In this document: positions 1 to 64,000 of the stretch, piece after piece
Layout of the letters: each line of letters opens with the position of its first letter
Numbering within the stretch: position 1 is the first letter of the stretch
NCBI GenBank assembly: GCA_028865725.1
Contig: JAGWJP010000001.1
Location: forward strand, 207,143 to 271,142
Direction of reading: 5' to 3'
DNA from: Patescibacteria group bacterium
Lineage (GTDB): Bacteria > Patescibacteriota > Minisyncoccia > UBA6257 > JACRHW01
Length of the DNA: 64,000 nucleotides
Program-made: the position numbers and the translations under genes
Notes under the pieces: generated by a model
Told to the model about the DNA's origin: nothing
Database searches by the model: none
The model's input: the letters and a program-made list of their open reading frames with translations, nothing else

Positions 1-155
1 AAGGTGGAGCGCGATAACTATAATACCGCGGTCGAAGCGTTCAACAACTGCATTGGGCAGTTTCCTGGGAATATTTTTGCGGGCGGAAGAACGGAGAAGC
101 CTATGTTTCAGCTTACTACGCCCGACGCGCAGAATGCGCCGCAAGTAAAGTTCTA
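1..155 (+). CDS. LemA family protein, C-terminal fragment (5' end outside the window)
   Basis: Frame 1 translates to ...NYNTAVEAFNNCIGQFPGNIFAGGRTEKPMFQLTTPDAQNAPQVKF*. This is typical of a LemA C-terminus. A TPM-domain gene follows, which is the usual LemA-TPM pairing. Confidence 0.5.
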
Positions 156-240
156 AGATTTTTAAGGGGTGCTGTCGCGTATGAAAGCGGCGGTGCCCCT
201 TTCTTATAAACCTAAACTCACCCAAAGGAGAAGGGGACCA

Positions 241-972
241 ATGAAAAGAATTGCGGTATTAATGCTTGGTGTCATGATATTTTTGATGAGCGGATGTACA
301 CCTGCCGTGCATAAGGATTTGAAACCTACAGGCTATGTGAATGATTTTGCGAATGTGTTGTCTCTTCAAACGAAAGGCAAGCTTGAGTCCGACCTTTTGA
401 ATTACAAAAAGACGACGACGAATGAAGTGGTAGTGGTGACTGTCGATTCGCTCGACGGGCAGGATATCGCTGATTTTGCAAATCATCTCGCACGCAAGTG
501 GGGCATAGGGACGAAAGAAAAGAATAACGGCGTGTTGATTCTTGTTGTGAAAGACACGGGAAAGCGTAGGATTGAGGTGGGGCGTGGTCTCGAGGGTGTG
601 CTGCCCGACGCGACAGCAAAGAGTATTCTTCTTGAAACAAGGCCACAGTTTAAGAATAGGCAATATGACGAGGGCGTAAGTCTTCTTGTTGAAAAGGTGG
701 TTCTTGCAACCAAGGGAGAATATAAAGCTCCGCCTACCGAGGAACAGCGTTTCATCGCATGGTTCATCTCGCTTGCATGGTGGGAGAAAGTGCTATTTGT
801 CATAGGTGCCCTTATTCTTTTGTGCCTTGTTATTGCGGCGCTTGGTTCTGATAGTGGTAGCGCTATCGTAGGAGCGTTCATCGGTGGCGCGCTTGGTGGT
901 GATGATTCAGGCGGTGGAGGTTTTGGGGGTTTCGGCGGTGGAGATTTCGGCGGTGGCGGAGCCAGCGATTAG
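241..972 (+). CDS. TPM-domain (YgcG/TLP18.3-like) lipoprotein with glycine-rich C-terminal tail
   Basis: MKRIAVLMLGVMIFLMSGC is a lipobox signal. The TPM core reads VNDFANVLS...VVTVDSLDGQDIADFANHLARKWGIG...NGVLILVV. A transmembrane segment and a GGFGGFGGGDFGGGG tail follow. AAGGAG lies upstream of the ATG at 241. Confidence 0.6.
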   Translation: MKRIAVLMLGVMIFLMSGCTPAVHKDLKPTGYVNDFANVLSLQTKGKLESDLLNYKKTTTNEVVVVTVDSLDGQDIADFANHLARKWGIGTKEKNNGVLILVVKDTGKRRIEVGRGLEGVLPDATAKSILLETRPQFKNRQYDEGVSLLVEKVVLATKGEYKAPPTEEQRFIAWFISLAWWEKVLFVIGALILLCLVIAALGSDSGSAIVGAFIGGALGGDDSGGGGFGGFGGGDFGGGGASD

Positions 973-1092
973 GAGTTAAAAAAAGAAAATAGCGTCCATG
1001 AGAGGCGCTTTTTGTTTTCCCAGTAAAAAAGTAGACAAACGAAGAAATATTATGTCATTATATTTTCGTATCCCCGAAAGGAGGAGAATGAG

Positions 1093-1383
1093 ATGCTAGA
1101 GTTCAAAAGGACAGCGGGCGGATTCGCGGTGCATGTTAATGGACAGCTCTTTGGCCACATCTCGAAAGAGCGTGGATTCTTTACCGACTCATCTGTGGTG
1201 AAGGCGTTTCTTGAGGTGTCCCCAGATGATCTTGAGCAGATTGTTCATAAGGCAAAGGAAGTGATGACGCATGGAGTGAATATTCCTACTTGTTCTGCTT
1301 GCCACGGTACACCCCAATTTCCCGCAATGATTTATAATCCAAATGAAGGTATGCAGTTATGTCAAAATGAACTTCATTCATGA
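1093..1383 (+). CDS. hypothetical small protein
   Basis: 96-aa ORF with GGAGGAG upstream and ATG at 1093. No recognisable domain. Confidence 0.35.
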   Translation: MLEFKRTAGGFAVHVNGQLFGHISKERGFFTDSSVVKAFLEVSPDDLEQIVHKAKEVMTHGVNIPTCSACHGTPQFPAMIYNPNEGMQLCQNELHS

Positions 1384-1551
1384 GGGCATACGCTAAGGTT
1401 AAGGCACAGGCTACTTCTTATGAAGTAGTTTTTATTCTGAGTGCGGGTGCTTCAAAGCCGAAGCTGCGAGGAGGGTATAAGTTTTTTGGTTTCCAAGAAT
1501 GTTCCATGTTTTATATGTTATGCCTCTCCTTTGATGACTTAGGATAAGTGC

Positions 1552-1579
1552 TTGACATTATAAATCCGTTCTGTACAAT
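1552..1579 (+). promoter_or_regulatory. sigma70-like promoter candidate for the 23S-5S rRNA operon
   Basis: TTGACA at 1552-1557 and TACAAT at 1574-1579 are separated by a 16-nt spacer. The pair lies ~410 nt upstream of the mature 23S 5' end. Confidence 0.35.
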
Positions 1580-2622
1580 AAGAGAACACGAATAATGGAT
1601 ATCAGAGCATACGAAAAAGGGTTTTGAAGAAAAGGGTTTTCAACCACTTCTTTTCAAAACCGCTCTTGTTTCCCGATGAGGCGGTTTTTAAAAATATGAC
1701 GATTGGCTATCCAGTTCTCCGACTTTGAAAGAGGGTGGAGAACTGGGAAGCGAATCAGTGACGGAGGAAGGACTGGTGTTTGAAAAGTGAACATATTTCG
1801 TAAATCGCATTTTCCCAGCTTATAAGGTGTAAACCATATAAGCGGGTTATCTCTTTTATGAGGAAGCAATTCTTCATAATAAGAAAATCAAACGATTTCC
1901 CTAAGTCCTCATGACATGCAAATGTGATGAGGCAGCGTTGAATGTAGAAAGACTCTTCCAAGTCTGTTCAACGTGTAATATCTATCTAGTTGGATACGGG
2001 TAATAGTAAGGGCACACGGTGGATGCCTAGACACTAAAAGGCGATGAAGGACGTAGCGTAGCTGCGATAAGTTTCGGGGAGGTGTGTAGCAACCTTTGAT
2101 CCGGAAATTTCCGAATGGGGCAACCCAGCACAGCAAACCTGTGTTACTTCGATATTAATAAATCGAAGGGCAAACCTGCTGAAGTGAAACATCTCAGTAA
2201 GCAGTGGAAAAGAAAAAATGTACGCGAATTTATACTGGCGTACAGGATGGCACATGTCATCGCGTCGTCAGTATAAATTCGCATTATTTCCTCAGTAGCG
2301 GCGAGCGAACAGGAAAGAGCCCAAACTTATTAGTCCTGAGTTTATCGAAGGATTGATAAGGGTTGTAGGGGAAAACACTCAATGTTTTAATTGTTCTGTA
2401 TCGGTCTTGTGCTTACAAGACTGGGAGAACAATTAGAACGTTGTAAAGAGTTACAAAATGAGTTCTTAGCTGAATCTGCCTGGAAAGCAGAGCCAAAGAG
2501 GGTGATGGCCCCGTAAGCGAAAAGAATTTCATCTCTTGTTTTTATCCCTGAGTACACCGACAAACGAAAGCGTTGGTGGAAGCATCCCACACTACAGGGA
2601 AAGGCTAAATACTTTTAGTGAT

Positions 2623-2659
<37 letters not shown>

Positions 2660-3748
2660 TAGGCCGGGAGGCCGATGAAATAGAACCTGAAACCGTGTGC
2701 TTACAAGGAATCGGAGCCCCCCACCATTTTTACTGATAGGCGTTGTTGTCTTCTTCTCTGTTGAAAAGAAGACAATAGCGTAAAATCAAAGATGCACTAT
2801 TGGTGAAAATGGTGGGGGGTGACGGTGTGCCTATTGAAGAATGAGTCAGCGAGTTATCCTGCATTGCTCGTTTAACCCCGCCCCACTTTTATGAAAAATG
2901 TTGTTGTACCAGCATTGAGTAATAGTGCATAACTGGTCTCTTTTGGTGGAGGAGATATCATGTTGTAGAAGTGGGGCGGGGGAAGGCAAAGCGAAAGCGA
3001 GTCTGAATAGGGCGTCGCATTTTCTAAGTTTATACGTTTTTGTCGCAAGACCGAACGTATAGACTTGGGATTTTGCAAGCAGTGCGGGCTAGACCCGAAG
3101 CCGGGTGAGCTTGCCGTGGCCAGGATGAAAGTCGACGAAAGTCGACTGGAGGTCCGAACCGGTTGGTTGTGCAAAACCTTCGGATGAGCTGCGGTAAGGA
3201 GTGAAAAGCTAATCGAACTCGGTAATAGCTGGTTCTCTCCGAAATAGTTCTAGGACTAGCCTTGGGACAACTACGTGTGGGGGGTAGAGCACTGGATGAA
3301 GGGTAAAGGGCTTCGGCTCGGCCGTTCAATCAAACTCCGAATACCCATACGACTATCCTGGGAGTCAGACAGTGGGGGCTAAGCTCCATAGTCAAAAGGG
3401 CAAGAACCCTGATGTTCATCTAAGGTCCCTAAGTTTTGACTAAGTGTAAAGGAAGTGACAAGCCGAAGACAGATAGGAGGTTGGCTTAGAGGTAGCCATC
3501 CTTTAAAGATTGTGTAACAACTCACTATCATATCCCTCACCTTTCGGTCGTAGATTTTTGTCAGATTAAGTTATTATTTTCTTATTTCTGATTATCAATG
3601 TACGTTCGAAAGGTGAGGGACTGGCTTGTTGCGCCGAAGATATATCGGGACTAAGTCAAATACCGAAGATAACAATTCCGTGCCTCACTTTTGTGTATAT
3701 ATGTATAAAATATAAGGAAATCTATCGAAATTAAGAAAAGGGATTTAT

Positions 3749-3885
3749 GTGGAGGTAGCTCAATTGGCAGAGCTTCAAGGAGGTGGTTCGTCATCATGCG
3801 ACGGGCAAGTGTGCGCACGCTTACCCGTAGCAGACACCTGCTAAAACCTTGAAGGTTCGAGGTTCGAATCCTCGCTTCCACACCA
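3749..3885 (+). ncRNA. tRNA-like element with genomically encoded CCA, embedded in the helix-45 intervening sequence of the 23S rRNA
   Basis: The acceptor stem is GTGGAGG/CTTCCAC with one G-U pair. U8 and A9 are present. The D-arm is GCTC-AATTGGCA-GAGC. The T-arm is CGAGG-TTCGAAT-CCTCG. Discriminator A and CCA follow. The anticodon-arm position (TCAAG...CTTGA) carries a ~68-nt structured insertion (AGGTG...CACCT, ACGGGCAAG...CTTACCCGT), so no normal anticodon loop exists. Confidence 0.5.
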
Positions 3886-5234
3886 GGGAAGCAGCGTCTT
3901 CCCTCCCTTTTCTTGGTTTTGATAGTGAAAATATATCCATAAAAGCGAGGCACGGTCTGGTAGGAGAGCATTCCAAGGGCGTTGAAGGTCAATCCGCGAG
4001 GAAGACTGGAGCGCTTGGAAGAGAGAATGCTGACATGAGTAACCGCAAGCACGATGAGAATTCGTGCCCCCGCAAATCCAAGGTTTCCGTGGCAATGGAA
4101 GTCAGCCACGGGTTAGGCGGCCCTAAGGCGATGGCGAAAGCCGCAGCTAATGGACAGCTGGTTAATATTCCAGCCCTCCGACATAACGTTCGATGGGGTG
4201 ACGAAAGAAATAAATGGGAGGGGATCAATGGTTATTCCCTCATTTGAGCTGAGAATGGTGTATTAGGAAAATCCGGTACACTATCTTTAATGATGGCATT
4301 CGGGCTTCGATGAAAGCGGGGATTATATTCTCGCGATTCCCGTGAAGAGCTTTCCAAGAAAACCCTCTAAGAATTAAGGTATGGCGGACCCGTACTGTAA
4401 ACCGACACAGGTGGATGAGGCGAGTAGCCTCAGGGGAACGGGTGATTTCTCGTTAAGGAACTCGGCAAAAAAGCGACCGTAACTTCGGGATAAGGTCTGG
4501 CTCACGCAAGTGAGCCCGCAGCTAAAGTTTCTCTGGCGACTGTTTACCAAAAACACAGCTCCCTGCTAACTCGTAAGAGGATGTATAGGGGGTGACGCCT
4601 GACCAATGCGAGAAGGTTAACGGTGGCGGTGTGTGCAGCACTTAGTTTGTAAGTAAGTAACGCTTATCAATTAAGTGCTGTGCATGCTAACTGCCCGAAG
4701 CCCTCGTCAATGTCGGCGATAACTATAATCGTCCAAAGGTAGCGCAACTCCTTGTCGGGTAAGTTCCGACGTGCATGAATGGCGTAACGACTGGAGAACT
4801 GTCTCAACGAGAAGCCCGGTGAAAGTGCGACACCAGCGAAGACGCTGGTACCCTATAGCGGGACGAAAAGACCCCGGGAGCTTTACTGTAGCTTGATATT
4901 GGGTTTACGTTCTAATTACGTAGCGTAGTGGGGAGAGGTTGAAGGTTTGATTTCGGTTGGACTGGACTCGTCAATGAAACACCCATTTTTTAGAATGTAT
5001 ATCCTAACCTTTGCGGAAAAACCGCAGGGGGACAGTGTCTGGTGGGCAGTTTTCGTGGGGCGCGATCCTCCCAAAGAGTAACGGAGGAGTTTATCAAGGT
5101 CAGCTTAGCCTGGATGGAAATCAGGCTGGACGTGTAAAGGCACAAGCTGGCTTAACGGCAAGGCTTACAAGCCGCGCCGATGCGAAAGCAGAACTTAATG
5201 ACCCGATGGCACTTTGTAGAAAGGCCTGAGACAT

Positions 5235-5270
<36 letters not shown>

Positions 5271-5401
5271 GGTCCGAGCGTCCCTAGCGACGACCAGGTT
5301 CGGCACCTCGATGTCGGCTCATCTTATCCTGGGACTGAAGAAGGCCCCAAGGGTTTGGCTGTTCGCCAATTAAAAAGATACGCGAGCTGGGTTCAAACCG
5401 T

Positions 5402-5850
5402 TAAGAGACGGACGTTATGAACATGAATCATATCGCTCGGTTTTTTAACAGTTTGAACCCCGAGGAAAAGACATGAGTCACGGCGGCATCTAAACATTTG
5501 TTTAGTGTAAAGTTAACTTATATCGGTAGAATCCACTCATCAATGGACAATACCGAGGGAACAATGCAAAACTCAAAATGCAAAATTATGAAGATATGAA
5601 AATGTGCATTTTCATATCTTCATTTTAAACTTTGAGATTTACTTTTTACATTTAAGTATCATGAAATGACACGATTGGCCCGTAGAGACTACACGTTAAC
5701 TATTCCTAAATAGAAAGACTCGAACTTTTAAGGGAAAGTTCGTTCGATCTTAAAGATTTAGGAAGAAAGATATAGTCCAATACACTTAGTAATAAGTGAA
5801 AACAACCACTGAGCTTTTATTCTTACGAGAGTTGAAGTGAAGTAATATGC
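5402..5850 (+). other. ~450-nt ORF-less insertion in 23S domain V, a candidate group I intron or large intervening sequence
   Basis: The conserved sequence GGGTTCAAACCGT ... GTGAGACAGGTTGGTCTCTATCTGC corresponds to E. coli GGGUUUAGAACGUCGUGAGACAGUUCGGUCCCUAUC at ~2586-2615. It is split by ~450 nt of AT-rich structured sequence containing a perfect 16-bp hairpin, GAAGATATGAAAATGTGCATTTTCATATCTTC. No ORF longer than 60 aa is present. Confidence 0.35.
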
Positions 5851-5992
5851 GTGAGACAGGTTGGTCTCTATCTGCTATAGGCGTTCGAAACTTGAGAGGA
5901 GTTGCCCTTTGTACGAGAGGATCAGGGTGAACGAGCCTCTGGTGTATCGGCTTTCATACCAATGGAATTGCCGAGTAGCTATTGCACGGAAG

Positions 5993-6025
<33 letters not shown>

Positions 6026-6195
6026 CACCTCAAGATTAGGTTTCGTGGTTCGACGCGAGTCGAACGAAAGACCCCTTGAAGATGACAAGGTTGATAGGCT
6101 TCAGGTGTAAGGCCAGTAATGGTTTCAGCCGAGAAGTACTAATAGGTCGAACTTCCCGTATCCAACTAGGTTGATATTGGAAAATTTATTTCTTT

Positions 6196-6310
6196 GGCGC
6201 ACTGCTTTGTCAGAAGCTGCGTTTCTCGCTCACTGTACTTTCCTCGTACAGCTCGCAAGAAGCCTTGCTTCTTTCGCGCATTGCATCCAAATAAAATAAA
6301 TTTTCAGGAT
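6196..6310 (+). repeat. dispersed structured repeat, copy A, in the 23S-5S spacer
   Basis: TGCTTTGTCAGAAGCTGCGTTTCTCGCTC-[hairpin CTGTAC..GTACAG]-CTCGCAAGAAGCC..TTCTTTCGCGCATTGCATCCAAAT. It is about 80% identical to the copies at 9880 and 25925. Confidence 0.6.
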
Positions 6311-6418
6311 CGGAAGTTGTTTGTTGATTCCAAGGTTCATTTGCCTTGGGTAGAAAAAATGCGGTCTACGAAATATGGCTACTGTTACTGAGATCGTACC
6401 ACACATTTTTGGTATTGA

Positions 6419-6538
6419 TCTCTTGGTGATTTAGCGTTCTAGGAACCACCTCTTCCCATTCCGAACAGAGTCGTGAAAATAGAAAGCCCTGATGATACTG
6501 CTTGCGCAAGCGAGGGGGAAAGTAAGGTTTGCCGAGAG
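6419..6538 (+). rRNA. rrf: 5S ribosomal RNA
   Basis: TCTTGGTGATTTAGCG...CCCATTCCGAACAGAG...GCCGAGAG. The CCGAAC loop C motif is present and the terminal helix pairs. It lies 250 nt downstream of the 23S. Confidence 0.75.
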
Positions 6539-6647
6539 TTCAATATCCGAAATGTGTGGTATTTTTTAGCTTTTAGGAATGAAGTTGACTTTTTGAGGAG
6601 ATGTGATATACTACTAACTAGTATCCGAAAGGAAGGAGCATGATCTC

Positions 6648-6950
6648 ATGCTTACTGGAGCCGGTGATGTTGCAGTATTGGCCATTGTTGGATATCTTTT
6701 ATTGTTTGCTTTGGCGTATGTTTACCATACGATTGTATCTCAACATACTGAAGAAGTTGAGCGCTATTTGAAGTATGTGCGCCATGAGGTATGGTTGCGA
6801 CAATGTGAGGATGAGGCAGTAGGACGTGATTTTGGGTGGCGTCAATCTGCTTTCTGGGCCATCAATCAGAAGAAGATGGTTAGCAAGTGGTGGAAAAAGC
6901 CTGAAGATTGCATCCCTGATAAACGATTTTACGAACAAAAAAGTTCTTAA
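6648..6950 (+). CDS. hypothetical membrane protein
   Basis: 100-aa ORF with an N-terminal transmembrane helix (VAVLAIVGYLLLFALAYV). GGAAGGAG RBS 8 nt upstream of the ATG. A terminator follows. Confidence 0.4.
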   Translation: MLTGAGDVAVLAIVGYLLLFALAYVYHTIVSQHTEEVERYLKYVRHEVWLRQCEDEAVGRDFGWRQSAFWAINQKKMVSKWWKKPEDCIPDKRFYEQKSS

Positions 6951-6954
6951 TACA

Positions 6955-6980
6955 AGCGCCTTTGATGGGCGCGTTTTTTA
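6955..6980 (+). terminator. rho-independent terminator
   Basis: AGCGCC-TTTGATG-GGCGCG followed by TTTTTT. Confidence 0.55.
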
Positions 6981-7090
6981 GCATGTTTAGACAATATGGA
7001 TAAGTTGAGATTCAGATGCAGTATGGACATCTTTTGATGTATGTGCTATCTTTGATTTGGCTCATAAAAATTAAATAAGGAGAAAGTAAG

Positions 7091-7960
7091 ATGGATATTA
7101 GCGCATTGGCTCTGAGCGTCGCGATCCGCTATACTCTCTTGGACAAGGAGTTGCAAGAGGCCGCCAAGTCTCTTAAGGACGTTTATGCTTATGAGCGTGC
7201 TCATGACGTATCCCGTAGAGATGTGGTGCAACGGAAGAGGACCGTTTCTGTGTTAAGGCGGGGAAAATCCATATTACATACGCAGGGTATCGTACTTCCA
7301 CTACATCAGTATGTCGTGACGGTAGAATATGATACTCCGATTGCGCTGACTCAGGAATTACTACAGTTCGAACTCAAGCAATTTGAGATTGCTCATTTGC
7401 GTTCGGATTCGTTTGGAGACGATCTTGCGTTGAAGCCAAGCGGTTTGTCGAAGCTTACCGGGTTTTGGGGAGGACACAAGAACAGCATATATACTGAGGA
7501 ACCTATTTCTCGCGATCCATGGTGTGAAGTGGAGATGCTTGTCCCGGGAGCGGCGGATGAGACAGCAAGGCGGGCGCTTGTGTCTCTCGGGAGTCAAGTT
7601 TATTTTCCAGAACGTAATTCAGATGGATCATGGACTACCAGAACGCCATCAAGCACGCAAACCAGCGGAGTACCTCATATTCTTTTTCGAAAGAAATTTG
7701 ATTGTGCGGTTTCTCCAGATTTTGAGAGATTGTTGTATGGGTTGGCGGCATCCCTCAGGGATATTATTGTCCAACATTGCAGTATGAAGGAGATACCGGC
7801 GGAAGCAATGAATTTCGTTATTCCTCATGCGTTTATTTCATCGAAGATTCCTATCGGCGAGCCTTATGAAAAGGAGTTGTGGATTTACGGAAAACAACGC
7901 ACGATGCGTGCACAAGACTTGGTTGAGATATCGCGTGATTGGTTTTTTAACCTTAGGTAA
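7091..7960 (+). CDS. hypothetical protein
   Basis: 289-aa ORF with AGGAGAAAG RBS. No recognisable motif. Confidence 0.5.
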   Translation: MDISALALSVAIRYTLLDKELQEAAKSLKDVYAYERAHDVSRRDVVQRKRTVSVLRRGKSILHTQGIVLPLHQYVVTVEYDTPIALTQELLQFELKQFEIAHLRSDSFGDDLALKPSGLSKLTGFWGGHKNSIYTEEPISRDPWCEVEMLVPGAADETARRALVSLGSQVYFPERNSDGSWTTRTPSSTQTSGVPHILFRKKFDCAVSPDFERLLYGLAASLRDIIVQHCSMKEIPAEAMNFVIPHAFISSKIPIGEPYEKELWIYGKQRTMRAQDLVEISRDWFFNLR

Positions 7961-7993
7961 CGCAAATAGAAACCCGAGTACTTTTATTATCCC

Positions 7994-8299
7994 ATGTACT
8001 GCAGGGAGGTGATGAGCGTGGGATTCTATGCAGTTGAGGACAGATATCGTCAGCTGATTCTCAGAAATCCTGATGGACTGGAAGCAAAAGTGTTTCGTAT
8101 TTTTAACGTGCAGCCGCGCCTTGTGGGCCCAGGGCTCTTTTGCCTTCGCCCCGTCGATCTTAAGAATACGGATGATTGGGAGATGTTTATGCGTTCCGCA
8201 CGCGGTGATTTTGCTCATTTGCGTGAAACGTTCACTATTCAGGATCGAGTGCGTGCCGAAGAAATTTTTGAGGAAGCAACACAGCTCCTGCGTAGTTAG
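7994..8299 (+). CDS. hypothetical protein
   Basis: 101-aa ORF in the same orientation and cluster as 7091. Confidence 0.4.
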   Translation: MYCREVMSVGFYAVEDRYRQLILRNPDGLEAKVFRIFNVQPRLVGPGLFCLRPVDLKNTDDWEMFMRSARGDFAHLRETFTIQDRVRAEEIFEEATQLLRS

Positions 8300-8336
8300 C
8301 GAAGAAATCGTCTATAGTATTTCTAAAAAAGCAAGA

Positions 8337-8362
8337 GGCGTCTCATAAGGACGTCTTTTTTG
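8337..8362 (+). terminator. rho-independent terminator
   Basis: GGCGTC-TCATAAG-GACGTC followed by TTTTTTGTTTTTTT. Confidence 0.55.
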
Positions 8363-8456
8363 TTTTTTTACCGTGGAACTATGAGCAAAAGTATTACCTT
8401 TACAAATTATATTTAATATGTTATATTGATTTTATACCTTGAAAGGAGGTCTCGCT

Positions 8457-8999
8457 ATGGGACTTAAAAGGATAGTGAAAGAATGGTGGGTAAGGCCATT
8501 GGATCGCCTTCGAGCGATGGAACCTGATTTGCGCCACATGGCTGAAATGTTTGCGGTGCTTCTCGATGATTGTGCGGTCCAAGAAAAAAGCGCACCTTTC
8601 TTGCTCGTCAAGTTCTTTCATGAAGTGTCTAGGCTGCATGATAAGATGAGCGAATTTTATGCGATGATTCAGGCCTTTGAGAGCGTGAATGACGGGCGCT
8701 ACGACGCACTCATCCGCGATCTTCATGCGATGAGTGTGCACATTCAAGCTGCGGGCCGCAACCGCTATCAGATGAATCGTACCGAAAAGGGTGAGACGGT
8801 AACTCCTGAAAATGTCTTTCTTGGTGGTATCTTCGGCATTTGGACTTTTTCTGTCGCATATTGGATGGAACACCAGGAGAGTGATGCATTTCCCGTTATT
8901 GTTGAGCAAGCGAAGTGTTTTATGGAGTTCCATGTTTTTTTCATGATAAAAACTACGACGAAGCTTCTCGTAATGACTGACACGGGACGCTACGAGTAG
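8457..8999 (+). CDS. hypothetical protein
   Basis: AAAGGAGG RBS then ATG at 8457 (MGLKRIVKEWW...). 180 aa. A terminator follows. Confidence 0.5.
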   Translation: MGLKRIVKEWWVRPLDRLRAMEPDLRHMAEMFAVLLDDCAVQEKSAPFLLVKFFHEVSRLHDKMSEFYAMIQAFESVNDGRYDALIRDLHAMSVHIQAAGRNRYQMNRTEKGETVTPENVFLGGIFGIWTFSVAYWMEHQESDAFPVIVEQAKCFMEFHVFFMIKTTTKLLVMTDTGRYE

Positions 9000-9022
9000 T
9001 TTATAGAAATAGTAAAAACACA

Positions 9023-9046
9023 CCGCCTTTCGAGAGGCGGTTTTTC
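9023..9046 (+). terminator. rho-independent terminator
   Basis: CCGCCTT-TCGAG-AGGCGG followed by TTTTTCTTTTGTTTT. Confidence 0.6.
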
Positions 9047-9089
9047 TTTTGTTTTGGAATGATTTTATGTATAATGGGGTATTCGTTCT

Positions 9090-9866
9090 ATGAGTCGAAC
9101 CGCGAAACAAACCATCATTATTGCGATTTATCTTGCTCTTATCGGGAGCATCGTGTTTGGCGTGTATTGGATTTGGTTTAGGCCTATTCCTTCTTGTTTT
9201 GACCACAAACAGAATCAAAACGAAACGCAAATTGATTGCGGGGGAGTTTGTATGCCGTGTGAACTGAAATATCCTAAACCGCTTGAAGTGGTATTTGCAA
9301 AAAATTTGCCGCGTTCTACCTCCCAAAGCGATGTGTTCGCCGAACTCAAAAATCCCAATCTCACCGTCGGCGCTTCCGAAGTTGATTATCATATTACCTT
9401 GTACGGCCATTTTGATGAAGTGCTTGGCGAGCGGGATGGAACGACGTTTGTGTATCCCGGAACCTCTCATTATGTGTATGAGCCTGCATTTGCAATCGGC
9501 GCGACAAACGTGGGGCGTGTCGACTTTGCTATTACCAATGTCATTTTTGAGCCTCAAGATAAGTTTTATTTTTCAGATCTTCAGGCAACCGGTGTCGCGC
9601 TTGAAAAGAATAATGATGTGGTTCGTCTTACCGGCACGGCGCGCAACGGAAGCGATCTTACGATTGATAATCTTTCTGTGGTCGGTATTCTCTATGACGG
9701 CGATAAGCAGAATGTTCTTGCAGTGTCCTCCACACTTTTAAAGACCGTGTTAAGCAGAGAACAACGTTTCTTTGAGATTTCATTTCCTTCCTCATTGCTT
9801 CAGTTTGTTCCTCTGACAGGAAAAGAACCTTTTGATATCGAGCTGTCCGCACCACCTCTCCAATAG
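9090..9866 (+). CDS. hypothetical membrane-anchored protein
   Basis: 258 aa with an N-terminal transmembrane helix (IIIAIYLALIGSIVFGVYWIWF) followed by a soluble domain. Confidence 0.5.
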   Translation: MSRTAKQTIIIAIYLALIGSIVFGVYWIWFRPIPSCFDHKQNQNETQIDCGGVCMPCELKYPKPLEVVFAKNLPRSTSQSDVFAELKNPNLTVGASEVDYHITLYGHFDEVLGERDGTTFVYPGTSHYVYEPAFAIGATNVGRVDFAITNVIFEPQDKFYFSDLQATGVALEKNNDVVRLTGTARNGSDLTIDNLSVVGILYDGDKQNVLAVSSTLLKTVLSREQRFFEISFPSSLLQFVPLTGKEPFDIELSAPPLQ

Positions 9867-9879
9867 TAAACTTCCACAT

Positions 9880-9990
9880 TTGACGTATTGCTTTGTCAGA
9901 AGCTTCGTTTCTTGCTCGATGTACGGTAGTGAGTACACCTCGCAAGAGTACTCGCTTCCTTCGCGCACTGCATTCAAATGTGAAAGTTTT
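9880..9990 (+). repeat. dispersed structured repeat, copy B
   Basis: TTGCTTTGTCAGAAGCTTCGTTTCTTGCTC-[hairpin]-CTCGCAAGAGTACTCGCTTCCTTCGCGCACTGCATTCAAAT. Same orientation as the upstream gene. Confidence 0.6.
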
Positions 9991-10237
9991 TTGTTCGTAG
10001 ATTAATGTTGAGAGGTCGAGAAGTATTGTTTGCGCGGTTGCCTGGGGCTCAGGTGTTTCCTCGAACTGCATCCCTCACCTTTAAACAAAGGGGAGGGATG
10101 CATCCGAATACGTGGATTTATAAATTCAAAATCTATGTAAGGTTGTGTTATGTAAGTGCCCCATATCCTTTAAGTGAGATGGGCTGTTTTTACAAAATAC
10201 GAGATTTTTTATACTATATCATACACAATACTCATTT

Positions 10238-11329
10238 ATGGTGGCTGCACTCAAAAAAATTGATTGGTGGCTTATGGCGGGAGTGGGTTATCTAGCTCTC
10301 GTAAGCCTTCTTGTGATCCGCGGACTTCCTGGTACGGATGCGGTATCTTATTTTTGGCGACAGCTTACGTGGTGCAGCATTGGGCTTATCTGTGTGATGA
10401 TATTCGTGATTGCTGATTGGAGAAAGATATTTGAAAGCCAACTTGTGATTGTTGTGTTTTATTTGTGTTCTCTTTTTTTACTTCTAGGAGTATTATTGGT
10501 AGGGAATCGTATACGAGGCGCATCGTCGTGGTTTGAGCTTGGTAGTTTTAATTTTCAGCCTTCTGAGTTTGCGAAGTTGGCGCTTATGTTTTTTTTAGCG
10601 CGTTACTTTTCTCGGCGTCATTCCGATATTTGGTCGGTGCGCTATCTCGTCGTTCCCGCACTCTATACAACAGGACTTGCAATCCCCACCTTTTTACAGC
10701 CCGCGCTCGGCTCCGCACTTGTTATTTTATTTATGTTTTTTTCGTTGATCGTGCTGTTGGGACTTCGTGTTCGGCACATTCTCTTTGGATTGTTCATAGC
10801 CTTTTTTTTTGCGGGTATCGCATGGGTGATGCTTTTAAAGCCCTATCAAAAGGAGCGTATACTTAATTTTGTAAATCCAGGACGAGATCCTCTTGGGTCT
10901 GGATATCACGCATTACAAGCAAAGATTGCTGTGGGGTCTGGTGGTTTCTGGGGAAGAGGATTGGGTCAGGGAACAGAAACGCAGTTGCAGCTTTTACCCG
11001 AGACACGAACTGACTTTATTTTTTCGGCATATGCAGAAGAGTTTGGGCTTGCCGGTGTTTTGTTGCTTCTTGCTGCGTTTGGGGTTATGTTTGGTCGCCT
11101 TACTTTTATTGCGGCGCGTACGCGTTCTAATTTTTCTACTATTTTTGTTCTTTTGTTTTTACTGAAGATATATATTGAAGTGACTATTAATATAGGGGGA
11201 AATATAGGTTTGCTTCCCATTACCGGAATTGCGCTTCCTTTTGTAAGTTATGGAGGATCCAGCTTGCTTGTAAATTATATTGGACTTGGTATCGTACAAG
11301 GCATATATGTGCGATCTCGCTCTGTCTAA
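10238..11329 (+). CDS. SEDS-family peptidoglycan glycosyltransferase (FtsW/RodA/SpoVE)
   Basis: Ten transmembrane segments and the SEDS signature ...GSGYHALQAKIAVGSGGFWGRGLGQGTETQLQLLPETRTDFIFSAYAEEFGLAGV... Confidence 0.85.
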   Translation: MVAALKKIDWWLMAGVGYLALVSLLVIRGLPGTDAVSYFWRQLTWCSIGLICVMIFVIADWRKIFESQLVIVVFYLCSLFLLLGVLLVGNRIRGASSWFELGSFNFQPSEFAKLALMFFLARYFSRRHSDIWSVRYLVVPALYTTGLAIPTFLQPALGSALVILFMFFSLIVLLGLRVRHILFGLFIAFFFAGIAWVMLLKPYQKERILNFVNPGRDPLGSGYHALQAKIAVGSGGFWGRGLGQGTETQLQLLPETRTDFIFSAYAEEFGLAGVLLLLAAFGVMFGRLTFIAARTRSNFSTIFVLLFLLKIYIEVTINIGGNIGLLPITGIALPFVSYGGSSLLVNYIGLGIVQGIYVRSRSV

Positions 11330-11346
11330 AGGAACACCGTAGATAT

Positions 11347-12363
11347 ATGCGTATTTATTTTTCCTCCATTTTTCGCGTCCTCATATTGCGTATCGCTCTC
11401 GTTTCACTTGGTATTATAGCCAGTTTATATTGTTTTCTCCCCACGTATGCACACACCGCTGTACCTATTGAAGTGAAACAGGGAGATTCATTGCATGCAG
11501 TCGGTATTATGCTTTATGATCACGGACTTATTCGTTCTGTTCCATTTTTTATTTTTTATGCGGCGATTACCAGGAGAGAAACAATGATAAAGCCGGGGAT
11601 ATATACGTTCTCTGGATTTACGACGCCGGAGGAGATTCTTTCTCACATGTCGAGCGTGCAAGGCGCAGTGAAAATCACGATCCACGAAGGTGCTACCGTA
11701 CGCGATGTGGATACTCTCCTTGCTGACAATGCGATTATTGAGCGCGGTTCTTTGATTGCATTTATGCCTCGTGGCACATTGCGCGATCACCTCCGTTCTT
11801 ACGGGTTTTCTTCATTTACTTCTTCGTATGAACTCGAAGGGTTTTTGTTTCCCGATACCTATTGGTTTCAAAAAAATGAAGGAGTAGACGCGGTCGTTGA
11901 AACTATGGTCGATAATTTTGACACAAAAGCTGGTCCTCTGCTTCAGCCCTTATCTCCTCCGGAACGTTTCCGCATGCTTATTGTCGCCTCACTTATTGAA
12001 AAAGAAGTGGCAAACGTATATGATAGAAGTATCGTGAGCGGTATTATATGGAAACGCCTTTCGACCGGTGTCCCGCTACAAATTGATGCATCGGTACATT
12101 ACGGTGTGTGTGTCACATCTACTCAGTGTCCACGCGCACTCCGCCACTCTGATTTGTTAATTGATACCCCATTTAACGGGTATCTCCATAAAGGGTTGCC
12201 GCCTACTCCTATTGCAAACAGTGGCATATCCGCATTGTACGCCGCACTTCACCCACAGCAAAGTCCGTACTGGTACTATCTTTCGGCTCCTGACGGAACA
12301 ACCTTTTTTTCAAAAACACTTGAAGAACACAGCACACTTCGTGCTCGATATCTCTCTTTATAA
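11347..12363 (+). CDS. mltG: endolytic murein transglycosylase MltG (YceG-like)
   Basis: N-terminal transmembrane segment and a YceG fold: PGIYTF...EGATVRDVDTLL...ASLIEKEV (catalytic-Glu region)...DTPFNGY...LPPTPIAN. Confidence 0.75.
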   Translation: MRIYFSSIFRVLILRIALVSLGIIASLYCFLPTYAHTAVPIEVKQGDSLHAVGIMLYDHGLIRSVPFFIFYAAITRRETMIKPGIYTFSGFTTPEEILSHMSSVQGAVKITIHEGATVRDVDTLLADNAIIERGSLIAFMPRGTLRDHLRSYGFSSFTSSYELEGFLFPDTYWFQKNEGVDAVVETMVDNFDTKAGPLLQPLSPPERFRMLIVASLIEKEVANVYDRSIVSGIIWKRLSTGVPLQIDASVHYGVCVTSTQCPRALRHSDLLIDTPFNGYLHKGLPPTPIANSGISALYAALHPQQSPYWYYLSAPDGTTFFSKTLEEHSTLRARYLSL

Positions 12364-12431
12364 GCTATGGAAGCGATATGGATAAGGAAGTATCCTGCAT
12401 TTAGGGGATTTTGATGGGTACATGAAAAGAC

Positions 12432-12459
12432 TTGACTTTTTGTGTAAAGGATATATAAT
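12432..12459 (+). promoter_or_regulatory. consensus sigma70 promoter upstream of rpoB
   Basis: TTGACT at 12432-37 and TATAAT at 12454-59 with a 16-nt spacer. It lies ~215 nt upstream of the rpoB ATG, giving a long leader. Confidence 0.45.
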
Positions 12460-12674
12460 TAAATTCACTGCCTTAAAAAGCCTTCATACAAGTCCATAGG
12501 TGATTTTGTTTTTTCTTTTTTTGGCAATTGTCAAGTTTTTCTCTCTATGAGTTGCCTATACATTGATTTACAATGATTGCTTTTTTACGTAGAGACAGAG
12601 AGGAATGAGATACGTTTTTAATCTTGGTTTACGCGTGGCACGTATTGTTATCCATTAATTAAACATCATCCCCA

Positions 12675-15600
12675 ATGTTTACTAAAACAAAGCTTTTCTC
12701 TCATTTCCAGAGAAGTCCTCTCGCGATTCCCAATCTTATCGAGGTTCAAAGAAACTCCTTTGATTGGTTTATCAAGGAAGGACTTCAAGAGCTTTTTGAT
12801 GAAATTTCTCCTGTCAAAGATTATACCGGTAAAGACCTTGAGCTCTCTGTGGTCGGGTATTATTTTGATGAACCAAAATTTTCTGAGGAAGAAACGCGCG
12901 AGCGTGATTTGTCGTTTGAGGCGCCTCTTCGGGTTAAGATGCGCCTTTTGAATAAACGTACAAAAGAAATCAAGGAGCAGGAGGTTTATTTTGGGGATAT
13001 CCCCATGATGACTGATCGCGGCACCTTTATCATTCATGGGGTAGAACGTGTGGTGGTGTCTCAACTGATTCGTTCAAGCGGTATTTATTTTAATACAAAA
13101 GTATTTCGCGGTGAAAAGTTGTTCGGTGCAAAAATTATTCCGAGTCGCGGTGTGTGGATCGAATTTGAGACAGATCCAGACCACAGTCTGATAATTAAGA
13201 TTGATCGCAAGCGCAAGATTGCCGCATCAGCACTTTTGCGTATTTTCGGATTAGAATCGAACGAGGCGATTGAAGCCGCATTCAAAGGGGTCATTGATGA
13301 AAAGGATATTATCAAAAAAACACTTGCCAAAGATCCTTCTCAAAATAAAGTGGATGCCTACGTTGAGATCTATAAGCGTGTACGCCCGGGAGATTTGGCG
13401 ACGCCTGAAAATGCTCAAGCATTCGTTGATGCCTTATTTTTCCGTAACGACCGGTATGATCTTTCGCCCGCGGGACGTTTTAAGATGAACAGCCGTTTGC
13501 GTATAAAAGGAGATGACAAATTATTGACTCAGGGAGATTTGATCGCCATTCTCAAAGAAATTATCCGTTTGAATAATGATTCGGAAGCCGATCAGGATGA
13601 TATTGATCATCTTGGAAATCGCCGCGTTAAAGGCGTGGGGGAATTGCTGCAGAGCAGAATGCGCGTTGGGTTTGCGCGTATGCGCAGAGTTATCCAAGAT
13701 AAGATGTCAACAAACGATATCTATCTGGTTACACCAACCCAACTTGTCGTTCCACGACAATTAATGGCGGTTGTTAAAGAGTTTTTCTCTTCCTCGCAGC
13801 TCTCACAGTTTATGGATCAGGTGAATCCATTAGCCGAGATTGAACACAAGCGAAGAATTTCTTCCATGGGCCCCGGCGGTCTTACTCGTGAACGAGCGGG
13901 CTTTGAAGTGCGTGATGTGCACACGAGTCATTATGGTCGCTTGTGTCCTGTGCAAACGCCGGAAGGAGCAAACGTAGGTCTTATTAACTATCTCGCTACC
14001 TATGCGCGTGTGCGAGAATTTGGTTTTATTGAAACGCCATATTTAAAAGTAGAAAAAGGTGTCGTGACCAAGGAGGTGGTCTGGTTAAATGCGTATGAGG
14101 AAGAGCATCATGTGATTGCACACGGAGGAGTTCCCTACGATGAGCATGGAAAAATCATAGATAAAAAAGTAACGGCGCGTACCAAGGGACAGCCGGCTTT
14201 ATGTATGCGTGACGATGTGGAATATATGGATATTGCCTCGAATCAACCATTTAGCGTGGCTGCATCTATGATTCCATTTTTTGAACATGATGACGCCAAC
14301 CGTACCTTGATGGGCGCCAATATGCAACGCCAAGCGGTTGTATACGTAAGACCTGAGGCCCCATTGGTGGGAACTGGAATCGAAGAAAAAGTAGCAGAAG
14401 ATTCCGGGTATCTTATTAAAGCTCCTTATGATGGAGAGATCATGGAAGTGGATGCGAATCATCTCGTTTTCAAGGCGGAAGGAAAGAAAGATCCCATATT
14501 GTATAAGATTCATCACTTTCGACGCTCGAACCAATTTACGTCTCTCAGCCAGCGTCCTGTGGTAAAGCGTGGAGATAAGGTAAAAAAAGGACAGGTGTTA
14601 GTCGATGGGCCTGGCATGCAGAATGGCGTGTTGGGTTTGGGGCAAAATCTTCTTGTCGCATTCATGACATGGGGAGGTGGTAATTATGAAGATGCCATTC
14701 TTCTCTCAGAGCGCGTGGTGCAGGCGGATCGTTTTAGTTCCATTCATATTGAAGAATTTGATGCAGATGTGCGAGAAACCAAACTGGGTCCTGAAATTAC
14801 TACCCCGGATATTCCTAATGTTTCAGAAGATAAATTGAGAAATCTTGATGAAGAAGGAATTATTCGTGTGGGTGCCGAAGTGAGTGCGGGCGATATCCTT
14901 GTGGGGAAAGTTTCTCCAAAAGGAGAGACAGATTTAACCGCAGAGGAACGATTGTTGCGCGCCATTTTTGGAGAAAAATCTCGTGATGTAAAAGATACCT
15001 CTCTTACGTTACCGCACGGCAAACGAGGGAGAATCGTCGGGGTTCGCATTTTTTCGCGCGAACGCGGCGATAAACTGGAGCCTGGTATTATCAAGCGTAT
15101 CCGCGTCGAAGTGGCAGTATTTCGTAGGGTTATGGCAGGAGATAAGCTTGCGGGTCGCCATGGAAACAAAGGGGTTATCTCTCGTATCGTTCCCGTTGAA
15201 GACATGCCATACCTTGCGGATGGAACCCCTGTGGATATTATCTTAAATCCTCTTGGTGTTGCGTCGCGTATGAACATTGGACAGATTTTAGAGACACATC
15301 TTGGTTGGGCTGCGCAGAAAAATGGCTACCGTGCCATCGTGCCTATTTTTAGCGGCACCACAGAGGATGACATTCGTGAAGAGCTGAAGAAGGCTGGTCT
15401 CCCTGAGGGGGGAAAGATAGAGTTGCATGATGGAAAATCGGGAAAACGTTTTGATCACAAAGTAACTGTCGGATACATCTATATGTTGAAATTGGATCAT
15501 TTGGTAGAGGACAAATTACATATGCGTTCCATTGGTCCTTATTCGCTTATCACTCAACAACCATTGGGAGGAAAGGCACAGCATGGAGGCCAGCGTTTCG

Positions 15601-15887
15601 GGGAAATGGAGGTGTGGGCACTTGAGGGGTACGGTACCGCTCATACGTTGCAAGAAATGATTACGCTGAAATCCGACGACGTATTGGGCCGTTCCGCTAC
15701 CTATGAATCTATTATCTATGGAGAAGACATTAAAACGGCAAATATCCCCGCATCGTTTAATGTGCTTACCAGCGAATTAAAAGGGTTGGGGTTTGAGGTC
15801 GATCTTTTAAGTGCTGAGGAAGTTGAAACAGGGGAAAACAGGATGGGATCGTCTCCGTCATCAGCACGTACATCAAAGAGAAAATAA
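12675..15887 (+). CDS. rpoB: DNA-directed RNA polymerase subunit beta
   Basis: 1070 aa with all beta-subunit conserved blocks, including ...GNRRVKGVGELLQ..., ...NMQRQAVP-like..., and HGNKGVISRIVPVEDMPY. Confidence 0.97.
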   Translation: MFTKTKLFSHFQRSPLAIPNLIEVQRNSFDWFIKEGLQELFDEISPVKDYTGKDLELSVVGYYFDEPKFSEEETRERDLSFEAPLRVKMRLLNKRTKEIKEQEVYFGDIPMMTDRGTFIIHGVERVVVSQLIRSSGIYFNTKVFRGEKLFGAKIIPSRGVWIEFETDPDHSLIIKIDRKRKIAASALLRIFGLESNEAIEAAFKGVIDEKDIIKKTLAKDPSQNKVDAYVEIYKRVRPGDLATPENAQAFVDALFFRNDRYDLSPAGRFKMNSRLRIKGDDKLLTQGDLIAILKEIIRLNNDSEADQDDIDHLGNRRVKGVGELLQSRMRVGFARMRRVIQDKMSTNDIYLVTPTQLVVPRQLMAVVKEFFSSSQLSQFMDQVNPLAEIEHKRRISSMGPGGLTRERAGFEVRDVHTSHYGRLCPVQTPEGANVGLINYLATYARVREFGFIETPYLKVEKGVVTKEVVWLNAYEEEHHVIAHGGVPYDEHGKIIDKKVTARTKGQPALCMRDDVEYMDIASNQPFSVAASMIPFFEHDDANRTLMGANMQRQAVVYVRPEAPLVGTGIEEKVAEDSGYLIKAPYDGEIMEVDANHLVFKAEGKKDPILYKIHHFRRSNQFTSLSQRPVVKRGDKVKKGQVLVDGPGMQNGVLGLGQNLLVAFMTWGGGNYEDAILLSERVVQADRFSSIHIEEFDADVRETKLGPEITTPDIPNVSEDKLRNLDEEGIIRVGAEVSAGDILVGKVSPKGETDLTAEERLLRAIFGEKSRDVKDTSLTLPHGKRGRIVGVRIFSRERGDKLEPGIIKRIRVEVAVFRRVMAGDKLAGRHGNKGVISRIVPVEDMPYLADGTPVDIILNPLGVASRMNIGQILETHLGWAAQKNGYRAIVPIFSGTTEDDIREELKKAGLPEGGKIELHDGKSGKRFDHKVTVGYIYMLKLDHLVEDKLHMRSIGPYSLITQQPLGGKAQHGGQRFGEMEVWALEGYGTAHTLQEMITLKSDDVLGRSATYESIIYGEDIKTANIPASFNVLTSELKGLGFEVDLLSAEEVETGENRMGSSPSSARTSKRK

Positions 15888-15910
15888 CGCAATTAAATTA
15901 TACGTTTTTT

Positions 15911-18900
15911 ATGATTCGAGATTTTGATGCCTTACGTTTAAAAATCGCCTCTCCCGAAGAAATGCTTTCTTGGTCGCATGGCGAAGTTTTGAAGCCTGAG
16001 ACTATTAATTATCGCACTCAACGTCCCGAAAAAGATGGGTTGTTTTCCGAGCGCATTTTCGGACCTACCAAAGACTGGGAGTGTTATTGTGGTAAATATC
16101 GCCGCATTCGTTATAAGGGGGTAGTGTGTGATAAGTGTGGCGTGGAAGTAACGCGTTCCATTGTGCGACGAGAACGTTTTGGTCATATCGCGCTTGCGAC
16201 CCCTATTGCACATATCTGGTTTTTGCGCAGCATTCCTTCCCGCCTTGCGCTTTTACTTGGCGTTCCGAGCCAGAAAATTGAAAAAGTAATTTATTATTCA
16301 AGCTATATTATTACTAAAGTAGACGAGCCTGCACGCAAGAGAGTGCTTGATGAGGTGAATCGTGAATTTGAAAATAAATTTAAGAAGGCAACCTCGAAAG
16401 AAAAATCCCAGCTTGAAGAGTTAAAAAAGGAAACAATGGATGAACTTGCGCGACTTCAAGTAATGAATGTGGTGACTGAGATTGATTATTTTACGCTAAG
16501 TCGAAAATATGGAGAGGTGTTTGAGGCGAGCATTGGCGCTGAGGCAATTCGCAATATTCTTGAACATATTGATCTTCATGCTATGCGTGCAGAACTGGAA
16601 GCAGGTCTGCAAGGGAACAAAGAATTAGATAAAAAAGTGTTGCAACGTTTGCGTCTCGTAAAAAATCTCATCCAATCCAATCAGCGTCCCGAGTGGATGA
16701 TTCTTACCGTTCTTCCCGTAATCCCTCCTGATTTGCGTCCTATGGTGGCACTTGACGGCGGACGTTATGCATCTTCTGATCTCAACGATCTTTACCGGCG
16801 CGTCATTAATAGAAATAATCGCTTGAAAAAGCTCAAAGAGCTGAAAGCGCCGGAGGTGATTATTCGCAACGAAAAGCGCATGCTCCAAGAAGCGGTGGAT
16901 GCATTAATCGATAATAGTATTCGTGTGGGAGGACAACAACAAACGAATGCGCAGAAGCGTCCATTAAAGTCCTTGGCGGATATGCTCAAAGGAAAAGGAG
17001 GGCGTTTTAGACAAAACTTGCTTGGAAAACGCGTGGATTATTCGGGGCGCTCTGTAATTGCGGTCGGTCCCGACTTGAAATTAAACGAGTGCGGACTTCC
17101 GAAAAAGATGGCGTTGGAATTATTCAAGCCTTTTGTGATTCATGAACTCTTAGATTCTGGGATTGCAAACACGATCAAGCGTGCCAACCGTCTTATTGAA
17201 GAAGCACCACCTGAGGTATGGGGTATTTTGGAGGAGGTGATTAAGGGACGCTATGTGCTCTTGAATCGTGCTCCCACTCTTCATCGATTAGGAATTCAAG
17301 CGTTTCATCCGCTTCTTATTGAAGATCTTTGCATCCGCATTCCACCTATGGTGTGCTCTGCGTTTAACGCAGATTTTGACGGCGACCAGATGGCAGTCCA
17401 CTTGCCATTAACTGAGGATGCCCAAAAGGAAGTAGAAATGTATATGGATGCAAAGAAGAATGTGTTAAAACCCGCGACCGGAGAGCCCATCACATTGCCT
17501 ACTCAGGATATGGTGCTTGGATGTTATTATCTTACGCGTACGCAAAGTTCTGTAGAAAAAAAATCCGATCGTGTGCGTGCATTTAGTTCCGTTGATGAGG
17601 CGCTGCTTGCCTATGAACATGAAATTATCTCCCTTCATGATCCAATTTTAGTATTGCATCCGAAACACGAAAATGGGAAAAAACCGTTTGAGACGACCGT
17701 GGGACGATTGATCATGAACAATATTCTTCCCGATGATTACGAATTTGTGAATCACATATTGACCAAGGGGGAGTTAAAAAAACTAGTGACTGATTTGCAA
17801 AAACATTACGACAACGACATCTTTACCGACCTTCTTGATAAAATAAAATTCTTAGGATTCGAATATTCAACGCGTTCTGGCATTAGTTGGTCGATGTCCG
17901 ATTTGTTGGCACCAAAGGAAAAAGCGGAAATCGTGGCGAAGGCGGATGCAGAAACAGAAAAAATCTGGGAACAATATCAGGAAGGTTTGTTGAGCACTGA
18001 AGAACGTCGCGTACGTTCTGTGCTTGTGTGGCAAAAAGCAAAGGCGGAACTTTCCAAAATGGTACCGGCTTCATTTACGCCTGAGAACTCGATCTTTATG
18101 ATTATCGATTCCGGCGCTCGCGCCACGTGGGCCCCTGTGGAACAAATGACTGCGATGAAGGGACTTGTGGCCAATCCACGCAATGAAACTATTGAACTGC
18201 CTATCAAATCATCGTTTAAGGAAGGCTTGAATCTTCTTGAGTATTTCATTTCCACCCACGGTGCGAGAAAGGGTACTACTGATACAGCATTGAAGACAGC
18301 TTCTGCGGGCTACCTTACGCGCCGATTAGTTGATGTGGGACAATCCACCTTTATTTCAGAAGAAGATTGTGGCACTGAGAATGGTATTACCGTGGAGCGT
18401 AAGGTTGGTGAAGCGTTTCACCACTGGCTTAAGGATCGCATTTTTTCTCGCACTCTTCTTGAGGATGTGAAAGTGGGCCACAAGATTATTGCAAAAGCAG
18501 GAAATGTGGTGACCCTTGATATGGCACAAGCGATTGAGGAGAGTGGGGTAGAATCGGTACGCATACGATCATTGTTGACCTGTAAATCTCTATTCGGTAT
18601 CTGTCAGACATGCTATGGGTATGATTTGGGATATAATAAGCCAGTCGAATTAGGAACTGCCGCAGGAGTCATCGCGGCACAGTCTATTGGCGAACCTGGA
18701 ACACAGCTCACGATGAGAACATTTCATATCGGAGGTGTCGCGGGGCTTGATATTACGCATGGGTTGCCCCGTGTGGAGGAATTGTTTGAAGCACGTGCCA
18801 TTAAGAATAGCGCAGTCATTGCAGAATCCGAAGGATGGGTTGAGGCGATCGAAGAACAAGTAAACGGCGATGTAGTGATTCGCATCGTACAGGAAGGCAA

Positions 18901-19522
18901 GAAAAAACAACGTAAGGAATATTCCATTCCGCACGGCATCGGTATTGAAGTCGTAGAAGGGCAGGAGGTAAAGCCCGGGACTCAGCTTACTGAAGGTCAT
19001 GTGGATATCCATGATCTCTACAAAGTCGCAGGAAAGGAGGCCGTCTGGCACTATATTATTCAGGAAATCCAGAAGGTATACTTATCGGAGGGAGCAAAGA
19101 TTCATGATAAGCATATCGAGATGGTGGTGCGCCAGATGTTTAGCCGCGTGCGCATTGTGGATCCCGGCGATTCGCTTTTCTCTATAGGAGAGGTCGTGGA
19201 ACGTCCGGTGTTTATTGCACGAAATCGTGATCTTGTATCAAAGAAAAAAAATCCGGCACACGGGAGAGAGTTGCTTTTGGGTATCAAAAATATTGCATCG
19301 AGCAGTTACTCATTTCTTTCTGCGGCGTCATTCCAGGAGACAACGAAGGCTTTGGTGTCTGCCGCGGTAGAAGGGCGTATTGATCAGCTTCGCGGACTCA
19401 AAGAGAATGTCATTATCGGACGCCTTATTCCCGCAGGTACTGGATATCGCAAAGAAGGAGATGAGGAAGAACCTCTCTATACCCGTTCTGACGAGACATC
19501 TCAAGAAACCGCTATTTCTTAG
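15911..19522 (+). CDS. rpoC: DNA-directed RNA polymerase subunit beta'
   Basis: 1203 aa with a zinc-finger [21 protein letters not shown], the [12 protein letters not shown] catalytic motif, and trigger loop/bridge helix blocks. Confidence 0.97.
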
Positions 19523-19542
19523 AAAGAGGATTTTAGAAACAA

Positions 19543-19582
19543 AAACGCATAGCTTCTTATCAGCGAAGCTATGCGTTTTTTG
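19543..19582 (+). terminator. rho-independent terminator after rpoC
   Basis: AACGCATAGCTTC-TTATCAGC-GAAGCTATGCGTT followed by TTTTT. Confidence 0.65.
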
Positions 19583-19692
19583 TGTTCACCCTATCGTTTT
19601 CGAGCGTAAAACACGTTCTTTTGCTTATTATGTATGAGTATGATACTATGCATTAGATCTTTGGAACCTAAAAAAGAAGGAGGGTCTTTAGA

Positions 19693-20895
19693 ATGATTAG
19701 GCTCTTCATGGATTCAGCAGAACATGCTGATGCGTCGCTTCCGTTGCGGTGGGCGGTGAGTCCTGGTACGCTCCAGGCATTGAAGGCGCAAGAAGCGCGC
19801 GATCCCCATCTTCTCCTTTGCATAGTACAAAAATATCCTAATGGACGCATCAATGAGATTCAGCGTTTGTTGATACCTTTCGAATATGCGATGCACTATA
19901 TTTCATTTCCACGTCCCGGGACATTTATGTTGTATGCTACGATTGTATGGCCAAAAGAGAAGTGGGCTCATTCAAACGATCTCCGTGGTAACTTTTTGAG
20001 GAAGGATTGGGATTACTATCGCATGCGTTTGTTTAGAAATGTGGTCGATGAGGCAGTCGCATTAGATATTGATAGTCAAGAAAATTCTTCAGAAAACGAT
20101 GAGGGCGAAGTGTTTGACGGTTCTCGTGAAATTGAGTTTGCGCCCGATCGTCACAATGGTCCTTTTTACGGTGTGATCGATTGCGGAGAGCTTGAGCTGG
20201 TTGTTGGAAAAGAATTTTTTGCAAAGGAGCCTCCTCAATGGTTGAGCGATTGGGTCAACTGCTGGTTTGAATCTCCTGCAAGAAATTCGTGTCAATTCAG
20301 GAAGCGCACGATTATGGCGTTTACGATTCAACCCGTCTTACTTGGGATCGGAGCTCTTTTTTTAGAGGCGTATATCTTCGTGAACGCTCTCATTCTGTTT
20401 CTTATCGGAGGCGTGCTCAAAGGTGAAGTTTTTTTAAGTCCCTTTGAATATTGCTGGCACAACAATCCTGGAGAATTGCTGTCTAATAATTCGCGCTGGT
20501 TTATTCCGCTTCATAAATCCATCTTCTATTTTCCGCTCGTACCAGGATTCTGGTTGTCGTGTGGGTTGATTGGACGTTCGTTGCATGTTCATCACATCGG
20601 AGCATTCATTGCGGTGTGCATGCTTGTAATGTTTGCCCTTCTTGTGGCTATTGTGGGCGTGGCATTGTTTCTACAGAATTGCGCTGAGAAGTCGGACAAG
20701 AAACCTGCTGAGTCGACCGAAAGCCAGCGCGAGAAGGATCGCATCCGTCATTTTTACGCGACGAAGATGAATGGTCTTACTGATACGGGAGATGCGTTGG
20801 CTCCAAGCCTTTCTTCCCTTCCTCCTGAAAAGAGAACGATTCGTCTGCGTCTTCAGGAATTGAAAGCGAAGTACTGCAAACTCTACGCGCGTTAG
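19693..20895 (+). CDS. hypothetical membrane protein
   Basis: 400 aa. AAGGAGG RBS. A soluble N-terminal half is followed by four or five transmembrane helices. Confidence 0.5.
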   Translation: MIRLFMDSAEHADASLPLRWAVSPGTLQALKAQEARDPHLLLCIVQKYPNGRINEIQRLLIPFEYAMHYISFPRPGTFMLYATIVWPKEKWAHSNDLRGNFLRKDWDYYRMRLFRNVVDEAVALDIDSQENSSENDEGEVFDGSREIEFAPDRHNGPFYGVIDCGELELVVGKEFFAKEPPQWLSDWVNCWFESPARNSCQFRKRTIMAFTIQPVLLGIGALFLEAYIFVNALILFLIGGVLKGEVFLSPFEYCWHNNPGELLSNNSRWFIPLHKSIFYFPLVPGFWLSCGLIGRSLHVHHIGAFIAVCMLVMFALLVAIVGVALFLQNCAEKSDKKPAESTESQREKDRIRHFYATKMNGLTDTGDALAPSLSSLPPEKRTIRLRLQELKAKYCKLYAR

Positions 20896-21069
20896 TGTAG
20901 GCTTTATAGCCTTGATATCGATCGGGGCTTTTTATTTGATCAAAATCACAGGTGGAAATCTGTGAATATTCATTCATGGCATGGTTTTCTCGGGTGGAAA
21001 CTCTTGTATTTATCTGTCTATCATGTTATTATGTTATTTAGTTCCTTTCCTCTAAAGGAGAGTTTCTTT

Positions 21070-21897
21070 ATGGATAATATCCTCGAGAAGCGCCTTTTGT
21101 CATGGTATGAGCTTGATATTGTCGGAACCGATCTCATTATTCGTATCCACGACATGGTGATACCTCACGTGAAAGACATATTGCTTGCGTGCACCGGTCA
21201 GTTATTGCATACGGAAACTGAGCTTTCTCTACCGGCATTTCTCCCCTTCGGTACTGATGCGCAATGGGGGTTCGGCGGATGCGTGGAATGTAAACCAGGG
21301 AAACCTGAGAAAAAGAGATGGGTTACTTTTTATGCCCCGCTTCCTGTAGTAAGTAAAACAGGCGCTTTAGAAGATACTGATTGGAGCGGCGCCTACGCAC
21401 TTTCTGCAACATTGAATATTCTCTTTTACGCGTTGAATGCATGTGCAGGAATTGTTCGTGCGGGGACACCACAACATTGTTGTGTGTCGCTTAGTACAAG
21501 AAAAGCTATGTATGGCTGTTCTCTTTCTTGCGCACTTTCTTCCGGGGTAGGGATATGGGTTTCTCGCGAACCTGATGATGCAGCGCCGTATCAAAAAAAC
21601 CGCAAACAAGTTCGTCCTGAAGTAAATGATGCCATGGCGCGCGTATATCAGCATATGATGGGGCCCCCTAAATATCCGGAATTGCCATGTCGCGCTAAGG
21701 CATATTTCGTGGGTCCGAAATGGATCCATCTTGACTGTCCGGGGGATGCGTGCGGTTTGGATCCAGAAACATATGCTTCCCCGAAGCTTAATGTCGGATA
21801 TCGCCTCGTACCACACAATGTCGATACGCCTATGCAGCAGCTTACTCTTTTGGCTGGTATTGCGGCGGTTATGGCACTTGTCCGCAATGGACGTTGA
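21070..21897 (+). CDS. hypothetical protein
   Basis: AAAGGAG RBS then ATG at 21070 (MDNILEK...). The six-frame ORF starts earlier at a GTG (20962). Confidence 0.4.
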   Translation: MDNILEKRLLSWYELDIVGTDLIIRIHDMVIPHVKDILLACTGQLLHTETELSLPAFLPFGTDAQWGFGGCVECKPGKPEKKRWVTFYAPLPVVSKTGALEDTDWSGAYALSATLNILFYALNACAGIVRAGTPQHCCVSLSTRKAMYGCSLSCALSSGVGIWVSREPDDAAPYQKNRKQVRPEVNDAMARVYQHMMGPPKYPELPCRAKAYFVGPKWIHLDCPGDACGLDPETYASPKLNVGYRLVPHNVDTPMQQLTLLAGIAAVMALVRNGR

Positions 21898-21991
21898 TCA
21901 TTATTCTATTCAGGCTACATAGCCTGTTTTTTCATGCAGGGTGCTTGTGATGAGGGCTATATTTTTGTTACAATAAAAGCGTATTCACGAT

Positions 21992-24193
21992 ATGGGAAGA
22001 AGAAAAAACAAAGAACAAAAATCAAAGGTTAGCGACAGTATTCGTGTGCTTCCGGCACCTTTTGCACATATTTCAATAGAAACGAAGAAAAGTCTCAATG
22101 CTATTTTTTTTATTACCGCTGCTCTTGTCGTGACGCTTAGTTTTTTTGGACTTGCAGGCGCATTTGGTATGGGACTGCTTCATGTGGGTGTGGGGTGGTT
22201 TGGGTGGGGTTTTTATACTATTCCTGTTATTCTTATGGCGATGGCGGGTGCATTTTTGTGGACATTGCACTCTCAGCATACTCATGGAACAGGTCTTTCC
22301 GGCGCGCTTCTTTTTGTGAGCATACTTGGCGTGTTGCAGCTTCTTCATCCGAACGCAGGCGGTGTAGTGGGGGGTGCGGTGGCGAGTATTAAGAATCTTT
22401 TTGGATTTTGGGCCAGTATGATTATTTTACTGAGCCTTTTTCTTAGTTCTTTGATTATCATGTTCGATATCCCGCTCTTCGTACACAAGCCGAAAGAGGA
22501 TCAGAGGGACAATGCGAACGTTCCTCCCGTGACGCCTTCTGATGTTATGGCAGTGTCGCAACCCCCCTCCATCACACCGCCTGTTGTTTCAGGCGTGGGA
22601 GCTGCGAAAGGAGCTCATCCTGCTGAAGAGAACAAAGAAAAGGAGGATGATATGTCTTCCTCATTCCCGCAAAAAACACATATGCGCAAGCAAGTTATGC
22701 CCGCTGTCAAAAGCGATTACGTGCTCCCCCCGCTTGATTTACTAGAAGCAGAATCGACCAAGCCTATCGCGGGCGATATTAAGGCACAAGCGAATATTAT
22801 TACACGTACGCTTGAAAAATTTGGTATTCCTGTCGAAATCGGAGAAGTGAATATCGGCTCGTCGGTGACGCGATATGCCGTAAAGCCTGCAGAAGGAGTA
22901 AAGCTCTCGAAAATTACTAATTTGCACAATGATCTGGCCCTCGCTCTTGCTGCGCATCCTGTACGCATCGAGGCGCCGATTCCCGGAAAATCATTGGTGG
23001 GCATTGAGGTTCCGAATAAGGCATCGATGATCGTTCGTCTTAAAAATTTGTTACAAGAAAAAACATTTCAAGAAAGCAATCTTCTTTCGTTTGCGATTGG
23101 ACGTGATGTAACGGGTGAGGCGGTGGTAGCGAACTTGGCGAAAATGCCGCACTTGCTTGTCGCAGGTGCCACAGGTTCTGGAAAATCGATTACTATTCAT
23201 GCGTTTATGACCTCACTCCTTTTTAAGAATGCTCCCGATACCTTGCGTTTTATTCTTATCGATCCCAAGCGTGTGGAACTTTCTGTCTATAATGAAATCC
23301 CGCATCTTGTCGCTCCTGTGATTACTGATGGCAAGCGCGCGGTGATGTCTTTGAAATGGGCAGTACAAGAGATGGAACAACGCTACCAGATGCTTCTTGA
23401 AGAAAAGACGAGGGATATCGATGCTTACAATGAAAAGATGGCGCTTCAAAAAAAAGAGTTTATGCCCTACATTATTATTGTTATTGATGAGCTTGCGGAT
23501 CTTATGGCAAGTTTTGGTAAGGTGGTCGAGGCATATATTGTGCGTCTTGCGCAGATGTCTCGCGCGGTGGGAATCCATCTTGTGGTTTCTACTCAGCGTC
23601 CTTCTGTGGATGTGATCACCGGTCTTATCAAAGCTAATATCCCTTCTCGCATTGCACTGCAGGTAGTATCACAGATAGATTCACGCACCATTCTTGATAC
23701 GATGGGCGCAGAAAAATTATTAGGAAACGGAGACATGTTGTATCTCGCCCCCGATGCCTCCAAACCAAAGCGTTTGCAAGGTGTTTATGTTTCAGATGAA
23801 GAAGTAAAACGTCTCGTTGGGTTTTGGATAAAACAAAAGGTTGGAGGGGGGGAGGTGAGCGGTCTGGAACAAGTATTGCGGCAGGATAAATCTAATAATG
23901 ATACCATTCCTGGCGGTGTTACTTCTTCATTTGTTGATTTTGATAGTATGGGGAATGATGACGAGGCAAATGATGACATGTATGACCAGGCGCTCCAGGT
24001 GGTACGAGAGGCTAAAAAGGCTTCTGCTTCGTTGTTGCAAAGAAGATTGCGCGTTGGATACGCCCGTGCGGCACGCCTTCTTGATTTGCTCGAGAATAAA
24101 GGAATCATAGGTCCCGGTGATGGCGCCAAACCGCGTGAGGTATATGTAGATACGGTAGACAATAGTGTCGGGGAAGAGGATAGCATCCTTTAA
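21992..24193 (+). CDS. ftsK: DNA translocase FtsK/SpoIIIE
   Basis: N-terminal transmembrane helices and a Pro-rich linker. The motor carries Walker A (GATGSGKS) and Walker B (IVIDELADLM). A C-terminal gamma winged-helix (...LLQRRLRVGYARAARLLDLLE...) is present. Confidence 0.9.
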   Translation: MGRRKNKEQKSKVSDSIRVLPAPFAHISIETKKSLNAIFFITAALVVTLSFFGLAGAFGMGLLHVGVGWFGWGFYTIPVILMAMAGAFLWTLHSQHTHGTGLSGALLFVSILGVLQLLHPNAGGVVGGAVASIKNLFGFWASMIILLSLFLSSLIIMFDIPLFVHKPKEDQRDNANVPPVTPSDVMAVSQPPSITPPVVSGVGAAKGAHPAEENKEKEDDMSSSFPQKTHMRKQVMPAVKSDYVLPPLDLLEAESTKPIAGDIKAQANIITRTLEKFGIPVEIGEVNIGSSVTRYAVKPAEGVKLSKITNLHNDLALALAAHPVRIEAPIPGKSLVGIEVPNKASMIVRLKNLLQEKTFQESNLLSFAIGRDVTGEAVVANLAKMPHLLVAGATGSGKSITIHAFMTSLLFKNAPDTLRFILIDPKRVELSVYNEIPHLVAPVITDGKRAVMSLKWAVQEMEQRYQMLLEEKTRDIDAYNEKMALQKKEFMPYIIIVIDELADLMASFGKVVEAYIVRLAQMSRAVGIHLVVSTQRPSVDVITGLIKANIPSRIALQVVSQIDSRTILDTMGAEKLLGNGDMLYLAPDASKPKRLQGVYVSDEEVKRLVGFWIKQKVGGGEVSGLEQVLRQDKSNNDTIPGGVTSSFVDFDSMGNDDEANDDMYDQALQVVREAKKASASLLQRRLRVGYARAARLLDLLENKGIIGPGDGAKPREVYVDTVDNSVGEEDSIL

Positions 24194-24194
24194 T

Positions 24195-24824
24195 ATGGAA
24201 GAAGACACAACGCTCGGAACTATGATAAAACGAGCGCGGCTTATTCAGAAAAAAAGTCTTGAACGAGTTGCGCGTGATTCTGGTGTTCCTCTTGAACGTC
24301 TTGTTTCTTTGGAAAACGATAGAATACTACCAACCATTCCTCGTACTTATGCGGTTGCCTACTTAAGGAAGATAGCCCAATGTTTGGATATATCCGAAGA
24401 GTTGATTCTCGCGCAGTACAATAAAGAGGTTAAAGAAGATGGAGGGGGGGTACTGTTTCCCTCTGCTTCTCGATCACTCAGCATGCGCATTCCTTTTTCT
24501 CGAGATGTAGGTCTTGGAATTCTCGTTGCGTGTATTGTGTTTGGTTTTTTGGGCTATCAGGCTTACAATTATTTCCGTTACCCCTTTCTTTCCATAAGCT
24601 TTCCTGAAGATAGCTACCTTAGTTCCAGTAGCCAGATTGTCGTCGTGGGAAAGACAGAAGCGGGTGTGTTGGTGGCGATCAATGGGGTGCATGTTAACGT
24701 GGTAGGAACTTCTTTCTCCTATCCCTACACACTTGCGCCGGGAGTAAATGTTCTTACGATTACTGCACAAAAACGATTTGGTAAACAATTGCATCTTGAG
24801 CGGCTTGTGATGTATAATCCATAA
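24195..24824 (+). CDS. RodZ-like HTH-domain membrane protein
   Basis: N-terminal XRE-type HTH (TLGTMIKRARLIQKKSLERVARDSGV), then a single transmembrane helix, then a C-terminal beta domain. Confidence 0.45.
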   Translation: MEEDTTLGTMIKRARLIQKKSLERVARDSGVPLERLVSLENDRILPTIPRTYAVAYLRKIAQCLDISEELILAQYNKEVKEDGGGVLFPSASRSLSMRIPFSRDVGLGILVACIVFGFLGYQAYNYFRYPFLSISFPEDSYLSSSSQIVVVGKTEAGVLVAINGVHVNVVGTSFSYPYTLAPGVNVLTITAQKRFGKQLHLERLVMYNP

Positions 24825-24888
24825 ACGATGAAAACGTTTCTGAACACAAGATATATCTTGTGTTCAGAAAATTATTTACTGTAGAGAT

Positions 24889-25914
24889 ATGAAAAAACAA
24901 AAAGAGGAAAAAAAAGAAAAAGAAGATAAAGGTGGATTGCAAGCTATTATCGACGAGCTTAGGGAAAAGTTTGGCGAGGGCGCGATTATGACGCTTGGCG
25001 AAGCGGAAAAAGTTGATGTGCGGGCGATTCCTACCGGTTCATTGAGTTTGGATTTGGCGCTTGGGGTCATGGGTGTTCCTCATGGAAGAATTATCGAGAT
25101 CTATGGTCCTGAATCGAGTGGTAAAACTACGCTTGCACTGCATATTGTTGCAGAGGCACAGAAGAAGGGTGGTAAGGCTGCATTTATTGATGCAGAGCAC
25201 GCACTCGATCCTGAATACGCGCGTCGTATTGGTGTAAAGCTCCATGAGCTTTTAATTGCCCAGCCTGATAACGGAGAAGAAGCGCTCAATATTTTGGAAG
25301 CATTAGTACGTTCCGGGGATATTGATGTATGCGTGGTTGATTCCGTAGCCGCGCTTACGCCAAAGGCAGAAATAGAAGGAGAAATGGGACAGCAATATAT
25401 TGGGCTTCAGGCGCGCCTTATGTCCCAAGCATTGCGTAAATTAACTGCAATTACTGCTAAGTCAGACACGATCATTATTTTCATCAACCAGATACGTTCC
25501 CAAATAGGAACAGTGATGTTTGGCAACCCAGAGACGACCCCTGGAGGAAGAGCATTGAAATTTTATGCGTCAGTGCGCCTTGATGTGCGCCGCATCGCTC
25601 AAATTAAACGAGGGGATGATATCATAGGCAATCATGTGCGCGTGAAGGTGGCAAAGAATAAAGTCGCCCCTCCATTTAAGGTTGCCGAGTTTGATATTTT
25701 TTTCAACAAAGGAATAGTGCCAGAGACTGAATTGCTGAATCTTGCCTTGAAGTATGGGATTGCAACAAAATCCGGGGCATCTTATAGTTATAACGGCGAG
25801 CGCTTGGGGGTAGGTATGGATGCGGCTTCTGAGGCATTGAAAGAGAACCAAAAAGTGAGAAAAGAGGTATTGGAAAAGGTAAAGGCAGCGTGGAAAGACC
25901 AAAACAAGTTTTAA
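24889..25914 (+). CDS. recA: recombinase RecA
   Basis: Contains GPESSGKTT, ...FINQIR..., and the L2 loop. Confidence 0.97.
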
Positions 25915-25924
25915 AAATTAATTC

Positions 25925-26040
25925 TGTTAGCACATTGCTTTGTCAGAAACTACGTTTTTGCTCATCGTGCGTTTTAGCACGTCTCGCAAAAAGCCTCATT
26001 TCTTTCGCGTCGCGCATCTCATCCGAACCTGCAAGCTTTT
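25925..26040 (+). repeat. dispersed structured repeat, copy C, after recA
   Basis: TTGCTTTGTCAGAAACTACGTTTTTGCTC-[hairpin CGTGC..GCACG]-CTCGCAAAAAGCCTCATTTCTTTCGCG.. Compensatory changes TTTTTGC/GCAAAAA here versus TTCTTGC/GCAAGAG in copy B. Confidence 0.6.
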
Positions 26041-26125
26041 CCCACCAGACGTTTCTTATGTGTGGTTTGAAAAAATTCATTAAAGTTTAAAATGTTATTC
26101 AAAGAAATAAGAACCTGTTTCTTGT

Positions 26126-26683
26126 ATGTTGCAATTCGTCACCGGCAACACGCGAAAGTATGAAGAAATGAAAGGGATGCTTGATATTCCGTTTGAACAA
26201 CATGATATTGATTTGCCTGAGCCGCAATCGCTGTCCGCCGAGGAAATTATTCGAGAAAAACTGCGTGCTGCAGAAATGTATGCTGAGGGAGAATATTTTG
26301 TGGAGGATACCTCCCTCTATTTTGATTGTTTTCGCGGTATGCTTCCGGGCCCACTTGTTAAGTGGTTTTTAGAAGTGCTCCGCCCCGAAGGACTCGCAGA
26401 TCTTGTTGCGAGGATGGGAACGAACACGTGTGTGGCAAGGACGTTGATCGGCTATCTTAATGCGGAGGGCGAAATTGCTATTTTTGAAGGGACACAAAAA
26501 GGCATTATTGTATCTCCTCGCGGTACGCTTGATTTCGGTTGGGGTCCTGTCTTTCAACCTGAAGGAGAAACGCGTACTTTTGGCGAAATGGAACGAAGTG
26601 AAAAATTTCGTACGAGCATGCGCGCTTTCGCTGCTCGTCGATTCAGCGATTATTATATGAGGACTACAAAAAGACCCGCGTAG
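26126..26683 (+). CDS. non-canonical purine NTP pyrophosphatase (Ham1/RdgB/ITPase family)
   Basis: FVTGNTRKYEEM...FVEDTSLYFDCFRGMLPGPLVKWF...GWGPVFQPEG is the Ham1 signature. Confidence 0.75.
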   Translation: MLQFVTGNTRKYEEMKGMLDIPFEQHDIDLPEPQSLSAEEIIREKLRAAEMYAEGEYFVEDTSLYFDCFRGMLPGPLVKWFLEVLRPEGLADLVARMGTNTCVARTLIGYLNAEGEIAIFEGTQKGIIVSPRGTLDFGWGPVFQPEGETRTFGEMERSEKFRTSMRAFAARRFSDYYMRTTKRPA

Positions 26684-26698
26684 GGGCGAGTCTTTTTG
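26666..26698. terminator. bidirectional terminator between the ITPase gene and rpsR
   Basis: AAAAAGAC-CCGCGTAGGGGCGA-GTCTTTTT, flanked by an A-run on one side and a T-run on the other. Confidence 0.4.
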
Positions 26699-26704
26699 TA
26701 GTCA

Positions 26705-26923
26705 CTATTTTGTGTGAAGATTGGTATAAGGGAGAAGTGCCATCACACGCGCGCGTTTAATGGCTTCACTCAGTTTGCGTTGATGAGACGCACAAATCCC
26801 TGTTTTTTTAGGCTTATAGATCTTTGCTTGAAGGGATACAAAATGACGAAGAGTATTAATATCTTTATAATCAATATATCCTGTATTCTGCGAGCAAAAA
26901 TGGCATTGTTTGTTATTGAGCAT
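26705..26923 (-). CDS. rpsR: 30S ribosomal protein S18
   Basis: CHFCSQNTGYIDYKDINTLRHFVS...KKTGICASHQRKLSEAIKRARVMALLPY. Confidence 0.9.
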   Translation of the reverse strand: MLNNKQCHFCSQNTGYIDYKDINTLRHFVSLQAKIYKPKKTGICASHQRKLSEAIKRARVMALLPYTNLHTK

Positions 26924-26937
26924 ATGCGTGCGATGGG

Positions 26938-27408
26938 TTAGAAGGGAAGATCTTCGCTTTTAATTCCATTTGTGTCATCAATATCAATAACAGGGAGTTC
27001 TTCCTCGGGAGAATTATCCGCCTCTTTTCCATTATCATGCGCTGAAGGCGCTGATGCGTTTGGCGCAAATCCTGTGCCTTGCGCGCGAGGACCGAATTGG
27101 ATATTTTCGGCGACAATTTCGGTGACTTTGCGCTTGTTCCCCGTAGTGTCATTCCAGGAACGAGTACGGAGCCGTCCCTCAACGTAAATCAGCGCGCCTT
27201 TTTTCAAAAACTGATGAACCGTTTCTGCCTGTCGCCCCCACACTACTACGGAGTGAAATTCTGTATCTTCTTTTTTTTGTTTATTTTGGTCAAACCACAC
27301 CCGGTTGGTGGCGACAGAAACAGTAGTAACGGACTGCCCGCTTGGCGTCGTGCGGAGATCTGGATCATTTGTCAGCCGCCCAATAAGGATAACTTTATTA
27401 AGATTCAT
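26938..27408 (-). CDS. ssb: single-stranded DNA-binding protein
   Basis: MNLNKVILIGRLTNDPDLRTT...VTTVSVATNR. The OB fold and the acidic C-terminal tail DDDIPF are present. The start is placed at MNLNK with an RBS. Confidence 0.9.
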   Translation of the reverse strand: MNLNKVILIGRLTNDPDLRTTPSGQSVTTVSVATNRVWFDQNKQKKEDTEFHSVVVWGRQAETVHQFLKKGALIYVEGRLRTRSWNDTTGNKRKVTEIVAENIQFGPRAQGTGFAPNASAPSAHDNGKEADNSPEEELPVIDIDDTNGIKSEDLPF

Positions 27409-27418
27409 AAGTGATACG

Positions 27419-27949
27419 TTATAATATTTCTGCAAGTTTTTTATCCAACTCTTGTACATCTACCTCAGATGAGGAAAGCTGATCCTTCGAAGAAGAGGAA
27501 TGTTGTTCTGACGGAGTAGGTTCTTCTGTGACTATTGGAAGGGACGTTTCTTCTTCCTTTTTATTTTTTGTTTCTTTTTCTTGTTTTTGTTTCATGTGTT
27601 CAGTGTAACGTCGTTCATGCCGTGTTTCCTGCGTGAGGTCTCCTCGATCAAGTTTAATAATAAGAGAGCGCAATACCTGCGGGTTGTAGCGCAAGATATC
27701 GGTAATGGCTTTTATAGCTGAGGATTCCGCTTCAAAGCGAATCCATGAGAAATACGCCGTTTTTTTCTTATTAATACGGTATGCCAACGGCTGGAGAGCT
27801 TGCGCACCTTGTTCTGTAATAGCGGTGGCATGCTTTTCGATAAGTTCTTCAACGGTTTTCTGTGCCTTATTTGCATCGGATTCATCAAGATCTCCGTTGA
27901 TGAGAATACCGATTTCGTAGAGCGTTTTTGTTTCTTCTGTAGTATCCAT
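27419..27949 (-). CDS. rpsF: 30S ribosomal protein S6 with long acidic/Lys-rich C-terminal extension
   Basis: YEIGILINGDLDE...AITEQGAQALQPLAYRINKKKTAYFSWIRFEA. It is first in an rpsF-ssb-rpsR operon. Confidence 0.85.
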   Translation of the reverse strand: MDTTEETKTLYEIGILINGDLDESDANKAQKTVEELIEKHATAITEQGAQALQPLAYRINKKKTAYFSWIRFEAESSAIKAITDILRYNPQVLRSLIIKLDRGDLTQETRHERRYTEHMKQKQEKETKNKKEEETSLPIVTEEPTPSEQHSSSSKDQLSSSEVDVQELDKKLAEIL

Positions 27950-28189
27950 ATGTTGTATCTAATGTAGCACCTATCCCCAAAAAGGTCAATCCTTCACCTT
28001 TGTACCCCAAATTTTTATAATACCGCTATTCTTGTCTCTATGCGTAGATTTATTCAAAAAAAGTATGGTTTTTAGGGTACGAAACTCCCCGAGCTTACGC
28101 TCTGGGAGTTTCGTACTTTATGCCGAAGTTTTTGGTAATAATAAAAATCCCGATTGATATCGGGATTGCGGTCATCTCGTGTGATAATC

Positions 28190-28651
28190 TCATTCGTTTT
28201 CTTCAAAAGACAGATGCGACGTTCCACGTTCGATTTCTTCATGAATGACGCGTCGACAATGAGTACACGCAAACGGAGATGATATATACATTTCTCTTGC
28301 AAGATCTTCAAGTATTTCTATAAAAAGGTTTTTGTGTTTTACGCATAACCGTTGGGCAATGCGGCGCATTAACATTCGGTTTTTGTTTTCCTGCACTGCT
28401 GTTACAAATGCGGAACACAGGTATGCGATTCCAGAGCATGCGCCACGTACATATTCAGCCTGGGGATGCTCGTTGCTCAAAGTATCTACAAAACGGGCTA
28501 ATTCTGCACGTACTTCGGAAATGAGTTCTTGCCTGTTACGCGGTAACTCGTTGCCTATATCAGAAGCAATCTCATTTATAATTTGAGGTGTAGCTCCTGA
28601 GTCCGCTTGCTCCAGCTTTGTCAATTTTTCTTGGAAATGATCTAGACGCAT
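28190..28651 (-). CDS. hypothetical protein
   Basis: 153-aa ORF with no recognisable motif. Confidence 0.4.
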   Translation of the reverse strand: MRLDHFQEKLTKLEQADSGATPQIINEIASDIGNELPRNRQELISEVRAELARFVDTLSNEHPQAEYVRGACSGIAYLCSAFVTAVQENKNRMLMRRIAQRLCVKHKNLFIEILEDLAREMYISSPFACTHCRRVIHEEIERGTSHLSFEENE

Positions 28652-28734
28652 CGTGTCACACTCCTTTCCAAAAATACCTTATACAACTTAACACGCAAAA
28701 CATCTCGTTGTCTAGCGTTTCGGGGTGCTCGCAA

Positions 28735-29214
28735 TTATGCTTTTTTAATTTTGAGTTTTCGTTCGCCGAGCGCTGCTTTTTTGGGGAGTTTGATAAGAAG
28801 GACCCCGTTCTTAAATTCTGCAACGGCAGAATCAGCATCAATCTGTTCTGGAAGGATAATGCTTCGCGAAAAATTGCCCCAGAAGATTTCGCGATAGAAA
28901 TACTGATCGCTTGCCACGTGTGCGGTTTTTTTTCGGGTGCCCTTAATTGTCACCATGTCATTTGTAATGCTTACATCGAGATCGTTTTCATCAATTCCCG
29001 CGATTGTTGATTGGATGTAGATATTCTCTTCATCCTGAAAGACGTCTACCGTAAGCTGACCCTCTTCGGCGTTTTCTGTCTCTTCGTTTTTGGACCCTGG
29101 AAATTGGCGCGCGAGCGAACGACCGATTGAAGAACCAGCTTTTGCGAGGAGGGGATTAAAAAATTCATTTCCTTGATAGGATGACTCTTCTTCGTAGTGT
29201 TGTTCTTCTTCCAT
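28735..29214 (-). CDS. Hsp20/alpha-crystallin family small heat-shock protein
   Basis: LTVDVFQDEENIYIQSTIAGIDENDLDVSITNDMVTIKGTRKK...EFKNGVLLIKLPK. Confidence 0.85.
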   Translation of the reverse strand: MEEEQHYEEESSYQGNEFFNPLLAKAGSSIGRSLARQFPGSKNEETENAEEGQLTVDVFQDEENIYIQSTIAGIDENDLDVSITNDMVTIKGTRKKTAHVASDQYFYREIFWGNFSRSIILPEQIDADSAVAEFKNGVLLIKLPKKAALGERKLKIKKA

Positions 29215-29245
29215 AAATGAATTGAGAGGGGGCGCTTCTACCGCG

Positions 29246-29974
29246 CTACACTCTCTCTTGTGAATTAGTTAAATTACCTTTTAGGAGTTCAAAATCGTTG
29301 AGAAGAAAAAACCCGGCAACAATGAGAAGTGATGTGGTATAAAGGAAACTCACATTCCCATAATATATTATAAGGTAGTTAAACGCAGTGTGCAAACCAA
29401 TAGCTGTGAAGAACCCGAATATTAAATATCGTGTCTTATGGGTTTGCATGCTTTGCGCCCAATAGTATCCCAATAATCCGCTTGCAAGCGTGTGGAGAAG
29501 CGTCGCTCCCATAAAACGAATACTTAGTAACTGGATCGTGGAAGACAGTGAGATATTTGCGAATGCAAACCAGTTTATGGGGGAGAGCGGGTTGTGGATT
29601 TCACGAAGTACGAGGACGATATTTTCTGCGGTTGCAAAACCAAGACTCGCCGTGATCATGTAGATCATTGCGTCAATTGGTTCGTCGAATTCTTTGTCGT
29701 GTTTCATGGGAAGTGCGGCAAGAAATTTAAACCCTTCTTCAATAAGGGCCGCAATGAGAAATGCATAAAAAAGCGTCCACGAAGGATCAAAGCTAAACAG
29801 TGGTTTGGAAAAAATGTTTTCGAGAATAAGCACGATGGGAGCTGCTGCAATTCCCGAGATAAATGTGCGAAGAAGTTTTTTCCATGGTTCGGGATGGATA
29901 TCCTCTTTCAAATAAAAATATAGCCAGCCGATCGCAGGCGCACTCCCTAATATGAGTGCGGTGAGTAGTTCCAT
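29246..29974 (-). CDS. PrsW-like intramembrane protease family membrane protein
   Basis: Polytopic membrane protein with the ALIEEGFKFLAA (EExxK) and FATAENIV motifs. Confidence 0.55.
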   Translation of the reverse strand: MELLTALILGSAPAIGWLYFYLKEDIHPEPWKKLLRTFISGIAAAPIVLILENIFSKPLFSFDPSWTLFYAFLIAALIEEGFKFLAALPMKHDKEFDEPIDAMIYMITASLGFATAENIVLVLREIHNPLSPINWFAFANISLSSTIQLLSIRFMGATLLHTLASGLLGYYWAQSMQTHKTRYLIFGFFTAIGLHTAFNYLIIYYGNVSFLYTTSLLIVAGFFLLNDFELLKGNLTNSQERV

Positions 29975-30111
29975 ATCTTAATAATTATATTGTAGCGTGT
30001 ATCGTGTGTCTTGTAACTAGCATATTCCCATATCCTGATTAGGCATTGTTGATATGTAGTATATAATATGTTATGTTTGTCGTGGGTCATTGAAATAAGG
30101 AGGAGACTTGT

Positions 30112-30366
30112 ATGGCGAGGGAGATAGGTTTTCGTCTTAAAGAGAATGATGATCGCGAGAAAATTCTCGAAGAGGTAAAAGCTATAGAGGGAATCATGTC
30201 TGTTTCTCAACTGCGTCCTTGTAGTAAGAGCGCTAGGATTCGCACGATCACGATGTGGTGTGCTGTGTTGCGAGAAGAGGCGCCTATTCGAGAAATTATG
30301 GAGACAATGCGAGAGATCCCTGGTGTGTTAGGTGTGACATCTTTCGCTGATTGTGAGCTTATGTGA
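30112..30366 (+). CDS. small Lrp/AsnC-type RAM (ligand-binding) domain-like protein
   Basis: 84 aa. AGGAGG RBS. ...ILEEVKAIEGIMSVSQL...REIPGVLGVTSF resembles stand-alone RAM domains. Confidence 0.3.
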   Translation: MAREIGFRLKENDDREKILEEVKAIEGIMSVSQLRPCSKSARIRTITMWCAVLREEAPIREIMETMREIPGVLGVTSFADCELM

Positions 30367-30545
30367 TGAAAGGGAGCGTACTTCCCATGAGACCACGCGC
30401 ATCATATTCACTGCGCCTCTTTGAGCACTATATTCTCATATGGCGTGCTATTGCGCACATACGGATTATTAAATCACCCTTTTGGCGATCCTAGTTAATC
30501 GTTATAGATAATAGATAGGAATTATGAGACCTGAGGAGAAAATGT

Positions 30546-30570
30546 AAACCGCGTAATTTGCGCGGTTTTA
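30546..30570. terminator. bidirectional terminator downstream of valS
   Basis: AACCGCG-TAATTTG-CGCGGTT followed by TTT. Confidence 0.55.
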
Positions 30571-30618
30571 TATTGAGATGAGATTTTTGAGAAAGGAAAA
30601 TTTTCAAATTTATAATAG

Positions 30619-32808
30619 CTAAGTTTCTACAACCGGCCACTGCTCGATCATGAGCGTTGTTTGTTTTTCGGAGAAGGGGAGTTGTTGATAGAGGACTTCC
30701 GTGACAAAAGGCATGAAAGGGTGGAGAAGTTTCAGGATGGTGAGCAGGCAATAGAGAAGAATTGTATCGGTGTTTTCTTGTTGTGTCGCATCGGCACGTT
30801 GCGCTTTGCTTGCTTCTATATAGACGTCGGCAAAGTCATGCCATGTAAATTGGTAGAGTTTTTGAGCCGCTTCATGGAGCTGAAATGCTTCAAGGTCGCG
30901 CGTGACGTTCACGACTGTTTCCTTAAGTGTCTGAAGGATCGTAGCGTCTGCTTCTGTGTTTCCATAGGGAGCATACATCAGCGGGCGTGGTGCATGATTC
31001 CTTGCACACACAAACCGGGCGATGTTCCAGAGCTTGTTTGCAAAGTGCTTCATGCCCCTTATCTTGTCTTCCGCAAGCGCACTATCGGTACCCGGAGCGG
31101 TATTGAATATCAGTGCAAAGCGGAGCGCATCGGTGCCATACTGCTCAATCATTTCGAGCGGGTCTACCATATTGCCCTTGCTTTTTGACATCTTTTGTTT
31201 TTGCGCATCGCGCACGATGCCATGAAGGAGTACGGTCTTGAAGGGAATTTGTCCAGTGAGATAAGTAGTCATTAGAATCATGCGTGCAATCCAAAAGAAG
31301 AGAATATCATATCCTGTTTCGAGAACATCGGTGGGGTGGTAGGTGAGGAAATCTTTTGCGCGTTTGTCAGGCCATCCGAGTGTGGAACATGTCCATAACC
31401 CTGAAGAAAACCATGTGTCGAGCGTGTCAGAATCTTGTTTCCATCCTTCGCCCTCAGGAGGGGTGATGTCGCAATAGATTTCTTCTCCTCGATACCAGAC
31501 TGGAATGCGGTGTCCGTACCAGATTTGACGGCTTATACACCAGTCACGAAGATTGTGAATCCAATGGCGATAGATTTTGGTGAAGTGTTCGGGAATAATC
31601 GCGGTGTGGTTTGGTCCTACCGCGAGTTCCATGAGTTTTTTAAGCGTTGTTTTTGTGCCCTGAGGCAAGAGATCGCTTTTAGCGTGTGGAAATGCAAATT
31701 CTTTGTTTACATCCACAAACCACTGTAGTTTAGGGAGTGGTTCAATAATCCCACCCGTGCGTTCTGCCGTGGCGACATTTTGTGTGATCGTTTCTTCTTT
31801 TTCGAGAAGCCCTTCATCCTTGAGCCATGTTACAATTGTTTCGCGCGCTTCGGTGGCCTTTTTTTCTTTAATACGCTCGTCGCCTACCATTATCTTGCCG
31901 CGCTCGTCGATTACTTGTACGGAGGGGAGGTTGTGGCGTTCTGCGATTTCAGCATCGATCATGCTGTGTGCGGGCGTGACGCCGAGCGCGCCTGTGCCAA
32001 AATCTTTTTCTACGCTTTTGTCCGCGATGATCGTGACGTTCACTGGAACACCGCAGAATGTAAATGAGTATGTCTTTCCGACAAATTCCTGATAGCGTGG
32101 ATCATCAGGATGCACCGCGACCGCGGTATCGCCGATTTTTGTCTCGGGACGGGTTGTGGAAATTGAGATAGGGAAATCTTTGCTATAGCGGAATGTGTAG
32201 AGCTTCGCCTCGCGTTCTACATAGACCACCTCATCATCAGAGATCGTAGTTTGCCCCTTTACATCCCAGTTTACCACGCGGTTTTTTCTGTAGATCAGTC
32301 CATCGTCATACATGCGTTTAAATGCGGTGCGTACGGCGAAGTTGCGTGTGTTGTCGAGCGTGAATGCTTCACGAGACCAGTCGCACGAGGCGCCCATGGA
32401 GCGCAACTGACTTACAATTGTGTCGTGGCTTTGTTTCGCAAATGTTTCCACGCGTTTCAAAAATTCGTCGCGTGGAAGATCATGCTTTCGTTTTCCTTCC
32501 TCCTTTTCCAATAGTTTTTCTACTTTTGATTGGGTAGCAATGGCTGCATGGTCGGTGCCAGGGAGCCATAGTGTCTTGAACCCTTGCATGCGTTTGAAGC
32601 GGATCAGAATGTCCTGGATCGTAACCCCAAGTGCATGCCCAAGGTGCAGAGTACCTGTAACATTTGGTGGAGGCATAATGATACAGTAAGGAGTTCTGTC
32701 CCGGCTCGGAAGATTGTCCGGATTAAAAAGTCCTGATTGTTCCCAGCGCGCATAGACATCGGATTCATAGTGGCGTGCATCGTATGATTTTTCGAATTCA
32801 TGTTCCAT
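30619..32808 (-). CDS. valS: valine--tRNA ligase (short form lacking C-terminal coiled coil)
   Basis: PPPNVTGTLHLGHAL (HIGH) and KMSKSKGN. An editing domain is present. Confidence 0.9.
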   Translation of the reverse strand: MEHEFEKSYDARHYESDVYARWEQSGLFNPDNLPSRDRTPYCIIMPPPNVTGTLHLGHALGVTIQDILIRFKRMQGFKTLWLPGTDHAAIATQSKVEKLLEKEEGKRKHDLPRDEFLKRVETFAKQSHDTIVSQLRSMGASCDWSREAFTLDNTRNFAVRTAFKRMYDDGLIYRKNRVVNWDVKGQTTISDDEVVYVEREAKLYTFRYSKDFPISISTTRPETKIGDTAVAVHPDDPRYQEFVGKTYSFTFCGVPVNVTIIADKSVEKDFGTGALGVTPAHSMIDAEIAERHNLPSVQVIDERGKIMVGDERIKEKKATEARETIVTWLKDEGLLEKEETITQNVATAERTGGIIEPLPKLQWFVDVNKEFAFPHAKSDLLPQGTKTTLKKLMELAVGPNHTAIIPEHFTKIYRHWIHNLRDWCISRQIWYGHRIPVWYRGEEIYCDITPPEGEGWKQDSDTLDTWFSSGLWTCSTLGWPDKRAKDFLTYHPTDVLETGYDILFFWIARMILMTTYLTGQIPFKTVLLHGIVRDAQKQKMSKSKGNMVDPLEMIEQYGTDALRFALIFNTAPGTDSALAEDKIRGMKHFANKLWNIARFVCARNHAPRPLMYAPYGNTEADATILQTLKETVVNVTRDLEAFQLHEAAQKLYQFTWHDFADVYIEASKAQRADATQQENTDTILLYCLLTILKLLHPFMPFVTEVLYQQLPFSEKQTTLMIEQWPVVET

Positions 32809-32818
32809 ACTTCCCAGT

Positions 32819-33922
32819 TTAAAGATTTAAGTTTGATTGAGCAACTATAGGGCGTGTGGTATGGGTGAGAGTGTTCATATAGGCCGCAGTAGCAATCATG
32901 GCAGCGTTGTCGGTAATCGCGTCCCGCGCAGGGGTGATGAAGATAAGCTTTTCTTGTTCACAGGCTTTTTCAAATATGGACCGCAGGGTTTTATTGGCAG
33001 CCACCCCGCCCCCGATTATTATGGATCGTGCGTGATACTGTCGCGCTGCACGCATGGTTTTTGCGATGATTGTTTCAATCACTGCAGTCTGAAATGATGC
33101 CGCAATATCATTGCGTACCGCTTCATCGAGTATAAATGGAGTATCCGGATTTGCATGAGTTTCGAGATCCTTTATGTGATAGAGCACTGCGGTTTTGAGT
33201 CCTGAGAAACTGAAATCAAAATTCTGCTGATCGAGCATGGGGCGTGGAAACGCAATAGCTGCAGGGTTCCCTTGTTTTGCGGCTTGTTCTATTTCTGGTC
33301 CTCCTGGATAGGGAAGAGAGAGCATGCGTGCGACTTTATCAAATGCTTCTCCGACGGCATCATCGCGTGTTTCCCCTATTTTTTTCCATGAGGTGAGCGA
33401 AGACATTTCGAGGAGCATCGTATGACCACCGCTGATAATCAGTCCTATGGCAGGGAGGTTGATTATTGTTTTCTTTTTTGTGGTACGGGTTGGAGCGGCA
33501 AGGAGAAAAGAGTAGAGATGTCCTTCGAGATGGTTGGCTCCGATCAGGGGTTTTCCAAAACGTCTTGCTAAATCTTGTGCGGCGTTGATTCCTGTCCACA
33601 AAGCGGGTTCAAGTCCTGGGCCCACGGTGACGGCAACCGCATCTACGCGTTTCATCATGGCAACAATATAATCCTCGGGCGCCACAAGACGTTTTGTTGT
33701 TTTTACATCATGCCGCGCCAACTCCTCAAGAAGGAGCGGAAGATTTTTGAGATGTTCTCGTTTGGCAAGATGAGGCACCACACCTCCAAATGGACGATGA
33801 ATAGGGATTTGTGAAGAAACAAGATTAGCATGCACCTTAAATGAGGGGGCTTCTGTTCCTTTAGCATCTACAAGAGCTAACGCTGTTTCATCGCAACTTG
33901 TTTCTATAGAAAGAATACGCAT
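32819..33922 (-). CDS. tsaD: tRNA N6-adenosine threonylcarbamoyltransferase TsaD (Kae1/YgjD)
   Basis: MRILSIETSCDETALAL...GGVAAN... Start placed at MRIL. Co-oriented with valS. Confidence 0.9.
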   Translation of the reverse strand: MRILSIETSCDETALALVDAKGTEAPSFKVHANLVSSQIPIHRPFGGVVPHLAKREHLKNLPLLLEELARHDVKTTKRLVAPEDYIVAMMKRVDAVAVTVGPGLEPALWTGINAAQDLARRFGKPLIGANHLEGHLYSFLLAAPTRTTKKKTIINLPAIGLIISGGHTMLLEMSSLTSWKKIGETRDDAVGEAFDKVARMLSLPYPGGPEIEQAAKQGNPAAIAFPRPMLDQQNFDFSFSGLKTAVLYHIKDLETHANPDTPFILDEAVRNDIAASFQTAVIETIIAKTMRAARQYHARSIIIGGGVAANKTLRSIFEKACEQEKLIFITPARDAITDNAAMIATAAYMNTLTHTTRPIVAQSNLNL

Positions 33923-34030
33923 GGTATGAGTGGATATCTCATATAGAGTATCCGGTATTATATAGTATAATTGAACAAGAAGACTTTTATTTCTTTTTGA
34001 AGAATTTCTACACACTAAACCTATCAGGGT

Positions 34031-34960
34031 ATGACTGAAGAATCAACAGCACCCAAAAAACCACTGTCCGAACTTTTGCAGCTTAAAGCGCAGTATGAGT
34101 TGCAGTCTACGATTTTGTTTCGTACGGCAATAGTAAGTCAGCTCCTCGGCAAAGAAGGGCTTGGGTTTGTGGGGATCGATGGCAAGGAGTATCCCGTCCC
34201 TTCCTACGAGGAAGTGAAGGCGATGGTGGACAGACAGGAAGATATCCTCACAAAAAAAGCAGAGCAGGGATTTGTAAAACTTCTCCTTGTTCCTTTCGGT
34301 ATGCGCCTCGGCGTACTCATTGAAAAATATAAACAAGCGCTTTTAACGCATTTGCGCGAGGGCGCATTATTTGCCACCAAGAAATCTTCGGATGAACCTA
34401 ATGAGCCAATCGAGCTTGACGGTGCAAAGCCGGTGTGGGTATGGGATGGTTTTGTGGATGCAGATGCGAACAATCTTCTTTTATATTATCCTCATCAGTT
34501 TTCGGCGAAAGAACATGGGGGAAAGACCAAACTTCAGTTGCTTGCGGAGGGAAAAGCGTGGAACGTACTCTTGGTAGAGTATCTTCCTAATATTCCGCGC
34601 GCAGGAAAAGGGCTTGTGGTGGGCGAGCGGCATCAACTTGAGGCGGGCAAAAGTCCGCGCGATTATCTCACCGCACTCTCCGCCGACTCTTGGTATGCAC
34701 ACGAGCGGGGCACCTCAATCGAAGATCAGTTGCTTTATGCGATGACGCATCTTGAAGAGACAAATCAAATTATGAATGATTGGGAAGGGAACGGAAGCAG
34801 CGCGTATCAGCTCGGCACGTATATGGTAGATGGAGATAGTGTTCCCGTCGTGTCGTATGGCAGGGGGTACATGCGGGCCGGCATCGTACGGCTGAGTGTC
34901 GACTTCCATGGTTCTATCTATGGCGCTCGTACAGAAGTCGATCTCGCCACATTACAATGA
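34031..34960 (+). CDS. hypothetical protein
   Basis: 309-aa ORF with no recognisable motif. Confidence 0.5.
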   Translation: MTEESTAPKKPLSELLQLKAQYELQSTILFRTAIVSQLLGKEGLGFVGIDGKEYPVPSYEEVKAMVDRQEDILTKKAEQGFVKLLLVPFGMRLGVLIEKYKQALLTHLREGALFATKKSSDEPNEPIELDGAKPVWVWDGFVDADANNLLLYYPHQFSAKEHGGKTKLQLLAEGKAWNVLLVEYLPNIPRAGKGLVVGERHQLEAGKSPRDYLTALSADSWYAHERGTSIEDQLLYAMTHLEETNQIMNDWEGNGSSAYQLGTYMVDGDSVPVVSYGRGYMRAGIVRLSVDFHGSIYGARTEVDLATLQ

Positions 34961-35036
34961 TGCGCTCTTGTTGCATCGTAGGTAATTTTAGGTACAACAA
35001 TAAAAGCCGCCCCAAAGTAGCGGGGCGGTTAGTTTG

Positions 35037-35522
35037 TTATACAAGCGTGTACAATTTGAGCCAGTTCGCAACATGACTGCGATGGCGTCGCCTAAAATCT
35101 TGCGGCATCAAAGGTAGGCTTATAATGACGTGCCGGCATTTTCGAGATCTACATCTGCACGGGCTCATTTCCCAGTACTCATCTTCTTCAGTGAGCGTAT
35201 AATCGATGGTGATTTCCTCTCCGGGTTGAATTTTGCGGAGCGCAACGCATGTCGAGACGTTTCGTATGCACGCATTGGGGGCGCACGAATGATTGAGATT
35301 CCACAAGGGGTCATTTCGTGCGGTGCCGATCCAGCGGCGTGGCCCCACCGCAAGCATATGCTGACCTGTTCGTGCGTTTGCTTGCGTATAGCGAGAACGA
35401 GTGTGAACGACGCGCACGCAGGGTTCAAAGATGGTCTCGCCTTGTCGAATTACCGCAAGAGCAAAGACGCCTCTGCCCGCAATCCGCGAGGCTCTTATTT
35501 CAACTTTCTTCTCACCACTCAT
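35037..35522 (-). CDS. SET-domain protein (putative protein lysine methyltransferase)
   Basis: GRGVFA, NHSCAPNA, GEEITIDY and a post-SET CRCRSRKC motif. Confidence 0.8.
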   Translation of the reverse strand: MSGEKKVEIRASRIAGRGVFALAVIRQGETIFEPCVRVVHTRSRYTQANARTGQHMLAVGPRRWIGTARNDPLWNLNHSCAPNACIRNVSTCVALRKIQPGEEITIDYTLTEEDEYWEMSPCRCRSRKCRHVIISLPLMPQDFRRRHRSHVANWLKLYTLV

Positions 35523-35645
35523 GGCACTTCCCCTTATGCAAGATCTACGCCTATTGAACCAAATTTCCCCACAAGAATCAAGAGGTTATGTGAGAAACTA
35601 AAAAGTCTCAAGACGGATTATATATAATTACCCGCGGTGTGTTAT

Positions 35646-35906
35646 TTATCGTGGTTCCCATGGTTTTGGCAAGTCGATGAGAGTGTTCCGTTCGGCGAAT
35701 TTTACCGAAGCAAGTGCGTTGAAGGTTTCTATCCACTTCTTTTCAGAGCCGCCAGGAACCTCAACCAGATAAGTGGATCGTGAATCTATATTGCTCATTT
35801 GAGCACGATCAAACCCGACCGCGCGGCAAATGTCGCCTTGCGACATTTCCTTTTGCTCGCGTATTCGCTTGATGTTTTTGCCAAGTTTGGATGTTGGGGT
35901 TTTCAT
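35646..35906 (-). CDS. small HTH (XRE-like) protein
   Basis: LGKNIKRIREQKEMSQGDICRAVGFDRAQMSNI. Confidence 0.4.
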   Translation of the reverse strand: MKTPTSKLGKNIKRIREQKEMSQGDICRAVGFDRAQMSNIDSRSTYLVEVPGGSEKKWIETFNALASVKFAERNTLIDLPKPWEPR

Positions 35907-35910
35907 ATTC

Positions 35911-36650
35911 TTATAGTTTTTGTTTATCTATTTGCGGCCGATCAGCAATATATCGCAAGATCGGATTCGTTGATACTTTCCAAGCGCGAGACTTGCGACG
36001 AAAGAGAATCACGAATTGAGCAAATAATATATAACCGACTGTAACACCAATCATATTGAATATTACGTCGTTGATGTCGGCAATTCGGAATGTTGTACTT
36101 GATATGAACCCCGTTATGAACTGCAAAAGCTCGATAGTGATGCTTAAATAGAGACCTGTCATAACTACCTTCTTGAAGCGAAAATTGGTAATAAACGGCA
36201 GTCCGAAGCCGAATGGCATCATCATGAGGATGTTGAGAAGTGTAGTCTTCACATCCACGAGCCTGAGCGTGGCGAGTGGAATAAGATTCACGGTTCTTCC
36301 AGCCCCTACACCCCTCAGCATTAGATCTGGCAAAAAATGTTTTAGGAGAAGTAAGGATTGAAATTGAATTAGCGTAATATCTATAACCTTATAAAGGTAG
36401 ATGTAGAAAATAGTAAAGAAAAGCAAATACACAATATTTTTTTGTTTCTTCAACTTAAGGAATAGGATAATGCCTAGCCAAATCAAGCCAACAAGAACTA
36501 TTGTTACCGTGTTTATTGTGCCGCTTATTTTCTTATAATTAGCCTCATTATTTAATACGATAGTAGGAGTTGTTTGACCTGTCCCAGTTACTTCCGTTGC
36601 AGCTTCTTGGGATCCACCGCAAACTACCACAGTATCTGCGACAAAGCTGC
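35911..36650 (-). CDS. VanZ-like family membrane protein (start uncertain)
   Basis: NLIPLATL...ITIELLQFITG...DINDVIFNMIGVTVGY. The six-frame ORF runs through the tRNA-Ser at 36735-36824, so the true start must be downstream of it. No clear ATG/RBS is visible, so the 5' coordinate is approximate. Confidence 0.45.
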
Positions 36651-36734
36651 CATCAGAATTAGGCCCACCGACGAGCGTTATCTCCTCTCCGGCTTTTAAA
36701 TCGGATATGGGAATGTTCCCACTTGAAGTTTCTA

Positions 36735-36824
36735 TTGGCGGAAAGGGAGGGATTCGAACCCTCGGTGCCATTGCTGACACACAGTCTTTCCAGGACTGCC
36801 GTTTCAACCACTCACGCACCTTTC
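36735..36824 (-). tRNA. tRNA-Ser (anticodon GGA), type II with long variable arm, CCA encoded
   Basis: Reverse complement reads GGAAAGG-TG-CGT-GAGTGGTTGAA-ACG-G-CAGTC-CTGGAAA-GACTG-(variable arm GTGTCAGCAATGGCAC)-GAGGG-TTCGAAT-CCCTC-CCTTTCC-G-CCA. Confidence 0.85.
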
Positions 36825-36961
36825 CTTTTATGGTGTACTATAAAATAGTACCAGCCTTTCAGTCCGTTTGGCAACTTTTGCTCTCAAACATTGAGGTTGC
36901 ATAACATTGTTATTTTCGGTAAAACTAGAGATGCAAAAGATATTAGTGAGAGTAGACTAGA

Positions 36962-37009
36962 GATCTGTGTCCGCCTGTAGCTCAGTCCGGTTAGAGCACG
37001 GAGCTTATA
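36962..37009 (+). pseudogene. tRNA-Ile(UAU) 5'-half duplicate (leader + acceptor/D-arm/anticodon-stem 5' side)
   Basis: ATCTGTGTCCGCCTGTAGCTCAGTCCGGTTAGAGCACGGAGCTTATA is identical to the 5' part of the complete gene at 37032-37079, then diverges. Confidence 0.6.
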
Positions 37010-37040
37010 ACGACAAGTGAGGATCATTAAAAATCTGTGT

Positions 37041-37115
37041 CCGCCTGTAGCTCAGTCCGGTTAGAGCACGGAGCTTATATCTCCGCGGTCCCAGGTTCGA
37101 ATCCTGGCGGGCGGA
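37041..37115 (+). tRNA. tRNA-Ile (anticodon UAU), no CCA encoded
   Basis: CCGCCTG-TA-GCTC-AGTCCGGTTA-GAGC-A-CGGAG-CTTATAT-CTCCG-CGGTC-CCAGG-TTCGAAT-CCTGG-CGGGCGG-A. U8 and A9 are present. The anticodon loop has U33-UAU-A37. Confidence 0.7.
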
Positions 37116-37159
37116 CACATCTTTTTAAGTGAAACGAACACAGGCGTTATATCGAAGAT

Positions 37160-37207
37160 ATATCTTCGCGGTCCCAGGTTCGAATCCTGGCGGGCGGACA
37201 CAGATCT
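37160..37207 (+). pseudogene. tRNA-Ile(UAU) 3'-half duplicate (anticodon-stem 3' side through trailer)
   Basis: TATCTTCGCGGTCCCAGGTTCGAATCCTGGCGGGCGGACACA matches the 3' half of the complete gene with one substitution. The trailer ACAGATCT is the inverted complement of the leader AGATCTGT at 36961. Confidence 0.6.
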
Positions 37208-37382
37208 GTAAGTATGGTTGAATGCAGATAATCATTGTGTTTTGTACGGCAGTTATCGCATCTGATGCAATTGCAGTATAAGCAAGAGAAGTGAGACAAA
37301 AACGCAACGATGTGCACCTGTGTCATTTACAAAATACATCAGATACGGCATATATTATTTAGGAGAGGAGGTGAGATGAACG

Positions 37383-37625
37383 ATGGACAATATGTCTGTT
37401 GCGTCGTTTGAGCGGTATCAGCGTGTGCGCGTGAAGTACCCAGGTTTCCTCCGTTTTTTATGCATGCCTTCCGCATATCGCGCTCTTCTCGGCAGGGTCG
37501 GGATTGTAGGCATGGTGGAAGTAGGGTATTATTCCGGAAAACATATGTATGGAGTGATTTTCCAGGTTGAGGGAGGCCCCAAGTCATTCACTTTTTTCGC
37601 GAATGAATTAGAGGCAGTAAAGTAG
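37383..37625 (+). CDS. hypothetical small protein
   Basis: 80 aa. AGGAGGTG RBS. Confidence 0.4.
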   Translation: MDNMSVASFERYQRVRVKYPGFLRFLCMPSAYRALLGRVGIVGMVEVGYYSGKHMYGVIFQVEGGPKSFTFFANELEAVK

Positions 37626-37650
37626 TTCAAAAAAGGAGGAGAAGAGAGCA

Positions 37651-37797
37651 ATGGCATATCACGCGCGAAAAACAGAACATGCCGGTTCCAAGAAAGGGCG
37701 CGGTGCATATTGGGGACGCAAATGTGACGCAAAGCGCGAGAGCAACAAGAAGCGCCGCCAGGATGGCAAGAAGGAGATCTTTTCCGCGGACTGATAA
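37651..37797 (+). CDS. hypothetical small basic protein (48 aa, below the ORF-track cutoff)
   Basis: AAAAGGAGGAGAAG RBS then ATG at 37651. Translates to MAYHARKTEHAGSKKGRGAYWGRKCDAKRESNKKRRQDGKKEIFSAD. Confidence 0.35.
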
Positions 37798-37898
37798 TTC
37801 CGATCTAAGCGACCCGAGTATGCGGCCGCTTTTTACTTTTTCATATTATTATGTTATGTTTTACTATCATCAGATCTTTTCAAAACGGGGGTTTGTGT

Positions 37899-38228
37899 AT
37901 GCGCGAGCGAAATTATGTTAATGATACACCGATTGATGATGTGCAGTATGCGTTAAAACTGCTTATTGGGGAACGTCGTTCAAGCGGTGAGTTGCGTGTG
38001 CAGAATCCCGAACCTTATCTTGCGGAGTATATTTATTGCGGGCCGTATGATAGTTGCAATAATATCCGTTATTATAGGGTTACCTCTCGTCTTGTGCGCA
38101 GCCTGCGAGAAGAGGGGTACGTGGAAGGGACGCCTCAGTGGGGGTACACAGACGATACGAGATTACGAATCTCTTCGCGGGGACGATCCTACTATTGGGA
38201 AATGAAAGAACCGAAAACCAAGGAGTAG
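37899..38228 (+). CDS. hypothetical protein
   Basis: Start at MRERNY; 109 aa. Confidence 0.35.
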   Translation: MRERNYVNDTPIDDVQYALKLLIGERRSSGELRVQNPEPYLAEYIYCGPYDSCNNIRYYRVTSRLVRSLREEGYVEGTPQWGYTDDTRLRISSRGRSYYWEMKEPKTKE

Positions 38229-38330
38229 CATGAGAAAGTGGCAGAATCAAAGACACTTCTTAGTGAGTTGCTTGATATGGTAAAGGATTTTTGGTATATT
38301 TTTTGAGAACTTGAGAGGAGGAGCGCGCAT

Positions 38331-38585
38331 ATGGCCAAGTTTCTTACTAAAAAGCAAGTTTCTCGGCTGAAAGAGACACTTCGTGTATGGGTTTCACGTC
38401 ATCCCACTCCGGATAAAGAAGCACTACGGAGCGGAAACGGGGTTTCCTACACGCCCCGCGAGATGCTTTCACATGTGGAGCAGGGGACAGAGGATGGAAT
38501 ATTCATTATTCGTCTTGTGGCACAGTCTATCAGTCATCGCGTTTCATTCGAAGATGTTCTTGCGTTGTTCTACCCTGCGCACTAA
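38331..38585 (+). CDS. hypothetical small protein
   Basis: GAGAGGAGGAG RBS; 84 aa. A terminator follows. Confidence 0.45.
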   Translation: MAKFLTKKQVSRLKETLRVWVSRHPTPDKEALRSGNGVSYTPREMLSHVEQGTEDGIFIIRLVAQSISHRVSFEDVLALFYPAH

Positions 38586-38597
38586 TGTAAAAAATCA

Positions 38598-38621
38598 ATC
38601 CGAACCATGCTCGGATTTTTC
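38598..38621 (+). terminator. rho-independent terminator
   Basis: ATCCGA-ACCATGC-TCGGAT followed by TTTTT. Confidence 0.55.
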
Positions 38622-38689
38622 ATTTTCATAGAATAGTCATGTTTATTTTTTTCTTGTTTTTGTGTATATTCATAGTATATATACTATAT

Positions 38690-39025
38690 ATGACAGAAGA
38701 ATTTAAACCAGAACAACCAAAAGAAGATCATGGTAGTGGGGAAGATGTACATGAGACAATGCGGCATCTTATCGCGGAAGAAAAGTTTTTGGATGCTGCT
38801 CATTATGGAGCGCGCCAAGGCCTTATTGTGAGTGATTCTGACGTAGTTGATCTGCTTCAGAAAATAGGCGATAGAATGGACGAGCTTACTTCCGCGCAAC
38901 GACATGCACACGAAACTGGGGACGAGGTAGGTGTCGTTCGTTGTCAAAAACAAATAGATCGATTGGAACAAGAATTTGATAGAATTATTGCCTGGAGAGT
39001 TGGTGATTTGGATCAGAAGATGTAA
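38690..39025 (+). CDS. hypothetical protein
   Basis: Start at MTEEFKPEQ; 111 aa; acidic. Confidence 0.4.
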   Translation: MTEEFKPEQPKEDHGSGEDVHETMRHLIAEEKFLDAAHYGARQGLIVSDSDVVDLLQKIGDRMDELTSAQRHAHETGDEVGVVRCQKQIDRLEQEFDRIIAWRVGDLDQKM

Positions 39026-39040
39026 TTTTTTTAGCAATAT

Positions 39041-39063
39041 AAAAACCCCATCGGGGGGTTTTA
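39041..39063. terminator. bidirectional terminator between 38690-39025 and ftsH
   Basis: AAAACCCC-ATCG-GGGGGTTTT. Confidence 0.55.
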
Positions 39064-39082
39064 TATGCGCACAGTCTGATGT

Positions 39083-40954
39083 TTAGGTTGTTGCGGTGAG
39101 CTGTTTTTTGATGGCAATACCGCCGAGCTCGAGAAGGCGTTCAAAGGCTTCGCGTTCCAAGGTCTCTTCTTGTACCAGCGAATCAGCAATCAGTCCAAGC
39201 GCTTTACGTTGTTTTTTTACGATGCTTTCCGCGACCTTAAATGCCCCCGTCATTATTTTTTGTACCTCATCATCGATTTCGCTCGCTACTTTTTCTGAAT
39301 AGTTTTGTTCTGAAGTAATTTCGCGGCCCAGAAATACGAGATCTTGAGATTTTCCGAATGTAATAGGACCAAAGACATCGCTCATCCCATAGCGCGTAAC
39401 AATAAGACGGGCCATGTTTGATGCTTCTTTCAAGTCATTCGAGGAGCCCGTACTTACGTCGCCAAATATCAATTTTTCTGCGGCGTAGCCTCCGATAGCT
39501 ACCGCAATATCAGCCAAAAATTGTTTTTTTGTTTTGAGATGTGTTTCTTCAAGGGGAAGTTTTAAGGTGTAACCTCCTGCACGGCCGCGTGCAATAATAG
39601 TAACCTTATGAACCGGATCCGCCTCTGGCACCACTGAGGCCACAAGAGCATGCCCCGCTTCATGATAGGCGGTAATTTGTTTTTCTCGTGGAGAGATGAT
39701 CCGCGATTTTCGTTCCGGGCCCAAGAGCACTTTATCGATTGAGTTTAAAATGTCAGCCTCCGAAAGCATTTTTCTATTCATGCGCGCGGCGTATAGTGCA
39801 GCTTCGTTGATGAGATTTGCAAGATCGGCTCCTGAGAAGCCGGGTGTGCGTTCCGCTATTTTTCGGAGTGAGACGTTTTTGTCGAGATGCTTGTCGCTTG
39901 CATGGATTTGAAGAATGGCTTCGCGTTCTTTGATGTCAGGAAGGTCGAGAAGAACGCGTCGATCAAAACGTCCGGGGCGCAAAAGGGCGGAGTCGAGAAT
40001 ATCAGGGCGATTCGTGGCGGCGATCACAATAATTTGTGTTTCGCGATCAAATCCATCCATCTCGACGAGAATTTGGTTTAATGTCTGTTCGCGTTCGTCG
40101 TTGCCGCCGCCAAGTCCTGCGCCGCGTTCGCGCCCGATCGCATCAATCTCATCGATAAAAATAATAGCAGGCGCTGCTTTTTTAGCGACAGAAAAGGCGT
40201 CACGCACCCGTGAAGCTCCAACTCCCACAAAAAGTTCGACGAACTCTGAACCTGAAATATGAAAGAAAGGCACGTTTGCTTCGCCTGCTACTGCGCGCGC
40301 AAGGAGTGTTTTTCCTGTTCCGGGAGGCCCCACGAGTAGAATACCACGTGGAATACGCGCACCCATTTCAAGATATTTTTTCGGATACTTCAAAAAATCC
40401 ACTACTTCGCGGAGCTCCTCTTTTGATTCTTCAAGTCCTGCCACGTTCTTGAACGTTACCTTATCTTTTTCGCCGGGTGAGAAAAGACGGATATTCGAAC
40501 GACCGAAGAACATCGCCTGATTTGTATTTTTCTGTGCTTGGCGGAACATGTACCAGAAGATAAACAAAATGAGGAGCGCAGGAAGCACGGTAGGAACGAG
40601 CAAACCAACCCAGAACATAAAGCCCGAGTCGTTATTGATCTCAATCGTGATGCCCTGCAATTGGTCTTTTTGTACGCCGAGATTCGTGAGTGTTTGTGAG
40701 ATACCAAGTTCCGATTCTTTTTGCGCGACAAGGACCGTATTATCTTTTAGGGTCGCGTCGAGCTCGTTTCCCGTAACGGAGAGCTTGGTGACTTGTCCCG
40801 TGTTGATGTCGTTTACAATGTCGGAGAGCGTAACTTGTTTTGATGATTTGGGGAAGCCAATCAGCTCGCCGGCAATGAGGACAAGAAGGGCGAGCGTAAG
40901 GAATGCCCACGCAATATTTTTAAAAAGTTCTTTTCCGTTTTTAGGTTGTTGCAT
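39083..40954 (-). CDS. ftsH: ATP-dependent zinc metalloprotease FtsH
   Basis: Two N-terminal transmembrane helices. AAA+ module with GPPGTGKT, the second region of homology (SRH) and DEIDA. Protease domain with HEAGHA. Confidence 0.95.
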
Positions 40955-41068
40955 TGTGAAATAGGATGAATCGGTAATACATTATTATACGATACGAAAT
41001 ATGCATACGCAATAAGAAAAAAGCGCGTGTTACGATGCACACGCGCTTTGCGCCACACGGCGCTTTTT

Positions 41069-41917
41069 TTAGATCCACCCTCGCTTCCGTGCGAAGATGT
41101 ATCCGGCGGCGCCTATGCCGCCGAAGATCCCAACACCGAGGAGTAGCGGTACTACTCCTACGGCGAGGGCGAGCCCCACGGCGAGGATGAAGCCCGCGAC
41201 ACACGCCGCAGGCCTCCATCCCCACCGTTTGTAGACTTGCCACACCCCCACGCCCGCCGCAACGACGAGCGCGAGGGCGAGGATCGTCTTTCCGTAGAGC
41301 CAGATGGCGATGCCACTGGCCACAACGAGAAGTGCGATCCCCGTACGGCGCCACCCGAGTTTGCTCCCCACCCACGCGACGAATGCGAGGGCGAGGATCA
41401 CCCCAAGCAGCTGTACTGCCTGGGGCACCCACGTGGGCATGCGCATCTTCGGCGCGTGCCACGTGGGTAACACGGGCCAGGAAAACTTCTGGTTCCTGGC
41501 GACGGGCGCGGATTGCCCTCCATGGACCGCCTTCGCCGCACTCGCGCCGCCGCTGTGATGGCGGGTGGCAGGGGAGGCGACGGGTTTCGGTGTTTCCGTC
41601 CCGCCCGTCTTTTTTTCTTCCTCTTTTTTCTTTTCTTTTTTTGCCACCGGAGGGATGTAGCGTACCCGTCCGTTCGGGTTGGGCTTGCTCCATCTCCCTC
41701 CGGGTTTCTCATGAGAAAGCTCTTCGTCGTCTCGGGAGACGTACGTAGAGGCCTTCCCATGTATTCGTCCATCCGGCAGTTTCGCCGGCCGGACGATGTT
41801 CTCCATCGCCGCAGGCGAGGCGACAGCCTCGCAGGGGGTTTGCCCTCCATTTACCTCTGCCTTGCACGGCGGTGCGGAGATGAGACAAAAAAACAAAATC
41901 CAGATGAAAGTCTTCAT
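41069..41917 (-). CDS. hypothetical secreted/membrane protein encoded in a high-GC (~60%) segment
   Basis: Signal peptide MKTFIWILFFCLISAPPCKA, then a KKEKKKEEEKK linker, then four Ala/Gly/Val/Trp-rich transmembrane helices. GC content is sharply above the ~43-45% of flanking genes. Antisense ORFs here are Arg-rich artefacts. Confidence 0.5.
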   Translation of the reverse strand: MKTFIWILFFCLISAPPCKAEVNGGQTPCEAVASPAAMENIVRPAKLPDGRIHGKASTYVSRDDEELSHEKPGGRWSKPNPNGRVRYIPPVAKKEKKKEEEKKTGGTETPKPVASPATRHHSGGASAAKAVHGGQSAPVARNQKFSWPVLPTWHAPKMRMPTWVPQAVQLLGVILALAFVAWVGSKLGWRRTGIALLVVASGIAIWLYGKTILALALVVAAGVGVWQVYKRWGWRPAACVAGFILAVGLALAVGVVPLLLGVGIFGGIGAAGYIFARKRGWI

Positions 41918-42058
41918 AATAAAGACCTCCCATTTTCAATATACTAAGCCTATTTTATCATATATACATACATTTGTCAAATGCTCTTGACGTGAATTCC
42001 TTAAGCGCGCTACACTTTCTATTAGTTCTTTTTATGTGAGGAACAGGAGGTGCGAAGC

Positions 42059-42313
42059 ATGTCTGCAGGGAGTCATCCTTTGGATGATGATCTAAACGCA
42101 CTCGAAGATTACCAGAAGGAGCCTTATGTGCACCCGCTTACCTGCGGTCATGATTCTACTCATCCGCTTCTGGAGCCGATTATCATGAATAACGTGCTCT
42201 ATTTGTGGTGTCCGGAGTGTGATTATCGGCAAAAGGTTGATTCTGATCTTCTCGCAATGGCGCGGAATACGAATGCATACTATGCCAAACTTCGTGAAGG
42301 GGGGATGCTGTAA
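42059..42313 (+). CDS. small zinc-ribbon-like protein (paralog 1)
   Basis: AGGAGG RBS 8 nt upstream. Contains ...YQKEPYVHPLTCGHD...LWCPECDYRQKVDSDLL. Confidence 0.45.
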   Translation: MSAGSHPLDDDLNALEDYQKEPYVHPLTCGHDSTHPLLEPIIMNNVLYLWCPECDYRQKVDSDLLAMARNTNAYYAKLREGGML

Positions 42314-42603
42314 TGTCTCAGATGTTACGGGATCAGGTGAGCCTTTTAGAGTATCAGAGAAATCCTCACGTGGATGCATTTCAATGTCTTAATACCGGAC
42401 ACGATGTGCTCGTACCTGTTTTTGCTTCTGCGCTCCCAGGAGGATTCCTTCGCAAGAGAGATACCGCGCGTTCATGCGATGTGGGCATTGTTTTGGTGTG
42501 TCGTGATTGCGGCTATCATCGTCCCGTTGATCGCGGACTTCTTCGCCGGGTAGAGAAAGTCATCACGAGTGCGCGCGTGTTTCCTCACGTATTTCCGGCG
42601 TAA
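42313..42603 (+). CDS. small zinc-ribbon-like protein (paralog 2)
   Basis: Start overlaps the preceding stop (TAATG). Contains ...YQRNPHVDAFQCLNTGHD...LVCRDCGYHRPVDRGLL, the same pattern as paralog 1. Confidence 0.45.
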   Translation: MSQMLRDQVSLLEYQRNPHVDAFQCLNTGHDVLVPVFASALPGGFLRKRDTARSCDVGIVLVCRDCGYHRPVDRGLLRRVEKVITSARVFPHVFPA

Positions 42604-42734
42604 TCCTGTTGATCTCTTCAATGAATTTTCCGCTCTCATGCGGATTTTTTTGACAATGAAACAAATAATGCTATAGTAGTTATCTCGATGCCTTCTCATA
42701 GAAGAAGGATAGAATAATAAAGAAGGAGGTTTCC

Positions 42735-42998
42735 ATGAGTAAGGAAACGACCGTGTCTGGTACTGTCCTTGATTTTATTTGGAATGGAACGCATTATCGT
42801 GTACCTGTGAAGATTCGCGAGACGTGTTTCATTATTCTTCCTACGCGTGAAATTCTTGGCGTGCAGGAGTGGTGTGCGCAGACTATTCCTTCACCGCAAC
42901 TTGTAACAACCGGTTCAGTTCCTCCCATACAGTCCCTTTCTGATGCCGCGGCGCAACTTTTTCATGCGGTGCTTGCGACCGAAGTGAAAGAAGACTAA
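42735..42998 (+). CDS. hypothetical small protein
   Basis: GAAGGAGG RBS; 87 aa. Confidence 0.4.
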   Translation: MSKETTVSGTVLDFIWNGTHYRVPVKIRETCFIILPTREILGVQEWCAQTIPSPQLVTTGSVPPIQSLSDAAAQLFHAVLATEVKED

Positions 42999-43099
42999 AC
43001 GATCTATTATATCATCAGCGCTCTCTCACGAGCGTTTTTTGTTCTTTGGTGCCATCTATACAAAATGGAAATTACGATGTAGTATTATACACATCAAAC

Positions 43100-43171
43100 G
43101 CTCTCGTCGTTCAACGGATAGGACGCAAGATTGCGGATCTTGCAATAGAGGTTCGATTCCTCTCGAGAGCA
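43100..43171 (+). tRNA. tRNA-Arg (anticodon read as GCG), no CCA encoded
   Basis: GCTCTCG-TC-GTTC-AACGGATA-GGAC-G-CAAGA-TTGCGGA-TCTTG-CAAT-AGAGG-TTCGATT-CCTCT-CGAGAGC-A. Confidence 0.7.
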
Positions 43172-43210
43172 CAAGACAGGACGTATGAATCGAGAATTGT
43201 GAAAACAAAC

Positions 43211-43741
43211 ATGCCGACAATTTTTACTATCGGACACTCAACGAGAACGATTGATCAGTTCCTAGCGTTGCTGAAGGCTCATGGTATTGAAAAACTTGTC
43301 GATATACGCACGATTCCAAAGTCTGAACATAATCCGCAGTTCAACCAAGAGGAGATGCGTACATCTCTGGAGAAGGCCTGTATTTGTTACGAGCATCTCA
43401 AAGCATTGGGAGGATTGCGTCATGCGAAGAAGGATTCAAAGAATCTTGGGTGGGAGAATCTTTCGTTTCGGGGTTTCGCGGATTATATGCAAACCGAGGA
43501 ATTTTCAAAAGGATTAGAACGATTGGAAACGATAGCGCAAAAGAAAACCACGGTTATCATGTGCGCCGAAGCGGTACCATGGAGATGCCATCGTTCATTG
43601 GTTGCTGATGCCCTCGTTAAAAAGAAGTGGCGTGTATTACATATCCAAAGCAAAAAAACCGCCTCCCCGCATAAGCTTACCCCCTTTTTAAAAATGCAAA
43701 GGGGTCAATTGACGTATCCAAAAAGTGCATCTCATGCATGA
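43211..43741 (+). CDS. DUF488 (YeaO-like) family protein
   Basis: MPTIFTIGHSTRTIDQFLALLKAHGIEKLVDIRTIPKS...VIMCAEAVPWRCHRSLVAD. The start is placed after the tRNA-Arg, which the six-frame ORF overruns. Confidence 0.65.
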   Translation: MPTIFTIGHSTRTIDQFLALLKAHGIEKLVDIRTIPKSEHNPQFNQEEMRTSLEKACICYEHLKALGGLRHAKKDSKNLGWENLSFRGFADYMQTEEFSKGLERLETIAQKKTTVIMCAEAVPWRCHRSLVADALVKKKWRVLHIQSKKTASPHKLTPFLKMQRGQLTYPKSASHA

Positions 43742-43955
43742 AAAAGAAAAACTCGGTGAACTTCGTAAGAAGATGGAGTTGATACAACCGCACATACTGT
43801 GTACGGATCACTCTGGTTTCCGATCATTGTATACAAAAACGAAAAATACCAAAACAATACTGCAACGGTATTTTGTTTAATTTATTCTTGCAACAAACTG
43901 CAGAGAATAGAAGTCGATTTTTATTCATGCTATCATAGATGCATCATGTTATTGT

Positions 43956-45326
43956 ATGATAACTCAAGAACTTATCGCGCATATCAATCAACAGCTTGCC
44001 CAGGGTGCTACGTCGGAGGCAATACGGGAATCGTTGCTTCAAGCAGGTTGGCCCACGTCAGATATTGATGAGGCATTTAAATCACTTGATTCACAAACAT
44101 CGACGCTATCATCTCCCAAGAAGTCGTCCAATACATTGCTTATAAGCATTAGTGCTCTCTTAATTTTTTGTCTTATTGGAGGAGGTGCATTTGCATATTT
44201 TACATTTTTGACCCCCAATCCGACTGAAATTTTTAAAAAGAGTCTTCAAACATCTCTCAATACCACATCGTTTTCTTTCGCGGCTACAAGTACTGCTGAT
44301 GCAGAAATTCAGATCGATAATGAAATAGTACCGCCACTGTCAAATGTGTCTATCGCCTCAAACTCAAACGGGTCTATTGATTTTCGTTCATTAGATGCGC
44401 CCTTATTCGATGTTGCTTTTGGAACGCTTACAAATTTTAATACAGCCACCAGTAGCGGATTGATTTCGATGAGACTCAATGAGAGATACCTTAATAAAAA
44501 TCTTTATATTAATTTAAAAAATTTTAATGTCTCTTATACATCGACCGATCCTAGGGCCGCGGGAATGCAAGTGTTTATTGGATTGGCAAATGGTTTTATG
44601 GCTTCATTGGAAAATAAATGGATACGAATTGATATCGATAAAACGATTCATTCAGTCAACTCTTCTCATCAAATCTTTCTGACCCAAGAAGACATGACGA
44701 TGATTCGGAACTATGTATTGAGCATGAGTTATGTCACTTCAATGAGCAATGGTGGCCGTGAAACAGTAAACAATGTTCCCACATATCATCTCAAGGTAAC
44801 AACGCAACACGGCCAGGAGTTAATCAACCTCATACGAAAAATTATCCTTGAAAAACAAACGATTGTTCCCAAAGACATGGATGCATTTAACAAAAATATG
44901 GAGGTGCTCTCAAGAAATATTAGTCAAAAGATTAATTGGGATATTTGGGTTGGAAGGAATGATTCGCTTATTTATAGAATTACGTCGTCTTCTCTAGTAA
45001 TTCCTATAGTAATGAATGGTGCACAAATAGGGACGGTAACGGGAAATTTAGAAGTCAATCTCAGTAACTATAATCGACCCATATCAGTGACTGTTCCTCA
45101 GAGCGCCCTTCCGTTAGAACAAATACTGCAAAATCTCTTCACGAGCATGTTTGGCAGCAAGGCGATATCGGCTTCAGGAATAACTATTCCTAATGTATCT
45201 GTTGGAGCAAATAACATCCAAGGATTGTTGTTTCCACGAGCACAAAATGTAATACCGTCGATTAATTACACTGAAGCACCTTTGCACGCGGGAGATTATG
45301 GGCATAGAGCGCACACCAGGTCGTAG
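43956..45326 (+). CDS. hypothetical membrane-anchored protein
   Basis: 456 aa. Short cytoplasmic N-terminal domain, one transmembrane helix, and a large Ser/Thr/Asn-rich extracytoplasmic domain. Confidence 0.5.
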   Translation: MITQELIAHINQQLAQGATSEAIRESLLQAGWPTSDIDEAFKSLDSQTSTLSSPKKSSNTLLISISALLIFCLIGGGAFAYFTFLTPNPTEIFKKSLQTSLNTTSFSFAATSTADAEIQIDNEIVPPLSNVSIASNSNGSIDFRSLDAPLFDVAFGTLTNFNTATSSGLISMRLNERYLNKNLYINLKNFNVSYTSTDPRAAGMQVFIGLANGFMASLENKWIRIDIDKTIHSVNSSHQIFLTQEDMTMIRNYVLSMSYVTSMSNGGRETVNNVPTYHLKVTTQHGQELINLIRKIILEKQTIVPKDMDAFNKNMEVLSRNISQKINWDIWVGRNDSLIYRITSSSLVIPIVMNGAQIGTVTGNLEVNLSNYNRPISVTVPQSALPLEQILQNLFTSMFGSKAISASGITIPNVSVGANNIQGLLFPRAQNVIPSINYTEAPLHAGDYGHRAHTRS

Positions 45327-45384
45327 TTCAAGAGACCTCGGTTCTTACCTTGCGCAGACGGCAATAAAAATAAGTAAATCGGAT

Positions 45385-45972
45385 TTAGAAACGAAGCGCG
45401 CGTCCTAAGAGATGAATAAAGGATTCAGAGCGTTGCCGTTCCTGAAGATGAGGTTGCAGAGCTTCGCGTACCGGTTCGATATGATTGAGATGTACATAAA
45501 AATCGAGCGGGAGATGCAGTCGTTTTTTAGGAGTAAAGGAGAGTTCGAATACTTCTTCACCAAGCGGGATAATGCTGAAATCCTCATAATCACTCATGGG
45601 ATGCCATCGTTCATGCACCATAATTCCTTTGTCGTAGATATCCACAACAAATACATGCGGATCATGATGGGCCGTCATTAAAAAGTAAAAGATGGCGATC
45701 AGGATGAATAACAAAAAAAGATAATCGTTTGTGAAAAACGCAAATGCACACAAGATGAGCCCGATGCCTCCCGCCCACCAATACCATGTTACAGAGCGTT
45801 CATATTCGAGAAATGTTTGGGAAGGGAAACCAAGCACAAAGAACCCGTGCGGAGGGGTTTTGGTATTATGATACACTCCCTGTTCATCTTGTTCTCCACG
45901 CGGGGCGCCAGGGGTAGGGGGAGGAAGTTTTCTGAGATTGATTGTTGTCATACTCTTCTTCAAGTGTATCAT
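45385..45972 (-). CDS. hypothetical membrane protein
   Basis: 195 aa with two transmembrane helices. Confidence 0.4.
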   Translation of the reverse strand: MIHLKKSMTTINLRKLPPPTPGAPRGEQDEQGVYHNTKTPPHGFFVLGFPSQTFLEYERSVTWYWWAGGIGLILCAFAFFTNDYLFLLFILIAIFYFLMTAHHDPHVFVVDIYDKGIMVHERWHPMSDYEDFSIIPLGEEVFELSFTPKKRLHLPLDFYVHLNHIEPVREALQPHLQERQRSESFIHLLGRALRF

Positions 45973-46045
45973 ACTTATCCCGGAAGGGCGGTGTGCATAA
46001 AAACACTCGCCGGGAAGAAGCGAGTGCTGTGAATTTAATTATGTG

Positions 46046-46768
46046 CTATTTTTTTTGAACAGTGATCCATACCGGATTGCGCGCGGAAGATAGTGCAGAA
46101 CTTCCCCCGTCAAAAAAGACGATGGTATTCCATTCTGGATGATCAAAGAAAAGTCGGATGATATCCCATGCCGTACCATAACGTGTGACGAGTGCGCAGG
46201 TCGCGCCATTATTCGAGATAAATAACGCATTACGAGTGGTCGTGTCCCATGGTCGTATTTTACTCCGACGCAATACTGCATTAATATTTCGTTCTGAAGA
46301 GGAACGATAAAAGATAGGGCCGGTTGCGATGACCCAATGGACATGGAGAGGATTTTTACGGGATATCTCATTCAAGTGCCTCGCGGTATGCAAGAGGAAG
46401 GTGCGGGTGGTAGTATTTTCATTGCAATAGAGGTAGGGAAGAGGTTTTCGCGTGTTTATCGCTGAAATAATTTTTCCTTCGATCTCGACATAATCCATGG
46501 GTGCCCAATTTCCGTATTGACGGAACTTGTAGCCCGCAGGAGAAAGGTCGACACAGTGGGTGCGGAAGAGTACATTAGCACGCGTCGTTCCATGCGGAAC
46601 ATATACGACATTTATGCGATAGGAAGCGAGCGAATACGTACGCGGCATGTGTGAGTAGTATGTCGGAGGGTGGGACAATGCCCGCGCGCCGATTATACAT
46701 GCACTACAAAGAATAATTGCAGCGAAAAATGCTTGTATTCGCACGAGACCCACCTCTTTTCTTTTCAA
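46046..46768 (-). CDS. secreted phosphodiester glycosidase-like (DUF2233/NAGPA-like) protein
   Basis: Signal peptide. ...FISNNGATCALV... and FFDGGSSALS resemble the LDGGGSS motif of that family. The fit is weak. Confidence 0.4.
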   Translation of the reverse strand: MKRKEVGLVRIQAFFAAIILCSACIIGARALSHPPTYYSHMPRTYSLASYRINVVYVPHGTTRANVLFRTHCVDLSPAGYKFRQYGNWAPMDYVEIEGKIISAINTRKPLPYLYCNENTTTRTFLLHTARHLNEISRKNPLHVHWVIATGPIFYRSSSERNINAVLRRSKIRPWDTTTRNALFISNNGATCALVTRYGTAWDIIRLFFDHPEWNTIVFFDGGSSALSSARNPVWITVQKK

Positions 46769-46893
46769 GGATTTCTGCGTATACTATACCTGGTTTTTCT
46801 TATTTTGAAAAGATGTATCTTGTTGGATTGGTGCTATGGATACATTCCTTCTGCGCCTAGGGGTAGAGAGGCTGCGGTCGTGCATTGTAATGT

Positions 46894-46964
46894 GCGAGAG
46901 TAGTACAGTGGTAGTATGCGACCTTCCCAAGGTTGAGATGCGGGTTCGATTCCCGTCTCTCGCT
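46894..46964 (+). tRNA. tRNA-Gly (anticodon CCC)
   Basis: GCGAGAG-TA-GTAC-AGTGGTA-GTAT-G-CGACC-TTCCCAA-GGTTG-AGAT-GCGGG-TTCGATT-CCCGT-CTCTCGC-T. Confidence 0.85.
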
Positions 46965-47432
46965 CAATATTATCGCAGCCTTACTCGGCAATGATTAGAG
47001 CGTTCGTTCAAAATTTCTTCTGTCACGGTATAGCACGCAAGAGTATATTTGAAAAATTCGGCATTGTGCAACTTATCCGCCATAACATTACGCATCCCGC
47101 ATCGCCGATTTTTTTTGTTGTCCTTTGAAAAATGTAGATGGAATTATCGGTGAAAGAAGGTCACGACGACGTGCTGTCATGACCGCGCATAGTGTGCCGG
47201 AGTTATAATAAGACAGATCGGAAGCCTTGGAGGGATTTATTAAACTTGAAAGAAAATCCCGACCAATAGGGTCGGGGGATGTATCACAAGCCTGAGGGCA
47301 TCATTGCATCGGAACGAAGAAATCTAAAAAATTCCTGAATTGCATCAAGGTGTCCGTGGAAGTTTATCTTTAATAGCGTTCTCTATAAGTTTGATGGTAT
47401 AGTAAGGATGATAGTTAGTTGGTATTTTTTGT

Positions 47433-48608
47433 ATGAATGTTCAGAAAATTTATATAGGAGGATGGTTTCAACGGACGACGCTTCACTTGTCCGAAATTTA
47501 TGATTTTCTTAAAAAGGCAGAATCTCCTCTTGACCTTGAACATGAACGTCTCGTCGCCTTGCGTGATGCGATGGATCTTCAATCGGTCGAAATGAAATTA
47601 TGGCACCTTGACTATGTGGATCTTATAAGTCGTACCGGCATCGAAACGAAGATTTATGAGGACGGTTTGATGATAGTGAGCATCGAAAACACAAGGGAGG
47701 TAGATAATGATGTAACCGCACTTACTACCTACTATGAACAAAAATTGTCTCCTGGTATAAGTTACATTTTTAGCTTAGGCGCTCCCATTCCCAAAGAGCT
47801 TGCGCATATTAAAACAATTTATCCCTATTTTGTCGTTTTGGATCATGCGGAGCAAAAGGATATTGATGCTCTCATGCATCAGTTTGAACAGGAGCGTTAT
47901 TTTGATATTCATGAGAAGGGGTTTGAGATTTATCGGGGGGACAAGCTGTATATTATTAACAATACGTCCGAGTCACTTTCCGATATTGAGAAATTTATTG
48001 AGGAACAAATATTTATCCGTGAATTTAAGACTCAACTGCATCGTTATCTGAATCTGCACCGCATTATCTGGGAACGGATCGCGGAGGTCAAGGAGCGCGG
48101 CGCGATACGCGGGGATGAGGTCGGTGCGTTTAAGGGAAAGATCGAAAGTTACGCAAAGACCATCAATCTTATTGAGGCACGTATCAACCAGATGGGTACC
48201 TATATTCGTACCCGCGAATCTATTGCGAAAGAGAACACGTGCCTTACTCATTTTTTGAATGTGTTGGAATTTAAATACGAAACGCTCGCCGATACGCTCG
48301 AGTATATAAAAGATATTTGGACGATGACAAAGAATTATGTTGAATCTGCGCTCTCTTTGTTTTCTGGTATTCAAGCGAAAAGTACAGAAAGTTCTGTGCG
48401 CAACTTGACAGTCATTACCTCGATGGGAGTAGGTGCTACGTTGATTGGTCTCTTTTCTCAAAAGTTGCCTCAATTGCATGTATCGGGTGTGATTTATTTT
48501 GTGGTTGTTGCGGGGGTAGGCTACTCCGCCGACAAGCTTATGAAGCGTATTTATCAGCGCCGTATGTATAGCATTGGTGATATTAAGATTGCAAAAGACA
48601 TCGCATAA
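47433..48608 (+). CDS. hypothetical protein with two C-terminal transmembrane helices (CorA-like topology, no GMN motif)
   Basis: 391 aa. A soluble N-terminal ~320 aa is followed by VITSMGVGATLIGLF and VIYFVVVAGVGY helices. Confidence 0.45.
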   Translation: MNVQKIYIGGWFQRTTLHLSEIYDFLKKAESPLDLEHERLVALRDAMDLQSVEMKLWHLDYVDLISRTGIETKIYEDGLMIVSIENTREVDNDVTALTTYYEQKLSPGISYIFSLGAPIPKELAHIKTIYPYFVVLDHAEQKDIDALMHQFEQERYFDIHEKGFEIYRGDKLYIINNTSESLSDIEKFIEEQIFIREFKTQLHRYLNLHRIIWERIAEVKERGAIRGDEVGAFKGKIESYAKTINLIEARINQMGTYIRTRESIAKENTCLTHFLNVLEFKYETLADTLEYIKDIWTMTKNYVESALSLFSGIQAKSTESSVRNLTVITSMGVGATLIGLFSQKLPQLHVSGVIYFVVVAGVGYSADKLMKRIYQRRMYSIGDIKIAKDIA

Positions 48609-48747
48609 TGAAAGTGAGGCATGAGAGGTGTGTCCAACTTCGAATGTCAATCTGTATCTTAAGGTGTGATATTCAGGTGTAGTACGTTTTGCTGCGGGGT
48701 TTATTTTTTGAGCAAAATATGTAAGTATGAGACCTGCAGAACATCAT

Positions 48748-48820
48748 GCCAATGTAGCTCAGTTGGTAGAGCAACGCTTTCGTAAAGCGTGGGTCGCCGG
48801 TTCAAGTCCGGCCATTGGCT
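48748..48820 (+). tRNA. tRNA-Thr (anticodon CGU)
   Basis: GCCAATG-TA-GCTC-AGTTGGTA-GAGC-A-ACGCT-TTCGTAA-AGCGT-GGGTC-GCCGG-TTCAAGT-CCGGC-CATTGGC-T. Confidence 0.9.
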
Positions 48821-48937
48821 CATATGATCTTTGGGTGGTTTGCGCGCTCTTTGTGTCTACCTAAAAAACGCTGGACTTTTTGATTTTTTTAGTCTATATT
48901 TCCTTGAGAAGCAGAACTGCTATCTTGAAAAAGGGGG

Positions 48938-49429
48938 ATGCATACAGATATGAATATGCCATTGTGGTTTCGTATCGTTTTTACTTTTCTTATTCTCGTA
49001 TGTATGCTCAATTTTGTTGGTGACGTTGCTCAGAGAATGGATGGTCCGGTACCTCCTTCCATAGTGTATCGTCCGCGTGTGATACCTAGGGCAATGCACA
49101 AAGGCCTATTCCCGCTCGAACCCACTGTGGCTTATAACCAGATATTTAAACTAGGAAGTCTTGATGAGTTTTTTGACAGAGCGTATGATTCTGTTCTTCT
49201 CTCACAGAGAGGCGGAGCGTTGATGCTTTGTGGGCTTAAAAATGGTATGTATCGCATTGCGGAATATAACGTGCCCGATGCTTATGCGTCACACGCCGAA
49301 CTTCATTATTATGTGACGGATCGTCATGAAATTATCATTTATTTTACAAAGCTAGGATGGATAGGCCTTATCGTTCAGTTCGCGGTAATTCTTTTGATGG
49401 GTTTTTTACTTTTACTTTTGTGGCAGTAA
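48938..49429 (+). CDS. hypothetical membrane protein
   Basis: 163 aa with N- and C-terminal transmembrane helices. A terminator follows. Confidence 0.45.
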   Translation: MHTDMNMPLWFRIVFTFLILVCMLNFVGDVAQRMDGPVPPSIVYRPRVIPRAMHKGLFPLEPTVAYNQIFKLGSLDEFFDRAYDSVLLSQRGGALMLCGLKNGMYRIAEYNVPDAYASHAELHYYVTDRHEIIIYFTKLGWIGLIVQFAVILLMGFLLLLLWQ

Positions 49430-49439
49430 TTTAAAAACA

Positions 49440-49468
49440 TGCCGCATTCATTATTGTGCGGTTTTTTA
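49440..49468 (+). terminator. rho-independent terminator
   Basis: GCCGCA-TTCATTATTG-TGCGG followed by TTTTTT. Confidence 0.6.
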
Positions 49469-49575
49469 TTTCTCTCTTTTGGTTGCTCATAGGAGACAAA
49501 AATTAAAGTTTACTCGCTCGGGCGGGAATTTCACAAAAAATCCTCGTCTTTGATAAATTTAGAAAATAGATTTTT

Positions 49576-50910
49576 ATGGACTATCATCTTGAAAAAAACT
49601 TTGCTTCCCACAAAACCAATTACTTCTTTTCAATTCTTGGACCACGATTCGAAGCAATGAACGAACTTATGGCCGATTCATTAAGTCGGCGTTTTGGAGG
49701 CGAATATAAACCAATTTATGTTTTCTCAAGTCATCCCAACAAGCATGTTAAGAAAGAAAACTATATCGTGCTAAACGAACGTGCTGATTCCCTTGAAAGA
49801 GAATTGAAAAAAAAAGTTGTTTATCCCCAAGAGTACGAGGATTTAAATGAAGAGTTTGCCAGATGCTCGCTTGTAAAAAAAATCTCCGAATCGTTATTTG
49901 CGAAGCAAACGCAAATACCTGTTTACTCTTTTACCACATCGTTTCTTAAATTCTCTGATCCGCGCTGGCTCCTATTGGGTCCATCGCCATCAATTTCAAC
50001 TTTTTATGACAACAAAATAGAGCAGTACAAGGTATTTAAACGTCTCGGACTATCAAGAAACGATGCTCGGATTTTTGAAAATAAAGAAGAATTGTTAAGA
50101 AAAAATAATATGTATCCTGGTTATATCACCGCTTCATATACTTCTGGAGGGAACGAAAGTGGATTAATTTACAGCAAAGAAATGCTGCATAATTTTCTTT
50201 CAAGACTTCGAGACGTGAATAAGAGGGGGCGATTTCTCGTTGCACACGTTTTTGAACACATTGTCGCCATGCCGAACGTTAACGCTATTGTAACTGGCGA
50301 GGACAAAACGAATGTTTTAATCATTTCAGATCAGATCATGCGAGGTACGCGATATTTAGGAAATGTCTACCCGACTTCTATTGCGCCAAAACATATTGAG
50401 CTGATAAAACAGGTTGCGATGAAAATCGGAAACTTTCTTTCACAAAAAGGATACCGTGGATTATTTGGCTGCGATTTCCTCATAAACGATAAGGGTAAAC
50501 TTGTTATTGTGGATTTAAATCCAAGACGGCAAGGCGGATATGTTTGTAATGCCTTGGCCTTAAAAACCGTCGGTATTAATCTTACTGATATTGAATTGAG
50601 CTGCGCTCTTCGCGAGGAAGTTTCAATTAACCTTGACTATGAAAAAATTCAATATCCGGGTACGTGGGCGCATTTGAAAGTTAAACCGTATTTTACTGGA
50701 CAAGACATCGTCCAAGAAATTGCGTATGGAGACGTACAGAAAATTTTTTCAAAGAGGGTTGGTCAATTCTACAGAACATTTTATCGGAAAGGGTCTTTAT
50801 TTATTGACGGTTACATTGGATATGTCGTAAGCGTTGGTAAAAAAAGAGAGAAAGTATTTCGTTTTGTTAATGAAACTTCTGATAAAATCTTAAGAGACAC
50901 GTTGCTTTGA
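49576..50910 (+). CDS. ATP-grasp superfamily ligase (carboxylate-amine ligase-like), AT-rich gene
   Basis: The C-terminal catalytic block GYRGLFGCDFLINDKGKLVIVDLNPRRQGG matches the ATP-grasp E/D-x-N-P-R signature. GC is ~35-37%, versus ~45% for rpoB. Confidence 0.6.
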   Translation: MDYHLEKNFASHKTNYFFSILGPRFEAMNELMADSLSRRFGGEYKPIYVFSSHPNKHVKKENYIVLNERADSLERELKKKVVYPQEYEDLNEEFARCSLVKKISESLFAKQTQIPVYSFTTSFLKFSDPRWLLLGPSPSISTFYDNKIEQYKVFKRLGLSRNDARIFENKEELLRKNNMYPGYITASYTSGGNESGLIYSKEMLHNFLSRLRDVNKRGRFLVAHVFEHIVAMPNVNAIVTGEDKTNVLIISDQIMRGTRYLGNVYPTSIAPKHIELIKQVAMKIGNFLSQKGYRGLFGCDFLINDKGKLVIVDLNPRRQGGYVCNALALKTVGINLTDIELSCALREEVSINLDYEKIQYPGTWAHLKVKPYFTGQDIVQEIAYGDVQKIFSKRVGQFYRTFYRKGSLFIDGYIGYVVSVGKKREKVFRFVNETSDKILRDTLL

Positions 50911-50919
50911 TTTAACAAT

Positions 50920-52002
50920 ATGAATCTACAAAAAATCATAAATCTTTCAAGCACACAGAAAACACCATTTTTTGTTTACGATAAAAAAAACGTAAAAAAG
51001 CAAATTAATAAAATTTTGACCGCGTTTCAAGACTATCCAAATTTTGAATTGCTCTATGCGGTAAAAGCGAATCACTCTAAATTCATTCTCGAGGAGGTTA
51101 AAAGAAATGGTTTGGGTATTGCAGTATCTTCATTGCAAGAGTTGGAATTGGCTGTAAAATATGGCTTTGAAAGTATTTCTTATACCGCTCCGTATATTTC
51201 TGCAGAAGTTATGCGGTTCTCAAAAAAACGAAAAATTGACATCAACTATAACAACCTTACGGAAATAAAACAACAAGATAAACTCATCGGTTTGCGAATC
51301 AACCCTGAAGTTGGCTGGTCTTATCTTAAGGACTATGCCGCGTCAGGAATAAATAGTCAATTTGGTATTCCTTTAGAAGAGGTAAAAATCGATCTTGCGA
51401 GAATCGTAAGAATCCAAATGCATACAAGCTCCGACTCTTATAAGATAAATCTTTTTATCAAAGCGCTGGAAAAATTATTAGATTTAGCTGCACAATGCCG
51501 AAATATAGATACAATAAATTTAGGGGGGGGAATTGCAACGCCAATATTGCGGGAAGATGATGAATTTGATATCGGACAATTTAGTAAAAGAGTCTTGCGA
51601 TTGGTAAATAAATTTAATCGTAAATATAATAAGCAGATAAAACTTCAATTTGAGCCAGGAAATTATATTACCAGAGAATCAGGCTATTACGTCTGCAGGA
51701 TTATGGCCAAAGAGAAAAAGTACAATAAAATTTTCTATTTTGTAGATGGGACCAAACATCACGTAAGAGGGCTTCATAATATTCAAAAAATTTTTTTTTC
51801 TCGAGACAGCATATCTGGAAAAAGGGGGTCGAATATCGTCGGTTGTACGTGTCAGAGATCGGATATTTTGGTCGATAATATTGTTATGCCAGAATTATCT
51901 ATTGGTGATTTAATCGTTATTCCTATGGCAGGAGCTTATTGTTCTGTGCAGGTAGATACTTTTCATTTATTGAATTCCCCTCGTGAACTTCAATTAAAAT
52001 AA
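50920..52002 (+). CDS. PLP-dependent decarboxylase, Orn/Lys/Arg/DAP decarboxylase family (alanine-racemase fold III)
   Basis: N-terminus TPFFVYDKKNVKKQINKIL...FELLYAVKANHSKFILEEVKRNGLGIAVSSLQELELA carries the PLP-lysine AVKAN block. At 360 aa it is shorter than LysA. Confidence 0.7.
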   Translation: MNLQKIINLSSTQKTPFFVYDKKNVKKQINKILTAFQDYPNFELLYAVKANHSKFILEEVKRNGLGIAVSSLQELELAVKYGFESISYTAPYISAEVMRFSKKRKIDINYNNLTEIKQQDKLIGLRINPEVGWSYLKDYAASGINSQFGIPLEEVKIDLARIVRIQMHTSSDSYKINLFIKALEKLLDLAAQCRNIDTINLGGGIATPILREDDEFDIGQFSKRVLRLVNKFNRKYNKQIKLQFEPGNYITRESGYYVCRIMAKEKKYNKIFYFVDGTKHHVRGLHNIQKIFFSRDSISGKRGSNIVGCTCQRSDILVDNIVMPELSIGDLIVIPMAGAYCSVQVDTFHLLNSPRELQLK

Positions 52003-52105
52003 AAGGCGGAAGGGTGCGTTTTGTAACACGTTCCTTCCGCGGATTGTTGGCGCGGTTCATGAATAGTTCCCTGCGCGTCTTACCTATTTGATGTTATGAG
52101 TTTTT

Positions 52106-53251
52106 CTATTTGTTGTTCCACGATCGATTTGTTAGATCGCCGCCCAATGGAACGTAGAATCCTGATTTGTCGGGAAATACGACGGTATTGTGATGACACG
52201 GCATACAGCGTGGTCCGGGTTTGAGACCAGTACCGCTTTTATTGCAAATCCGTACTGTTTCAAAGTAGACTTTTTGCATTTCCCCTATAGTCGCTGGTTG
52301 CTTTTTACTCATCGGAGTTGTGAAGTCGGGTCGGAAGGGACTCAAGACGGGAATGCAACCACGCTCGACGAGTGCGCGCACGCCATCCAGAGTGCTCTCG
52401 ATGGGCTCGATCGCTTCTCCAAAAACCATGAGCGACTGAACAAAGCCGATTCCGAATGCTTTTACCGCTTCTTCGATGTAGTTCAGGTAGTGTTCTCGCC
52501 CCAATTGTCGAGCTTTGTTTGGTGTAATTCGTTGCGCCCGGTCAGGGTCCCATATCTCTATATTTATGGAAAGCATGTTGACACCTACTGAGCGAAGCCA
52601 TGCTGGATAATCCATTTCGTGTCTGGCGGGCATCATCACGTCAACTGGAATCGGAGAATTCTGTGCAATGAACGCATAAATATCGTCGATCCACGGCTCA
52701 TCTTCCGGTCGTGGCGTGCCGCCGCTAATGAGAACGTGTCGAGCTGGTGAAAGTGAGTCGCTCTTTGCCAGCTCTATGGCTCGAAGAAGTTCGTGTTTCG
52801 GATTCTTCCCGTATCGTTTTTCGTAGGGCAAATCGCAGAAGGTGCACACCCACGCACAGCCCTCGATTGGCGAAATTCGACAACGATCCGTATGAGTTAC
52901 TCCGATTTTCGTGTATGGAAACTCTTTTCCACCGTCGCGATACATTATGTGGTGATATGCAGGAACTGGAATCACCGATACAGGAATTCGCGTGTCTCGC
53001 CGCACGATTGCAAATTCGCCGTCGAAAACGAATCTTGCTTCCGTCGTTTTAGTGAAAGCCTCGATGAATGGAGCATTGATGTAGATCCCGCTTGTAGTGA
53101 AGAGACAGATTCCACTTGTCGAAGCATACTCACTTAAACTCATGGGTCCCCCGAACCTTTTCATCCATTCTTCTTCCGCCTCTGCTTCAATTCGTATTCC
53201 ATGTGCAAGTAGATACAGCTTGAGTTCTTGTTCCGTTGTGAAAGAGCTCAC
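52106..53251 (-). CDS. radical SAM enzyme of unknown function
   Basis: CAWVCTFCD is a CxxxCxxC cluster. Additional Cys residues are present (CRISPIEGC, CMPCHH). 381 aa. Convergent with the ATP-grasp/decarboxylase pair. Confidence 0.65.
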   Translation of the reverse strand: MSSFTTEQELKLYLLAHGIRIEAEAEEEWMKRFGGPMSLSEYASTSGICLFTTSGIYINAPFIEAFTKTTEARFVFDGEFAIVRRDTRIPVSVIPVPAYHHIMYRDGGKEFPYTKIGVTHTDRCRISPIEGCAWVCTFCDLPYEKRYGKNPKHELLRAIELAKSDSLSPARHVLISGGTPRPEDEPWIDDIYAFIAQNSPIPVDVMMPARHEMDYPAWLRSVGVNMLSINIEIWDPDRAQRITPNKARQLGREHYLNYIEEAVKAFGIGFVQSLMVFGEAIEPIESTLDGVRALVERGCIPVLSPFRPDFTTPMSKKQPATIGEMQKVYFETVRICNKSGTGLKPGPRCMPCHHNTVVFPDKSGFYVPLGGDLTNRSWNNK

Positions 53252-53357
53252 CGTTTGTCTCCTTTATCTTTGGGATTCAGCGATCAAAAATTAATTTAGC
53301 ATAAGTTAAGACGCGAGTAAACTTAAGTTTGTTATGAATTTTTGACAAAGTGGGTTC

Positions 53358-53367
53358 GGGGGGGGGG
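53358..53367 (+). repeat. G10 homopolymeric tract in the divergent intergenic region
   Basis: GGGTTC-GGGGGGGGGG-AAGTC lies between the radical SAM start (53251, minus) and the gene at 53545 (plus). Confidence 0.7.
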
Positions 53368-53544
53368 AAGTCATAAAGATGGGTTTTAATTTCGAGGACA
53401 TTTTTCTAATTGAATAATGTGATATCTCCCGCATACGTATATGCGGGATTTTTTTATTATTTATATTTACGGAGTCATTTACCTTTATTTTGTAGTATGC
53501 TATTGTTTTCCCAGATCTTAATAAAATGAGAGGAGTGGAACCCT

Positions 53545-53991
53545 GTGCGCTTTCAGCTTTTGTATTATGATAACATGAGTACTATTGTAACTGTGGGGAT
53601 CGATTGTGACCTTCCGCACGAGGTGCAATATCAGTCGTATGAAAAGAGAAATGATGTGTTGCATCAGCGCGAATGCCCCGGTTTCGTGAAGAGCCTTTTT
53701 GGCATAAAGGGTGTTCTCTCCGTGCAATTTCATCCTTACGAGATTGTTCTTGAAAAAGCTCTTCCATTTTCTTGGGACGAACTGATTTGGGAAGTATGTC
53801 GTGTTCTTCATCTCTATTGCGCCCCCGAAGAAATTATGGGTGAAATCTCCTCTCCCTTACATCGCTTTTTTGATATTCGCACCAATTATTTTTCGGATCG
53901 CGTTGACCCAAACCCTCATTATGTATTATTTCACGACCCGCCTCTTTATAGTACTTTGATGCGCTCTAAGCGTTCAGACTCCTCTTCGTAG
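53545..53991 (+). CDS. hypothetical protein
   Basis: GAGAGGAG RBS then a GTG start; 148 aa. Confidence 0.4.
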   Translation: MRFQLLYYDNMSTIVTVGIDCDLPHEVQYQSYEKRNDVLHQRECPGFVKSLFGIKGVLSVQFHPYEIVLEKALPFSWDELIWEVCRVLHLYCAPEEIMGEISSPLHRFFDIRTNYFSDRVDPNPHYVLFHDPPLYSTLMRSKRSDSSS

Positions 53992-54046
53992 GAGTTTTTT
54001 ACAAAATGGTAAGGAGTGTGGTATATAATGATTATCTTGATTAATC

Positions 54047-55201
<1,155 letters not shown>

Positions 55202-55264
55202 TTAGATTTTAGACGTATTTTCAAAAAATCAATTTCTATTTTCTCTGTACTAATTACTTACCAC

Positions 55265-55948
55265 ATGATCACGTTTCAAGGCGTTTCAAAAATTTATAGT
55301 CCTACAAGCAAGGCATTAGACAATGTCAGTTTTAAGATTGATGATAATGAGTTTATTTCATTTGTAGGAAAATCGGGTGCGGGGAAATCGACCGTGGTAA
55401 AAATGTTAATAGGAGAAGAGGCGCCTTCGCGAGGAAGGGTACTCGTGCACAATATCGATGTTGCAAAACTTCCTCGTCCGCAGTTGCCACTTCTTCGCCG
55501 CAAGATTGGCGTCATTTTTCAGGATTTTCGCTTGCTTCCTCATAAGACGGTTTTTGAAAATGTCGCATTTGCGCTTGAGGTAAATGGCAGGAGCGAAGGA
55601 GAGATTCGCGAGTTTGTACCGCAGGCGATTGAGCTCGTAGGACTGAAGGATCATGCAAAACGATTTCCTCACGAGCTCTCGGGCGGTGAAAAGCAGCGCA
55701 CGGCCATTGCGCGTGCACTCATTCACCATCCTGATGTTTTGATTGCCGACGAACCTACGGGAAATCTTGATGCTATTAACACCTGGGAAGTAATGAAATT
55801 ACTTGTTAAAATAAATGAGCTTGGCACGACAGTGATTCTTGCGACTCATGACAGAGACGTGATTAACACGCTTGGGAAGCGCGTCGTAACACTGGACAAT
55901 GGGCGCGTCATCCGCGATGAAGCGGATGGAAAATATATCCTTGCATAA
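55265..55948 (+). CDS. ftsE: cell division ATP-binding protein FtsE
   Basis: GKSGAGKST (Walker A), LSGGEKQR (ABC signature) and ILIADEPTGNLD. Confidence 0.9.
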   Translation: MITFQGVSKIYSPTSKALDNVSFKIDDNEFISFVGKSGAGKSTVVKMLIGEEAPSRGRVLVHNIDVAKLPRPQLPLLRRKIGVIFQDFRLLPHKTVFENVAFALEVNGRSEGEIREFVPQAIELVGLKDHAKRFPHELSGGEKQRTAIARALIHHPDVLIADEPTGNLDAINTWEVMKLLVKINELGTTVILATHDRDVINTLGKRVVTLDNGRVIRDEADGKYILA

Positions 55949-55968
55949 TATTTATAGTTTTATAACTC

Positions 55969-56877
55969 ATGTTCACCGCACTTGTTCGTATTTTCAAATA
56001 TGGGTTTAGCAGCTTCTGGAGGAGCGGGCTTTTGACGACTGCGACGGTTGCAATCATGGTCGTGGCGCTTTCCGTGTTTTCCGGACTCATCTTTTTTAAT
56101 GTGGTGACGAAAACCGCGCTTACCTCGCTTCAAGACAAGATTGATATCACGGTTTATTTTAAGACCGATGCGGATGAGGCGGCGATTTTACAGGTGAAAT
56201 CAGCCATTGAGAATCTCGATGAGACGCAGTCAGTGGCTTATATCTCACGCACCGAAGCGCTTGATACGTTCCGTGAGAAACATAAAAATGATACGGTAGT
56301 TATCAGCGCACTCGACGCGCTAGGCGACAATCCGCTTCAGGCATCATTGAATATCAAGGCAAAAGATCCGCGCCAATATGCCACCATCGCGTCGTATTTC
56401 GATACGCCTTCCGTGCAGCCGATTGTTGACAAGGTGAGCTATCAGCAGAACGAGGTAGTGATTAACCGCCTCATCAAAGTTATTGATACGGCAGAGCGCG
56501 GAGGACTTATTATCACGATTTTATTCTTGTGCATCGCGGGACTTGTGGCCTTCAATACGATCCGTCTTGCGATTTATGCGAATCGCGAGGAGATTGGCGT
56601 GATGCGTCTCGTGGGAGCACTTAATAGTTTTATTAGCGCGCCGTATGTGGTACAAGGAATCTTACAAGGAATCGTTGCATCGTTCATCACGCTGCTTATT
56701 ATGCTTCCCACAATTCATCTGGTCTCTCCCTATATTCAGGCGATGATTCCTGAAATGGATTTGTGGAGTTACTTTGTCGCCAACATGCTTGGTATTTTTG
56801 CGCTTCAAACATTGGCAGGCATCGTGCTGGGAGGCGTCTCAAGTCTTATTGCGGTACGTAGATATCTTAAGGCCTAA
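55969..56877 (+). CDS. ftsX: cell division permease FtsX
   Basis: Lies immediately after ftsE and has four-transmembrane FtsX topology (N-terminal transmembrane helix, large periplasmic loop, three C-terminal helices). Confidence 0.85.
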   Translation: MFTALVRIFKYGFSSFWRSGLLTTATVAIMVVALSVFSGLIFFNVVTKTALTSLQDKIDITVYFKTDADEAAILQVKSAIENLDETQSVAYISRTEALDTFREKHKNDTVVISALDALGDNPLQASLNIKAKDPRQYATIASYFDTPSVQPIVDKVSYQQNEVVINRLIKVIDTAERGGLIITILFLCIAGLVAFNTIRLAIYANREEIGVMRLVGALNSFISAPYVVQGILQGIVASFITLLIMLPTIHLVSPYIQAMIPEMDLWSYFVANMLGIFALQTLAGIVLGGVSSLIAVRRYLKA

Positions 56878-56907
56878 TACTTGTGAATGAGATAAGCTGT
56901 TTCTTGG

Positions 56908-56939
56908 ATACTGCGATACTTATGTGCGCAGTATTTTTT
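56908..56939 (+). terminator. rho-independent terminator after ftsX
   Basis: ATACTGCG-ATACTTATGTG-CGCAGTAT followed by TTTTTT. Confidence 0.55.
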
Positions 56940-57050
56940 GTGTTCATGTTTTCCTACCACAATTGACAAAGATGAAAAATATTATATAATATATTAAGAA
57001 CTTGTCCCCTTCCAAAAGAGAAGGTATTTCCGCAGAAAAGGAGCATAGCC

Positions 57051-57533
57051 ATGACAGAGACTTCCGCTTATTGGAAAACTGTTACGATTGGTATACATAA
57101 GAATCTTATCAAGGTCCGTCAGGCCCTCAAGGCCAGCGGAAGCAGGATTGCCGATTCCACCGTGGATGATATTCTGAATAAGGTTCCGCTTGCAAAAGAA
57201 CCGGTGAAACTCAATCTTGTCGTCAAGACGACGAAGGAACTCACGGAGAAGGATATCGCGACGACCAAAGAGGTCTTCAAGAGCGCCGCTCGTCTAGGAC
57301 TCCAGAAATGTCCTGCCGAGGTCGGTCCCTGCTTGCGCGAGCAGTATCGTGACCAGCCGATTGGTGAGATACTTCTTATCGGGATGGATCCTATTGCGGG
57401 ATCTCATGGTGGTGTTTCGAACTTATTTTCCGTGGAACAGGATGACGATTTTTGCTGGCTCGAAACTTTTGAGGACGATTCTTCAAGGGAGTGGTATGGC
57501 GATGATTTGTGGGTGTTCATTTCCGGTACGTAG
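57051..57533 (+). CDS. hypothetical protein
   Basis: 160 aa. GAAAAGGAG RBS. Confidence 0.45.
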   Translation: MTETSAYWKTVTIGIHKNLIKVRQALKASGSRIADSTVDDILNKVPLAKEPVKLNLVVKTTKELTEKDIATTKEVFKSAARLGLQKCPAEVGPCLREQYRDQPIGEILLIGMDPIAGSHGGVSNLFSVEQDDDFCWLETFEDDSSREWYGDDLWVFISGT

Positions 57534-57535
57534 CT

Positions 57536-58228
57536 TCAGTCCTGAGATGAGAACCAAGAAGAATAATCAAAAAACCTCGTAGCAACATGTACGGGGATTT
57601 TTTGAGTGTGCGATGTGATTTTCGACACGTGAGAATCTATTTTTCTTTGGCGGAAGGGGCGGGAGCGGGATCCTCCTTTTTCTCTTCCATTTTTATCACA
57701 TGTTGTGCAACTTCTCGTTTCGTATAAAAGTTCATAAGAGAAAAAAATAATGGTGCTTGCGAAAATAATGCCGATTGTGTTCACGAGGAAAAGGAGGAGT
57801 GCGCCAAACATCATCGTGGTGTTGAGTTCTGCAAGCCCGATACCGACCACTGCAAGAGGAGGGACAAGTGCAATTGAGATTGCGACACCCGGAAGCGTTT
57901 CGCTAAGTTGCGGTTTTACGAGCGCAAAGGCAGCGGCAAAACCTGCGACGACGCCTATTGTTGCGTAGAGAAGCGAGGGGGCGGTGCGGTTCACGCTCTC
58001 CACTGTGGTGCCTCCAAATTGTGAAGAAAAGAGAAGCGTGATCCCTGCAGCAACGCCGATGCTCACGATCACGGCTTTAAGGAGAGTGGTAAATGATTTT
58101 GATATGAGTGCAGGATCAGACATGACAATTCCCATTGCGAAACTAAGGATGGGGTAGAGGATGGGGGCAATGAGCATGCTCCTTACGATCACCGTTGCGC
58201 TATTCGCAAGAAGTCCAAGAGTGGCCAT
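57536..58228 (-). CDS. hypothetical polytopic membrane protein (DUF389-like)
   Basis: Multiple Ala/Gly/Ile-rich transmembrane helices. The start is uncertain. Confidence 0.4.
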   Translation of the reverse strand: MATLGLLANSATVIVRSMLIAPILYPILSFAMGIVMSDPALISKSFTTLLKAVIVSIGVAAGITLLFSSQFGGTTVESVNRTAPSLLYATIGVVAGFAAAFALVKPQLSETLPGVAISIALVPPLAVVGIGLAELNTTMMFGALLLFLVNTIGIIFASTIIFFSYELLYETRSCTTCDKNGREKGGSRSRPFRQRKIDSHVSKITSHTQKIPVHVATRFFDYSSWFSSQD

Positions 58229-58489
58229 GAGTACTGAGAAGATGGCTATGAGAAAAAATGAACGCGTGGCGTGTTTCGTGCGAGCAGATTTTTTATCGTG
58301 TCTGTTTTTTCTCTTCCCGATGTATTCTCAAAAAGTTCTTCAAACATATGAAGTAAAAGTTATTTCCTTCATCATACAAGAAAGATGTCTTAACGAAAAA
58401 CCACAATTATCTTTTGGATTATCGGGACCTATTATATAAGTTGCGGGTTTGTGTTTTTTTTGTTACAAAGAATGAACATCTACGGAGAT

Positions 58490-58560
58490 TGCCGGATCGT
58501 CTAATGGTAGGACATCGCCCTCTGGAGGCGAGTATCTTGGTTCGAATCCAGGTCCGGCAG
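58490..58560 (+). tRNA. tRNA-Gln (anticodon CUG)
   Basis: TGCCGGA-TC-GTCT-AATGGTA-GGAC-A-TCGCC-CTCTGGA-GGCGA-GTAT-CTTGG-TTCGAAT-CCAGG-TCCGGCA-G. The U1-A72 pair and G73 are typical of bacterial tRNA-Gln. Confidence 0.8.
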
Positions 58561-60123
58561 CAATCGTGGATTTTTGGCATAGAGATGCTCTAAATCCTCT
58601 TGTTTTATCTGCTTTTTTCGAGGTTCTAACCGCTTGTGAATCTCTGCAACCTCTTTTGAGACTATTTCCATCGGCACAAGCGAATTTTCTAGGTCAATAC
58701 TGATGATCCTATCTTTTAGTATGAGGTTCTGACCGAGCGTTGAGAAAATGCGTTTTCTGATCTCCAAAGAGCCATTATTAAACTTGTCGGCGGCGTCTCT
58801 TACGAACTGAAGCATTTCATCGGCTGTTTTGATTTGTTTATCTACTCGGTCGCCCGTATCGTTGAATAGCTCCTCAAGACGTGCCTTATCACGCTTCAAT
58901 GGCGACATTTTGACGTTGAAGTCGGTATCGTCGATAAGTCCGCTTGCTCGCATATCAATAAGCCCGTCTATCTTTTTGAGACAGAGCTTGTATTCTTTCT
59001 GCTGGACGTCGATCACGGCGTTTCTCCCGACTGCTTCTTTGGCGAACTCATTCCTAAACCACTTGAGACCGAAAGCGTGGAACTCGGGCGGTATCCTCAA
59101 GCTCATGATTTTGCCTACGATCTGTTTTTCGAGTTTTTTCGTCTCAACGCATTTCTGTGAGCATTTCGGATTGATGCGTTTGGTGCAGTGATAATAGATA
59201 TAGTGATGTACCTTGCCGTTCTGCTGCCTTTTGAATTTTTCTTCGGCGGTAATTGATCCGTTGCATTCTCCGCATCGCATCATTCCCGTGAAATCAAAGA
59301 TATGGCTTTTCGGTCTCGGTTTTCCTTTTTTGCCCAGCAAGAATTGTATGCGATCGTATTCTTCCTCGGTGATCATCGGTTTATGGACGCCTTTGACCCA
59401 ATTTCCGCTACCCATCGGATACTCAAACATGCCGTAGTAAAACGGTCTGCTGAATATGTTGTACATCGTTGATCTTCCAAGTTTCTTGCCTTGTCGGGTT
59501 TTATAACCCCATTCTTCGTTTGCGATACGGAGAATATCAATAGGCGTGTAAGTTCCTGTAAGCATGAGATCGAACATGCGGCGTACTGTATCAAAGCGTT
59601 CAGGATCGGGCAGAATGGTCTTTGTGCCACGTTCCGCATATTTATCATTCATGTATCCCTGCGATGCAGGGGCGGGCATTACGCCCTTATCAACCTTGGC
59701 TCGCAGTCCACGCTTGGTGTTCTGGCTCAAGTCTCGCAGGAATTGGTTCGCCATGCCGAATTCAACGCTCATCATAAGAACATTGTCGGTTGGGTAATAG
59801 CTCTTCTCAAACGTTCGTATATGCTGAATGACGCCTTGCTGGAGCATCCAGTTGATATTGCCGCCGTCCACGGGATTGCGTGCCAGACGGTCTAGTTTCC
59901 AGCACAAGATGCCTTGAGCCTCGCCTTTGTAGATTCGCTCTATCATTTCGTTGAATACGGCTCTTCCTGGAGCTTTGGCGGACTTGGATTCAAAGAGTGG
60001 TGTTACGATCTCCAGCCCCTCTCGTTTTGCCAATCGTTCAAGCTCTGCAATCTGGGATTCGATTGAGGCGACTTGGCGATCTTCCGATTCGGACGATTTT
60101 CGAGCATAGAGGAAGTATTTCAT
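58501..60123 (-). CDS. large serine recombinase (resolvase/invertase-type integrase); C-terminal coding overlaps tRNA-Gln antisense
   Basis: MKYFLYARKSSESEDRQ... carries the catalytic Ser within YxRxS. ...GILCWKLDRLARNP... is also present, plus a large C-terminal recombinase domain. The ORF has no stop until 58501, so the last 19 codons are the reverse complement of the tRNA-Gln 3' half. Confidence 0.8.
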   Translation of the reverse strand: MKYFLYARKSSESEDRQVASIESQIAELERLAKREGLEIVTPLFESKSAKAPGRAVFNEMIERIYKGEAQGILCWKLDRLARNPVDGGNINWMLQQGVIQHIRTFEKSYYPTDNVLMMSVEFGMANQFLRDLSQNTKRGLRAKVDKGVMPAPASQGYMNDKYAERGTKTILPDPERFDTVRRMFDLMLTGTYTPIDILRIANEEWGYKTRQGKKLGRSTMYNIFSRPFYYGMFEYPMGSGNWVKGVHKPMITEEEYDRIQFLLGKKGKPRPKSHIFDFTGMMRCGECNGSITAEEKFKRQQNGKVHHYIYYHCTKRINPKCSQKCVETKKLEKQIVGKIMSLRIPPEFHAFGLKWFRNEFAKEAVGRNAVIDVQQKEYKLCLKKIDGLIDMRASGLIDDTDFNVKMSPLKRDKARLEELFNDTGDRVDKQIKTADEMLQFVRDAADKFNNGSLEIRKRIFSTLGQNLILKDRIISIDLENSLVPMEIVSKEVAEIHKRLEPRKKQIKQEDLEHLYAKNPRLLPDLDSNQDTRLQRAMSYH

Positions 60124-60302
60124 TTTTTGAGTGTAGTCTTTCATAAACTTAAACGGACGGTTCTGGCTATCCAATTCGCTTGCTCCAGAGGAGTAGCCAT
60201 ACTGGCAGAACCGCCCGTTTAGGGAGAGTATGGCTCAACAAAAAACCTCTGGGATTGAAAACGAATTTGGATAGCATATTGATTATACTATATTTTTGAA
60301 GA

Positions 60303-61526
60303 TTAGTGAAAGTCGATGCTTGGGTTGTAAGTTGGTTTTGGTTTCCAATTATGTCTCTCGAATTTATCAAGTGCTATCTGTATGTCGCTTACTATGTGAT
60401 CTGTGGGCAGATCTTTGAGATTTTCCAACGTGCGATCCAGTTTTACATGCATACGATTCCAACTTTTTGGTGTCCAATTTTTTTCAATTTTGTCTCTTAT
60501 TTTGCGAGCACCGCATTTGTTTACAAGGGTATACAGTGCAAAATCCTGCAAAAGCTTATTCAAAGAGTGGGCTTTTCTTTTGCCAGTGGAAATATAACTG
60601 TTAATCATTGCATCGAAGATTTCTTCTGGGGGTCTATCCATTTTTAAGGCGAGCTGACTTGCTGATCCGCCAATGATCTCTTGCCAGCTTTGGAGAACTG
60701 CCTTTTTGCACAATTCTTGATCAAAGATTTCCTCGAAGACAATGCCGCTTATTTTTCTGCTCAAGGCTTTTGTGAGGAAGGCATTAAGACTTGGCTGTTT
60801 TGTTAATCTTACCTCGAAACGCAGAATGTCCTGTTCAAAATCACTGGTGCGGATCAGTTCCTTTTCGAATTTAAGCTTATCCTTTTCTACAGCCCTATTT
60901 TTTGGTTCTTCCATTTCTTTGAGTTTATCGTAGAAAATGATGTTGTAAGACGATGCGTAAAAATACAACGCCTGACCCCCGTTTTCATAATGACGCATAT
61001 TGATGGCTTTGCTTTTTCCTACATCCGCTTTATAAAGCTCTGCAATTGCGTCTTGAGCCGTTAACGGGCTTGGAAGCGGGATATTCTTACCAAAGTGAGC
61101 CTCTATGACCATTGCCTTGCGTAGCGTGGTTTCAGTGGCTTCTATTCCCATAAATTGAAGTTGAGTCTTTAGAGTGCTGACAACTCTGCTAAAATCGTCG
61201 TTGGAAAGCTCTTGAAGGCTTTGCCTAAAAATCAATTTTGGGATCGAGAAACGAATGTGTAGAAAATAAATAGGCATATTATTTTCAAAGCGTTGGTATC
61301 CCGTAAGCGAGGGTTTGTAATTATTAACTTTTTTGTCCTCGGAGGTCATATTCTGCTTATATTTTTCATACTTGTTATGTCCATAAGCGAAATTTGAATT
61401 ATAGTTTTGGGGAGAAAACGCAGGCGTGAAGAAGCTCGGATTCGTTACCCTAAAGTCTGGATATTTTAGTTTTAGGGTTACCGTATCGAGCATGTAATCC
61501 TTCGCTTTGTTGTTTGGAGTATTCAT
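60303..61526 (-). CDS. hypothetical protein of the integrated element (possible replication-initiation/relaxase-type protein)
   Basis: 407 aa. It lies between the recombinase and the R-M genes. No catalytic motif can be assigned with confidence. Confidence 0.45.
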   Translation of the reverse strand: MNTPNNKAKDYMLDTVTLKLKYPDFRVTNPSFFTPAFSPQNYNSNFAYGHNKYEKYKQNMTSEDKKVNNYKPSLTGYQRFENNMPIYFLHIRFSIPKLIFRQSLQELSNDDFSRVVSTLKTQLQFMGIEATETTLRKAMVIEAHFGKNIPLPSPLTAQDAIAELYKADVGKSKAINMRHYENGGQALYFYASSYNIIFYDKLKEMEEPKNRAVEKDKLKFEKELIRTSDFEQDILRFEVRLTKQPSLNAFLTKALSRKISGIVFEEIFDQELCKKAVLQSWQEIIGGSASQLALKMDRPPEEIFDAMINSYISTGKRKAHSLNKLLQDFALYTLVNKCGARKIRDKIEKNWTPKSWNRMHVKLDRTLENLKDLPTDHIVSDIQIALDKFERHNWKPKPTYNPSIDFH

Positions 61527-61585
61527 TGTTGTCTTATTGAGCTAATTTTGTTGTCCCGAAATTTCGAGGAATACTCCGAACTTTT

Positions 61586-61783
61586 TTAACGCTTCTCTTT
61601 TTCCTCGACTTTAATGCGACCAAAAGAAGACTCGTCGTAAACGGCTTTATAGAGATTTACAAGGTTATTGGCTCGGTATGACGCTTCCTCATCTGAAAGC
61701 TCGATGCCGTAGCGTTCCTTGTAAAGTTTTTTGAATTCTTCTATGGCTTCTTTTGGCAACACGATAAAAAGTCCGCTATTCAC
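61586..61783 (-). CDS. hypothetical small protein
   Basis: 65 aa. Lies downstream of an inverted-repeat operator-like structure. Confidence 0.3.
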   Translation of the reverse strand: MNSGLFIVLPKEAIEEFKKLYKERYGIELSDEEASYRANNLVNLYKAVYDESSFGRIKVEEKEKR

Positions 61784-61870
61784 TTAGCAGGTTCTTGAAC
61801 GCCACGAGGCGACCTACTAAGTAAGCAACGGACTTACTTATCGGGCGTTCAAGATTATTTGTTGATTTTG

Positions 61871-61904
61871 AAAAAATAAAAAAACCAGCAGTTCATTCTG
61901 CTGG
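61871..61904 (-). terminator. rho-independent terminator for the 62117-62704 gene
   Basis: On the minus strand: CCAGCAG-AATGAA-CTGCTGG followed by TTTTTTT. Confidence 0.55.
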
Positions 61905-62116
61905 TCATTTATGTGTGGAATTAAAAAAGCCAAAACAATAAATACCAGTTCTAAAGTGAACCGCTATTCATTGTTCTGGCTTCCACAGCCCGCCTTTGCG
62001 GGTTACCTGTATGGCTCTAAAACAACGTGTCGCAACCGCATCCCGTGGTTGCAACGATTTATTTATCAAACCTTATTATTAATACTAGCGTATCCAAGCT
62101 ATTTCGTCAATGGGTG

Positions 62117-62704
62117 TTATTTGGTTTCGAAATGAATGACACCAGAATCATCAATTTTGAAGTAATTCAGTCTTCCGCAGGAACGGCAACGCCAGTATTT
62201 TTCTTCCTCAAATTTAACCATCAATGCTCTTATTTCCTCGTAAGAAATAAGCCCCTTTCCTTGAAAACGACCGCATTGACACACCCATTTGGGATTATTC
62301 GAATGAGCAAGAAATTTATTTATGGAATCTGGTATTTTGAAAACCTCGTCTTCTATTTCACGCAATAAAGCGGAAAGATATTCTCGATCTTTTAATTTAT
62401 AATCGGCTGGATAGCTATAAGCTTGCGAAAATACAGGGAGATCGTTTTCGTCAGTTTCAACTTCTACGTCCTCTATGTTGATTAACTCTATCGCTCCAGT
62501 TTTTTCTTCCACGTATTTTGCTAATTCCCAATTCCACGGAGCCGCACGTAACAAATCCCCATGTTCATCCAATAGCATTCTTTTTAATATACGTATCACT
62601 TCTTGGGATGACATCTTTGTCTTTTCCTGTGCGTATTTTAATAAGCTGTGAGCCTCCCTTTGTGGGTTGGGTTTGATTATCTTGCGTTTTGCGTAAATGG
62701 ACAT
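62117..62704 (-). CDS. hypothetical protein with C-terminal Cys4 zinc ribbon (CQCG...CRSCG)
   Basis: 195 aa. Transcribed divergently from the C5 methyltransferase. Confidence 0.45.
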   Translation of the reverse strand: MSIYAKRKIIKPNPQREAHSLLKYAQEKTKMSSQEVIRILKRMLLDEHGDLLRAAPWNWELAKYVEEKTGAIELINIEDVEVETDENDLPVFSQAYSYPADYKLKDREYLSALLREIEDEVFKIPDSINKFLAHSNNPKWVCQCGRFQGKGLISYEEIRALMVKFEEEKYWRCRSCGRLNYFKIDDSGVIHFETK

Positions 62705-62791
62705 AATGTTTTACAGAAATGCTTTTTTGGGTGTATTCTCAATAGTAAGCATAGTTACGTCAAAAATCAATTTGAGGAGTACTCCAAAAAA

Positions 62792-63781
62792 ATGACAAAA
62801 AAGAAATCGCCTCTCAAAAAGTACACTGTTACTTCTTTATTTTCGGGATGCGGGGGTCTTGATTTGGGTTTCAAGGGAGGTTTTTCCGTTTTGGGCAAAA
62901 AATATGGACAACGGTCTTTTGATATATTGTGGGCGAACGATTTTGATGAAAATGCTTGTTTCACTTTCTCAAAAAACTTTGGAGATCCAATAGTTTGCGG
63001 TGATATTGTCCAAATTCTTAGAGGAAATTATCCAGAATCTTCGAATCCAAAGATTCCAGAAAAGGCTGATGTGATTCTTGGTGGTTTTCCTTGTCAGGAT
63101 TTTAGTTTGGCTGGCAAACGAAAAGGATTTGCTGGGGGACGTGGCTTACTTTATCAAAGCATGGTTGAGGTGGTTAAAAGATTGCGACCAGCACTTTTTG
63201 TTGCCGAAAACGTAAGGGGTCTTTTAAGCATGAATAATGGGGCGGCGATAGCCACGATCATTAAAGATTTTTCTGATCTAGGGTATAACGTTGTTTATAA
63301 ACTACATCACGCTGCTGATTTCGGCGTGCCACAAAATAGGGAGCGTGTAATCATTGTTGGTACCGACAAAAAAAGGAATCTTCCAGCCTTCGAATATCCA
63401 AAATCAACTCATGATAACGAGGAGAGGGTAACGCTTTTAGACGCCATTGGGGATCTTGAAAACAAAAAAGAGGGCGAGTTGCCCAATCATTATTGGTCTA
63501 AAGCAAAAATGTTTCCTGGTACTCAAGGCAATACTATAACCAGCCCCGACAAGATTGGTCCGACTATGCGAGCGGAACACCATGGTAATATTGAATGGCA
63601 TTGGAATAAAAAAAGGAGGTTGTCCGCAAGAGAGGCGGCGAGAATACAAACATTTCCAGACGATTTTATTTTTTACCCCTCAACATCGAGTGCTTATAAG
63701 CAAATCGGAAATGCTGTTCCCCCTGTACTTGGTTGGCATATTGCTACAGCAGTAGAAAAATTTCTAAATAAATATCTCTAG
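62792..63781 (+). CDS. DNA (cytosine-5)-methyltransferase
   Basis: Motif I LFSGCGGLDLGF, motif IV GGFPCQDFSLAGKR, motif VI ENV, and motif X at the C-terminus. GAGGAG RBS. Confidence 0.9.
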   Translation: MTKKKSPLKKYTVTSLFSGCGGLDLGFKGGFSVLGKKYGQRSFDILWANDFDENACFTFSKNFGDPIVCGDIVQILRGNYPESSNPKIPEKADVILGGFPCQDFSLAGKRKGFAGGRGLLYQSMVEVVKRLRPALFVAENVRGLLSMNNGAAIATIIKDFSDLGYNVVYKLHHAADFGVPQNRERVIIVGTDKKRNLPAFEYPKSTHDNEERVTLLDAIGDLENKKEGELPNHYWSKAKMFPGTQGNTITSPDKIGPTMRAEHHGNIEWHWNKKRRLSAREAARIQTFPDDFIFYPSTSSAYKQIGNAVPPVLGWHIATAVEKFLNKYL

Positions 63782-63785
63782 TAAC

Positions 63786-64000
63786 ATGATTTACGTGAAC
63801 AAGAACGAAGTATCGGAAAACGATTTTCTTTCTCTTTTGGACAAGACGAAAGTTAAGTTGGAGAGTCTTTTGCAAACGAAGGAAAGACCGAAAGCGATGA
63901 ATGGCGTTGAGTTTGAAAATATGGTTTATGCCAATATGGTAACCGAAGCGGTCGGATCTGATTTTGATGGATATATCGAACAAACTGGTGCCCATGCGTT
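63786..64000 (+). CDS. hypothetical protein, 5' partial within window; candidate cognate restriction endonuclease
   Basis: ATG 5 nt after the methyltransferase stop, co-oriented. MIYVNKNEVSENDFLSLLDKTKVKLESLLQTKERPKAMNGVEFENMVYANMVTEAVGSDFDGYIEQTG... continues past the window end. Confidence 0.4.
   Translation, partial: MIYVNKNEVSENDFLSLLDKTKVKLESLLQTKERPKAMNGVEFENMVYANMVTEAVGSDFDGYIEQTGAHA

Follow-up and report, generated by a model that had tools for sequence, protein, structure and literature searches.

The question raised by this locus is whether the segment lodged in helix 45 of a Parcubacteria-type (CPR) 23S rRNA is a tRNA gene, the relic of one, or a tRNA-shaped module that serves another purpose within the ribosomal precursor. 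In the window, the whole 64-kb stretch of DNA that was analysed, Rfam assigns the large subunit rRNA to positions 1994-6163 of the plus strand, and the alignment to E. coli rrlH bears out helix 45 as the predicted place of insertion: the native hairpin is replaced, and the conserved sequence is taken up again at about 3956, with GGTAGGAGAGC lying just past this point, at window 3959, on E. coli ~1183 onward. The insert and its borders comprise the following features.

3629-3668, plus strand: conserved 23S sequence 5' of helix 45, equal to E. coli 1118-1157 and ending in ACCGAAG (MAFFT alignment to E. coli rrlH and Rfam LSU match).
3669-3955, plus strand: 287-nt insert in place of helix 45, replacing E. 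coli 1158-1185 (28 nt; alignment to rrlH).
3678-3688, plus strand: 5' arm of the basal inverted repeat (CCGTGCCTCAC), which pairs with 3945-3955 in the minimum-energy fold.
3689-3748, plus strand: AT-rich 5' leader, mostly paired with the trailer and lengthening helix 45; it ends in UUUAU, which places a U at -1.
3749-3885, plus strand: tRNA-like element (Rfam RF00005; ARAGORN -i cloverleaf).
3886-3903, plus strand: hairpin GGGAAG-CAGCGT-CTTCCC directly 3' of the CCA, followed by a T-rich run; terminator-like (fold).
3904-3944, plus strand: 3' trailer, pairing with the leader (fold).
3945-3955, plus strand: 3' arm of the basal inverted repeat (GCGAGGCACGG; minimum-energy fold and sequence).
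3956-3990, plus strand: resumption of the 23S (TCTGGTAGGAGAGCATTCC...), E. coli ~1183-1215 (alignment).

The inverted repeat that was originally predicted to bound the insert exists, but its 3' arm lies at 3945-3955 and not at about 3937-3947, which is ~8 nt too low; the two arms form nine perfect pairs, followed by an A.C mismatch. The whole insert has a folding energy of -119.9 kcal/mol (z = -9.7 relative to shuffled sequences), with 45 pairs joining its first and last 80 nt, and a long duplex likewise closes all 15 of the other distinct true inserts with anchorable ends. In the predicted fold, the three-way junction that bears the module is compact and leaves few nucleotides unpaired. Of the 24 distinct inserts folded, nearly all have a strong hairpin between the last unit and the helix-45 3' strand; the terminal A of the CCA may pair into this downstream hairpin, a possible hindrance to 3' access. 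A promoter-tRNA-terminator cassette was considered and rejected, since the 5' leader has no promoter-like site and the 3885-3904 hairpin is part of this recurrent junction architecture. Compared with that of E. coli, the 23S of the window has at least 12 further insertions, from 14 to 448 nt long, and an Intron_gpI match was found at 5630-5799 by the same Rfam search mode that was used on the insert.

The tRNA-like element itself is divided as follows.

3749-3755 and 3875-3881, plus strand: acceptor stem, 7 bp including one G.U (ARAGORN -i).
3756-3757, plus strand: U8 and A9 (ARAGORN -i).
3758-3773, plus strand: D arm, with a 4-bp stem and the loop AATTGGCA.
3775-3779 and 3848-3852, plus strand: anticodon stem, 5 bp (ARAGORN -i).
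3780-3840, plus strand: 61-nt insertion between tRNA positions 31 and 32, an AGGUG/CACCU stem with an 11-bp hairpin containing one C.A mismatch, which prolongs the anticodon arm.
3841-3847, plus strand: residual 7-nt anticodon-like loop CTAAAAC, with the 'anticodon' AAA (ARAGORN -i).
3853-3857, plus strand: variable loop AGGTT (ARAGORN -i).
3858-3874, plus strand: T arm CGAGG-TTCGAAT-CCTCG (ARAGORN -i).
3882 and 3883-3885, plus strand: A73 and the encoded CCA (sequence).

An element at 3749-3885 with the parts of a cloverleaf, a discriminator A and an encoded CCA had been proposed from the sequence, and it is confirmed both by RF00005 (48.4 bits against a gathering threshold of 29, E = 1.3e-9, full model 1-71) and by ARAGORN in its relaxed, introns-allowed mode, which draws a perfect cloverleaf; in the RF00005 alignment, 68 nt stand where 7 are expected. 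The 7-bp acceptor stem, the 4-bp D stem, the GG in its loop, the 5-bp T stem, the TTCRANT loop, U8 and the discriminator of a canonical cloverleaf are all present, and the sequence also provides U at -1, G1-C72 and ACCA, the CCA being encoded in one of the six ordinary tRNA genes of the window. Because of the insertion, the element is missed by default ARAGORN and by a whole-window Rfam run at the gathering threshold, and its detection needed intron-tolerant ARAGORN together with a local Rfam search.

The original prediction of an extension of about 68 nt where the anticodon loop should be holds in part. The extension and its AGGTG/CACCT stem are there, but the supposed 9-bp ACGGGCAAG/CTTACCCGT hairpin is interrupted by a C.A mismatch (5 bp, a 1x1 mismatch and 6 bp), and a normal-looking 7-nt CTAAAAC is left after the 61-nt insertion. 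In the minimum-energy and centroid folds, this region forms a 3'-side bulge (GCUAAAA) and not a closed loop. The contiguous 7-nt loop on a 5-bp stem expected of a decoding tRNA is absent from the encoded RNA, where 61 nt separate positions 31 and 32, and the anticodon is neither conserved among orthologues nor matched to the tRNA body. Regarding the 61 nt, a repeat or miniature transposable element was rejected, since neither the window nor any of the fetched loci contains a further copy; there is no Rfam family for the segment; and membership in the three insert families of other bacterial tRNA arrays is not supported, the layout being alike (a stem flanking a hairpin) with no common conserved motif.

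The element is not a singleton and belongs to a recurrent class. Homologues were obtained by a metagenome scan and by synteny walking, and tRNA-shaped units, from one to five per insert, are found at this site of the 23S in about 25 more uncultured lineages, of which the placeable ones are Parcubacteria/Paceibacteria; most inserts are flanked by 23S sequence on both sides. An ARAGORN tRNA is contained in 31 of the 33 metagenome matches to the pattern 'T-loop 60-90 nt upstream of the post-helix-45 motif'; locus L152 has a partial Rfam tRNA match of 28.5 bits (threshold 29) and a cloverleaf parsed by eye, and L146 is a false match with a normal helix 45. The public genome of Parcubacteria LiPW_15 (GCA_007375645.1) carries five tandem units, all of them with NCCA. 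In L164, the closest relative, whose 23S has an overall identity of about 89%, helix 45 is short and plain, with 32 nt between the same anchor motifs versus 290 in the window; the ribosome therefore does not need the module, which is dispensable, and any function it has is non-essential. Plain hairpin inserts of 183 nt (L168) and about 80 nt (L170) occupy the site in relatives reached by synteny. In being patchy and dispensable, the module resembles classical intervening sequences, and the insert has both the end duplex and the sporadic occurrence that mark these at helix 45.

The window element itself has no close orthologue to test. Neighbour-gene walking succeeded via RodA/FtsW, the 289-aa hypothetical neighbour protein having no homologue besides itself and the homologues of the TPM-domain protein (no more than 53% identity across 58% of the query) being too distant for walking. 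A genome-collection scan with the pattern D arm, 70-100 nt, then T-loop gave at least 120 loci, and the matches listed are mostly tandem tRNA pairs, archaeal intron-containing tRNAs and unrelated long tRNAs, with no helix-45 homologue among them.

In the 21 aligned units, 95.7% of the cloverleaf cells are paired, versus about 46% in slid controls, and 133 cells have double changes, with the observed covariation reached by none of 500 shuffles; the homologues were chosen by a canonical T-loop and then by ARAGORN, so that the T-loop conservation and part of this cloverleaf signal are circular. Conservation and covariation of the cloverleaf, by which the prediction could be checked, hold in the tRNA-shaped units at the same 23S site in these other lineages. 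In 14 non-canonical units, pairing amounts to 95-100% in the stems of the acceptor, D and T arms and to 87% in the anticodon stem, the D-loop GG is retained in 13 and NCCA in 12. The anticodon loops are often non-canonical, with C33 or G33 or a length of 6 or 8 nt, and 'Leu' and 'Ser' anticodons are found on bodies that have no long variable arm. Anticodon-arm insertions range from 11 to 61 nt, and the place of insertion differs, being the D region in L152 (about 47 nt) and the anticodon or variable region in L154, L156 and L140. Canonical loops are present in L125, L141, L142/143 and L157a. Encoded NCCA is found in 19 of 23 units with non-canonical loops versus 4 of 11 with canonical ones (Fisher p = 0.016, the units not being phylogenetically independent), and U occupies position -1 in 19 of 29 units.

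The most direct comparison is that of L134b with unit 5 of L158, which are orthologous in 23S backgrounds 97-99.5% identical: outside the anticodon arm they are about 86% identical, and their 24-nt leaders are the same, but their anticodon stem-loops agree at only 6 of 17 positions, the anticodon being GAC in the former and CUA in the latter. Judged from these sequences, decoding is not conserved among the units, whose anticodon loops are unconstrained while NCCA, the acceptor stem and the D and T arms persist, a pattern that favours a role in processing or mimicry over one in decoding; selection appears to retain the minihelix of acceptor and T arm, the elbow of D and T arms, an anticodon arm that is helical whatever its sequence, and the encoded NCCA.

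The features so retained are those recognised by RNase P, by 3' trimming enzymes and by other tRNA-handling enzymes, and an encoded CCA speaks against RNase Z specifically. The U at -1, G1-C72 and RCCA of the units also agree with what bacterial RNase P is known to prefer. The explanation favoured here, which taken as a whole and with processing included has about an even chance of being right, is that the element is a tRNA-derived module no longer decoding, set in the three-way junction of a lengthened helix 45, and that it would open the insert to RNase P and to 3' trimming, nick the 23S at helix 45 and free a tRNA mimic of ~137 nt. RNase P would cut the 23S precursor at U3748/G3749 and the 3' side would be trimmed back to the CCA at 3885, steps that may be preceded by RNase III cleavage of the long leader-trailer duplex; the mature 23S would stay nicked at helix 45, held by the basal stem, and a CCA-ended mimic of roughly 137 nt would be freed once per ribosome made. 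Some members of the family still resemble ordinary tRNA genes, which suggests how the family may have arisen.

Some points count against such processing. The leader-trailer duplex on its own would permit classical excision by RNase III, which may make the tRNA shape superfluous, and one RNase P site would be enough, so that the five-unit arrays are left unexplained by a pure processing role. Motifs of RNase III, RNase Z, the CCA-adding enzyme and RnpA are not found among the ORFs of the 64-kb window, which was the scope of this search within the genome.

The module might instead be a decaying tRNA pseudogene, passive within an ordinary helix-45 intervening sequence of which RNase III cuts the duplex, the insert being discarded and the tRNA shape idle. 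The helix-45 site, the long closing duplex and the patchy occurrence among relatives are hallmarks of intervening sequences, plain hairpins stand at the same site in L168 and L170, the anticodon arms are disrupted in many units, and genuine-looking units such as the Trp unit of L125 provide a source from which decay could start. Nevertheless, neutral decay would strike all arms equally, whereas the acceptor, D and T stems of the non-canonical units remain almost fully paired; encoded NCCA is commoner in the 'degenerate' than in the canonical units, the reverse of decay; and the difference between near-identical 23S backgrounds is almost confined to the anticodon arm. On these grounds passive decay is unlikely.

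It is quite unlikely that the insert is a retained expansion segment, unexcised and forming a tRNA-shaped branch on the solvent side of the 50S subunit, either as a tethered mimic or as a structural outgrowth. The other insertions of this 23S indicate that expansions are tolerated, and the compact junction and the hairpin recurring before the helix-45 3' strand resemble architecture and not spacer; yet a buried or internal mimic has no obvious need for a discriminator and CCA, while NCCA is preferentially kept, and a range of 0 to 5 units among close relatives is hard to square with a fixed ribosome structure. There is also a slim chance that CPR 23S precursors yield CCA-ended, non-decoding tRNA mimics, one to five per rRNA and with extremely fast turnover of the anticodon arm while the rest is frozen, that have a function of their own beyond that of processing scars, for example as decoys or sponges for tRNA-targeting nucleases or toxins of phages or hosts, as aminoacyl carriers outside translation, or as a readout that ties the making of ribosomes to tRNA-handling enzymes.

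A genuine tRNA gene interrupted by a 61-nt intron, transcribed along with the 23S and converted by excision and an unknown splicing into a 76-nt decoding tRNA, is very unlikely, even if ARAGORN builds a perfect 76-nt tRNA with U33 and A37 without the 61 nt, the Trp units of L125 and L141 (A1-U72 and G73) have canonical loops on isotype-consistent bodies, and tRNA genes of bacteria and phages do contain short, structured inserts that are unexplained (Devoto et al. 2019, PMC6784885). The 61 nt are far below the size of a group I intron and give no group I match in Rfam, the fold has a single 7-nt bulge and no bulge-helix-bulge, and related units differ in the position of their insertions, in their non-canonical loops and, between orthologues, in the anticodon. 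Also against it, the anticodon AAA is to our knowledge unused by bacteria, and we know of no protein-based tRNA splicing machinery described in them.

Tests for other classes were negative. A group I or group II intron fragment, against which the original prediction was to be checked, has no Rfam match in 3660-3960 at E <= 10; for an archaeal-type spliced intron, whose exon-intron junctions would form a 3-nt bulge, a 4-bp helix and a 3-nt bulge, the minimum-energy and centroid folds have no bulge at the 5' junction and a single 7-nt bulge at the 3' one; mascRNA/menRNA (RF01684) scores 17.6 bits against a threshold of 42.5, indicating no homology; and ARAGORN -m finds no tmRNA.

If the insert is indeed processed through its non-decoding, tRNA-derived module, some CPR bacteria would mature or fragment their 23S rRNA by the tRNA-processing machinery, and as many tRNA-shaped RNAs as ribosomes would be produced; the processing of CPR rRNA can be followed directly at the RNA ends 3749 and 3885. 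Nested tRNA and tRNA-like genes of this kind are overlooked by standard tRNA finders and rRNA annotators, which matters to tRNA censuses of reduced genomes that seemingly lack tRNAs, and the anticodon arms constitute a hypervariable RNA region between near-identical genomes.

In the full-text literature searched, no report of tRNAs inside 23S intervening sequences was found, so that the lack of a known precedent noted at the outset holds for the searchable literature. Many short unclassified inserts at classical intervening-sequence sites of CPR 23S have been assumed to be intervening sequences of the RNase III-excised kind, with no mention of tRNA (Tsurumaki et al. 2024, PMC11270868). Helix-45 intervening sequences and tRNA-shaped processing signals are each known, and their combination within a bacterial rRNA helix, which does not appear in the searched literature, is what would be new. 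The helix-45 intervening sequences of Salmonella, Campylobacter, Coxiella and Leptospira, excised by RNase III without religation, have the same site, the long stem, and the sporadic and dispensable character. Classical intervening sequences are, as far as is known, plain hairpins, or bear an ORF as in Coxiella. None is known with a tRNA cloverleaf and encoded CCA, both of which the window insert has, nor in tandem arrays.

In tRNA punctuation of rRNA transcripts, exemplified by the rrn spacer tRNAs, the mitochondrial punctuation model and the tRNA gene that divides the mitochondrial LSU rRNA of Tetrahymena, the tRNA is likewise co-transcribed with rRNA, and excision by RNase P and a 3' nuclease sets the rRNA ends. 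The helix-45 units with canonical loops may be of this type, whereas the window tRNA lies within a bacterial 23S helix and not between rRNA genes, and has lost its decoding features. The mascRNA of MALAT1, MEN-beta and the plant mitochondrial t-elements are also non-decoding mimics within a longer RNA, thought to recruit RNase P/RNase Z with release of a small RNA; they are, however, eukaryotic or organellar, and the CCA of mascRNA is added after cleavage while that of the window element is encoded.

Intron-containing tRNA genes, such as those with group I introns in Patescibacteria (PMC13011429), the archaeal ones and those with the 'enigmatic' short introns of Lak megaphages (PMC6784885), likewise have an extra anticodon-arm segment in an otherwise perfect cloverleaf. 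The window segment differs in having no group I signature and no bulge-helix-bulge, in being too short and in leaving an unusable anticodon, and the related helix-45 units conserve neither the insertion site nor the anticodon. Finally, the tRNA-like domain of tmRNA and the Y RNA YrlA share with the window element a mimicry of the tRNA top half without decoding, from which the latter is distinguished by its free acceptor ends with CCA, its full D arm and its genomic context.

Units of tRNA shape in inserts that replace helix 45 of the 23S rRNA are a real finding, and apparently one so far undescribed. The literature searched full-text yielded no report of a tRNA or tRNA-like element within a 23S intervening sequence, which does not imply that none exists elsewhere; in their systematic study of rRNA insertions in CPR bacteria, Tsurumaki et al. 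2024 (PMC11270868) make no mention of tRNA, a CPR ribosome paper (PMC9297842) mentions neither helix 45 nor tRNA genes, and a survey of Patescibacteria for introns in tRNA (PMC13011429) covers group I introns only.

The 23S gene of the window measures 4170 nt against a model of 2925 positions, and its alignment to E. coli rrlH reveals 13 insertions of 14-448 nt, together with a 23-nt deletion of E. coli 1705-1727. Since protein-coding genes and no 16S rRNA precede it in window 1-1993, the 23S-5S pair is not linked to the 16S; several Parcubacteria have the gene order mechanosensitive channel ... 23S-5S ... RodA-YceG-RpoB-RpoC in common with the window.

Features of the rRNA region of the window (insertions relative to E. 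coli)
241-972, TPM-domain protein upstream of the 23S
1093-1383, 96-aa ORF upstream of the 23S
1994-6163, bacterial LSU rRNA (Rfam)
2225-2285, 23S insertion, 61 nt
2329-2348, 23S insertion, 20 nt
2375-2476, 23S insertion, 102 nt
2723-2736, 23S insertion, 14 nt
2744-2818, 23S insertion, 75 nt
2878-2974, 23S insertion, 97 nt
3016-3075, 23S insertion, 60 nt
3539-3628, AT-rich insertion, 90 nt, after E. coli 1117, adjoining the GTPase-associated region
3534-3546 and 3607-3619, perfect 13-bp inverted repeat closing the 3539-3628 insertion, CCCTCACCTTTCG / CGAAAGGTGAGGG
3678-3688 and 3945-3955, inverted repeat bounding the helix-45 insert, CCGTGCCTCAC / GCGAGGCACGG
4336-4350, 23S insertion, 15 nt
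4639-4681, 23S insertion, 43 nt
5402-5849, insertion, 448 nt, after E. coli 2593 of the 23S
6421-6538, 5S rRNA (Rfam)

At helix 45, window 3629-3668 corresponds to E. coli 1118-1157; because the alignment breaks at 3668 and the 23S picks up again only near 3956, the E. coli hairpin of 28 nt has been swapped for 287 nt (3669-3955). The inverted repeat that the original prediction placed around this insert is present, with its 3' arm at 3945-3955, about 8 nt higher than first given. On folding, the whole insert forms a single long hairpin (-119.9 kcal/mol, z = -9.7), in which the leader 3689-3748 pairs with the trailer 3904-3944. The tRNA-like element predicted within it is borne out by two programs: the full Rfam tRNA model matches 3749-3882 at 48.4 bits (threshold 29, E = 1.3e-9), 68 nt taking the position of the anticodon loop, and ARAGORN with introns allowed returns a cloverleaf without flaws, in which 61 nt are inserted at position 31/32, the loop reads CTAAAAC and A73 is followed by a CCA encoded at 3883-3885. 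Neither default ARAGORN nor the whole-window Rfam run detects the element. The 61-nt insertion, of which no second copy was found in the window or in any fetched locus, folds as an AGGUG/CACCU stem around an 11-bp hairpin with one C.A mismatch, and the hairpin directly 3' of the CCA (3886-3903), terminator-like by scan, is part of the junction.

Other identities for the element were rejected: mascRNA membership reaches 17.6 bits against a threshold of 42.5 in Rfam, the tmRNA search of ARAGORN is negative, and the Rfam search gives no group I match, which disposes of the group I intron fragment considered at the outset; no further Rfam family lies above threshold at the element.

The element belongs to a wider set than the original prediction could foresee. 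In JGI metagenome data, a scan for T-loops lying 60-90 nt ahead of the conserved post-helix-45 motif yielded 33 contigs; in 31 of these, ARAGORN places a gene of tRNA shape immediately 5' of the motif. One locus missed by ARAGORN, L152, has a partial Rfam tRNA match of 28.5 bits, just under the threshold of 29; parsed by eye, its unit (~395-690) is an apparent cloverleaf whose D region is enlarged by an insertion of ~47 nt that includes a hairpin, with a Phe-like anticodon loop CTGAAAA and the 3' end ..CCCACCCCA. Another, L146, is a false match with a normal helix 45. Most inserts are flanked on both sides by 23S sequence (BLAST against E. coli), several hold two or three units, and collapsing identical contigs leaves ~24 lineages and ~28 distinct units. 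Taxonomy is known for two scan loci: L154 bears a gene annotated in 'Candidatus Paceibacterota', and L155/L134 clusters at at least 90% identity with Parcubacteria bacterium LiPW_15 (GCA_007375645.1, contig VMER01000004.1, locus L158). The 763-nt helix-45 insert of the latter (L158 2733-3495) contains five tandem tRNA-like units, all with an encoded NCCA (discriminator plus CCA) and four with non-canonical anticodon loops or insertions; the fifth has the anticodon CUA and is called 'amber suppressor' or 'Pyl' by ARAGORN. A small hairpin whose loop has 8 nt, GG-AUUAGACA-CC or GGAUUAGCUAUCC, recurs in the helix-45 inserts of L147, L156 and, mid-insert, L134, where it lies within a ~150-nt segment (start GCGGG, end CCCGCACCA) that may be a heavily remodelled tRNA-like unit.

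When 21 units, stripped of their insertions, are aligned with MAFFT, 95.7% of cloverleaf cells are paired, compared with 38-49% when partners are slid, and double changes occur in 18 of 21 pairs, values attained in 0 of 500 shuffles; the cloverleaf covaries, part of this signal and the T-loop invariance being built in, as units were picked by T-loop pattern and then by ARAGORN. About half of the units have anticodon loops foreign to decoding tRNA, with C33 or G33, loops of 6 or 8 nt or insertions of 11-61 nt, and in some a 'Leu(UAA)' or 'Ser(CGA)' anticodon goes with a body that lacks the long variable arm; these loops count against the least likely rival, a functional tRNA containing an intron. 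Stem pairing in 14 non-canonical units is 95% in the acceptor, 96% in the D, 100% in the T and 87% in the anticodon stem. NCCA is encoded in 19 of 23 non-canonical and 4 of 11 canonical-loop units (Fisher p = 0.016, for units that are not phylogenetically independent), and CCA in one of the six ordinary tRNA genes of the window, the tRNA-Ser at 36736-36825. Taken together, these data show a tRNA-derived module selected for tRNA shape, acceptor/T minihelix and NCCA, not for the anticodon. Canonical-loop units such as those of L125 and L141 (Trp-like, A1-U72, G73) are possibly genuine tRNA genes lying within the 23S, and suggest the source of the family.

Closer comparison is afforded by L134 and L158, whose 23S flanks are 97-99.5% identical (units compared: L134 3049-3124 with L158 3364-3439, and L134 3300-3377 with L158 3255-3330). 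Their last helix-45 units are orthologous, with an identical 24-nt leader and ~86% identity outside the anticodon arm; of the 17 positions of the anticodon stem-loop only 6 agree, both arms stay helical, the anticodons are GAC and CUA, respectively, and the downstream hairpin differs. The anticodon stem-loop and the adjacent apical hairpin are subject to localised hypervariability or cassette replacement. The last unit of L134 and that of the window are identical in the D arm, share the T-loop, 5' GTG, 3' CACACCA and AGGTT as an unusual variable loop, and are probably the same lineage of unit, with an anticodon arm longer by 61 nt in the window.

Elsewhere in the window 23S, the 448-nt insertion (5402-5849), missing in the close relative L164, has no ORF of at least 60 aa; its part 5630-5799 matches a group I intron below threshold (38.5 bits against 50, E = 2e-8). 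A ~100-nt hairpin-like segment of the insertion (5560-5654) is 80% identical to L164 5208-5305, part of another 23S insertion, after E. coli 1117; one small element therefore sits at differing rRNA insertion sites in related genomes. The window also encodes a tRNA-Ile with anticodon UAU (37041-37116); AUA is read in most bacteria by a lysidine-modified CAU tRNA.

Among the matches listed, tRNA genes of 108-155 nt also occur in unrelated bacteria (by record title, where shown, Chloroflexia, Nostoc, Bacteroidota lineages and Lachnospiraceae), frequently two to four in an array. Their acceptor stems are perfect, and near position 28/29 the 5' strand of the anticodon stem is interrupted by ~45-65 nt of conserved, structured insert. 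Rfam finds nothing but tRNA at these loci, and removal of the insert leaves a canonical anticodon loop in several units of the subset parsed by eye. The inserts fall into three motif families among the matches listed; a relation to the 'enigmatic' tRNA introns of Lak megaphages (PMC6784885) is possible.

Long-tRNA insert types (L087, L107, L110 and L112 assigned by insert motif only)
Type a: L062, L087, L107, L042, L112
Type b: L010, L041, L059, L061, L033
Type c: L023, L057, L069, L110, L065

Six 23S genes, the window included, were reached through the synteny 23S ... RodA/FtsW - YceG - RpoB, without T-loop selection.

State of helix 45 in the synteny sample
Window: one tRNA-like unit
L158: five tRNA-like units
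L168: 183-nt AT-rich plain hairpin
L170: ~80-nt hairpin
L164: short helix 45
L172: short helix 45

The closest relative of the window is L164 (RodA 62% identical, 23S 89% over 3251 aligned nt), with 32 nt between identical anchor motifs versus 290 nt in the window; since its helix 45 is short, the module is dispensable and patchily distributed. These comparisons show that it sits in a dispensable insert and is a member of a recurrent family, and they weigh against the rival that the insert is kept as an rRNA expansion segment. In favour of that rival, nearly all of 24 distinct inserts folded have a strong hairpin that separates the last unit from the conserved 3' strand of helix 45. A closing duplex of 19-45 pairs joins the insert ends in the window and 15 other distinct true inserts with anchorable ends. 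This duplex suits the likeliest rival, a passive pseudogene within an intervening sequence excised by RNase III, against which stand the paired acceptor and T stems and the encoded NCCA of the non-canonical units. Bacterial RNase P prefers U at -1, G1-C72 and an RCCA 3' end, and RNase Z is inhibited by CCA; U occupies -1 in 19 of 29 units. The module is a putative substrate for RNase P and 3' trimming, a plausible mechanism by which the 23S would be nicked at helix 45 and a ~137-nt tRNA mimic set free. In its patchy distribution and dispensability, the tRNA-like module of helix 45 resembles the classical intervening sequences.

Follow-up and report, generated by a model that had tools for sequence, protein, structure and literature searches.

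An ORF-less group I intron at L2593 of a Patescibacteria 23S rRNA gene, with a covarying hairpin across its 5′ splice site

Here we describe an insert of 448 nucleotides (nt) in the 23S rRNA gene carried by a 64,000-nt stretch of Patescibacteria DNA (the whole of which is hereafter referred to as the window; positions without a further label are window positions). The insert, at 5402-5849, lies at site L2593, has a group I intron fold whose pairs covary among relatives, and belongs to a Patescibacteria-wide group of introns (family A). Judging from these features, it is most likely removed in vivo by guanosine-initiated transesterification, and we place the probability of this reading, intron identity and splicing route together, at about 90%. 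The preliminary description had proposed a group I intron without a homing endonuclease near E. coli 2590-2600 in domain V. That proposal is upheld by a significant, though sub-threshold, Rfam match, by the catalytic core and its covariation, by the score of the orthologue in the closest relative and by what the consulted passages of PMC11270868 report for the site.

Position, boundaries and class of the insert

The Rfam bacterial 23S rRNA match spans 1994-6163 (4170 nt against a 2925-position model), and this region was aligned with MAFFT to the E. coli 23S sequence (L001:760-3663), which serves as the numbering reference. In the alignment, the 448-nt insertion is located directly 3′ of E. 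coli U2593 on the + strand, and the exon resumes at C5850, which corresponds to E. coli C2594 and is needed for the helix-93 (H93) pair with G2599. The true exon split is therefore between GGGUUCAAACCGU and CGUGAGACAGG: the insertion and its start had been placed correctly in the preliminary description, which gave 5402-5850 and so ran one base too far, into exon C2594, beyond the true end at 5849. The junction is within helix 93, a few nt from U2585 and A2602 of the peptidyl-transferase centre, and direct reading of the sequence indicates that the helix-93 pairs are kept through compensatory exon changes. The insert is AT-rich, as had been described, with a GC content of 33.9% against 47.9-50% in the flanking exons. 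Its longest open reading frame on either strand encodes 34 amino acids (aa), well within the earlier statement that none exceeds 60 aa; a homing endonuclease ORF (LAGLIDADG or GIY-YIG) is absent from the intron, and tblastn searches of 1901-6300 with LAGLIDADG proteins of the family gave no match.

A permissive Rfam scan of 5350-5900, which includes the Intron_gpI and group II models that the preliminary description had suggested searching, matched Intron_gpI (RF00028) at 5630-5799 with 38.5 bits (E 2.4e-8; gathering score 50), and there was no group II model among the 29 matches at E <= 10. The RF00028 alignment includes the hallmark GACUA...AAGAUAUAGUC motifs. It also deletes 81 model positions, skips P3-P6, mis-threads the 5′ half of the window copy and places a hairpin module of loop L6 at P2-like positions, and it was dropped as a structural guide. 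We attribute the low score to two insertions, 119 nt in L6 and 47 nt in P8, which mis-thread the alignment.

The closest relative, a Parcubacteria-group groundwater MAG (JACRHW010000006; hereafter L083), has 23S exons that are 96-97% identical to those of the window and carries an orthologous intron of 300 nt (L083:1826-2125). The two introns occupy the same site, have the same guide and are 85% identical over intron nt 38-161; the L083 copy has neither the L6 module nor the extension of P8, and its L2 loop is still GUAA. It scores 63.4 bits against the RF00028 cutoff of 50. Given this above-threshold score of the orthologue and the covariation described below, we regard membership of 5402-5849 in the group I class as established from sequence comparison. 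Relative to the L083 orthologue, the window intron is larger by an insertion of 119 nt in L6 and another of ~47 nt in P8. Since these peripheral insertions break the alignment, the Rfam threshold misses the window copy, and copies like it will be under-counted in surveys that use the Rfam cutoff. A second 23S group I intron is present in L083 (L083:885-1099; Rfam 65.9 bits), at a site that is uninterrupted in the window, so that two genomes with 96-97% identical 23S exons differ in the introns they carry.

Fold, covariation and relatives at L2593

The architecture of the intron was built by hand from the sequence and then tested by covariation (Table 1). The resulting fold has all the defining group I elements: a P1 wobble, an adjacent P10, helices P2-P9, the P7 bulge, the AAGAUAUAGUC motif and a terminal G. 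The core pairings P3-P7 and a G-binding site in P7, which had been named earlier as a check on the intron call, are thus accounted for, with P3-P9 all found and G5687-C5777 being the pair equivalent to the guanosine-binding site. The guide, UCACGGCGG, matches the reverse complement of the ligated CCGU-CGUGA junction at every base but the wobble G. Both J4/5 (GAA) and J5/4 (CAA) in the P4-P5 region (5523-5556) are A-rich. P7 and P3′ are separated by no more than CAC (5692-5694), and P8 begins 1 nt past P3′. An unconstrained minimum free energy (MFE) fold finds P2, P3, P4, P5, P6, P8 and P9 as well as the P10 pairing (z = -7.0).

Table 1 Features of the intron and its exon flanks
Feature	Position	Strand	Remarks
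5′ exon end, 13 nt	5389-5401	+	E. coli 2581-2593
Helix X	5389-5397 / 5452-5460	+	5′ strand is exon sequence GGGUUCAAA (-13 to -5); 3′ strand in intron
P1 exon strand CCGU	5398-5401	+	U5401 is the splice-site U
ORF-less group I intron at L2593, 448 nt	5402-5849	+	
Helix Y stem-loop	5402-5447 (5402-5409 / 5440-5447)	+	5′ strand is intron +1 to +8; variable tip; covaries in A1
ACAG opposite exon CCGU, then helix X 3′ strand	5448-5460	+	ACAG pairing weak; conserved mismatch at exon -3
Internal guide sequence, UCACG then GCGG	5478-5486	+	ACGGCGG invariant 28/28
P10, UCACG with 3′ exon CGUGA	5478-5482 / 5850-5854	+	Adjoins P1 strand; 90% paired
P1, exon CCGU with GCGG	5398-5401 / 5483-5486	+	U5401.G5483 wobble; paired 28/28 (100%)
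P2 hairpin	5490-5505	+	Loop AUUU in window copy; GNRA-type in almost all relatives
P3	5511-5517 / 5695-5701	+	Compensatory change in 4/7 pairs
P4	5523-5528 / 5551-5556	+	100% paired, covarying
P5	5532-5535 / 5544-5547	+	93% paired, covarying
P6 (5557-5681)	5557-5559 / 5679-5681	+	Encloses L6 extension; 100% paired, 2 compensatory pairs
L6 hairpin module, 119 nt	5560-5678	+	AT-rich (25% GC); basal stem CUCAAA/UUUGAG; palindrome 5588-5623 at tip
P7 5′ strand	5685-5691	+	G5685, bulged A5686, GACUA 5687-5691
P8	5703-5764	+	5 outer pairs all compensatory; extended in window copy
J8/7 (GAAAGAUA)	5765-5772	+	
P7 3′ strand UAGUCC	5773-5778	+	Six P7 pairs invariant, 100% paired, n=28
P9 hairpin	5783-5798	+	GUAA loop invariant; 100% paired; 5/6 pairs compensatory
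P9.1-like hairpin and 3′ tail	5799-5849	+	Terminal G5849 (omega G)
3′ exon start CGUGA, 5 nt	5850-5854	+	E. coli 2594-2598; exon strand of P10

One genome per species was scanned for the pattern GATATAGTC-N(50-80)-CGTGAGACAG, which yielded 88 loci, mostly from Patescibacteria MAGs. Around 60 of the 88 have an insert exactly past U2593. The inserts are 270-801 nt long, some have an endonuclease gene and others have none, and in 60 of 60 the insert is preceded by U and has G as its last base. The inserts form two families, A (35 members, including the window) and B (25 members, mostly Saccharimonadales), to which the P4-P6/P7 core sequence is common. Family A has a 5′ exon ending in ...ACCGU, the guide ACGGCGG and a hairpin across the splice site (X/Y, see below), whereas family B has a 5′ exon ending in ...GAACGU, an ordinary P1 with the guide GCGUUC (read in L013) and hairpins at the P7.1/P7.2 position; examples are L060 and L085 for the former and L013, L058 and L072 for the latter. 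The distance from the P7 5′ strand to J8/7 is ~40 nt in family A and ~100-115 nt in family B; the 85 nt of the window are due to the P8 insert only. In two members of family A, L060 and L085, loop L6 contains a gene for a single-motif LAGLIDADG_1 protein (Pfam PF00961).

Several observations on individual loci may be added. The LAGLIDADG proteins of the two families are homologous (L060 against L072: 35% identity, E 4e-28). A Saccharibacteria MAG (L059:2545-3036) has a 492-nt family-A intron with an ORF of ~44 aa in L6, preceded by a GGAGG Shine-Dalgarno-like motif; its product is not a LAGLIDADG protein, and its C-terminus looks hydrophobic. One Yanofskybacteria locus (L040) matches the scan pattern and has no insert at 2593, which points to a group I intron a short distance upstream.

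The hand-built model was mapped onto an alignment (A1) of 28 full-length family-A inserts with their exon flanks, and pairs were counted. Over the 69 model pairs, 89.5% are standard pairs, compared with 32-44% in controls whose 3′ partners were displaced by 1-3 columns; changes on both sides of the pair are seen in 34 of the 69, and none of 500 shuffles reached any of the five measures used. Helices P3, P4, P5, P6, P8 and P9 covary, each being 81-100% paired. P1 and P7 are invariant and fully paired in the 28 sequences, so that their support comes from conservation and not from covariation. P2 is only 50% paired in A1, because the 2-nt-shorter loop of the window copy shifts the alignment. The ACGGCGG guide is the same in every sequence even though its flanks are hypervariable.

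L2593 counts among the classical sites of group I introns: it is known from cyanobacteria (PMC1995217) and is documented also in the passages of PMC11270868 that were searched (Tsurumaki et al. 2024). According to those passages, Rfam assigns 45% of CPR 23S insertions to group I, the ORF-less group I introns of CPR 23S genes number 222, LAGLIDADG_1 genes occur at position 2593 (apparently site 23IS12 in the site list of that paper), and ORF-bearing and ORF-less copies are scattered over the CPR phylogeny. The window intron agrees with these CPR introns in host group, site, Rfam family and the division into LAGLIDADG_1-bearing and ORF-less copies, and, as far as they are described there, nothing essential differs; it adds the L6 module and the P8 insertion. 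Because ORF-less group I introns at 2593 in CPR are thus published, the intron itself is of low novelty. The same passages of PMC11270868 contain no description of RNA secondary structure or of two structural families at 2593. A curated fold is now given for one CPR intron family.

The I-CreI-encoding LSU intron of the Chlamydomonas chloroplast also occupies L2593. Cyanobacterial L2593 introns are described, in the passages of PMC1995217 consulted, from Synechococcus C9, S. lividus C1 and Thermosynechococcus, and have a P7.1/P7.2 extension of ~65 nt adjoining P7. The cyanobacterial and chloroplast introns resemble that of the window in site, short P5, short P2 and the single-motif LAGLIDADG of ORF-bearing relatives, and family B resembles the cyanobacterial type in its hairpins at the P7.1/P7.2 position. 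By contrast, the family of the window intron has no P7.1/P7.2 (3 nt separate P7 from P3′, with P8 directly after) and has its P1 region replaced by the long X/Y hairpin and a distal guide; the window intron, moreover, has no ORF.

Proposed splicing and peculiarities of the window copy

The fold suggests a conventional group I route. In a first step, the GCGG part of the guide would pair with exon CCGU to form P1 with the U5401.G5483 wobble, and an exogenous G, held in P7 at G5687-C5777, would then attack after U5401. The UCACG segment of the guide would align the 3′ exon through P10, after which G5849 would take the place of the exogenous G and the exons would be ligated, restoring helix 93. 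With no homing endonuclease of its own, the intron would be passed on vertically, or else would depend for its movement on an endonuclease provided in trans.

Compared with the >=85% consensus of the other 27 A1 sequences, the window copy departs only at the L2 loop, at one P8 pair, at position 5765 and by insertions in L6, P8 and the P9 tail. In L2, the consensus G and A at 5494 and 5497 are replaced, giving the loop AUUU; the P8 change is compensated (C-G to U-A). The insertions comprise ~119 nt in L6 (5560-5678), ~47 nt in P8 (5709-5755) and 3 nt in the P9 tail (5817-5819). At every position of the P8 insert at least 23 of the 27 other sequences have a gap, and at its centre all 27 do; an inverted repeat was found in P8 (5703-5764). 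Given the loss of the GNRA loop in L2 and the remodelled P8, the intron may be without one of its peripheral tertiary contacts, and self-splicing is possibly weak or protein-dependent.

Two further points count against the splicing route proposed above: the window copy, at 38.5 bits, is under the Rfam gathering score of 50, and P1 is just 4 bp long, with the splice site buried in a far more stable hairpin of -34 kcal/mol. The low Rfam score and the stable hairpin, together with the missing GNRA-type L2 loop, the altered P8 and the absence of a maturase/endonuclease ORF, could also reflect a decaying group I intron that has ceased to self-splice and that is removed with a host or trans-acting protein cofactor, tolerated or retained, or excised by nucleases to leave a fragmented 23S rRNA. 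A 23S group I intron that stays unspliced would not be unprecedented, to go by the title of Everett et al. 1999 as cited in PMC11270868. We nevertheless consider decay improbable: the window copy has lost none of the catalytic-core positions at which the family is invariant or nearly so, it retains the guide, the wobble pair and the terminal G, and 448 nt retained in helix 93 beside A2602 and U2585 would be hard to square with a working peptidyl-transferase centre.

The insert might instead be no intron at all, but either an intervening sequence of the RNase III type or an expansion segment specific to the lineage. Intervening sequences are common in CPR 23S genes, according to the searched passages of PMC11270868, and many other non-intron insertions, of 60-248 nt, are present in this same 23S gene. 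Against this, the insert ends without a long terminal stem (the mutual pairing of its ends is the 5-bp P10 only), its site is the universally conserved helix 93, outside the helices that classically carry intervening sequences, its group I core is complete and covaries, and the Rfam scan matched no group II or other family. Variation of the L2593 inserts between 270 and 801 nt, with or without an endonuclease gene, is moreover the behaviour of a mobile intron and not of an expansion segment. We regard both forms of this explanation as effectively refuted. A group II intron is dismissed because no Rfam group II model matched.

The largest peculiarity of the group I intron in the window is the module in L6. 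The 16-bp perfect palindrome noted in the preliminary description exists and is slightly longer than stated, with 17-nt arms (5588-5604 and 5607-5623) that are 100% complementary and 2 nt apart; neither arm has a second occurrence in the window. The module occupies the loop that in L060 and L085 houses the LAGLIDADG gene. Over 117 nt it has 79% identity with L083:2466-2582, a segment of the L083 23S-5S spacer, outside the L083 intron, in which the lower stem is partly degenerate. Because the module is found at different places of the rRNA operon in two close relatives, the palindrome, which is outside the ribozyme core, is the tip of an AT-rich hairpin that constitutes a separable module. No target-site duplication is definable for the copy in the L083 spacer, since the spacers of the window and L083 differ by replacement and not by simple insertion.

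Two origins of the module were considered, and neither gained support. Were it a dispersed repeat of the MITE type, further copies would be expected; the window contains none, and a single metagenome scan queried with the conserved ends of the module returned one partial intergenic match without the palindrome; these searches gave no evidence that the module is an abundant mobile element. For an eroded LAGLIDADG gene, tblastn with two endonucleases of the family found nothing in 1901-6300, and a remnant origin, though possible, is unsupported because of the 25% GC content and the homologue in a spacer. The module is composed of reiterated AAATG(C/T/A)AAAA-like motifs in both orientations. The partial match from the metagenome scan lies upstream of an ORF on an unrelated contig (L090:2020-2091, - strand).

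The splice-site hairpin and other features of the 23S gene

Helices X and Y together form an inverted repeat with 24-nt arms around the 5′ splice site (local MFE -34 kcal/mol). Across family A, the intron strand of the hairpin tracks variants of the exon (CAAAC/GUUUG, CAGAC/GUCUG, UAGAC/AUCUA). Tested alone on A1, the hairpin is 87% paired, compared with 18-58% for slid partners, and has a covariation score of 0.313 compared with 0.154 for shuffled alignments (0/500 reach it), with double changes in 9 pairs. On this comparative evidence, the X/Y hairpin is a real, conserved structure in family A. L085 is without X/Y and has its guide at intron nt 5-11; the hairpin is therefore dispensable.

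Bases of helix Y are also involved in a repeat reported previously, in which the 5′ flank TAAGAGACGG was said to repeat the downstream exon GTGAGACAGG in part. The two do share GAGAC, in both cases at +4 to +8 from the junction, and nothing beyond it. The shared motif is kept only in the near-identical L083; in other relatives it varies, co-varying with 5440-5447, its partner in helix Y. Neither of the readings suggested for it earlier, an internal guide sequence or a remnant of the target site, therefore holds; the guide is located downstream at 5478-5486.

At the centre of the hairpin, the splice-site U faces A, and not G, in 25 of the 28 sequences, and exon -3 is unpaired in 24. Helix X and P1 together form a pseudoknot that is beyond the energy model, which makes whole-molecule constrained folding uninformative, and local duplex energies were used instead: +0.9 kcal/mol for CCGU with ACAG, compared with -3.6 for CCGU with GCGG. 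By these calculated energies, the hairpin looks like a P1 stem-loop without the wobble, having a soft spot where the true guide binds.

Two roles can be envisaged for X/Y. It may be a 5′-exon tether and presentation scaffold that offsets the 4-bp P1, in which case it would present CCGU to the distal 4-nt guide in a coaxial X-P1-Y arrangement, in the manner of EBS2-IBS2. Alternatively, it may be a folding switch, an anti-P1 that would time splicing during 50S assembly. In either capacity as a second exon-binding device, its weak CCGU/ACAG centre would be deliberate. That X/Y is functional in this sense (tether and presentation, or anti-P1 switch), combined with relocation of the L6 module within rRNA operons, is a proposal we make tentatively and regard as somewhat unlikely. 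If X/Y does function, the outcome would be a group I intron with two separate exon-binding elements, or with a built-in folding switch.

Tetrahymena pre-rRNA forms an alternative 5′-exon hairpin, P(-1), and group II introns use EBS2-IBS2. Each of these, like X/Y, is a second pairing made by 5′-exon nt upstream of P1, which either competes with P1 or adds exon-binding energy. Unlike them, X/Y has an intron-encoded partner strand, situated inside the P1 loop, which co-varies with the exon across the family; it forms an apparent P1 stem-loop with A, not G, opposite the splice-site U. The searched passages of PMC11270868 and PMC1995217 yielded no description of such a hairpin, and, within the compass of those passages, a conserved co-varying hairpin that buries a 5′ splice site appears to be undescribed. 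The covarying exon-intron hairpin around the 5′ splice site, beside an unusually short P1, is thus possibly new biology.

Other departures from E. coli are present in the same 23S gene. Further insertions in 2225-4694 comprise 61 nt after E. coli 232, 102 nt after 301, 90 nt after 546, 97 nt after 610, 60 nt after 651, 90 nt after 1116 and several of 15-21 nt; none of them matches an intron model. There is one deletion, of 23 nt (E. coli 1703-1725). One more insertion, of 248 nt, lies around the helix-45 site that is classical for intervening sequences (about E. coli 1155-1174) and contains a tRNA cloverleaf (3722-3925 with its enclosing stem). The tRNA-like element itself (3749-3882) scores 48.4 bits with the Rfam tRNA model (cutoff 29, E 2e-9), has canonical acceptor, D and T arms, is followed after the discriminator base by an encoded CCA (3883-3885), and is enclosed by a closing stem of ~22 bp (3722-3743 / 3904-3925). 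Its anticodon loop has 68 nt instead of 7, the last seven of which (CUAAAAC) look like a normal loop. ARAGORN called no tRNA at 3749-3882, and neither L083 nor any other fetched locus has the element. From its sequence, the element may be either a nested tRNA gene or a processing signal that resembles a tRNA.

Follow-up and report, generated by a model that had tools for sequence, protein, structure and literature searches.

Three similar sequences on the forward strand of a patescibacterial contig, one of them inside an rRNA operon, raise the question of whether this genome carries a structured RNA that is maintained by selection or an interspersed repeat that is gained and lost between genes. 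The window analyzed here is the whole stretch of 64,000 nt, and profile search, covariance model and repeat finder all recovered the three copies in it at the plus-strand sites reported in the initial annotation (Table 1). Using a profile built from the three copies, nhmmer matched copies A, B and C with E values of 1e-35 to 3e-41 and found no match beyond them in the 64-kb window. The 16-mer TGCTTTGTCAGAAGCT, allowing up to three mismatches, likewise matched only the three copy sites in the window, where the copies also formed the top direct-repeat family. A covariance-model search, suggested in the initial annotation together with a search of Rfam, revealed no fourth copy in the window and ~8 kb of adjoining contig (three copies in ~72 kb), but there are members in related genomes. 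As judged from sequence, the copies belong to a family of ~125-135 nt from one Parcubacteria (Patescibacteria) clade that is undescribed by sequence. The reading preferred here, and held with moderate confidence, is that the family represents a new interspersed palindromic repeat of the REPIN/MITE type, which would be co-transcribed in 3' UTRs and in the pre-rRNA spacer and would act as a terminator only where it is followed by a U-tract. It is neither a proven REPIN nor a proven MITE, though it behaves like an element of that type.

The three copies proved to be longer and more divergent than first described. The annotated sites were correct, whereas the annotated extent (6196-6310 for copy A, and similarly for the others) fell short of the full element, as the hairpin adds an outer stem of 10-15 bp. 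This stem is formed by the arms GAAAATTTATTTC and AAAATAAATTTTC in copy A (6180-6305) and by AAACTTCCACA and TGTGAAAGTTT in copy B (9868-9989). Pairwise identity among the three copies over the whole element is 59-70%, rather than the ~75-80% originally given; the value of 79% is the mean column identity. The initial annotation was right to place all three copies on the sense strand directly 3' of a gene end (23S, ending at 6163; the 258-aa gene, which is without Pfam domains, ending at 9866; and recA, ending at 25914) and to describe a different self-complementary apical hairpin in each. Copy A lies between the end of the 23S and the start of the 5S at 6421. GC skew is positive throughout the window, so that all three copies are on the leading as well as the sense strand. 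The copies differ in how well they fold: copy A reaches -35.1 kcal/mol (z = -4.65 against shuffles; -44.0 kcal/mol and z = -5.3 for the complementary strand) and copy B has z = -3.16 (complementary strand, z = -4.87), while copy C folds no better than shuffled sequences (z = -0.4). In copy C the outer stem is eroded and there is an insertion of 5 nt; 17 of its 36 consensus pairs are non-Watson-Crick, and it is a decayed copy.

Table 1. Positions of the repeat and its parts in the window, and placement of further copies in related genomes.
Feature	Position or locus	Strand	Basis or remark
Copy A, complete long hairpin, 23S-5S spacer	6180-6305	+	Covariance-model match 6174-6312, 122.5 bits
Copy B, complete long hairpin from the stop codon of the 258-aa gene (9090-9866), upstream of ftsW/rodA (10238)	9866-9989	+	Covariance-model match 9860-9999, 117.7 bits
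Copy C, degenerate, from the recA stop codon (recA 24889-25914)	~25914-26040	+	Covariance-model match 25907-26048, 77.8 bits
T-run TTTTTTGTT directly 3' of the closing stem of copy B	9987-9995	+	Sequence reading
Conserved 5' block TGCTTTGTCAGAA, largely unpaired, copy A	6203-6215	+	Invariant columns in alignments; internal loop of consensus structure
Same block, copy B	9889-9901	+	Same alignments
Same block, copy C	25936-25948	+	Same alignments
Apical hairpin, copy A (CTGTAC-7 nt-GTACAG)	6233-6251	+	Helix 5 of consensus structure
Apical hairpin, copy B (GTAC..GTAC)	9920-9937	+	Counterpart of copy A hairpin
Apical hairpin, copy C (CGTGC/GCACG)	25966-25981	+	Counterpart of copy A hairpin
Copies after recA	L004/L038 (strain variants L007, L035); L056a; L062		Member copies
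Copies after the orthologue of the 258-aa gene, before ftsW	L058/L059		Member copies
Copies after other genes	L011, L019, L051		Member copies
Copy between hsp20 and dnaK	L025		Intact; inverted relative to both genes
Copy in ftsK-HTH spacer	L008		Disrupted; inverted relative to flanking genes
Copy after S18	L056b		Disrupted; 3' half lost
Remnant at recA site	L008		3' half only

The closest relatives of the window genome are Parcubacteria/Paceibacteria, an affiliation that fits the large insertions in its 23S (4170 nt compared to a model of 2925 positions), the lack of a 16S upstream of the 23S and the compact genome. The recA of the window is identical to that of Patescibacteria MAG GCA_028868355.1 (contig JAGWUQ010000001.1). 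Further members of the family were sought through the recA and FtsW homologue loci of relatives and through one pattern scan of metagenome contigs. Overall, the family comprises 10 independent loci (the three in the window and seven further ones) plus two disrupted copies, distributed over at least seven related genomes or metagenomes. Of the 43 loci returned by the metagenome-contig scan, six are genuine members, and 37 have neither the hairpin nor a profile score and match by chance. A scan of genome contigs for TGCTTTGTCAGAARCTNCGTTT gave a single chance match in an unrelated gammaproteobacterial coding region, a two-anchor pattern had no match in viral contigs, and blastn against plasmids and phages had no match either. 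The family is absent from Rfam: neither the window elements nor nine related loci reached the gathering threshold, and permissive E-values added only chance-level matches of the miRNA type (E > 3). A concatenated six-frame peptide query of the repeat, intended to reveal spurious ORFs annotated across it, found nothing at E <= 1 in the protein collection. In the literature on Patescibacteria and Parcubacteria, no description of interspersed repeats, MITE-like elements or structured RNA motifs was found.

Over the 10 loci, the consensus is a single imperfect hairpin of 40 pairs, with ~40-45 base pairs in each element. From the outside inward, a fast-evolving outer stem of ~12 bp is followed by a conserved basal helix (TTTGG-C-GCA / TGC-AT-CCAAA), a conserved asymmetric internal loop (CTTYGTCARA opposite TTYCBYG), a middle stem and an apical hairpin that varies between loci. 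The middle stem occurs in two genome-specific versions, one of which is found in the window copies and L025 and the other in the remaining loci; relatives have TACTTCGTCAAA where the window copies have the block TGCTTTGTCAGAA. The outer stem is the least conserved part of the element (27-79% identity), and conservation is internal. Between L004 and L056a, outer-stem identity is 42%, compared to 61% at third-codon positions. Third-codon identity is 53-61% within the recA clade and 39-42% relative to the window, where it is saturated. The outer stem diverges at least as fast as third-codon positions but remains paired, and the loop and basal blocks are nearly invariant.

The pairing is maintained by compensatory change. 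The initial annotation had proposed as much from the three window copies, and the signal is highly significant once 10 loci, including those from related genomes, are aligned. Standard pairs make up 89.2% of 399 cells, and 28 of the 40 pairs have changed on both sides, in 66 cells; in helix 5, which forms the apical hairpin, this holds for six of the seven pairs. None of 500 column shuffles matched the observed value on any of five measures, including two that are robust to relatedness, and pairing fell to 32-45% when the 3' partners were shifted by 1-3 columns. Single-sequence folds have z values of -5 to -10. The change from TTCTTGC/GCAAGAG to TTTTTGC/GCAAAAA between copies B and C, with which the initial annotation had illustrated covariation of the outer stem, is a real pair change, but it belongs to the middle stem.

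Compensatory change of this kind might arise with no selection on structure, through template-switch quasipalindrome correction or conversion between the arms, with the similarity of the copies reflecting simple duplication. Templated correction produces the kind of pattern seen here, in which the 66 double-change cells far outnumber the one-sided G.U intermediates (~8), and divergence of the outer stem does roughly equal or exceed that of neutral sites. However, correction would erase mismatches, yet all intact copies retain the same asymmetric loop and the same bulge, formed by C.A and one extra base, across saturated divergence; in addition, conservation of the core greatly exceeds that of neutral sites, and the copies occupy unrelated loci in several genomes. 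We therefore consider this explanation very improbable.

Strong covariation alone does not show that the sense strand functions as RNA; the initial annotation had taken it to argue for selection on RNA structure. Among 324 cells, the sense strand has just 9 G.U and 18 A.C combinations; since almost all pairs are Watson-Crick, the covariation signal is equal for both strands and applies to DNA no less than to RNA. In every copy tested, the complementary strand is the more stable folder, by 5.5-16 kcal/mol as single sequences, and in the alignment fold it reaches -48.8 kcal/mol compared to -35.6 kcal/mol for the sense strand. An invariant C.A on the sense strand corresponds to a U.G on the complementary strand. 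The wobble asymmetry leans toward the complementary strand as the functional one, with 11 A.C and 5 G.U cells plus the invariant C.A when copy C is excluded, but these counts represent too few independent events to choose between the strands, and the asymmetry was dropped as a criterion.

These same properties would be shared by a site acting at the level of DNA, such as a cruciform or a binding site for nucleoid or gyrase-type proteins as proposed for REP/BIME, for which the transcript would be irrelevant. Nearly all pairs are Watson-Crick, both strands fold, both orientations occur and all copies are extragenic. However, the conserved asymmetric loops and bulges are needless for a plain palindrome or cruciform, nothing points to a binding protein, and the genome-specific variants and the nested or decayed copies are explained no better than under the repeat-element reading. 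A DNA-level site is accordingly improbable in our estimation.

The distribution of filled and empty sites across genomes provides evidence of a different sort. The contexts of the copies are unrelated to one another, comprising the 23S-5S spacer, the 3' sides of the 258-aa gene, recA, S18 and hypothetical genes, and the ftsK/HTH and hsp20/dnaK spacers. At the recA 3' end, the window, L004, L056 and L062 are filled, L008 retains a remnant, and L057 is empty and has a short canonical terminator. The 3' end of the 258-aa gene is filled in the window and in L058/L059 and empty in L060 and L061, both of which have canonical terminators there. The 23S-5S spacer is 257 nt long in the window, where it is filled, compared to 79 nt in L061, where it is empty, and the alignment of the two breaks exactly at the start of copy A. 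FtsW of L058 is 83% identical to that of L061, and FtsW of the window is 59-62% identical to those of L058, L060 and L061 alike; with L058 and L061 this close and the window this distant, the 258-aa site is explained more economically by two gains than by a single gain plus two losses.

Copies A, B and C share 59-70% identity with one another but no more than 44-52% with their counterparts at the same sites elsewhere. Variants also recur at unrelated loci: the apical hairpin CGATAGTAT..ACTATCG is common to L056a and L062 at the recA site and to L058 at the 258-aa gene site, and outer-stem variants are shared by L062 (AAGACTTACGCG) and L051 (AGGACTTACGCA) and, in another case, by L019 and L011. 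These comparisons demonstrate that similarity tracks the genome and not the site, which indicates that copies are copied or homogenized within a genome, a process through which all copies of a genome come to carry that genome's variant. Copies are also broken down and overwritten. A composite copy, in which a 60-nt palindrome is nested, is present with 88% identity at two loci that are not orthologous, half of the recA-site copy of L008 has been replaced by an unrelated 150-nt palindrome that left the 3' half and the shared flank, and decayed or truncated copies are represented by copy C, L056b and the L008 remnant. The idea that the core inserts as a rule into the loop of pre-existing host palindromes or terminators was rejected, as no solo outer palindromes were found and the outer-stem variants recur elsewhere.

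Like small non-coding elements of the REPIN/MITE type, copies are gained and lost at intergenic sites, typically immediately 3' of stop codons, where relatives have ordinary terminators, and they decay or suffer disruption by other palindromic elements. Under the preferred reading, a trans-acting protein would recognize the element as a folded single strand, either of DNA while it spreads or of RNA once transcribed, and such recognition could account for the retention of hairpin integrity and of the loop sequences. The window copies lie inside transcription units on the sense strand and hence must be transcribed, as parts of 3' UTRs or of the 23S-5S pre-rRNA spacer. In these transcripts, the long duplex would be expected to behave as a passive 3' hairpin or as a substrate of RNase III.

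Some of this evidence fits a function for the host equally well. Conservation of the loop and basal blocks beyond neutral decay speaks against the preferred reading in this respect, and a host-functional, cis-acting RNA element at transcript 3' ends is an unlikely but serious possibility. Such an element would have a loop read by a protein, would serve as a signal for processing, stabilization or termination, and would be kept by selection; its genome-specific variants would result from co-evolution with a trans-acting factor or from gene conversion. It would explain the strong covariation and the conserved unpaired blocks, the position of most copies 0-10 nt 3' of stop codons, the co-orientation of ~8 of the 10 loci with the upstream gene, and the alternation with an ordinary intrinsic terminator at three sites in relatives. 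It would also explain why copy B and its L058 orthologue are followed by the same U-tract, and why the recA site is filled with an intact hairpin throughout a clade whose neutral sites are only 53-61% identical. Replication direction was also considered as the factor setting orientation and was rejected, given that just 7 of 11 copies follow the strand indicated by GC skew, a fit that does not improve on the match to transcription.

Several observations are nevertheless difficult to reconcile with a host element. Copy A has no U-tract and is located in the spacer between 23S and 5S, a place where termination would do harm; most other copies lack a U-tract as well. L051 already has its own canonical terminator upstream of the element, while the intact L025 copy and the L008 copy are inverted relative to their flanking genes. 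In addition, the complementary strand is the better folder in every copy, the same sites are empty in close relatives, and decayed and truncated copies persist.

A still less likely version of the host-function explanation is that the repeat has been domesticated as a beneficial 3'-end signal of the clade, in which the loop CUUYGUCARA / UUYCBYG of a long hairpin of RNA or single-stranded DNA would be read by a dedicated protein; co-evolution of this factor with all copies in a genome would account for the genome-specific variants. The deep conservation of the loop, the adjacency to stop codons, the orientation bias and the alternation with terminators fit such a function equally well. If true, the element would replace intrinsic terminators or set points of RNA processing and decay, and would amount to a new protein-dependent system of termination or processing in organisms with minimal gene-expression machinery.

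Termination in particular had been suggested by the initial annotation as a role for the element, and it cannot be the general one: copy A, between 23S and 5S, is not an obligatory terminator. The family resembles intrinsic terminators in being a hairpin directly 3' of a gene, and three orthologous sites in relatives have a canonical terminator instead. In contrast to intrinsic terminators, its stem is 4-5 times longer, AT-rich and interrupted by conserved internal loops, and the U-tract is mostly missing. A canonical intrinsic terminator was rejected on the grounds that a U-tract is present only after copy B and L058, that copy A lies inside the rRNA operon, and that the terminator scan made no call, the same scan having identified ordinary short terminators elsewhere in the window genome. 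Copy B and its L058 orthologue probably do terminate transcription in addition, as suggested by the T-run TTTTTTGT that is conserved on the 3' side of both stems. The U-tract beside copy B may be a relic of an old terminator.

Other classes of RNA or DNA element agree less well with these features. An independently transcribed family of small RNA genes, which the initial annotation had also suggested, would be consistent with the stable covarying structure and the lack of coding potential. However, the copies abut stop codons so closely that a promoter would not fit, nothing resembling a promoter precedes them, they have no consistent terminator, copy A is within the rRNA transcript, decayed copies exist and there is no Rfam match, so that this explanation is extremely improbable. 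A riboswitch or leader was rejected because the contexts are unrelated and the copies are mostly downstream of genes. Integron attC sites were rejected as well, since no RYYYAAC/GTTRRRY ends were apparent on reading, the neighbors are rRNA and housekeeping genes, and no integrase is present in the gene calls.

REPINs are recognized by a REP arm that is the commonest extragenic 16-mer of the genome, by a single-copy RAYT gene flanked by repeats, and by tens to hundreds of copies. Of these features and the hairpin that accompanies them, the family clearly has the hairpin, with a 40-pair consensus that is 89% paired over 10 loci. Its arms showed no convincing internal palindrome on reading and are not recognizable as short REP palindromes, no solo arms were found in the window, and the copy number is low as seen (three in ~72 kb). 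No Y1/RAYT gene (PF01797) was present among the Pfam-annotated genes of the window, the ~8 kb of adjoining contig and the gene-called loci of relatives. REPINs, which resemble the family most closely and are mobilized by RAYTs in Pseudomonas, E. coli and others, are extragenic hairpin-forming doublets that fold in single-stranded DNA or mRNA, frequently show compensatory changes, insert into or beside one another, and form lineage-specific populations that persist vertically (PMC3116915). The present family is likewise extragenic and ~100 nt long, with two imperfectly inverted conserved arms that form one hairpin, and it shares the compensatory changes, the vertical lineage-specific variants, the nesting or adjacency and the lack of target-site duplication; however, it has no sequence similarity to REPINs and its host is a patescibacterium.

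Looser parallels exist with ERIC/IRU, Correia (NEMIS), RUP/BOX/SPRITE and the Rickettsia palindromic elements, all of which are dispersed non-coding repeats of 100-150 nt with inverted symmetry (PMC10969869; PMC2229807). Like the present family, these elements are mostly intergenic, are co-transcribed as RNA hairpins at gene 3' ends and nest in one another, and their hairpins are cleaved by RNase III or RNase E or have a terminator-like appearance. Bacterial MITEs are co-transcribed, serve as substrates of RNase III or RNase E, and can mimic terminators (PMC10969869). With MITEs the family has in common a length of 125-135 nt, the lack of coding capacity, its occurrence at 10 loci and the filled and empty orthologous sites. 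By contrast, terminal inverted repeats are conserved in the known elements, which usually also come with a duplication of TA or another target, whereas the termini of this family are its most variable part and its sequence is not similar to theirs. No consistent direct repeat was detected in the flanks of the copies compared, a TA pair flanking L051 only, and no parent insertion sequence for the family was found. No known MITE or REP family, which the initial annotation had raised as an alternative identity, matched by sequence; the behavior of the repeat is nonetheless of the REP/MITE type.

Patescibacteria have very small, streamlined genomes, and a family that persists, turns over and is homogenized within them indicates that REPIN-like 'sequence populations' live there too. 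The family changes no general concept: its kind is familiar, its sequence is undescribed and, as far as was found in the literature, it was previously unreported in the phylum. It could be useful for strain typing, for finding the mobilizing enzyme and for examining how long duplexes are tolerated or put to use at transcript 3' ends and in the rRNA spacer. It also calls for caution in annotation, as a functional RNA gene should not be concluded from the strong covariation of a dispersed hairpin alone.

Other palindromic repeats occur in these genomes as well. Besides the repeat described here, at least two palindromic families are present in the relatives, and a copy of the repeat was disrupted by one such family. 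A third dispersed hairpin family was observed three times in L004 alone.

The length of the 23S rRNA gene relative to its model implies approximately 1.2 kb of insertions. Several long inverted repeats lie within the gene, and a search for group I or group II introns in it returned no Rfam call. Since the 1993 nt upstream of the gene in the window hold no 16S gene, the rRNA genes are unlinked. The 5S rRNA gene is flanked on both sides by the arms of a 30-nt inverted repeat, which presumably forms a 5S processing stem; copy A, the long-hairpin family member in the 23S-5S spacer, lies upstream of this inverted repeat and outside it.

Additional palindromic elements were found in the window and in loci from related genomes and metagenomes (L-numbers). 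The perfect palindrome TTTCTGAACACAAGATATATCTTGTGTTCAGAAA, located between the HTH_25 gene and recA, is a candidate operator or bidirectional terminator, and it does not occur at the corresponding place in the relatives L004, L008, L056 and L057. A second dispersed hairpin repeat, with the core GGTGTTGTCAACCCCGA...GAGTTGGGTTGACAAC, is present in L004, L008, L056 and L035 and is unrelated to the long-hairpin family; the window contains no copy of it, and it has no Rfam match. Two further elements are associated with long-hairpin copies in relatives, one occupying the place of half of a copy and the other nested within copies. In L062, a recA-site locus, a run of Ns followed by GACGTGTGCTCTTCCGATCT, which we take to be Illumina adapter sequence, stands immediately 3' of the repeat element, and this stretch may therefore have arisen by misassembly at the hairpin.

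Features of the window and of related loci (positions within each; (-), minus strand)
Feature	Location	Description
23S rRNA gene	window 1994-6163	4170 nt, against a 2925-position model
Inverted repeats in 23S	window ~2717-2819, 2876-2981, 3533-3620, 3722-3925, 5389-5460, 5588-5623	
Inverted repeat around 5S	window 6397-6426 with 6532-6561	arms 83% complementary
34-nt palindrome	window 24837-24870	18 nt upstream of recA start, 3' of HTH_25 gene
tRNA-Ile(TAT)	window 37041-37116	within region 36958-37213
Duplicate of its 5' half	window 36958-37009	96% identical
Duplicate of its 3' half	window 37159-37213	91% identical
Heptamer array	window 55145-55200	GAAAGTA, ~8 copies
Second hairpin repeat	L004 765-778; 3918-3931 (-); 5198-5211	three copies within 6.6 kb
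Second hairpin repeat	L008 5296; L056 1506; L035 1414	
150-nt hairpin	L008 5015-5170	GAACAGTATAACAAAACCC...GGGTTTTGTTATACTGTTC; took the place of the recA-site copy over its 5' half
Nested palindrome, ~60 nt	L008 3070-3244; L056 4706-4830	AAGAAGTTCAACTTCC...GGAAGTTGAACTTCTT; in two long-hairpin family copies, within the apical loop
N run and GACGTGTGCTCTTCCGATCT	L062 4063-4090	MAG contig CAYHFS010000030.1, GCA_964355965.1

The tRNA-Ile(TAT) gene has a duplicate of its own 5' half on one side and of its own 3' half on the other, so that it looks like a gene nested within a duplicate of itself that is split in two; on the opposite strand, a tRNA-Ser adjoins this region. Elsewhere in the window, the heptamer GAAAGTA forms a short tandem array.

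What the first reader, a model, noticed from the sequence alone, without database searches (positions are those of the whole stretch)
36961..37207. tRNA-Ile(UAU) gene nested between a 5'-half copy and a 3'-half copy of itself, the whole bounded by 15-bp inverted repeats
The arrangement, in order, is:
- A leader plus 5' half at 36962-37009.
- A 22-nt spacer.
- A complete tRNA at 37041-37115.
- A 44-nt spacer.
- A 3' half plus trailer at 37160-37207.

Other features:
- The outermost leader AGATCTGTGTCCGCC and trailer GGCGGACACAGATCT are perfect inverted complements.
- The 3' copy has a C-to-T change that lets its anticodon-stem strand pair with an upstream CGAAG, giving the mini-hairpin CGAAGATATATCTTCG.

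Possible explanations:
- Partial tRNA duplications are the usual scars of site-specific integration and excision at tRNA genes, and an integrase-bearing element sits at tRNA-Gln in this same window.
- The two outer halves could also pair to form a split or permuted tRNA precursor.

Anticodon:
- UAU is unusual for bacteria. AUA is normally read by a lysidine-modified CAU tRNA.
Basis: seen in the sequence. Interest (0 to 1): 0.6.

Follow-up and report, generated by a model that had tools for sequence, protein, structure and literature searches.

The report
tRNA gene nested inside itself
A complete isoleucine tRNA gene, wrapped in a conserved hairpin, sits exactly inside the anticodon of an older copy of the same gene; the same Russian-doll layout recurs in roughly a quarter of related ultra-small (Patescibacteria) bacteria, which points to a self-replacing gene cassette that I could not find described.

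Summary
Window 36971-37009 and 37159-37198 are the two halves of a tRNA-Ile(UAU) gene, split within the anticodon. Both halves keep TATA (T34-A37). Between them lie a 142-nt unit (37010-37151) and a small hairpin. The unit is a 31-nt arm, an intact tRNA-Ile(UAU) (37041-37115) and a 32-nt arm, ending in TATA.

It is not a one-off.
- The tRNA's 20-mer occurs in 117 GTDB Patescibacteria species and in more than 120 metagenome contigs.
- About 20-30% of these loci show the same grammar. Upstream partial copies end at position 37, downstream copies start at 34, and there are up to three layers.
- The arms pair with strong covariation. Their mismatches are G·A pairs on the tRNA sense strand (113 purine·purine against 28 pyrimidine·pyrimidine), so they are constrained as a single strand, not as duplex repeats.
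- Outer copies decay with depth and are often a different, self-consistent allele.
- Close relatives have the empty site.
- No complete locus lacks an uninterrupted copy.

Best reading: a protein-less, hairpin-armed tRNA cassette interrupted the resident gene and replaced it. The insertion chemistry is unknown. Classical integrase scars, a spliced or split tRNA, and an assembly artefact are poorly supported. No description was found in Rfam or in the searched literature.

The parts
36971..37009 (+). Outer (displaced) 5' half of tRNA-Ile(UAU), positions 1 to A37, ending CTTATA. It is identical to the inner copy.
   Evidence: Direct repeat D2. Self-comparison gives 47/47 identity including 8 nt of leader.
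36962..36970 (+). Outer leader (AGATCTGTG...). With 36971-36975 it forms the 15-nt perfect inverted repeat with 37193-37207. It extends the outer acceptor stem.
   Evidence: Inverted repeat I1. The fold of the whole locus pairs them.
37006..37009 (+). Left TATA (T34-A37 of the outer copy), the left boundary of the cassette.
   Evidence: The covariance-model match starts here. Upstream copies in relatives end at position 37.
37010..37040 (+). 5' arm of the cassette: X (ACGAC), a G·A-loop motif (AAGTGAGGA), then P2 (…AAAAATCTGTGT) running into the acceptor stem.
   Evidence: Leader:trailer fold with 26 pairs. Alignment A1 and covariation.
37041..37115 (+). Inner, intact tRNA-Ile(UAU). The anticodon TAT is at 37076-37078. 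No CCA is encoded. This is the presumed live gene.
   Evidence: ARAGORN. Rfam RF00005 at 66.5 bits.
37116..37147 (+). 3' arm of the cassette: P2 strand (CACATCTTTTT…), a G·A-loop motif (GTGAAACGAAC), then X' (…GGCGT).
   Evidence: Same evidence as the 5' arm. Model R1 matches 37006-37151 end to end at 143.9 bits.
37148..37151 (+). Middle TATA, which closes the cassette. It pairs with the left TATA in P1 or with the right TATA in the small hairpin.
37152..37158 (+). Filler TCGAAGA. With the flanking TATAs it forms the small hairpin TATATC-GAA-GATATA (37148-37162).
   Evidence: Sequence. The same or equivalent small hairpins lie next to the 3' half in L158, L183, L162, L021, L024 and others.
37159..37198 (+). 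Outer (displaced) 3' half, from T34 to the discriminator. There is one C->T difference at 37166, giving a G·U pair in the outer anticodon stem.
   Evidence: Direct repeat D1. The collapsed outer gene is still called tRNA-Ile(tat).
37199..37207 (+). Outer trailer (CACAGATCT), the complement of the outer leader.
   Evidence: Inverted repeat I1.
36938..36961 (+). Degenerate remnant of an older 5' arm upstream of the outer copy. It contains GTGAGAG at 36946-36952. This suggests the outer copy was itself once a cassette.
   Evidence: Read from the sequence by analogy with the arm consensus. Inference only.
36859..36869 (+). Possible relic of a still older 5' half (TCAGTCCGTTT against the D-loop TCAGTCCGGTT).
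   Evidence: Repeat family D4. Weak, and could be chance.

Best explanation
**What it is**
- The locus is a two-layer (possibly three-layer) 'Russian doll'.
- A 142-nt protein-less cassette lies inside the anticodon (TATA, T34-A37) of an earlier tRNA-Ile(UAU) gene.
- The cassette is two about 31-nt complementary arms clamped around a complete tRNA-Ile(UAU) gene, with TATA repeated at the junctions.
- The interruption inactivates the older copy. The copy carried by the cassette takes over.
- Because that copy carries the same TATA target, the process can repeat, either inside it (nesting) or at the flanking TATAs (tandem hairpin units).
- Displaced halves and superseded units then decay by point mutation, internal deletion to short hairpins, and colonisation by other small palindromes.
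- The whole array is presumably transcribed from the promoter of the outermost copy.
- The arms form a helix that continues the acceptor stem and holds conserved tandem G·A loops. They most likely act in the transcript. They would keep the live tRNA folded away from the identical outer halves and mark it for release by processing enzymes.

**Shown here**
- The anatomy.
- Recurrence with fixed break points.
- Covariation and strand asymmetry of the arms.
- The age gradient of the layers.
- Outer alleles that differ from the inner one.
- Filled and empty syntenic sites.
- A patchy phylogenetic distribution.
- An uninterrupted copy is always present.

**Inferred**
- That insertion, rather than in-place duplication, made the layers.
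- That the arms work at the RNA level.
- The spread between lineages. The most economical route is homologous recombination of incoming DNA, using the tRNA halves as homology arms, which adds a layer whenever it recombines with the live copy.
- A trans-acting, structure-specific enzyme acting on a single-stranded hairpin is the alternative, and is needed at least for the founding event and for the tandem hairpin units.
For: **Anatomy and recurrence**
- Anatomy in the window.
- By self-similarity, 20 of 109 GTDB loci and 27 of 119 metagenome loci carry half copies.
- Upstream copies end at position 37 (15 and 10 cases, the rest at 34-38). Downstream copies start at 34 (20 and 22 cases).
- By arm pairing, about 34 of 118 and 31 of 112 loci qualify.
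- Plain loci have 0-5 leader:trailer pairs. Cassette loci have 12-40.
- Cassette length is constant at 145-146 nt including both TATAs in at least seven lineages.

**Arms**
- 88.8% of cells are paired against 71.3 ± 1.8 when shuffled. Covariation is 0.516 against 0.203, and about 0.11 when the partner is slid.
- Purine·purine mismatches on the sense strand number 113 against 28 pyrimidine·pyrimidine (p = 3e-13). G·T number 50 against 30 A·C.

**Layers and alleles**
- L067 and L037 have three layers. Alleles alternate and decay increases outward.
- Outer halves in L028, L063, L044 and L084 differ from the inner copy but remain complementary to each other.

**Filled against empty sites**
- L061 and L021 against L103.
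- L037 against L026 at 92% FtsH identity, and L034 against L009.

**Other points**
- No arms were found away from tRNA-Ile loci in 750 kb.
- No complete locus lacks an intact copy.
- There is no Rfam family for the arms, and no description in four literature searches.
Against: - No enzyme, free form or autonomous version was found.
- Neighbouring genes show no consistent nuclease or transposase.
- Arm similarity roughly follows host (FtsH) similarity. Much of the history is therefore vertical, and horizontal movement rests on allele patterns and patchy distribution, not on a clear tree conflict.
- Complementarity in inverted repeats can also be kept by template-switch correction without selection.
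- In the window, the outer halves are about 99% identical to the inner copy while the older arms are badly decayed. This needs either gene conversion or a non-canonical older cassette.
- No promoter was detected upstream by the simple scan.
- No expression data are available.
Confidence: 0.6

Rival explanations
1. In-place origin without mobility. The nested copies arise at the locus by replication errors (template switching or slippage at the hairpin-forming anticodon arm, and duplication). They are inherited vertically, homogenised by gene conversion, and often lost by recombination between the repeats.
For: - Arm identity tracks FtsH identity.
- Cassettes are seen only at this locus.
- No mobility gene was found.
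- In the window, inner and outer copies share 8 nt of leader and 5 nt of trailer.
Against: - Outer copies are often a different allele with compensated stems (L028, L063, L044, L084).
- Alleles alternate between layers in L067.
- Homologous arms with the same motifs and length occur in lineages with only 50-60% FtsH identity.
- Single nested lineages sit inside clades of plain ones (L037 among 12 plain, L063/L101 among 16 plain).
- These genomes normally carry one copy of the gene, so there is no internal donor with different arms.
Confidence: 0.15
2. Functional disrupted tRNA. The inserted unit behaves as an intron, or the outer halves act as a split tRNA. After the inner tRNA is cut out by RNase P and RNase Z, the outer halves, held together by the arms, are joined or used as a two-piece tRNA, a decoy or a spare part.
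For: - The interruption lies next to position 37, the canonical intron site in archaea and eukaryotes.
- The whole locus folds as a cloverleaf within a cloverleaf (-111.5 kcal/mol, z = -7.5).
- The outer gene in the window is still intact when collapsed.
- The arms and the tRNA-less hairpins keep their pairing.
- Another tRNA in the window (3749-3885) carries a hairpin in its anticodon loop with no inner copy.
Against: - There is no bulge-helix-bulge. The junction helix is continuous.
- There is no ribozyme match.
- Outer halves in relatives lose stems and gain insertions (L061, L028, L067, L110).
- None of about 220 complete loci has only an interrupted gene.
- Bacteria are not known to have the splicing endonuclease (my own knowledge, not tested here).
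Confidence: 0.1
3. Classical integration scars. Phage or island integrases acting at the tRNA left attL- and attR-type partial copies, and the element bodies were later deleted.
For: - A large serine recombinase element abuts tRNA-Gln in the window.
- Such recombinase genes lie within 8 kb of 7 of 34 cassette loci against 3 of 84 plain loci.
- tRNA fragments are the usual scars of integration (PMC3293823; PMC9897764).
Against: - The recombinases are 0.9-6 kb away. Where inspected, they abut a different tRNA (L092, window).
- No distant half copies flank them.
- Both halves are displaced symmetrically around a unit of constant 142 nt.
- The arms are strand-asymmetric, unlike duplex att half-sites.
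- No element remnants lie between the repeats.
Confidence: 0.05
4. Assembly artefact of a collapsed or expanded repeat.
For: - Several contigs in both samples end inside these loci.
- Three Logan contigs from a close relative all start 102 nt upstream of the neighbouring VanZ gene.
Against: - The repeats are 47 and 44 nt, shorter than a read.
- The arrangement is seen, with diverged sequence, in dozens of assemblies from different studies and assemblers.
- The layers differ by substitutions and covarying arms.
Confidence: 0.01

Closest known systems
Integrative elements that target tRNA genes and carry a replacement segment (phage or ICE integrases; archaeal pNOB8- and SSV-type elements; the Caldiarchaeum tRNA-Thr case, PMC3293823)
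   Same: - Specific for one tRNA gene.
- The disrupted gene is made good by sequence the insert brings with it.
- Displaced tRNA fragments remain as direct repeats.
- Repeated hits give several fragments.
   Different: - No recombinase and no element body: 142 nt in all.
- It carries the whole tRNA, not one end.
- It displaces both halves.
- The break is inside the anticodon, with a 4-nt TATA overlap.
- The ends are a covarying hairpin with strand-specific G·A loops.
- Layers are nested.
Disrupted tRNA genes of archaea and algae (bulge-helix-bulge introns at 37/38, split tRNAs of Nanoarchaeum and Caldivirga, permuted tRNAs of Cyanidioschyzon; PMC3978253)
   Same: - The interruption is next to position 37.
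- Complementary sequences flank the junction.
- Small, protein-less inserts may move between tRNA genes.
   Different: - Found in bacteria.
- No bulge-helix-bulge.
- The insert contains a working copy of the same tRNA.
- The interrupted copies decay.
- The interrupted gene is never the only copy.
Miniature palindromic elements of bacteria (Correia, ERIC, RUP, REP/BIME)
   Same: - About 100-150 nt, with no protein.
- The element folds end to end into a hairpin.
- There is a short AT-rich duplication at the ends.
- They are co-transcribed with host genes.
   Different: - Only one site per genome. No dispersed copies were found in the 64-kb window or in 750 kb of related loci.
- The terminal bases vary.
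- Mismatches are strand-specific.
- It carries a tRNA gene.
Homing introns and inteins, and intron-less homing by free-standing endonucleases
   Same: - It targets the same conserved gene it sits in.
- It keeps the host viable.
- Distribution among relatives is patchy.
- It can spread by recombination with the flanking exons.
   Different: - Function is restored by carrying a spare gene, not by splicing.
- No endonuclease gene is known.
- The spare gene recreates the target, so layers accumulate.
Single-strand hairpin elements (IS200/IS605 and their protein-less derivatives, integron attC cassettes)
   Same: - A strand-specific folded hairpin with conserved mismatches.
- A fixed tetranucleotide at the boundaries.
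- One orientation only.
- Tandem arrays of units.
   Different: - One hairpin spans the whole unit, rather than separate left-end and right-end hairpins.
- The cargo sits at the hairpin tip.
- No HUH transposase or integron integrase is linked.
- None of this was testable here.
Group I introns in bacterial tRNA anticodon loops
   Same: - Located in the anticodon loop of a bacterial tRNA.
   Different: - Too short.
- No catalytic core.
- No Rfam match even at E <= 10.

Membership tests
tRNA (Rfam RF00005), inner copy | Cloverleaf scoring above the family threshold, with a 7-nt anticodon loop | tested here: met
   66.5 bits against a gathering score of 29. ARAGORN calls tRNA-Ile(tat).
Integrase att-site duplication | A recombinase gene inside, or at the edge of, the DNA bounded by the tRNA repeats | tested here: not met
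   The repeats are 70-83 nt apart. ORFs within ±2 kb have no recombinase domain. The only recombinase in the window is at 58501-60174.
Integrase att-site duplication | A one-sided partial copy (usually the 3' part) at the far end of a kilobase-scale element | tested here: not met
   Both a 5' and a 3' half flank a 142-nt unit. There are no distant copies in loci that have recombinases.
Bulge-helix-bulge tRNA intron or split tRNA | Two 3-nt bulges separated by a 4-bp helix at the exon-intron junctions | tested here: not met
   Folds give a continuous 9-bp helix (TATA+X / X'+TATA) with no bulges.
Bulge-helix-bulge tRNA intron or split tRNA | The interrupted gene is needed, being the only copy of that tRNA | tested here: not met
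   An uninterrupted copy is present in every complete locus, about 220 in all.
Bulge-helix-bulge tRNA intron or split tRNA | A splicing endonuclease and ligase are encoded in the genome | not testable with these tools
   Only a 64-kb window of the genome is available.
Permuted tRNA | The 3' half is encoded upstream of the 5' half | tested here: not met
   The order is 5' half, full gene, 3' half.
Group I intron | A match to the catalytic-core model | tested here: not met
   No Intron_gpI match at E <= 10 in the window locus or in L034.
Miniature inverted-repeat transposable element | A target-site duplication of fixed length | tested here: met
   TATA lies on both sides of the unit. Break points at 37 and 34 recur.
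Miniature inverted-repeat transposable element | Conserved terminal inverted repeats recognised as duplex DNA | tested here: not met
   The terminal 5 nt vary and covary. The conserved parts are not palindromic, and mismatches are purine·purine on one strand (113 against 28).
Miniature inverted-repeat transposable element | Many dispersed copies in a genome | tested here: not met
   The model search of the window plus 99 loci (750 kb) finds arms only at tRNA-Ile loci.
IS200/IS605-type or integron-type single-strand element | A linked HUH transposase or integron integrase, and a single-stranded circular intermediate | not tested
   No such gene stood out among neighbours. Whole genomes and reads were not available.

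The most novel reading that the evidence does not exclude
A new class of protein-less, self-targeting gene cassette. A tRNA-Ile(UAU) gene clamped in a G·A-studded hairpin moves as a single-stranded (DNA or RNA-derived) hairpin, or by exon-homology recombination, into the anticodon TATA of resident tRNA-Ile(UAU) genes. It kills the resident copy and replaces it. Because it recreates its own target, successive invasions are recorded as nested layers. This would be a bacterial counterpart to the processes proposed for the origin of tRNA introns and split tRNA genes.
Probability: 0.35. Interest if true: 0.9.

Novelty: new variant of a known kind. Interest (0 to 1): 0.75.

Why it matters
- How tRNA genes come to be interrupted, and whether mobile elements drive it, is an old open question. 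So far it has been argued mostly from archaea.
- Here a bacterial phylum offers dozens of dated 'fossil stacks' at one gene, with filled and empty sites in close relatives. The order of events can be read directly.
- If the cassette is truly mobile, it is a minimal selfish element that pays its way by carrying a spare copy of the essential gene it destroys.
- If it is not mobile, the conserved G·A-rich clamp is still an undescribed processing or folding signal for a tRNA embedded in a long precursor.
- There is also a practical consequence. These loci break assemblies. In intron mode, tRNA finders stitch outer and inner halves into false intron-containing genes.

Tried and rejected
1. **Rfam, permissive thresholds.** Searched on the window locus and on L034. 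Only tRNA matched, and nothing matched the arms or the 65-nt hairpin.
2. **Viral contigs.** A scan for the tRNA 20-mer found no match, so there is no phage source.
3. **Strain-level search.** A metagenome scan with a 23-mer spanning leader and tRNA found no match, so the filled/empty test could not be done in the window's own species.
4. **Synteny through the neighbouring VanZ-like protein.**
   - The 93%-identical relative is known only from Logan contigs that all start 102 nt upstream of the gene.
   - The next relative is not syntenic.
5. **Automatic 'peeling' of layers** by deleting between 4-nt repeats and re-running ARAGORN. It worked for the window but gave odd solutions elsewhere. I read the layers by eye instead.
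6. **Neighbour-gene enrichment.**
   - Only a large serine recombinase family stood out (7 of 34 against 3 of 84).
   - It lies 0.9-6 kb away and abuts other tRNAs, with no half copies near it. I rejected it as the cause.
7. **A two-motif arm pattern** meant to find cassettes with other cargo matched only 3 of about 35 known cassettes. I ran no further search on it.
8. **The 4 kb next to the L037 nest.** It encodes a two-component system and no mobility genes.
9. **Motifs considered and dropped.** K-turn, hammerhead and bulge-helix-bulge readings of the arm motif do not fit the strands.
10. **Literature.**
    - Six full-text searches were run and three papers opened.
    - None describes nested tRNA genes in this phylum.
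Full report
**1. What is in the window**

ARAGORN finds six tRNAs, one of them tRNA-Ile(UAU) at 37041-37116. Rfam scores it 66.5 bits. The repeat finder shows three things:
- 36958-37009 repeats 37028-37079 (52 nt, 96%).
- 37159-37213 repeats 37076-37130 (55 nt, 91%).
- 36958-36975 is the inverted complement of 37193-37210.

In tRNA numbering:
- The upstream copy runs from 8 nt of leader to A37.
- The downstream copy runs from T34 to the discriminator plus 5-9 nt of trailer.
- Both copies therefore keep TATA (T34-A37).
- The only difference inside the tRNA part is C->T at 37166.

Removing the 153 nt between the outer TATAs restores a gene that ARAGORN still calls tRNA-Ile(tat). The window is identical to NCBI contig JAGWUQ010000001.1 of MAG GCA_028868355.1. 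Neighbouring genes (FtsH, TsaD, VanZ-like, SET) and every related locus place it in Patescibacteria.

**2. It is a recurrent arrangement**

The 20-mer GTTAGAGCACGGAGCTTATA (D stem to A37) occurs in 117 species representatives in GTDB, all Patescibacteria. It occurs in no viral contig.

I compared each tRNA with its own flanks.

| Measure | GTDB set | Metagenome set |
|---|---|---|
| Loci with partial copies | 20 of 109 | 27 of 119 |
| Upstream copies ending at position 37 | 15 | 10 (21 at 36-38) |
| Downstream copies starting at position 34 | 20 | 22 |

L006, L021, L067 and L037 have two or three layers.

As a small control, 27 other tRNAs in the same loci gave four short partial copies, none breaking at the anticodon.

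**3. The 'spacers' are a conserved hairpin**

In loci without partial copies, leader and trailer form 0-5 base pairs. In loci with them, they form 12-40 (31 of 112 in the metagenome set).

The commonest unit has a constant length of 145-146 nt including both TATAs. Its parts, in order:
- TATA
- a variable 5-nt X
- a purine-rich motif (GGCAGCGAGGA, GGAGCGAG; AAGTGAGGA in the window)
- a helix that runs straight into the acceptor stem
- the tRNA
- the return strand
- CCGAGTGAACC, CGAGCGAAC or GTGAAACGAAC
- X'
- TATA

The motifs face each other as 2-bp helices alternating with tandem G·A pairs (5'-CGAG-3' opposite 5'-CGAG-3').

On a MAFFT alignment of 13 cassettes:
- The arm helices are 88.8% paired against 71.3 ± 1.8 in shuffles.
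- The covariation score is 0.516 against 0.203, and about 0.11 when the partner column is slid.
- 0 of 500 shuffles reach the observed values.

A covariance model built from this alignment matches window 37006-37151 end to end at 143.9 bits. In 750 kb it finds arms only at tRNA-Ile loci.

**4. The arms are constrained as a single strand**

I aligned each 5' arm with the reverse complement of its 3' arm, a test that is blind to strand. In 27 non-redundant cassettes:
- Mismatches place purine opposite purine on the tRNA sense strand 113 times, and pyrimidine opposite pyrimidine 28 times (p = 3e-13).
- G·T outnumbers A·C by 50 to 30 (p = 0.03).

Duplex-recognised inverted repeats, such as transposon ends or att half-sites, should be symmetric. 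The constraint therefore acts on the transcript or on the sense DNA strand. The terminal bases vary freely while keeping their pairing, which is also unlike transposon ends.

**5. Other hairpin units share the same boundaries**

- Many loci carry a 65-nt tRNA-less hairpin with the same G·A core: ATGACAAACGAGGAGCG…CGTCCGAGnGnCGTCAT. It has 24 pairs, 8 of them with compensatory changes.
- Many also carry 6-bp mini-hairpins of the form TATATN-loop-N'ATATA next to the 3' half.
- The window has TATATC-GAA-GATATA at 37148-37162.
- The same CGAAG filler occurs in L158 and L183, where it cannot pair with the anticodon stem.
- L024 and L200 covary (TATACG…CGTATA).
- A second cassette type has shorter arms (TGGTAC…TACCA) and sits beside the 65-nt hairpin in L034, L036 and L061.

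I read the tRNA-less units as collapsed former cassettes. That is an inference.

**6. Age gradient and foreign alleles**

Layers decay outward.
- In L067 the inner copy is intact.
- The middle copy is a complete but different allele (acceptor GTGCCCA/TGGGCAC, anticodon stem CAGAG/CTCTG).
- The outer copy resembles the inner allele. It carries the same 19-nt GC-rich palindrome in both its D arm and its T arm.

Outer halves in L028 (GCGAGCG/CGCTCGC against inner GGGAGTG), L063, L044 (TTCGG/CCGAA) and L084 (CCAAG/CTTGG) differ from the inner gene but still match each other. They were therefore working genes of another allele before being split. In L061, L028 and L110 the outer copies have lost stems or gained insertions.

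**7. Filled and empty sites, and distribution**

- L103 has a plain tRNA behind the promoter-like TTTGCTATAAT.
- L061 (91% FtsH identity to L103) is colinear on both sides. Its outer 5' part aligns to about position 21 and its outer 3' half from position 36 onward. About 219 nt lie in between, including the inner tRNA.
- L037 has three layers. Its nearest neighbour, L026, is plain (92% FtsH identity), and L037 sits in a group with 12 plain loci.
- L063 and L101 sit among 16 plain loci.
- L034 pairs with plain L009.
- One clade is mostly nested, with plain L103 inside it.
- The window's nearest relative in the set, L073 (80% FtsH identity), has a similar cassette.
- Arm identity broadly follows FtsH identity. 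After arrival, cassettes are therefore inherited vertically.
- In L037 the outermost 5' half carries the acceptor of its plain neighbour, while the outermost 3' half carries that of the inner allele. This is what recombination with an already nested donor would give.

**8. What it probably does**

No complete locus among about 220 has only an interrupted gene. Interruption alone is therefore not tolerated. This argues against splicing and for the inner copy being the working gene.

- The promoter-like sequence sits upstream of the outermost copy in L061, L013 and L103.
- The simple scan found no promoter on the plus strand in the window.
- The 256-nt window locus folds as a cloverleaf inside the anticodon arm of a cloverleaf (-111.5 kcal/mol, z = -7.5).
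- In intron mode, ARAGORN readily stitches the outer 5' half to the inner 3' half. This shows the misfolding risk that a clamp would remove.

I infer that the arms are an RNA-level clamp and processing signal. This has not been shown.

**9. How it gets there**

This is unknown. What can be said:
- The 4-nt overlap and hairpin ends would fit a 4-nt staggered cut, or a single-strand hairpin mechanism.
- Spread and layering, though not the founding event or the tandem units, need only homologous recombination of incoming nested DNA with the live copy.
- No enzyme was identified. The window's neighbours have no mobility domains.
- The one enriched neighbour family, large serine recombinases, lies 0.9-6 kb away and abuts other tRNAs.
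- The window's own recombinase is at tRNA-Gln (58501-60174). Next to it are a weak match to a rolling-circle replication protein and a cytosine methylase.

**10. Comparison with known systems**

Each of these differs in a tested defining feature (see the membership table):
- tRNA-targeting integrative elements that repair their target
- archaeal and algal disrupted tRNAs
- miniature palindromic elements
- homing introns
- single-strand hairpin elements

Rfam 15 has no family for the arms. Six full-text searches and three papers read gave no description of nested tRNA genes in this phylum. That is absence from the searched library, not proof of novelty.

**11. Verdict**

- Its interpretation as insertion scars is right in spirit and wrong in kind.
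- I rate it a new variant of target-restoring insertion at tRNA genes. There is a substantial chance that it is a new class of element.
- The main weaknesses are the unknown enzymology and the lack of expression data.

Noticed in passing
window 3749-3885 (+): A second odd tRNA. Its exons score 48.4 bits for tRNA in Rfam, with encoded CCA, but the anticodon loop holds a 61-68 nt hairpin insert. ARAGORN in intron mode calls it Phe(aaa) with an intron at 31/32. There is no inner replacement copy, and no other copy of the insert in the window or in any fetched locus.
   Followed up: partly
window 58501-60174 (-), 60303-61526 (-), 62648-63781 (+), next to tRNA-Gln 58490-58561: A large serine recombinase ORF (Resolvase, Recombinase and Zn-ribbon domains) has a 3' end that overlaps tRNA-Gln. 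It is followed by an ORF with a weak match to filamentous-phage replication protein G2P (E = 3e-4, just below the cut-off) and by a C-5 cytosine methylase. This is probably an integrated element. No partial tRNA-Gln copy lies inside the window.
   Followed up: partly
L013, L064, L073, L075, L084, L092, L101 (cassette loci); L026, L035, L113 (plain loci): Large serine recombinase genes lie within 8 kb of 7 of 34 cassette loci against 3 of 84 plain loci. In L092 the gene ends inside another tRNA, 0.8 kb from the nest. The association is unexplained. It may only mark tRNA-rich integration hot spots.
   Followed up: partly
L099 1207-1308 (-) and flanks; L008 301-542: A tRNA-Val(UAC) in L099 has a 13-bp leader:trailer stem, an adjacent plain hairpin, and degenerate tRNA-like halves on both sides. 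This suggests the same nesting at a second tRNA species. In L008 the outer copy around the tRNA-Ile reads TAC in its anticodon.
   Followed up: partly
L067 (oriented region, D arm and T arm of the outermost copy); L017; L021 locus 1781-1930; L056; L001; L036: Other small palindromes colonise the dead outer halves. CCTG(C/T)CTGCCGCAGGCAGG occurs in both the D arm and the T arm of L067. GAATCAGCTGATTC-type palindromes occur in L021, L056, L001 and L036, often at or near the T-loop TTCGAA.
   Followed up: no
L027, L072, L077, L079, L085, L086, L093, L111, L174 and others; L120-L122: Many contigs begin or end inside the tRNA-Ile locus. Three Logan contigs from a 93%-identical relative of the window all start 102 nt upstream of the VanZ-like gene. 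The nested repeats seem to break short-k assemblies.
   Followed up: no
window 35911-36819 (-) and tRNA-Ser 36736-36825 (-): The VanZ-like ORF is 286-302 aa here against about 340-350 aa in 120 homologues. Its longest reading frame runs into tRNA-Ser. The 5' end of the gene may have been replaced when this tRNA region was rearranged. FtsH, which directly precedes the tRNA-Ile in many relatives, is 1.9 kb away here and convergent.
   Followed up: no
L037, locus coordinates about 1520-5440: About 4 kb is present next to the three-layer nest of L037 and absent from its 92%-FtsH-identical neighbour L026. It encodes a FIST sensor, a response regulator and a histidine kinase, and no mobility genes.
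   Followed up: yes
window 36971-37116 and several loci: ARAGORN in intron mode reports false 'intron-containing' tRNA-Ile genes by joining an outer 5' half to an inner 3' half. In the window the false 'intron' is 70 nt. Automated annotation of these genomes will mislabel such loci.
   Followed up: yes
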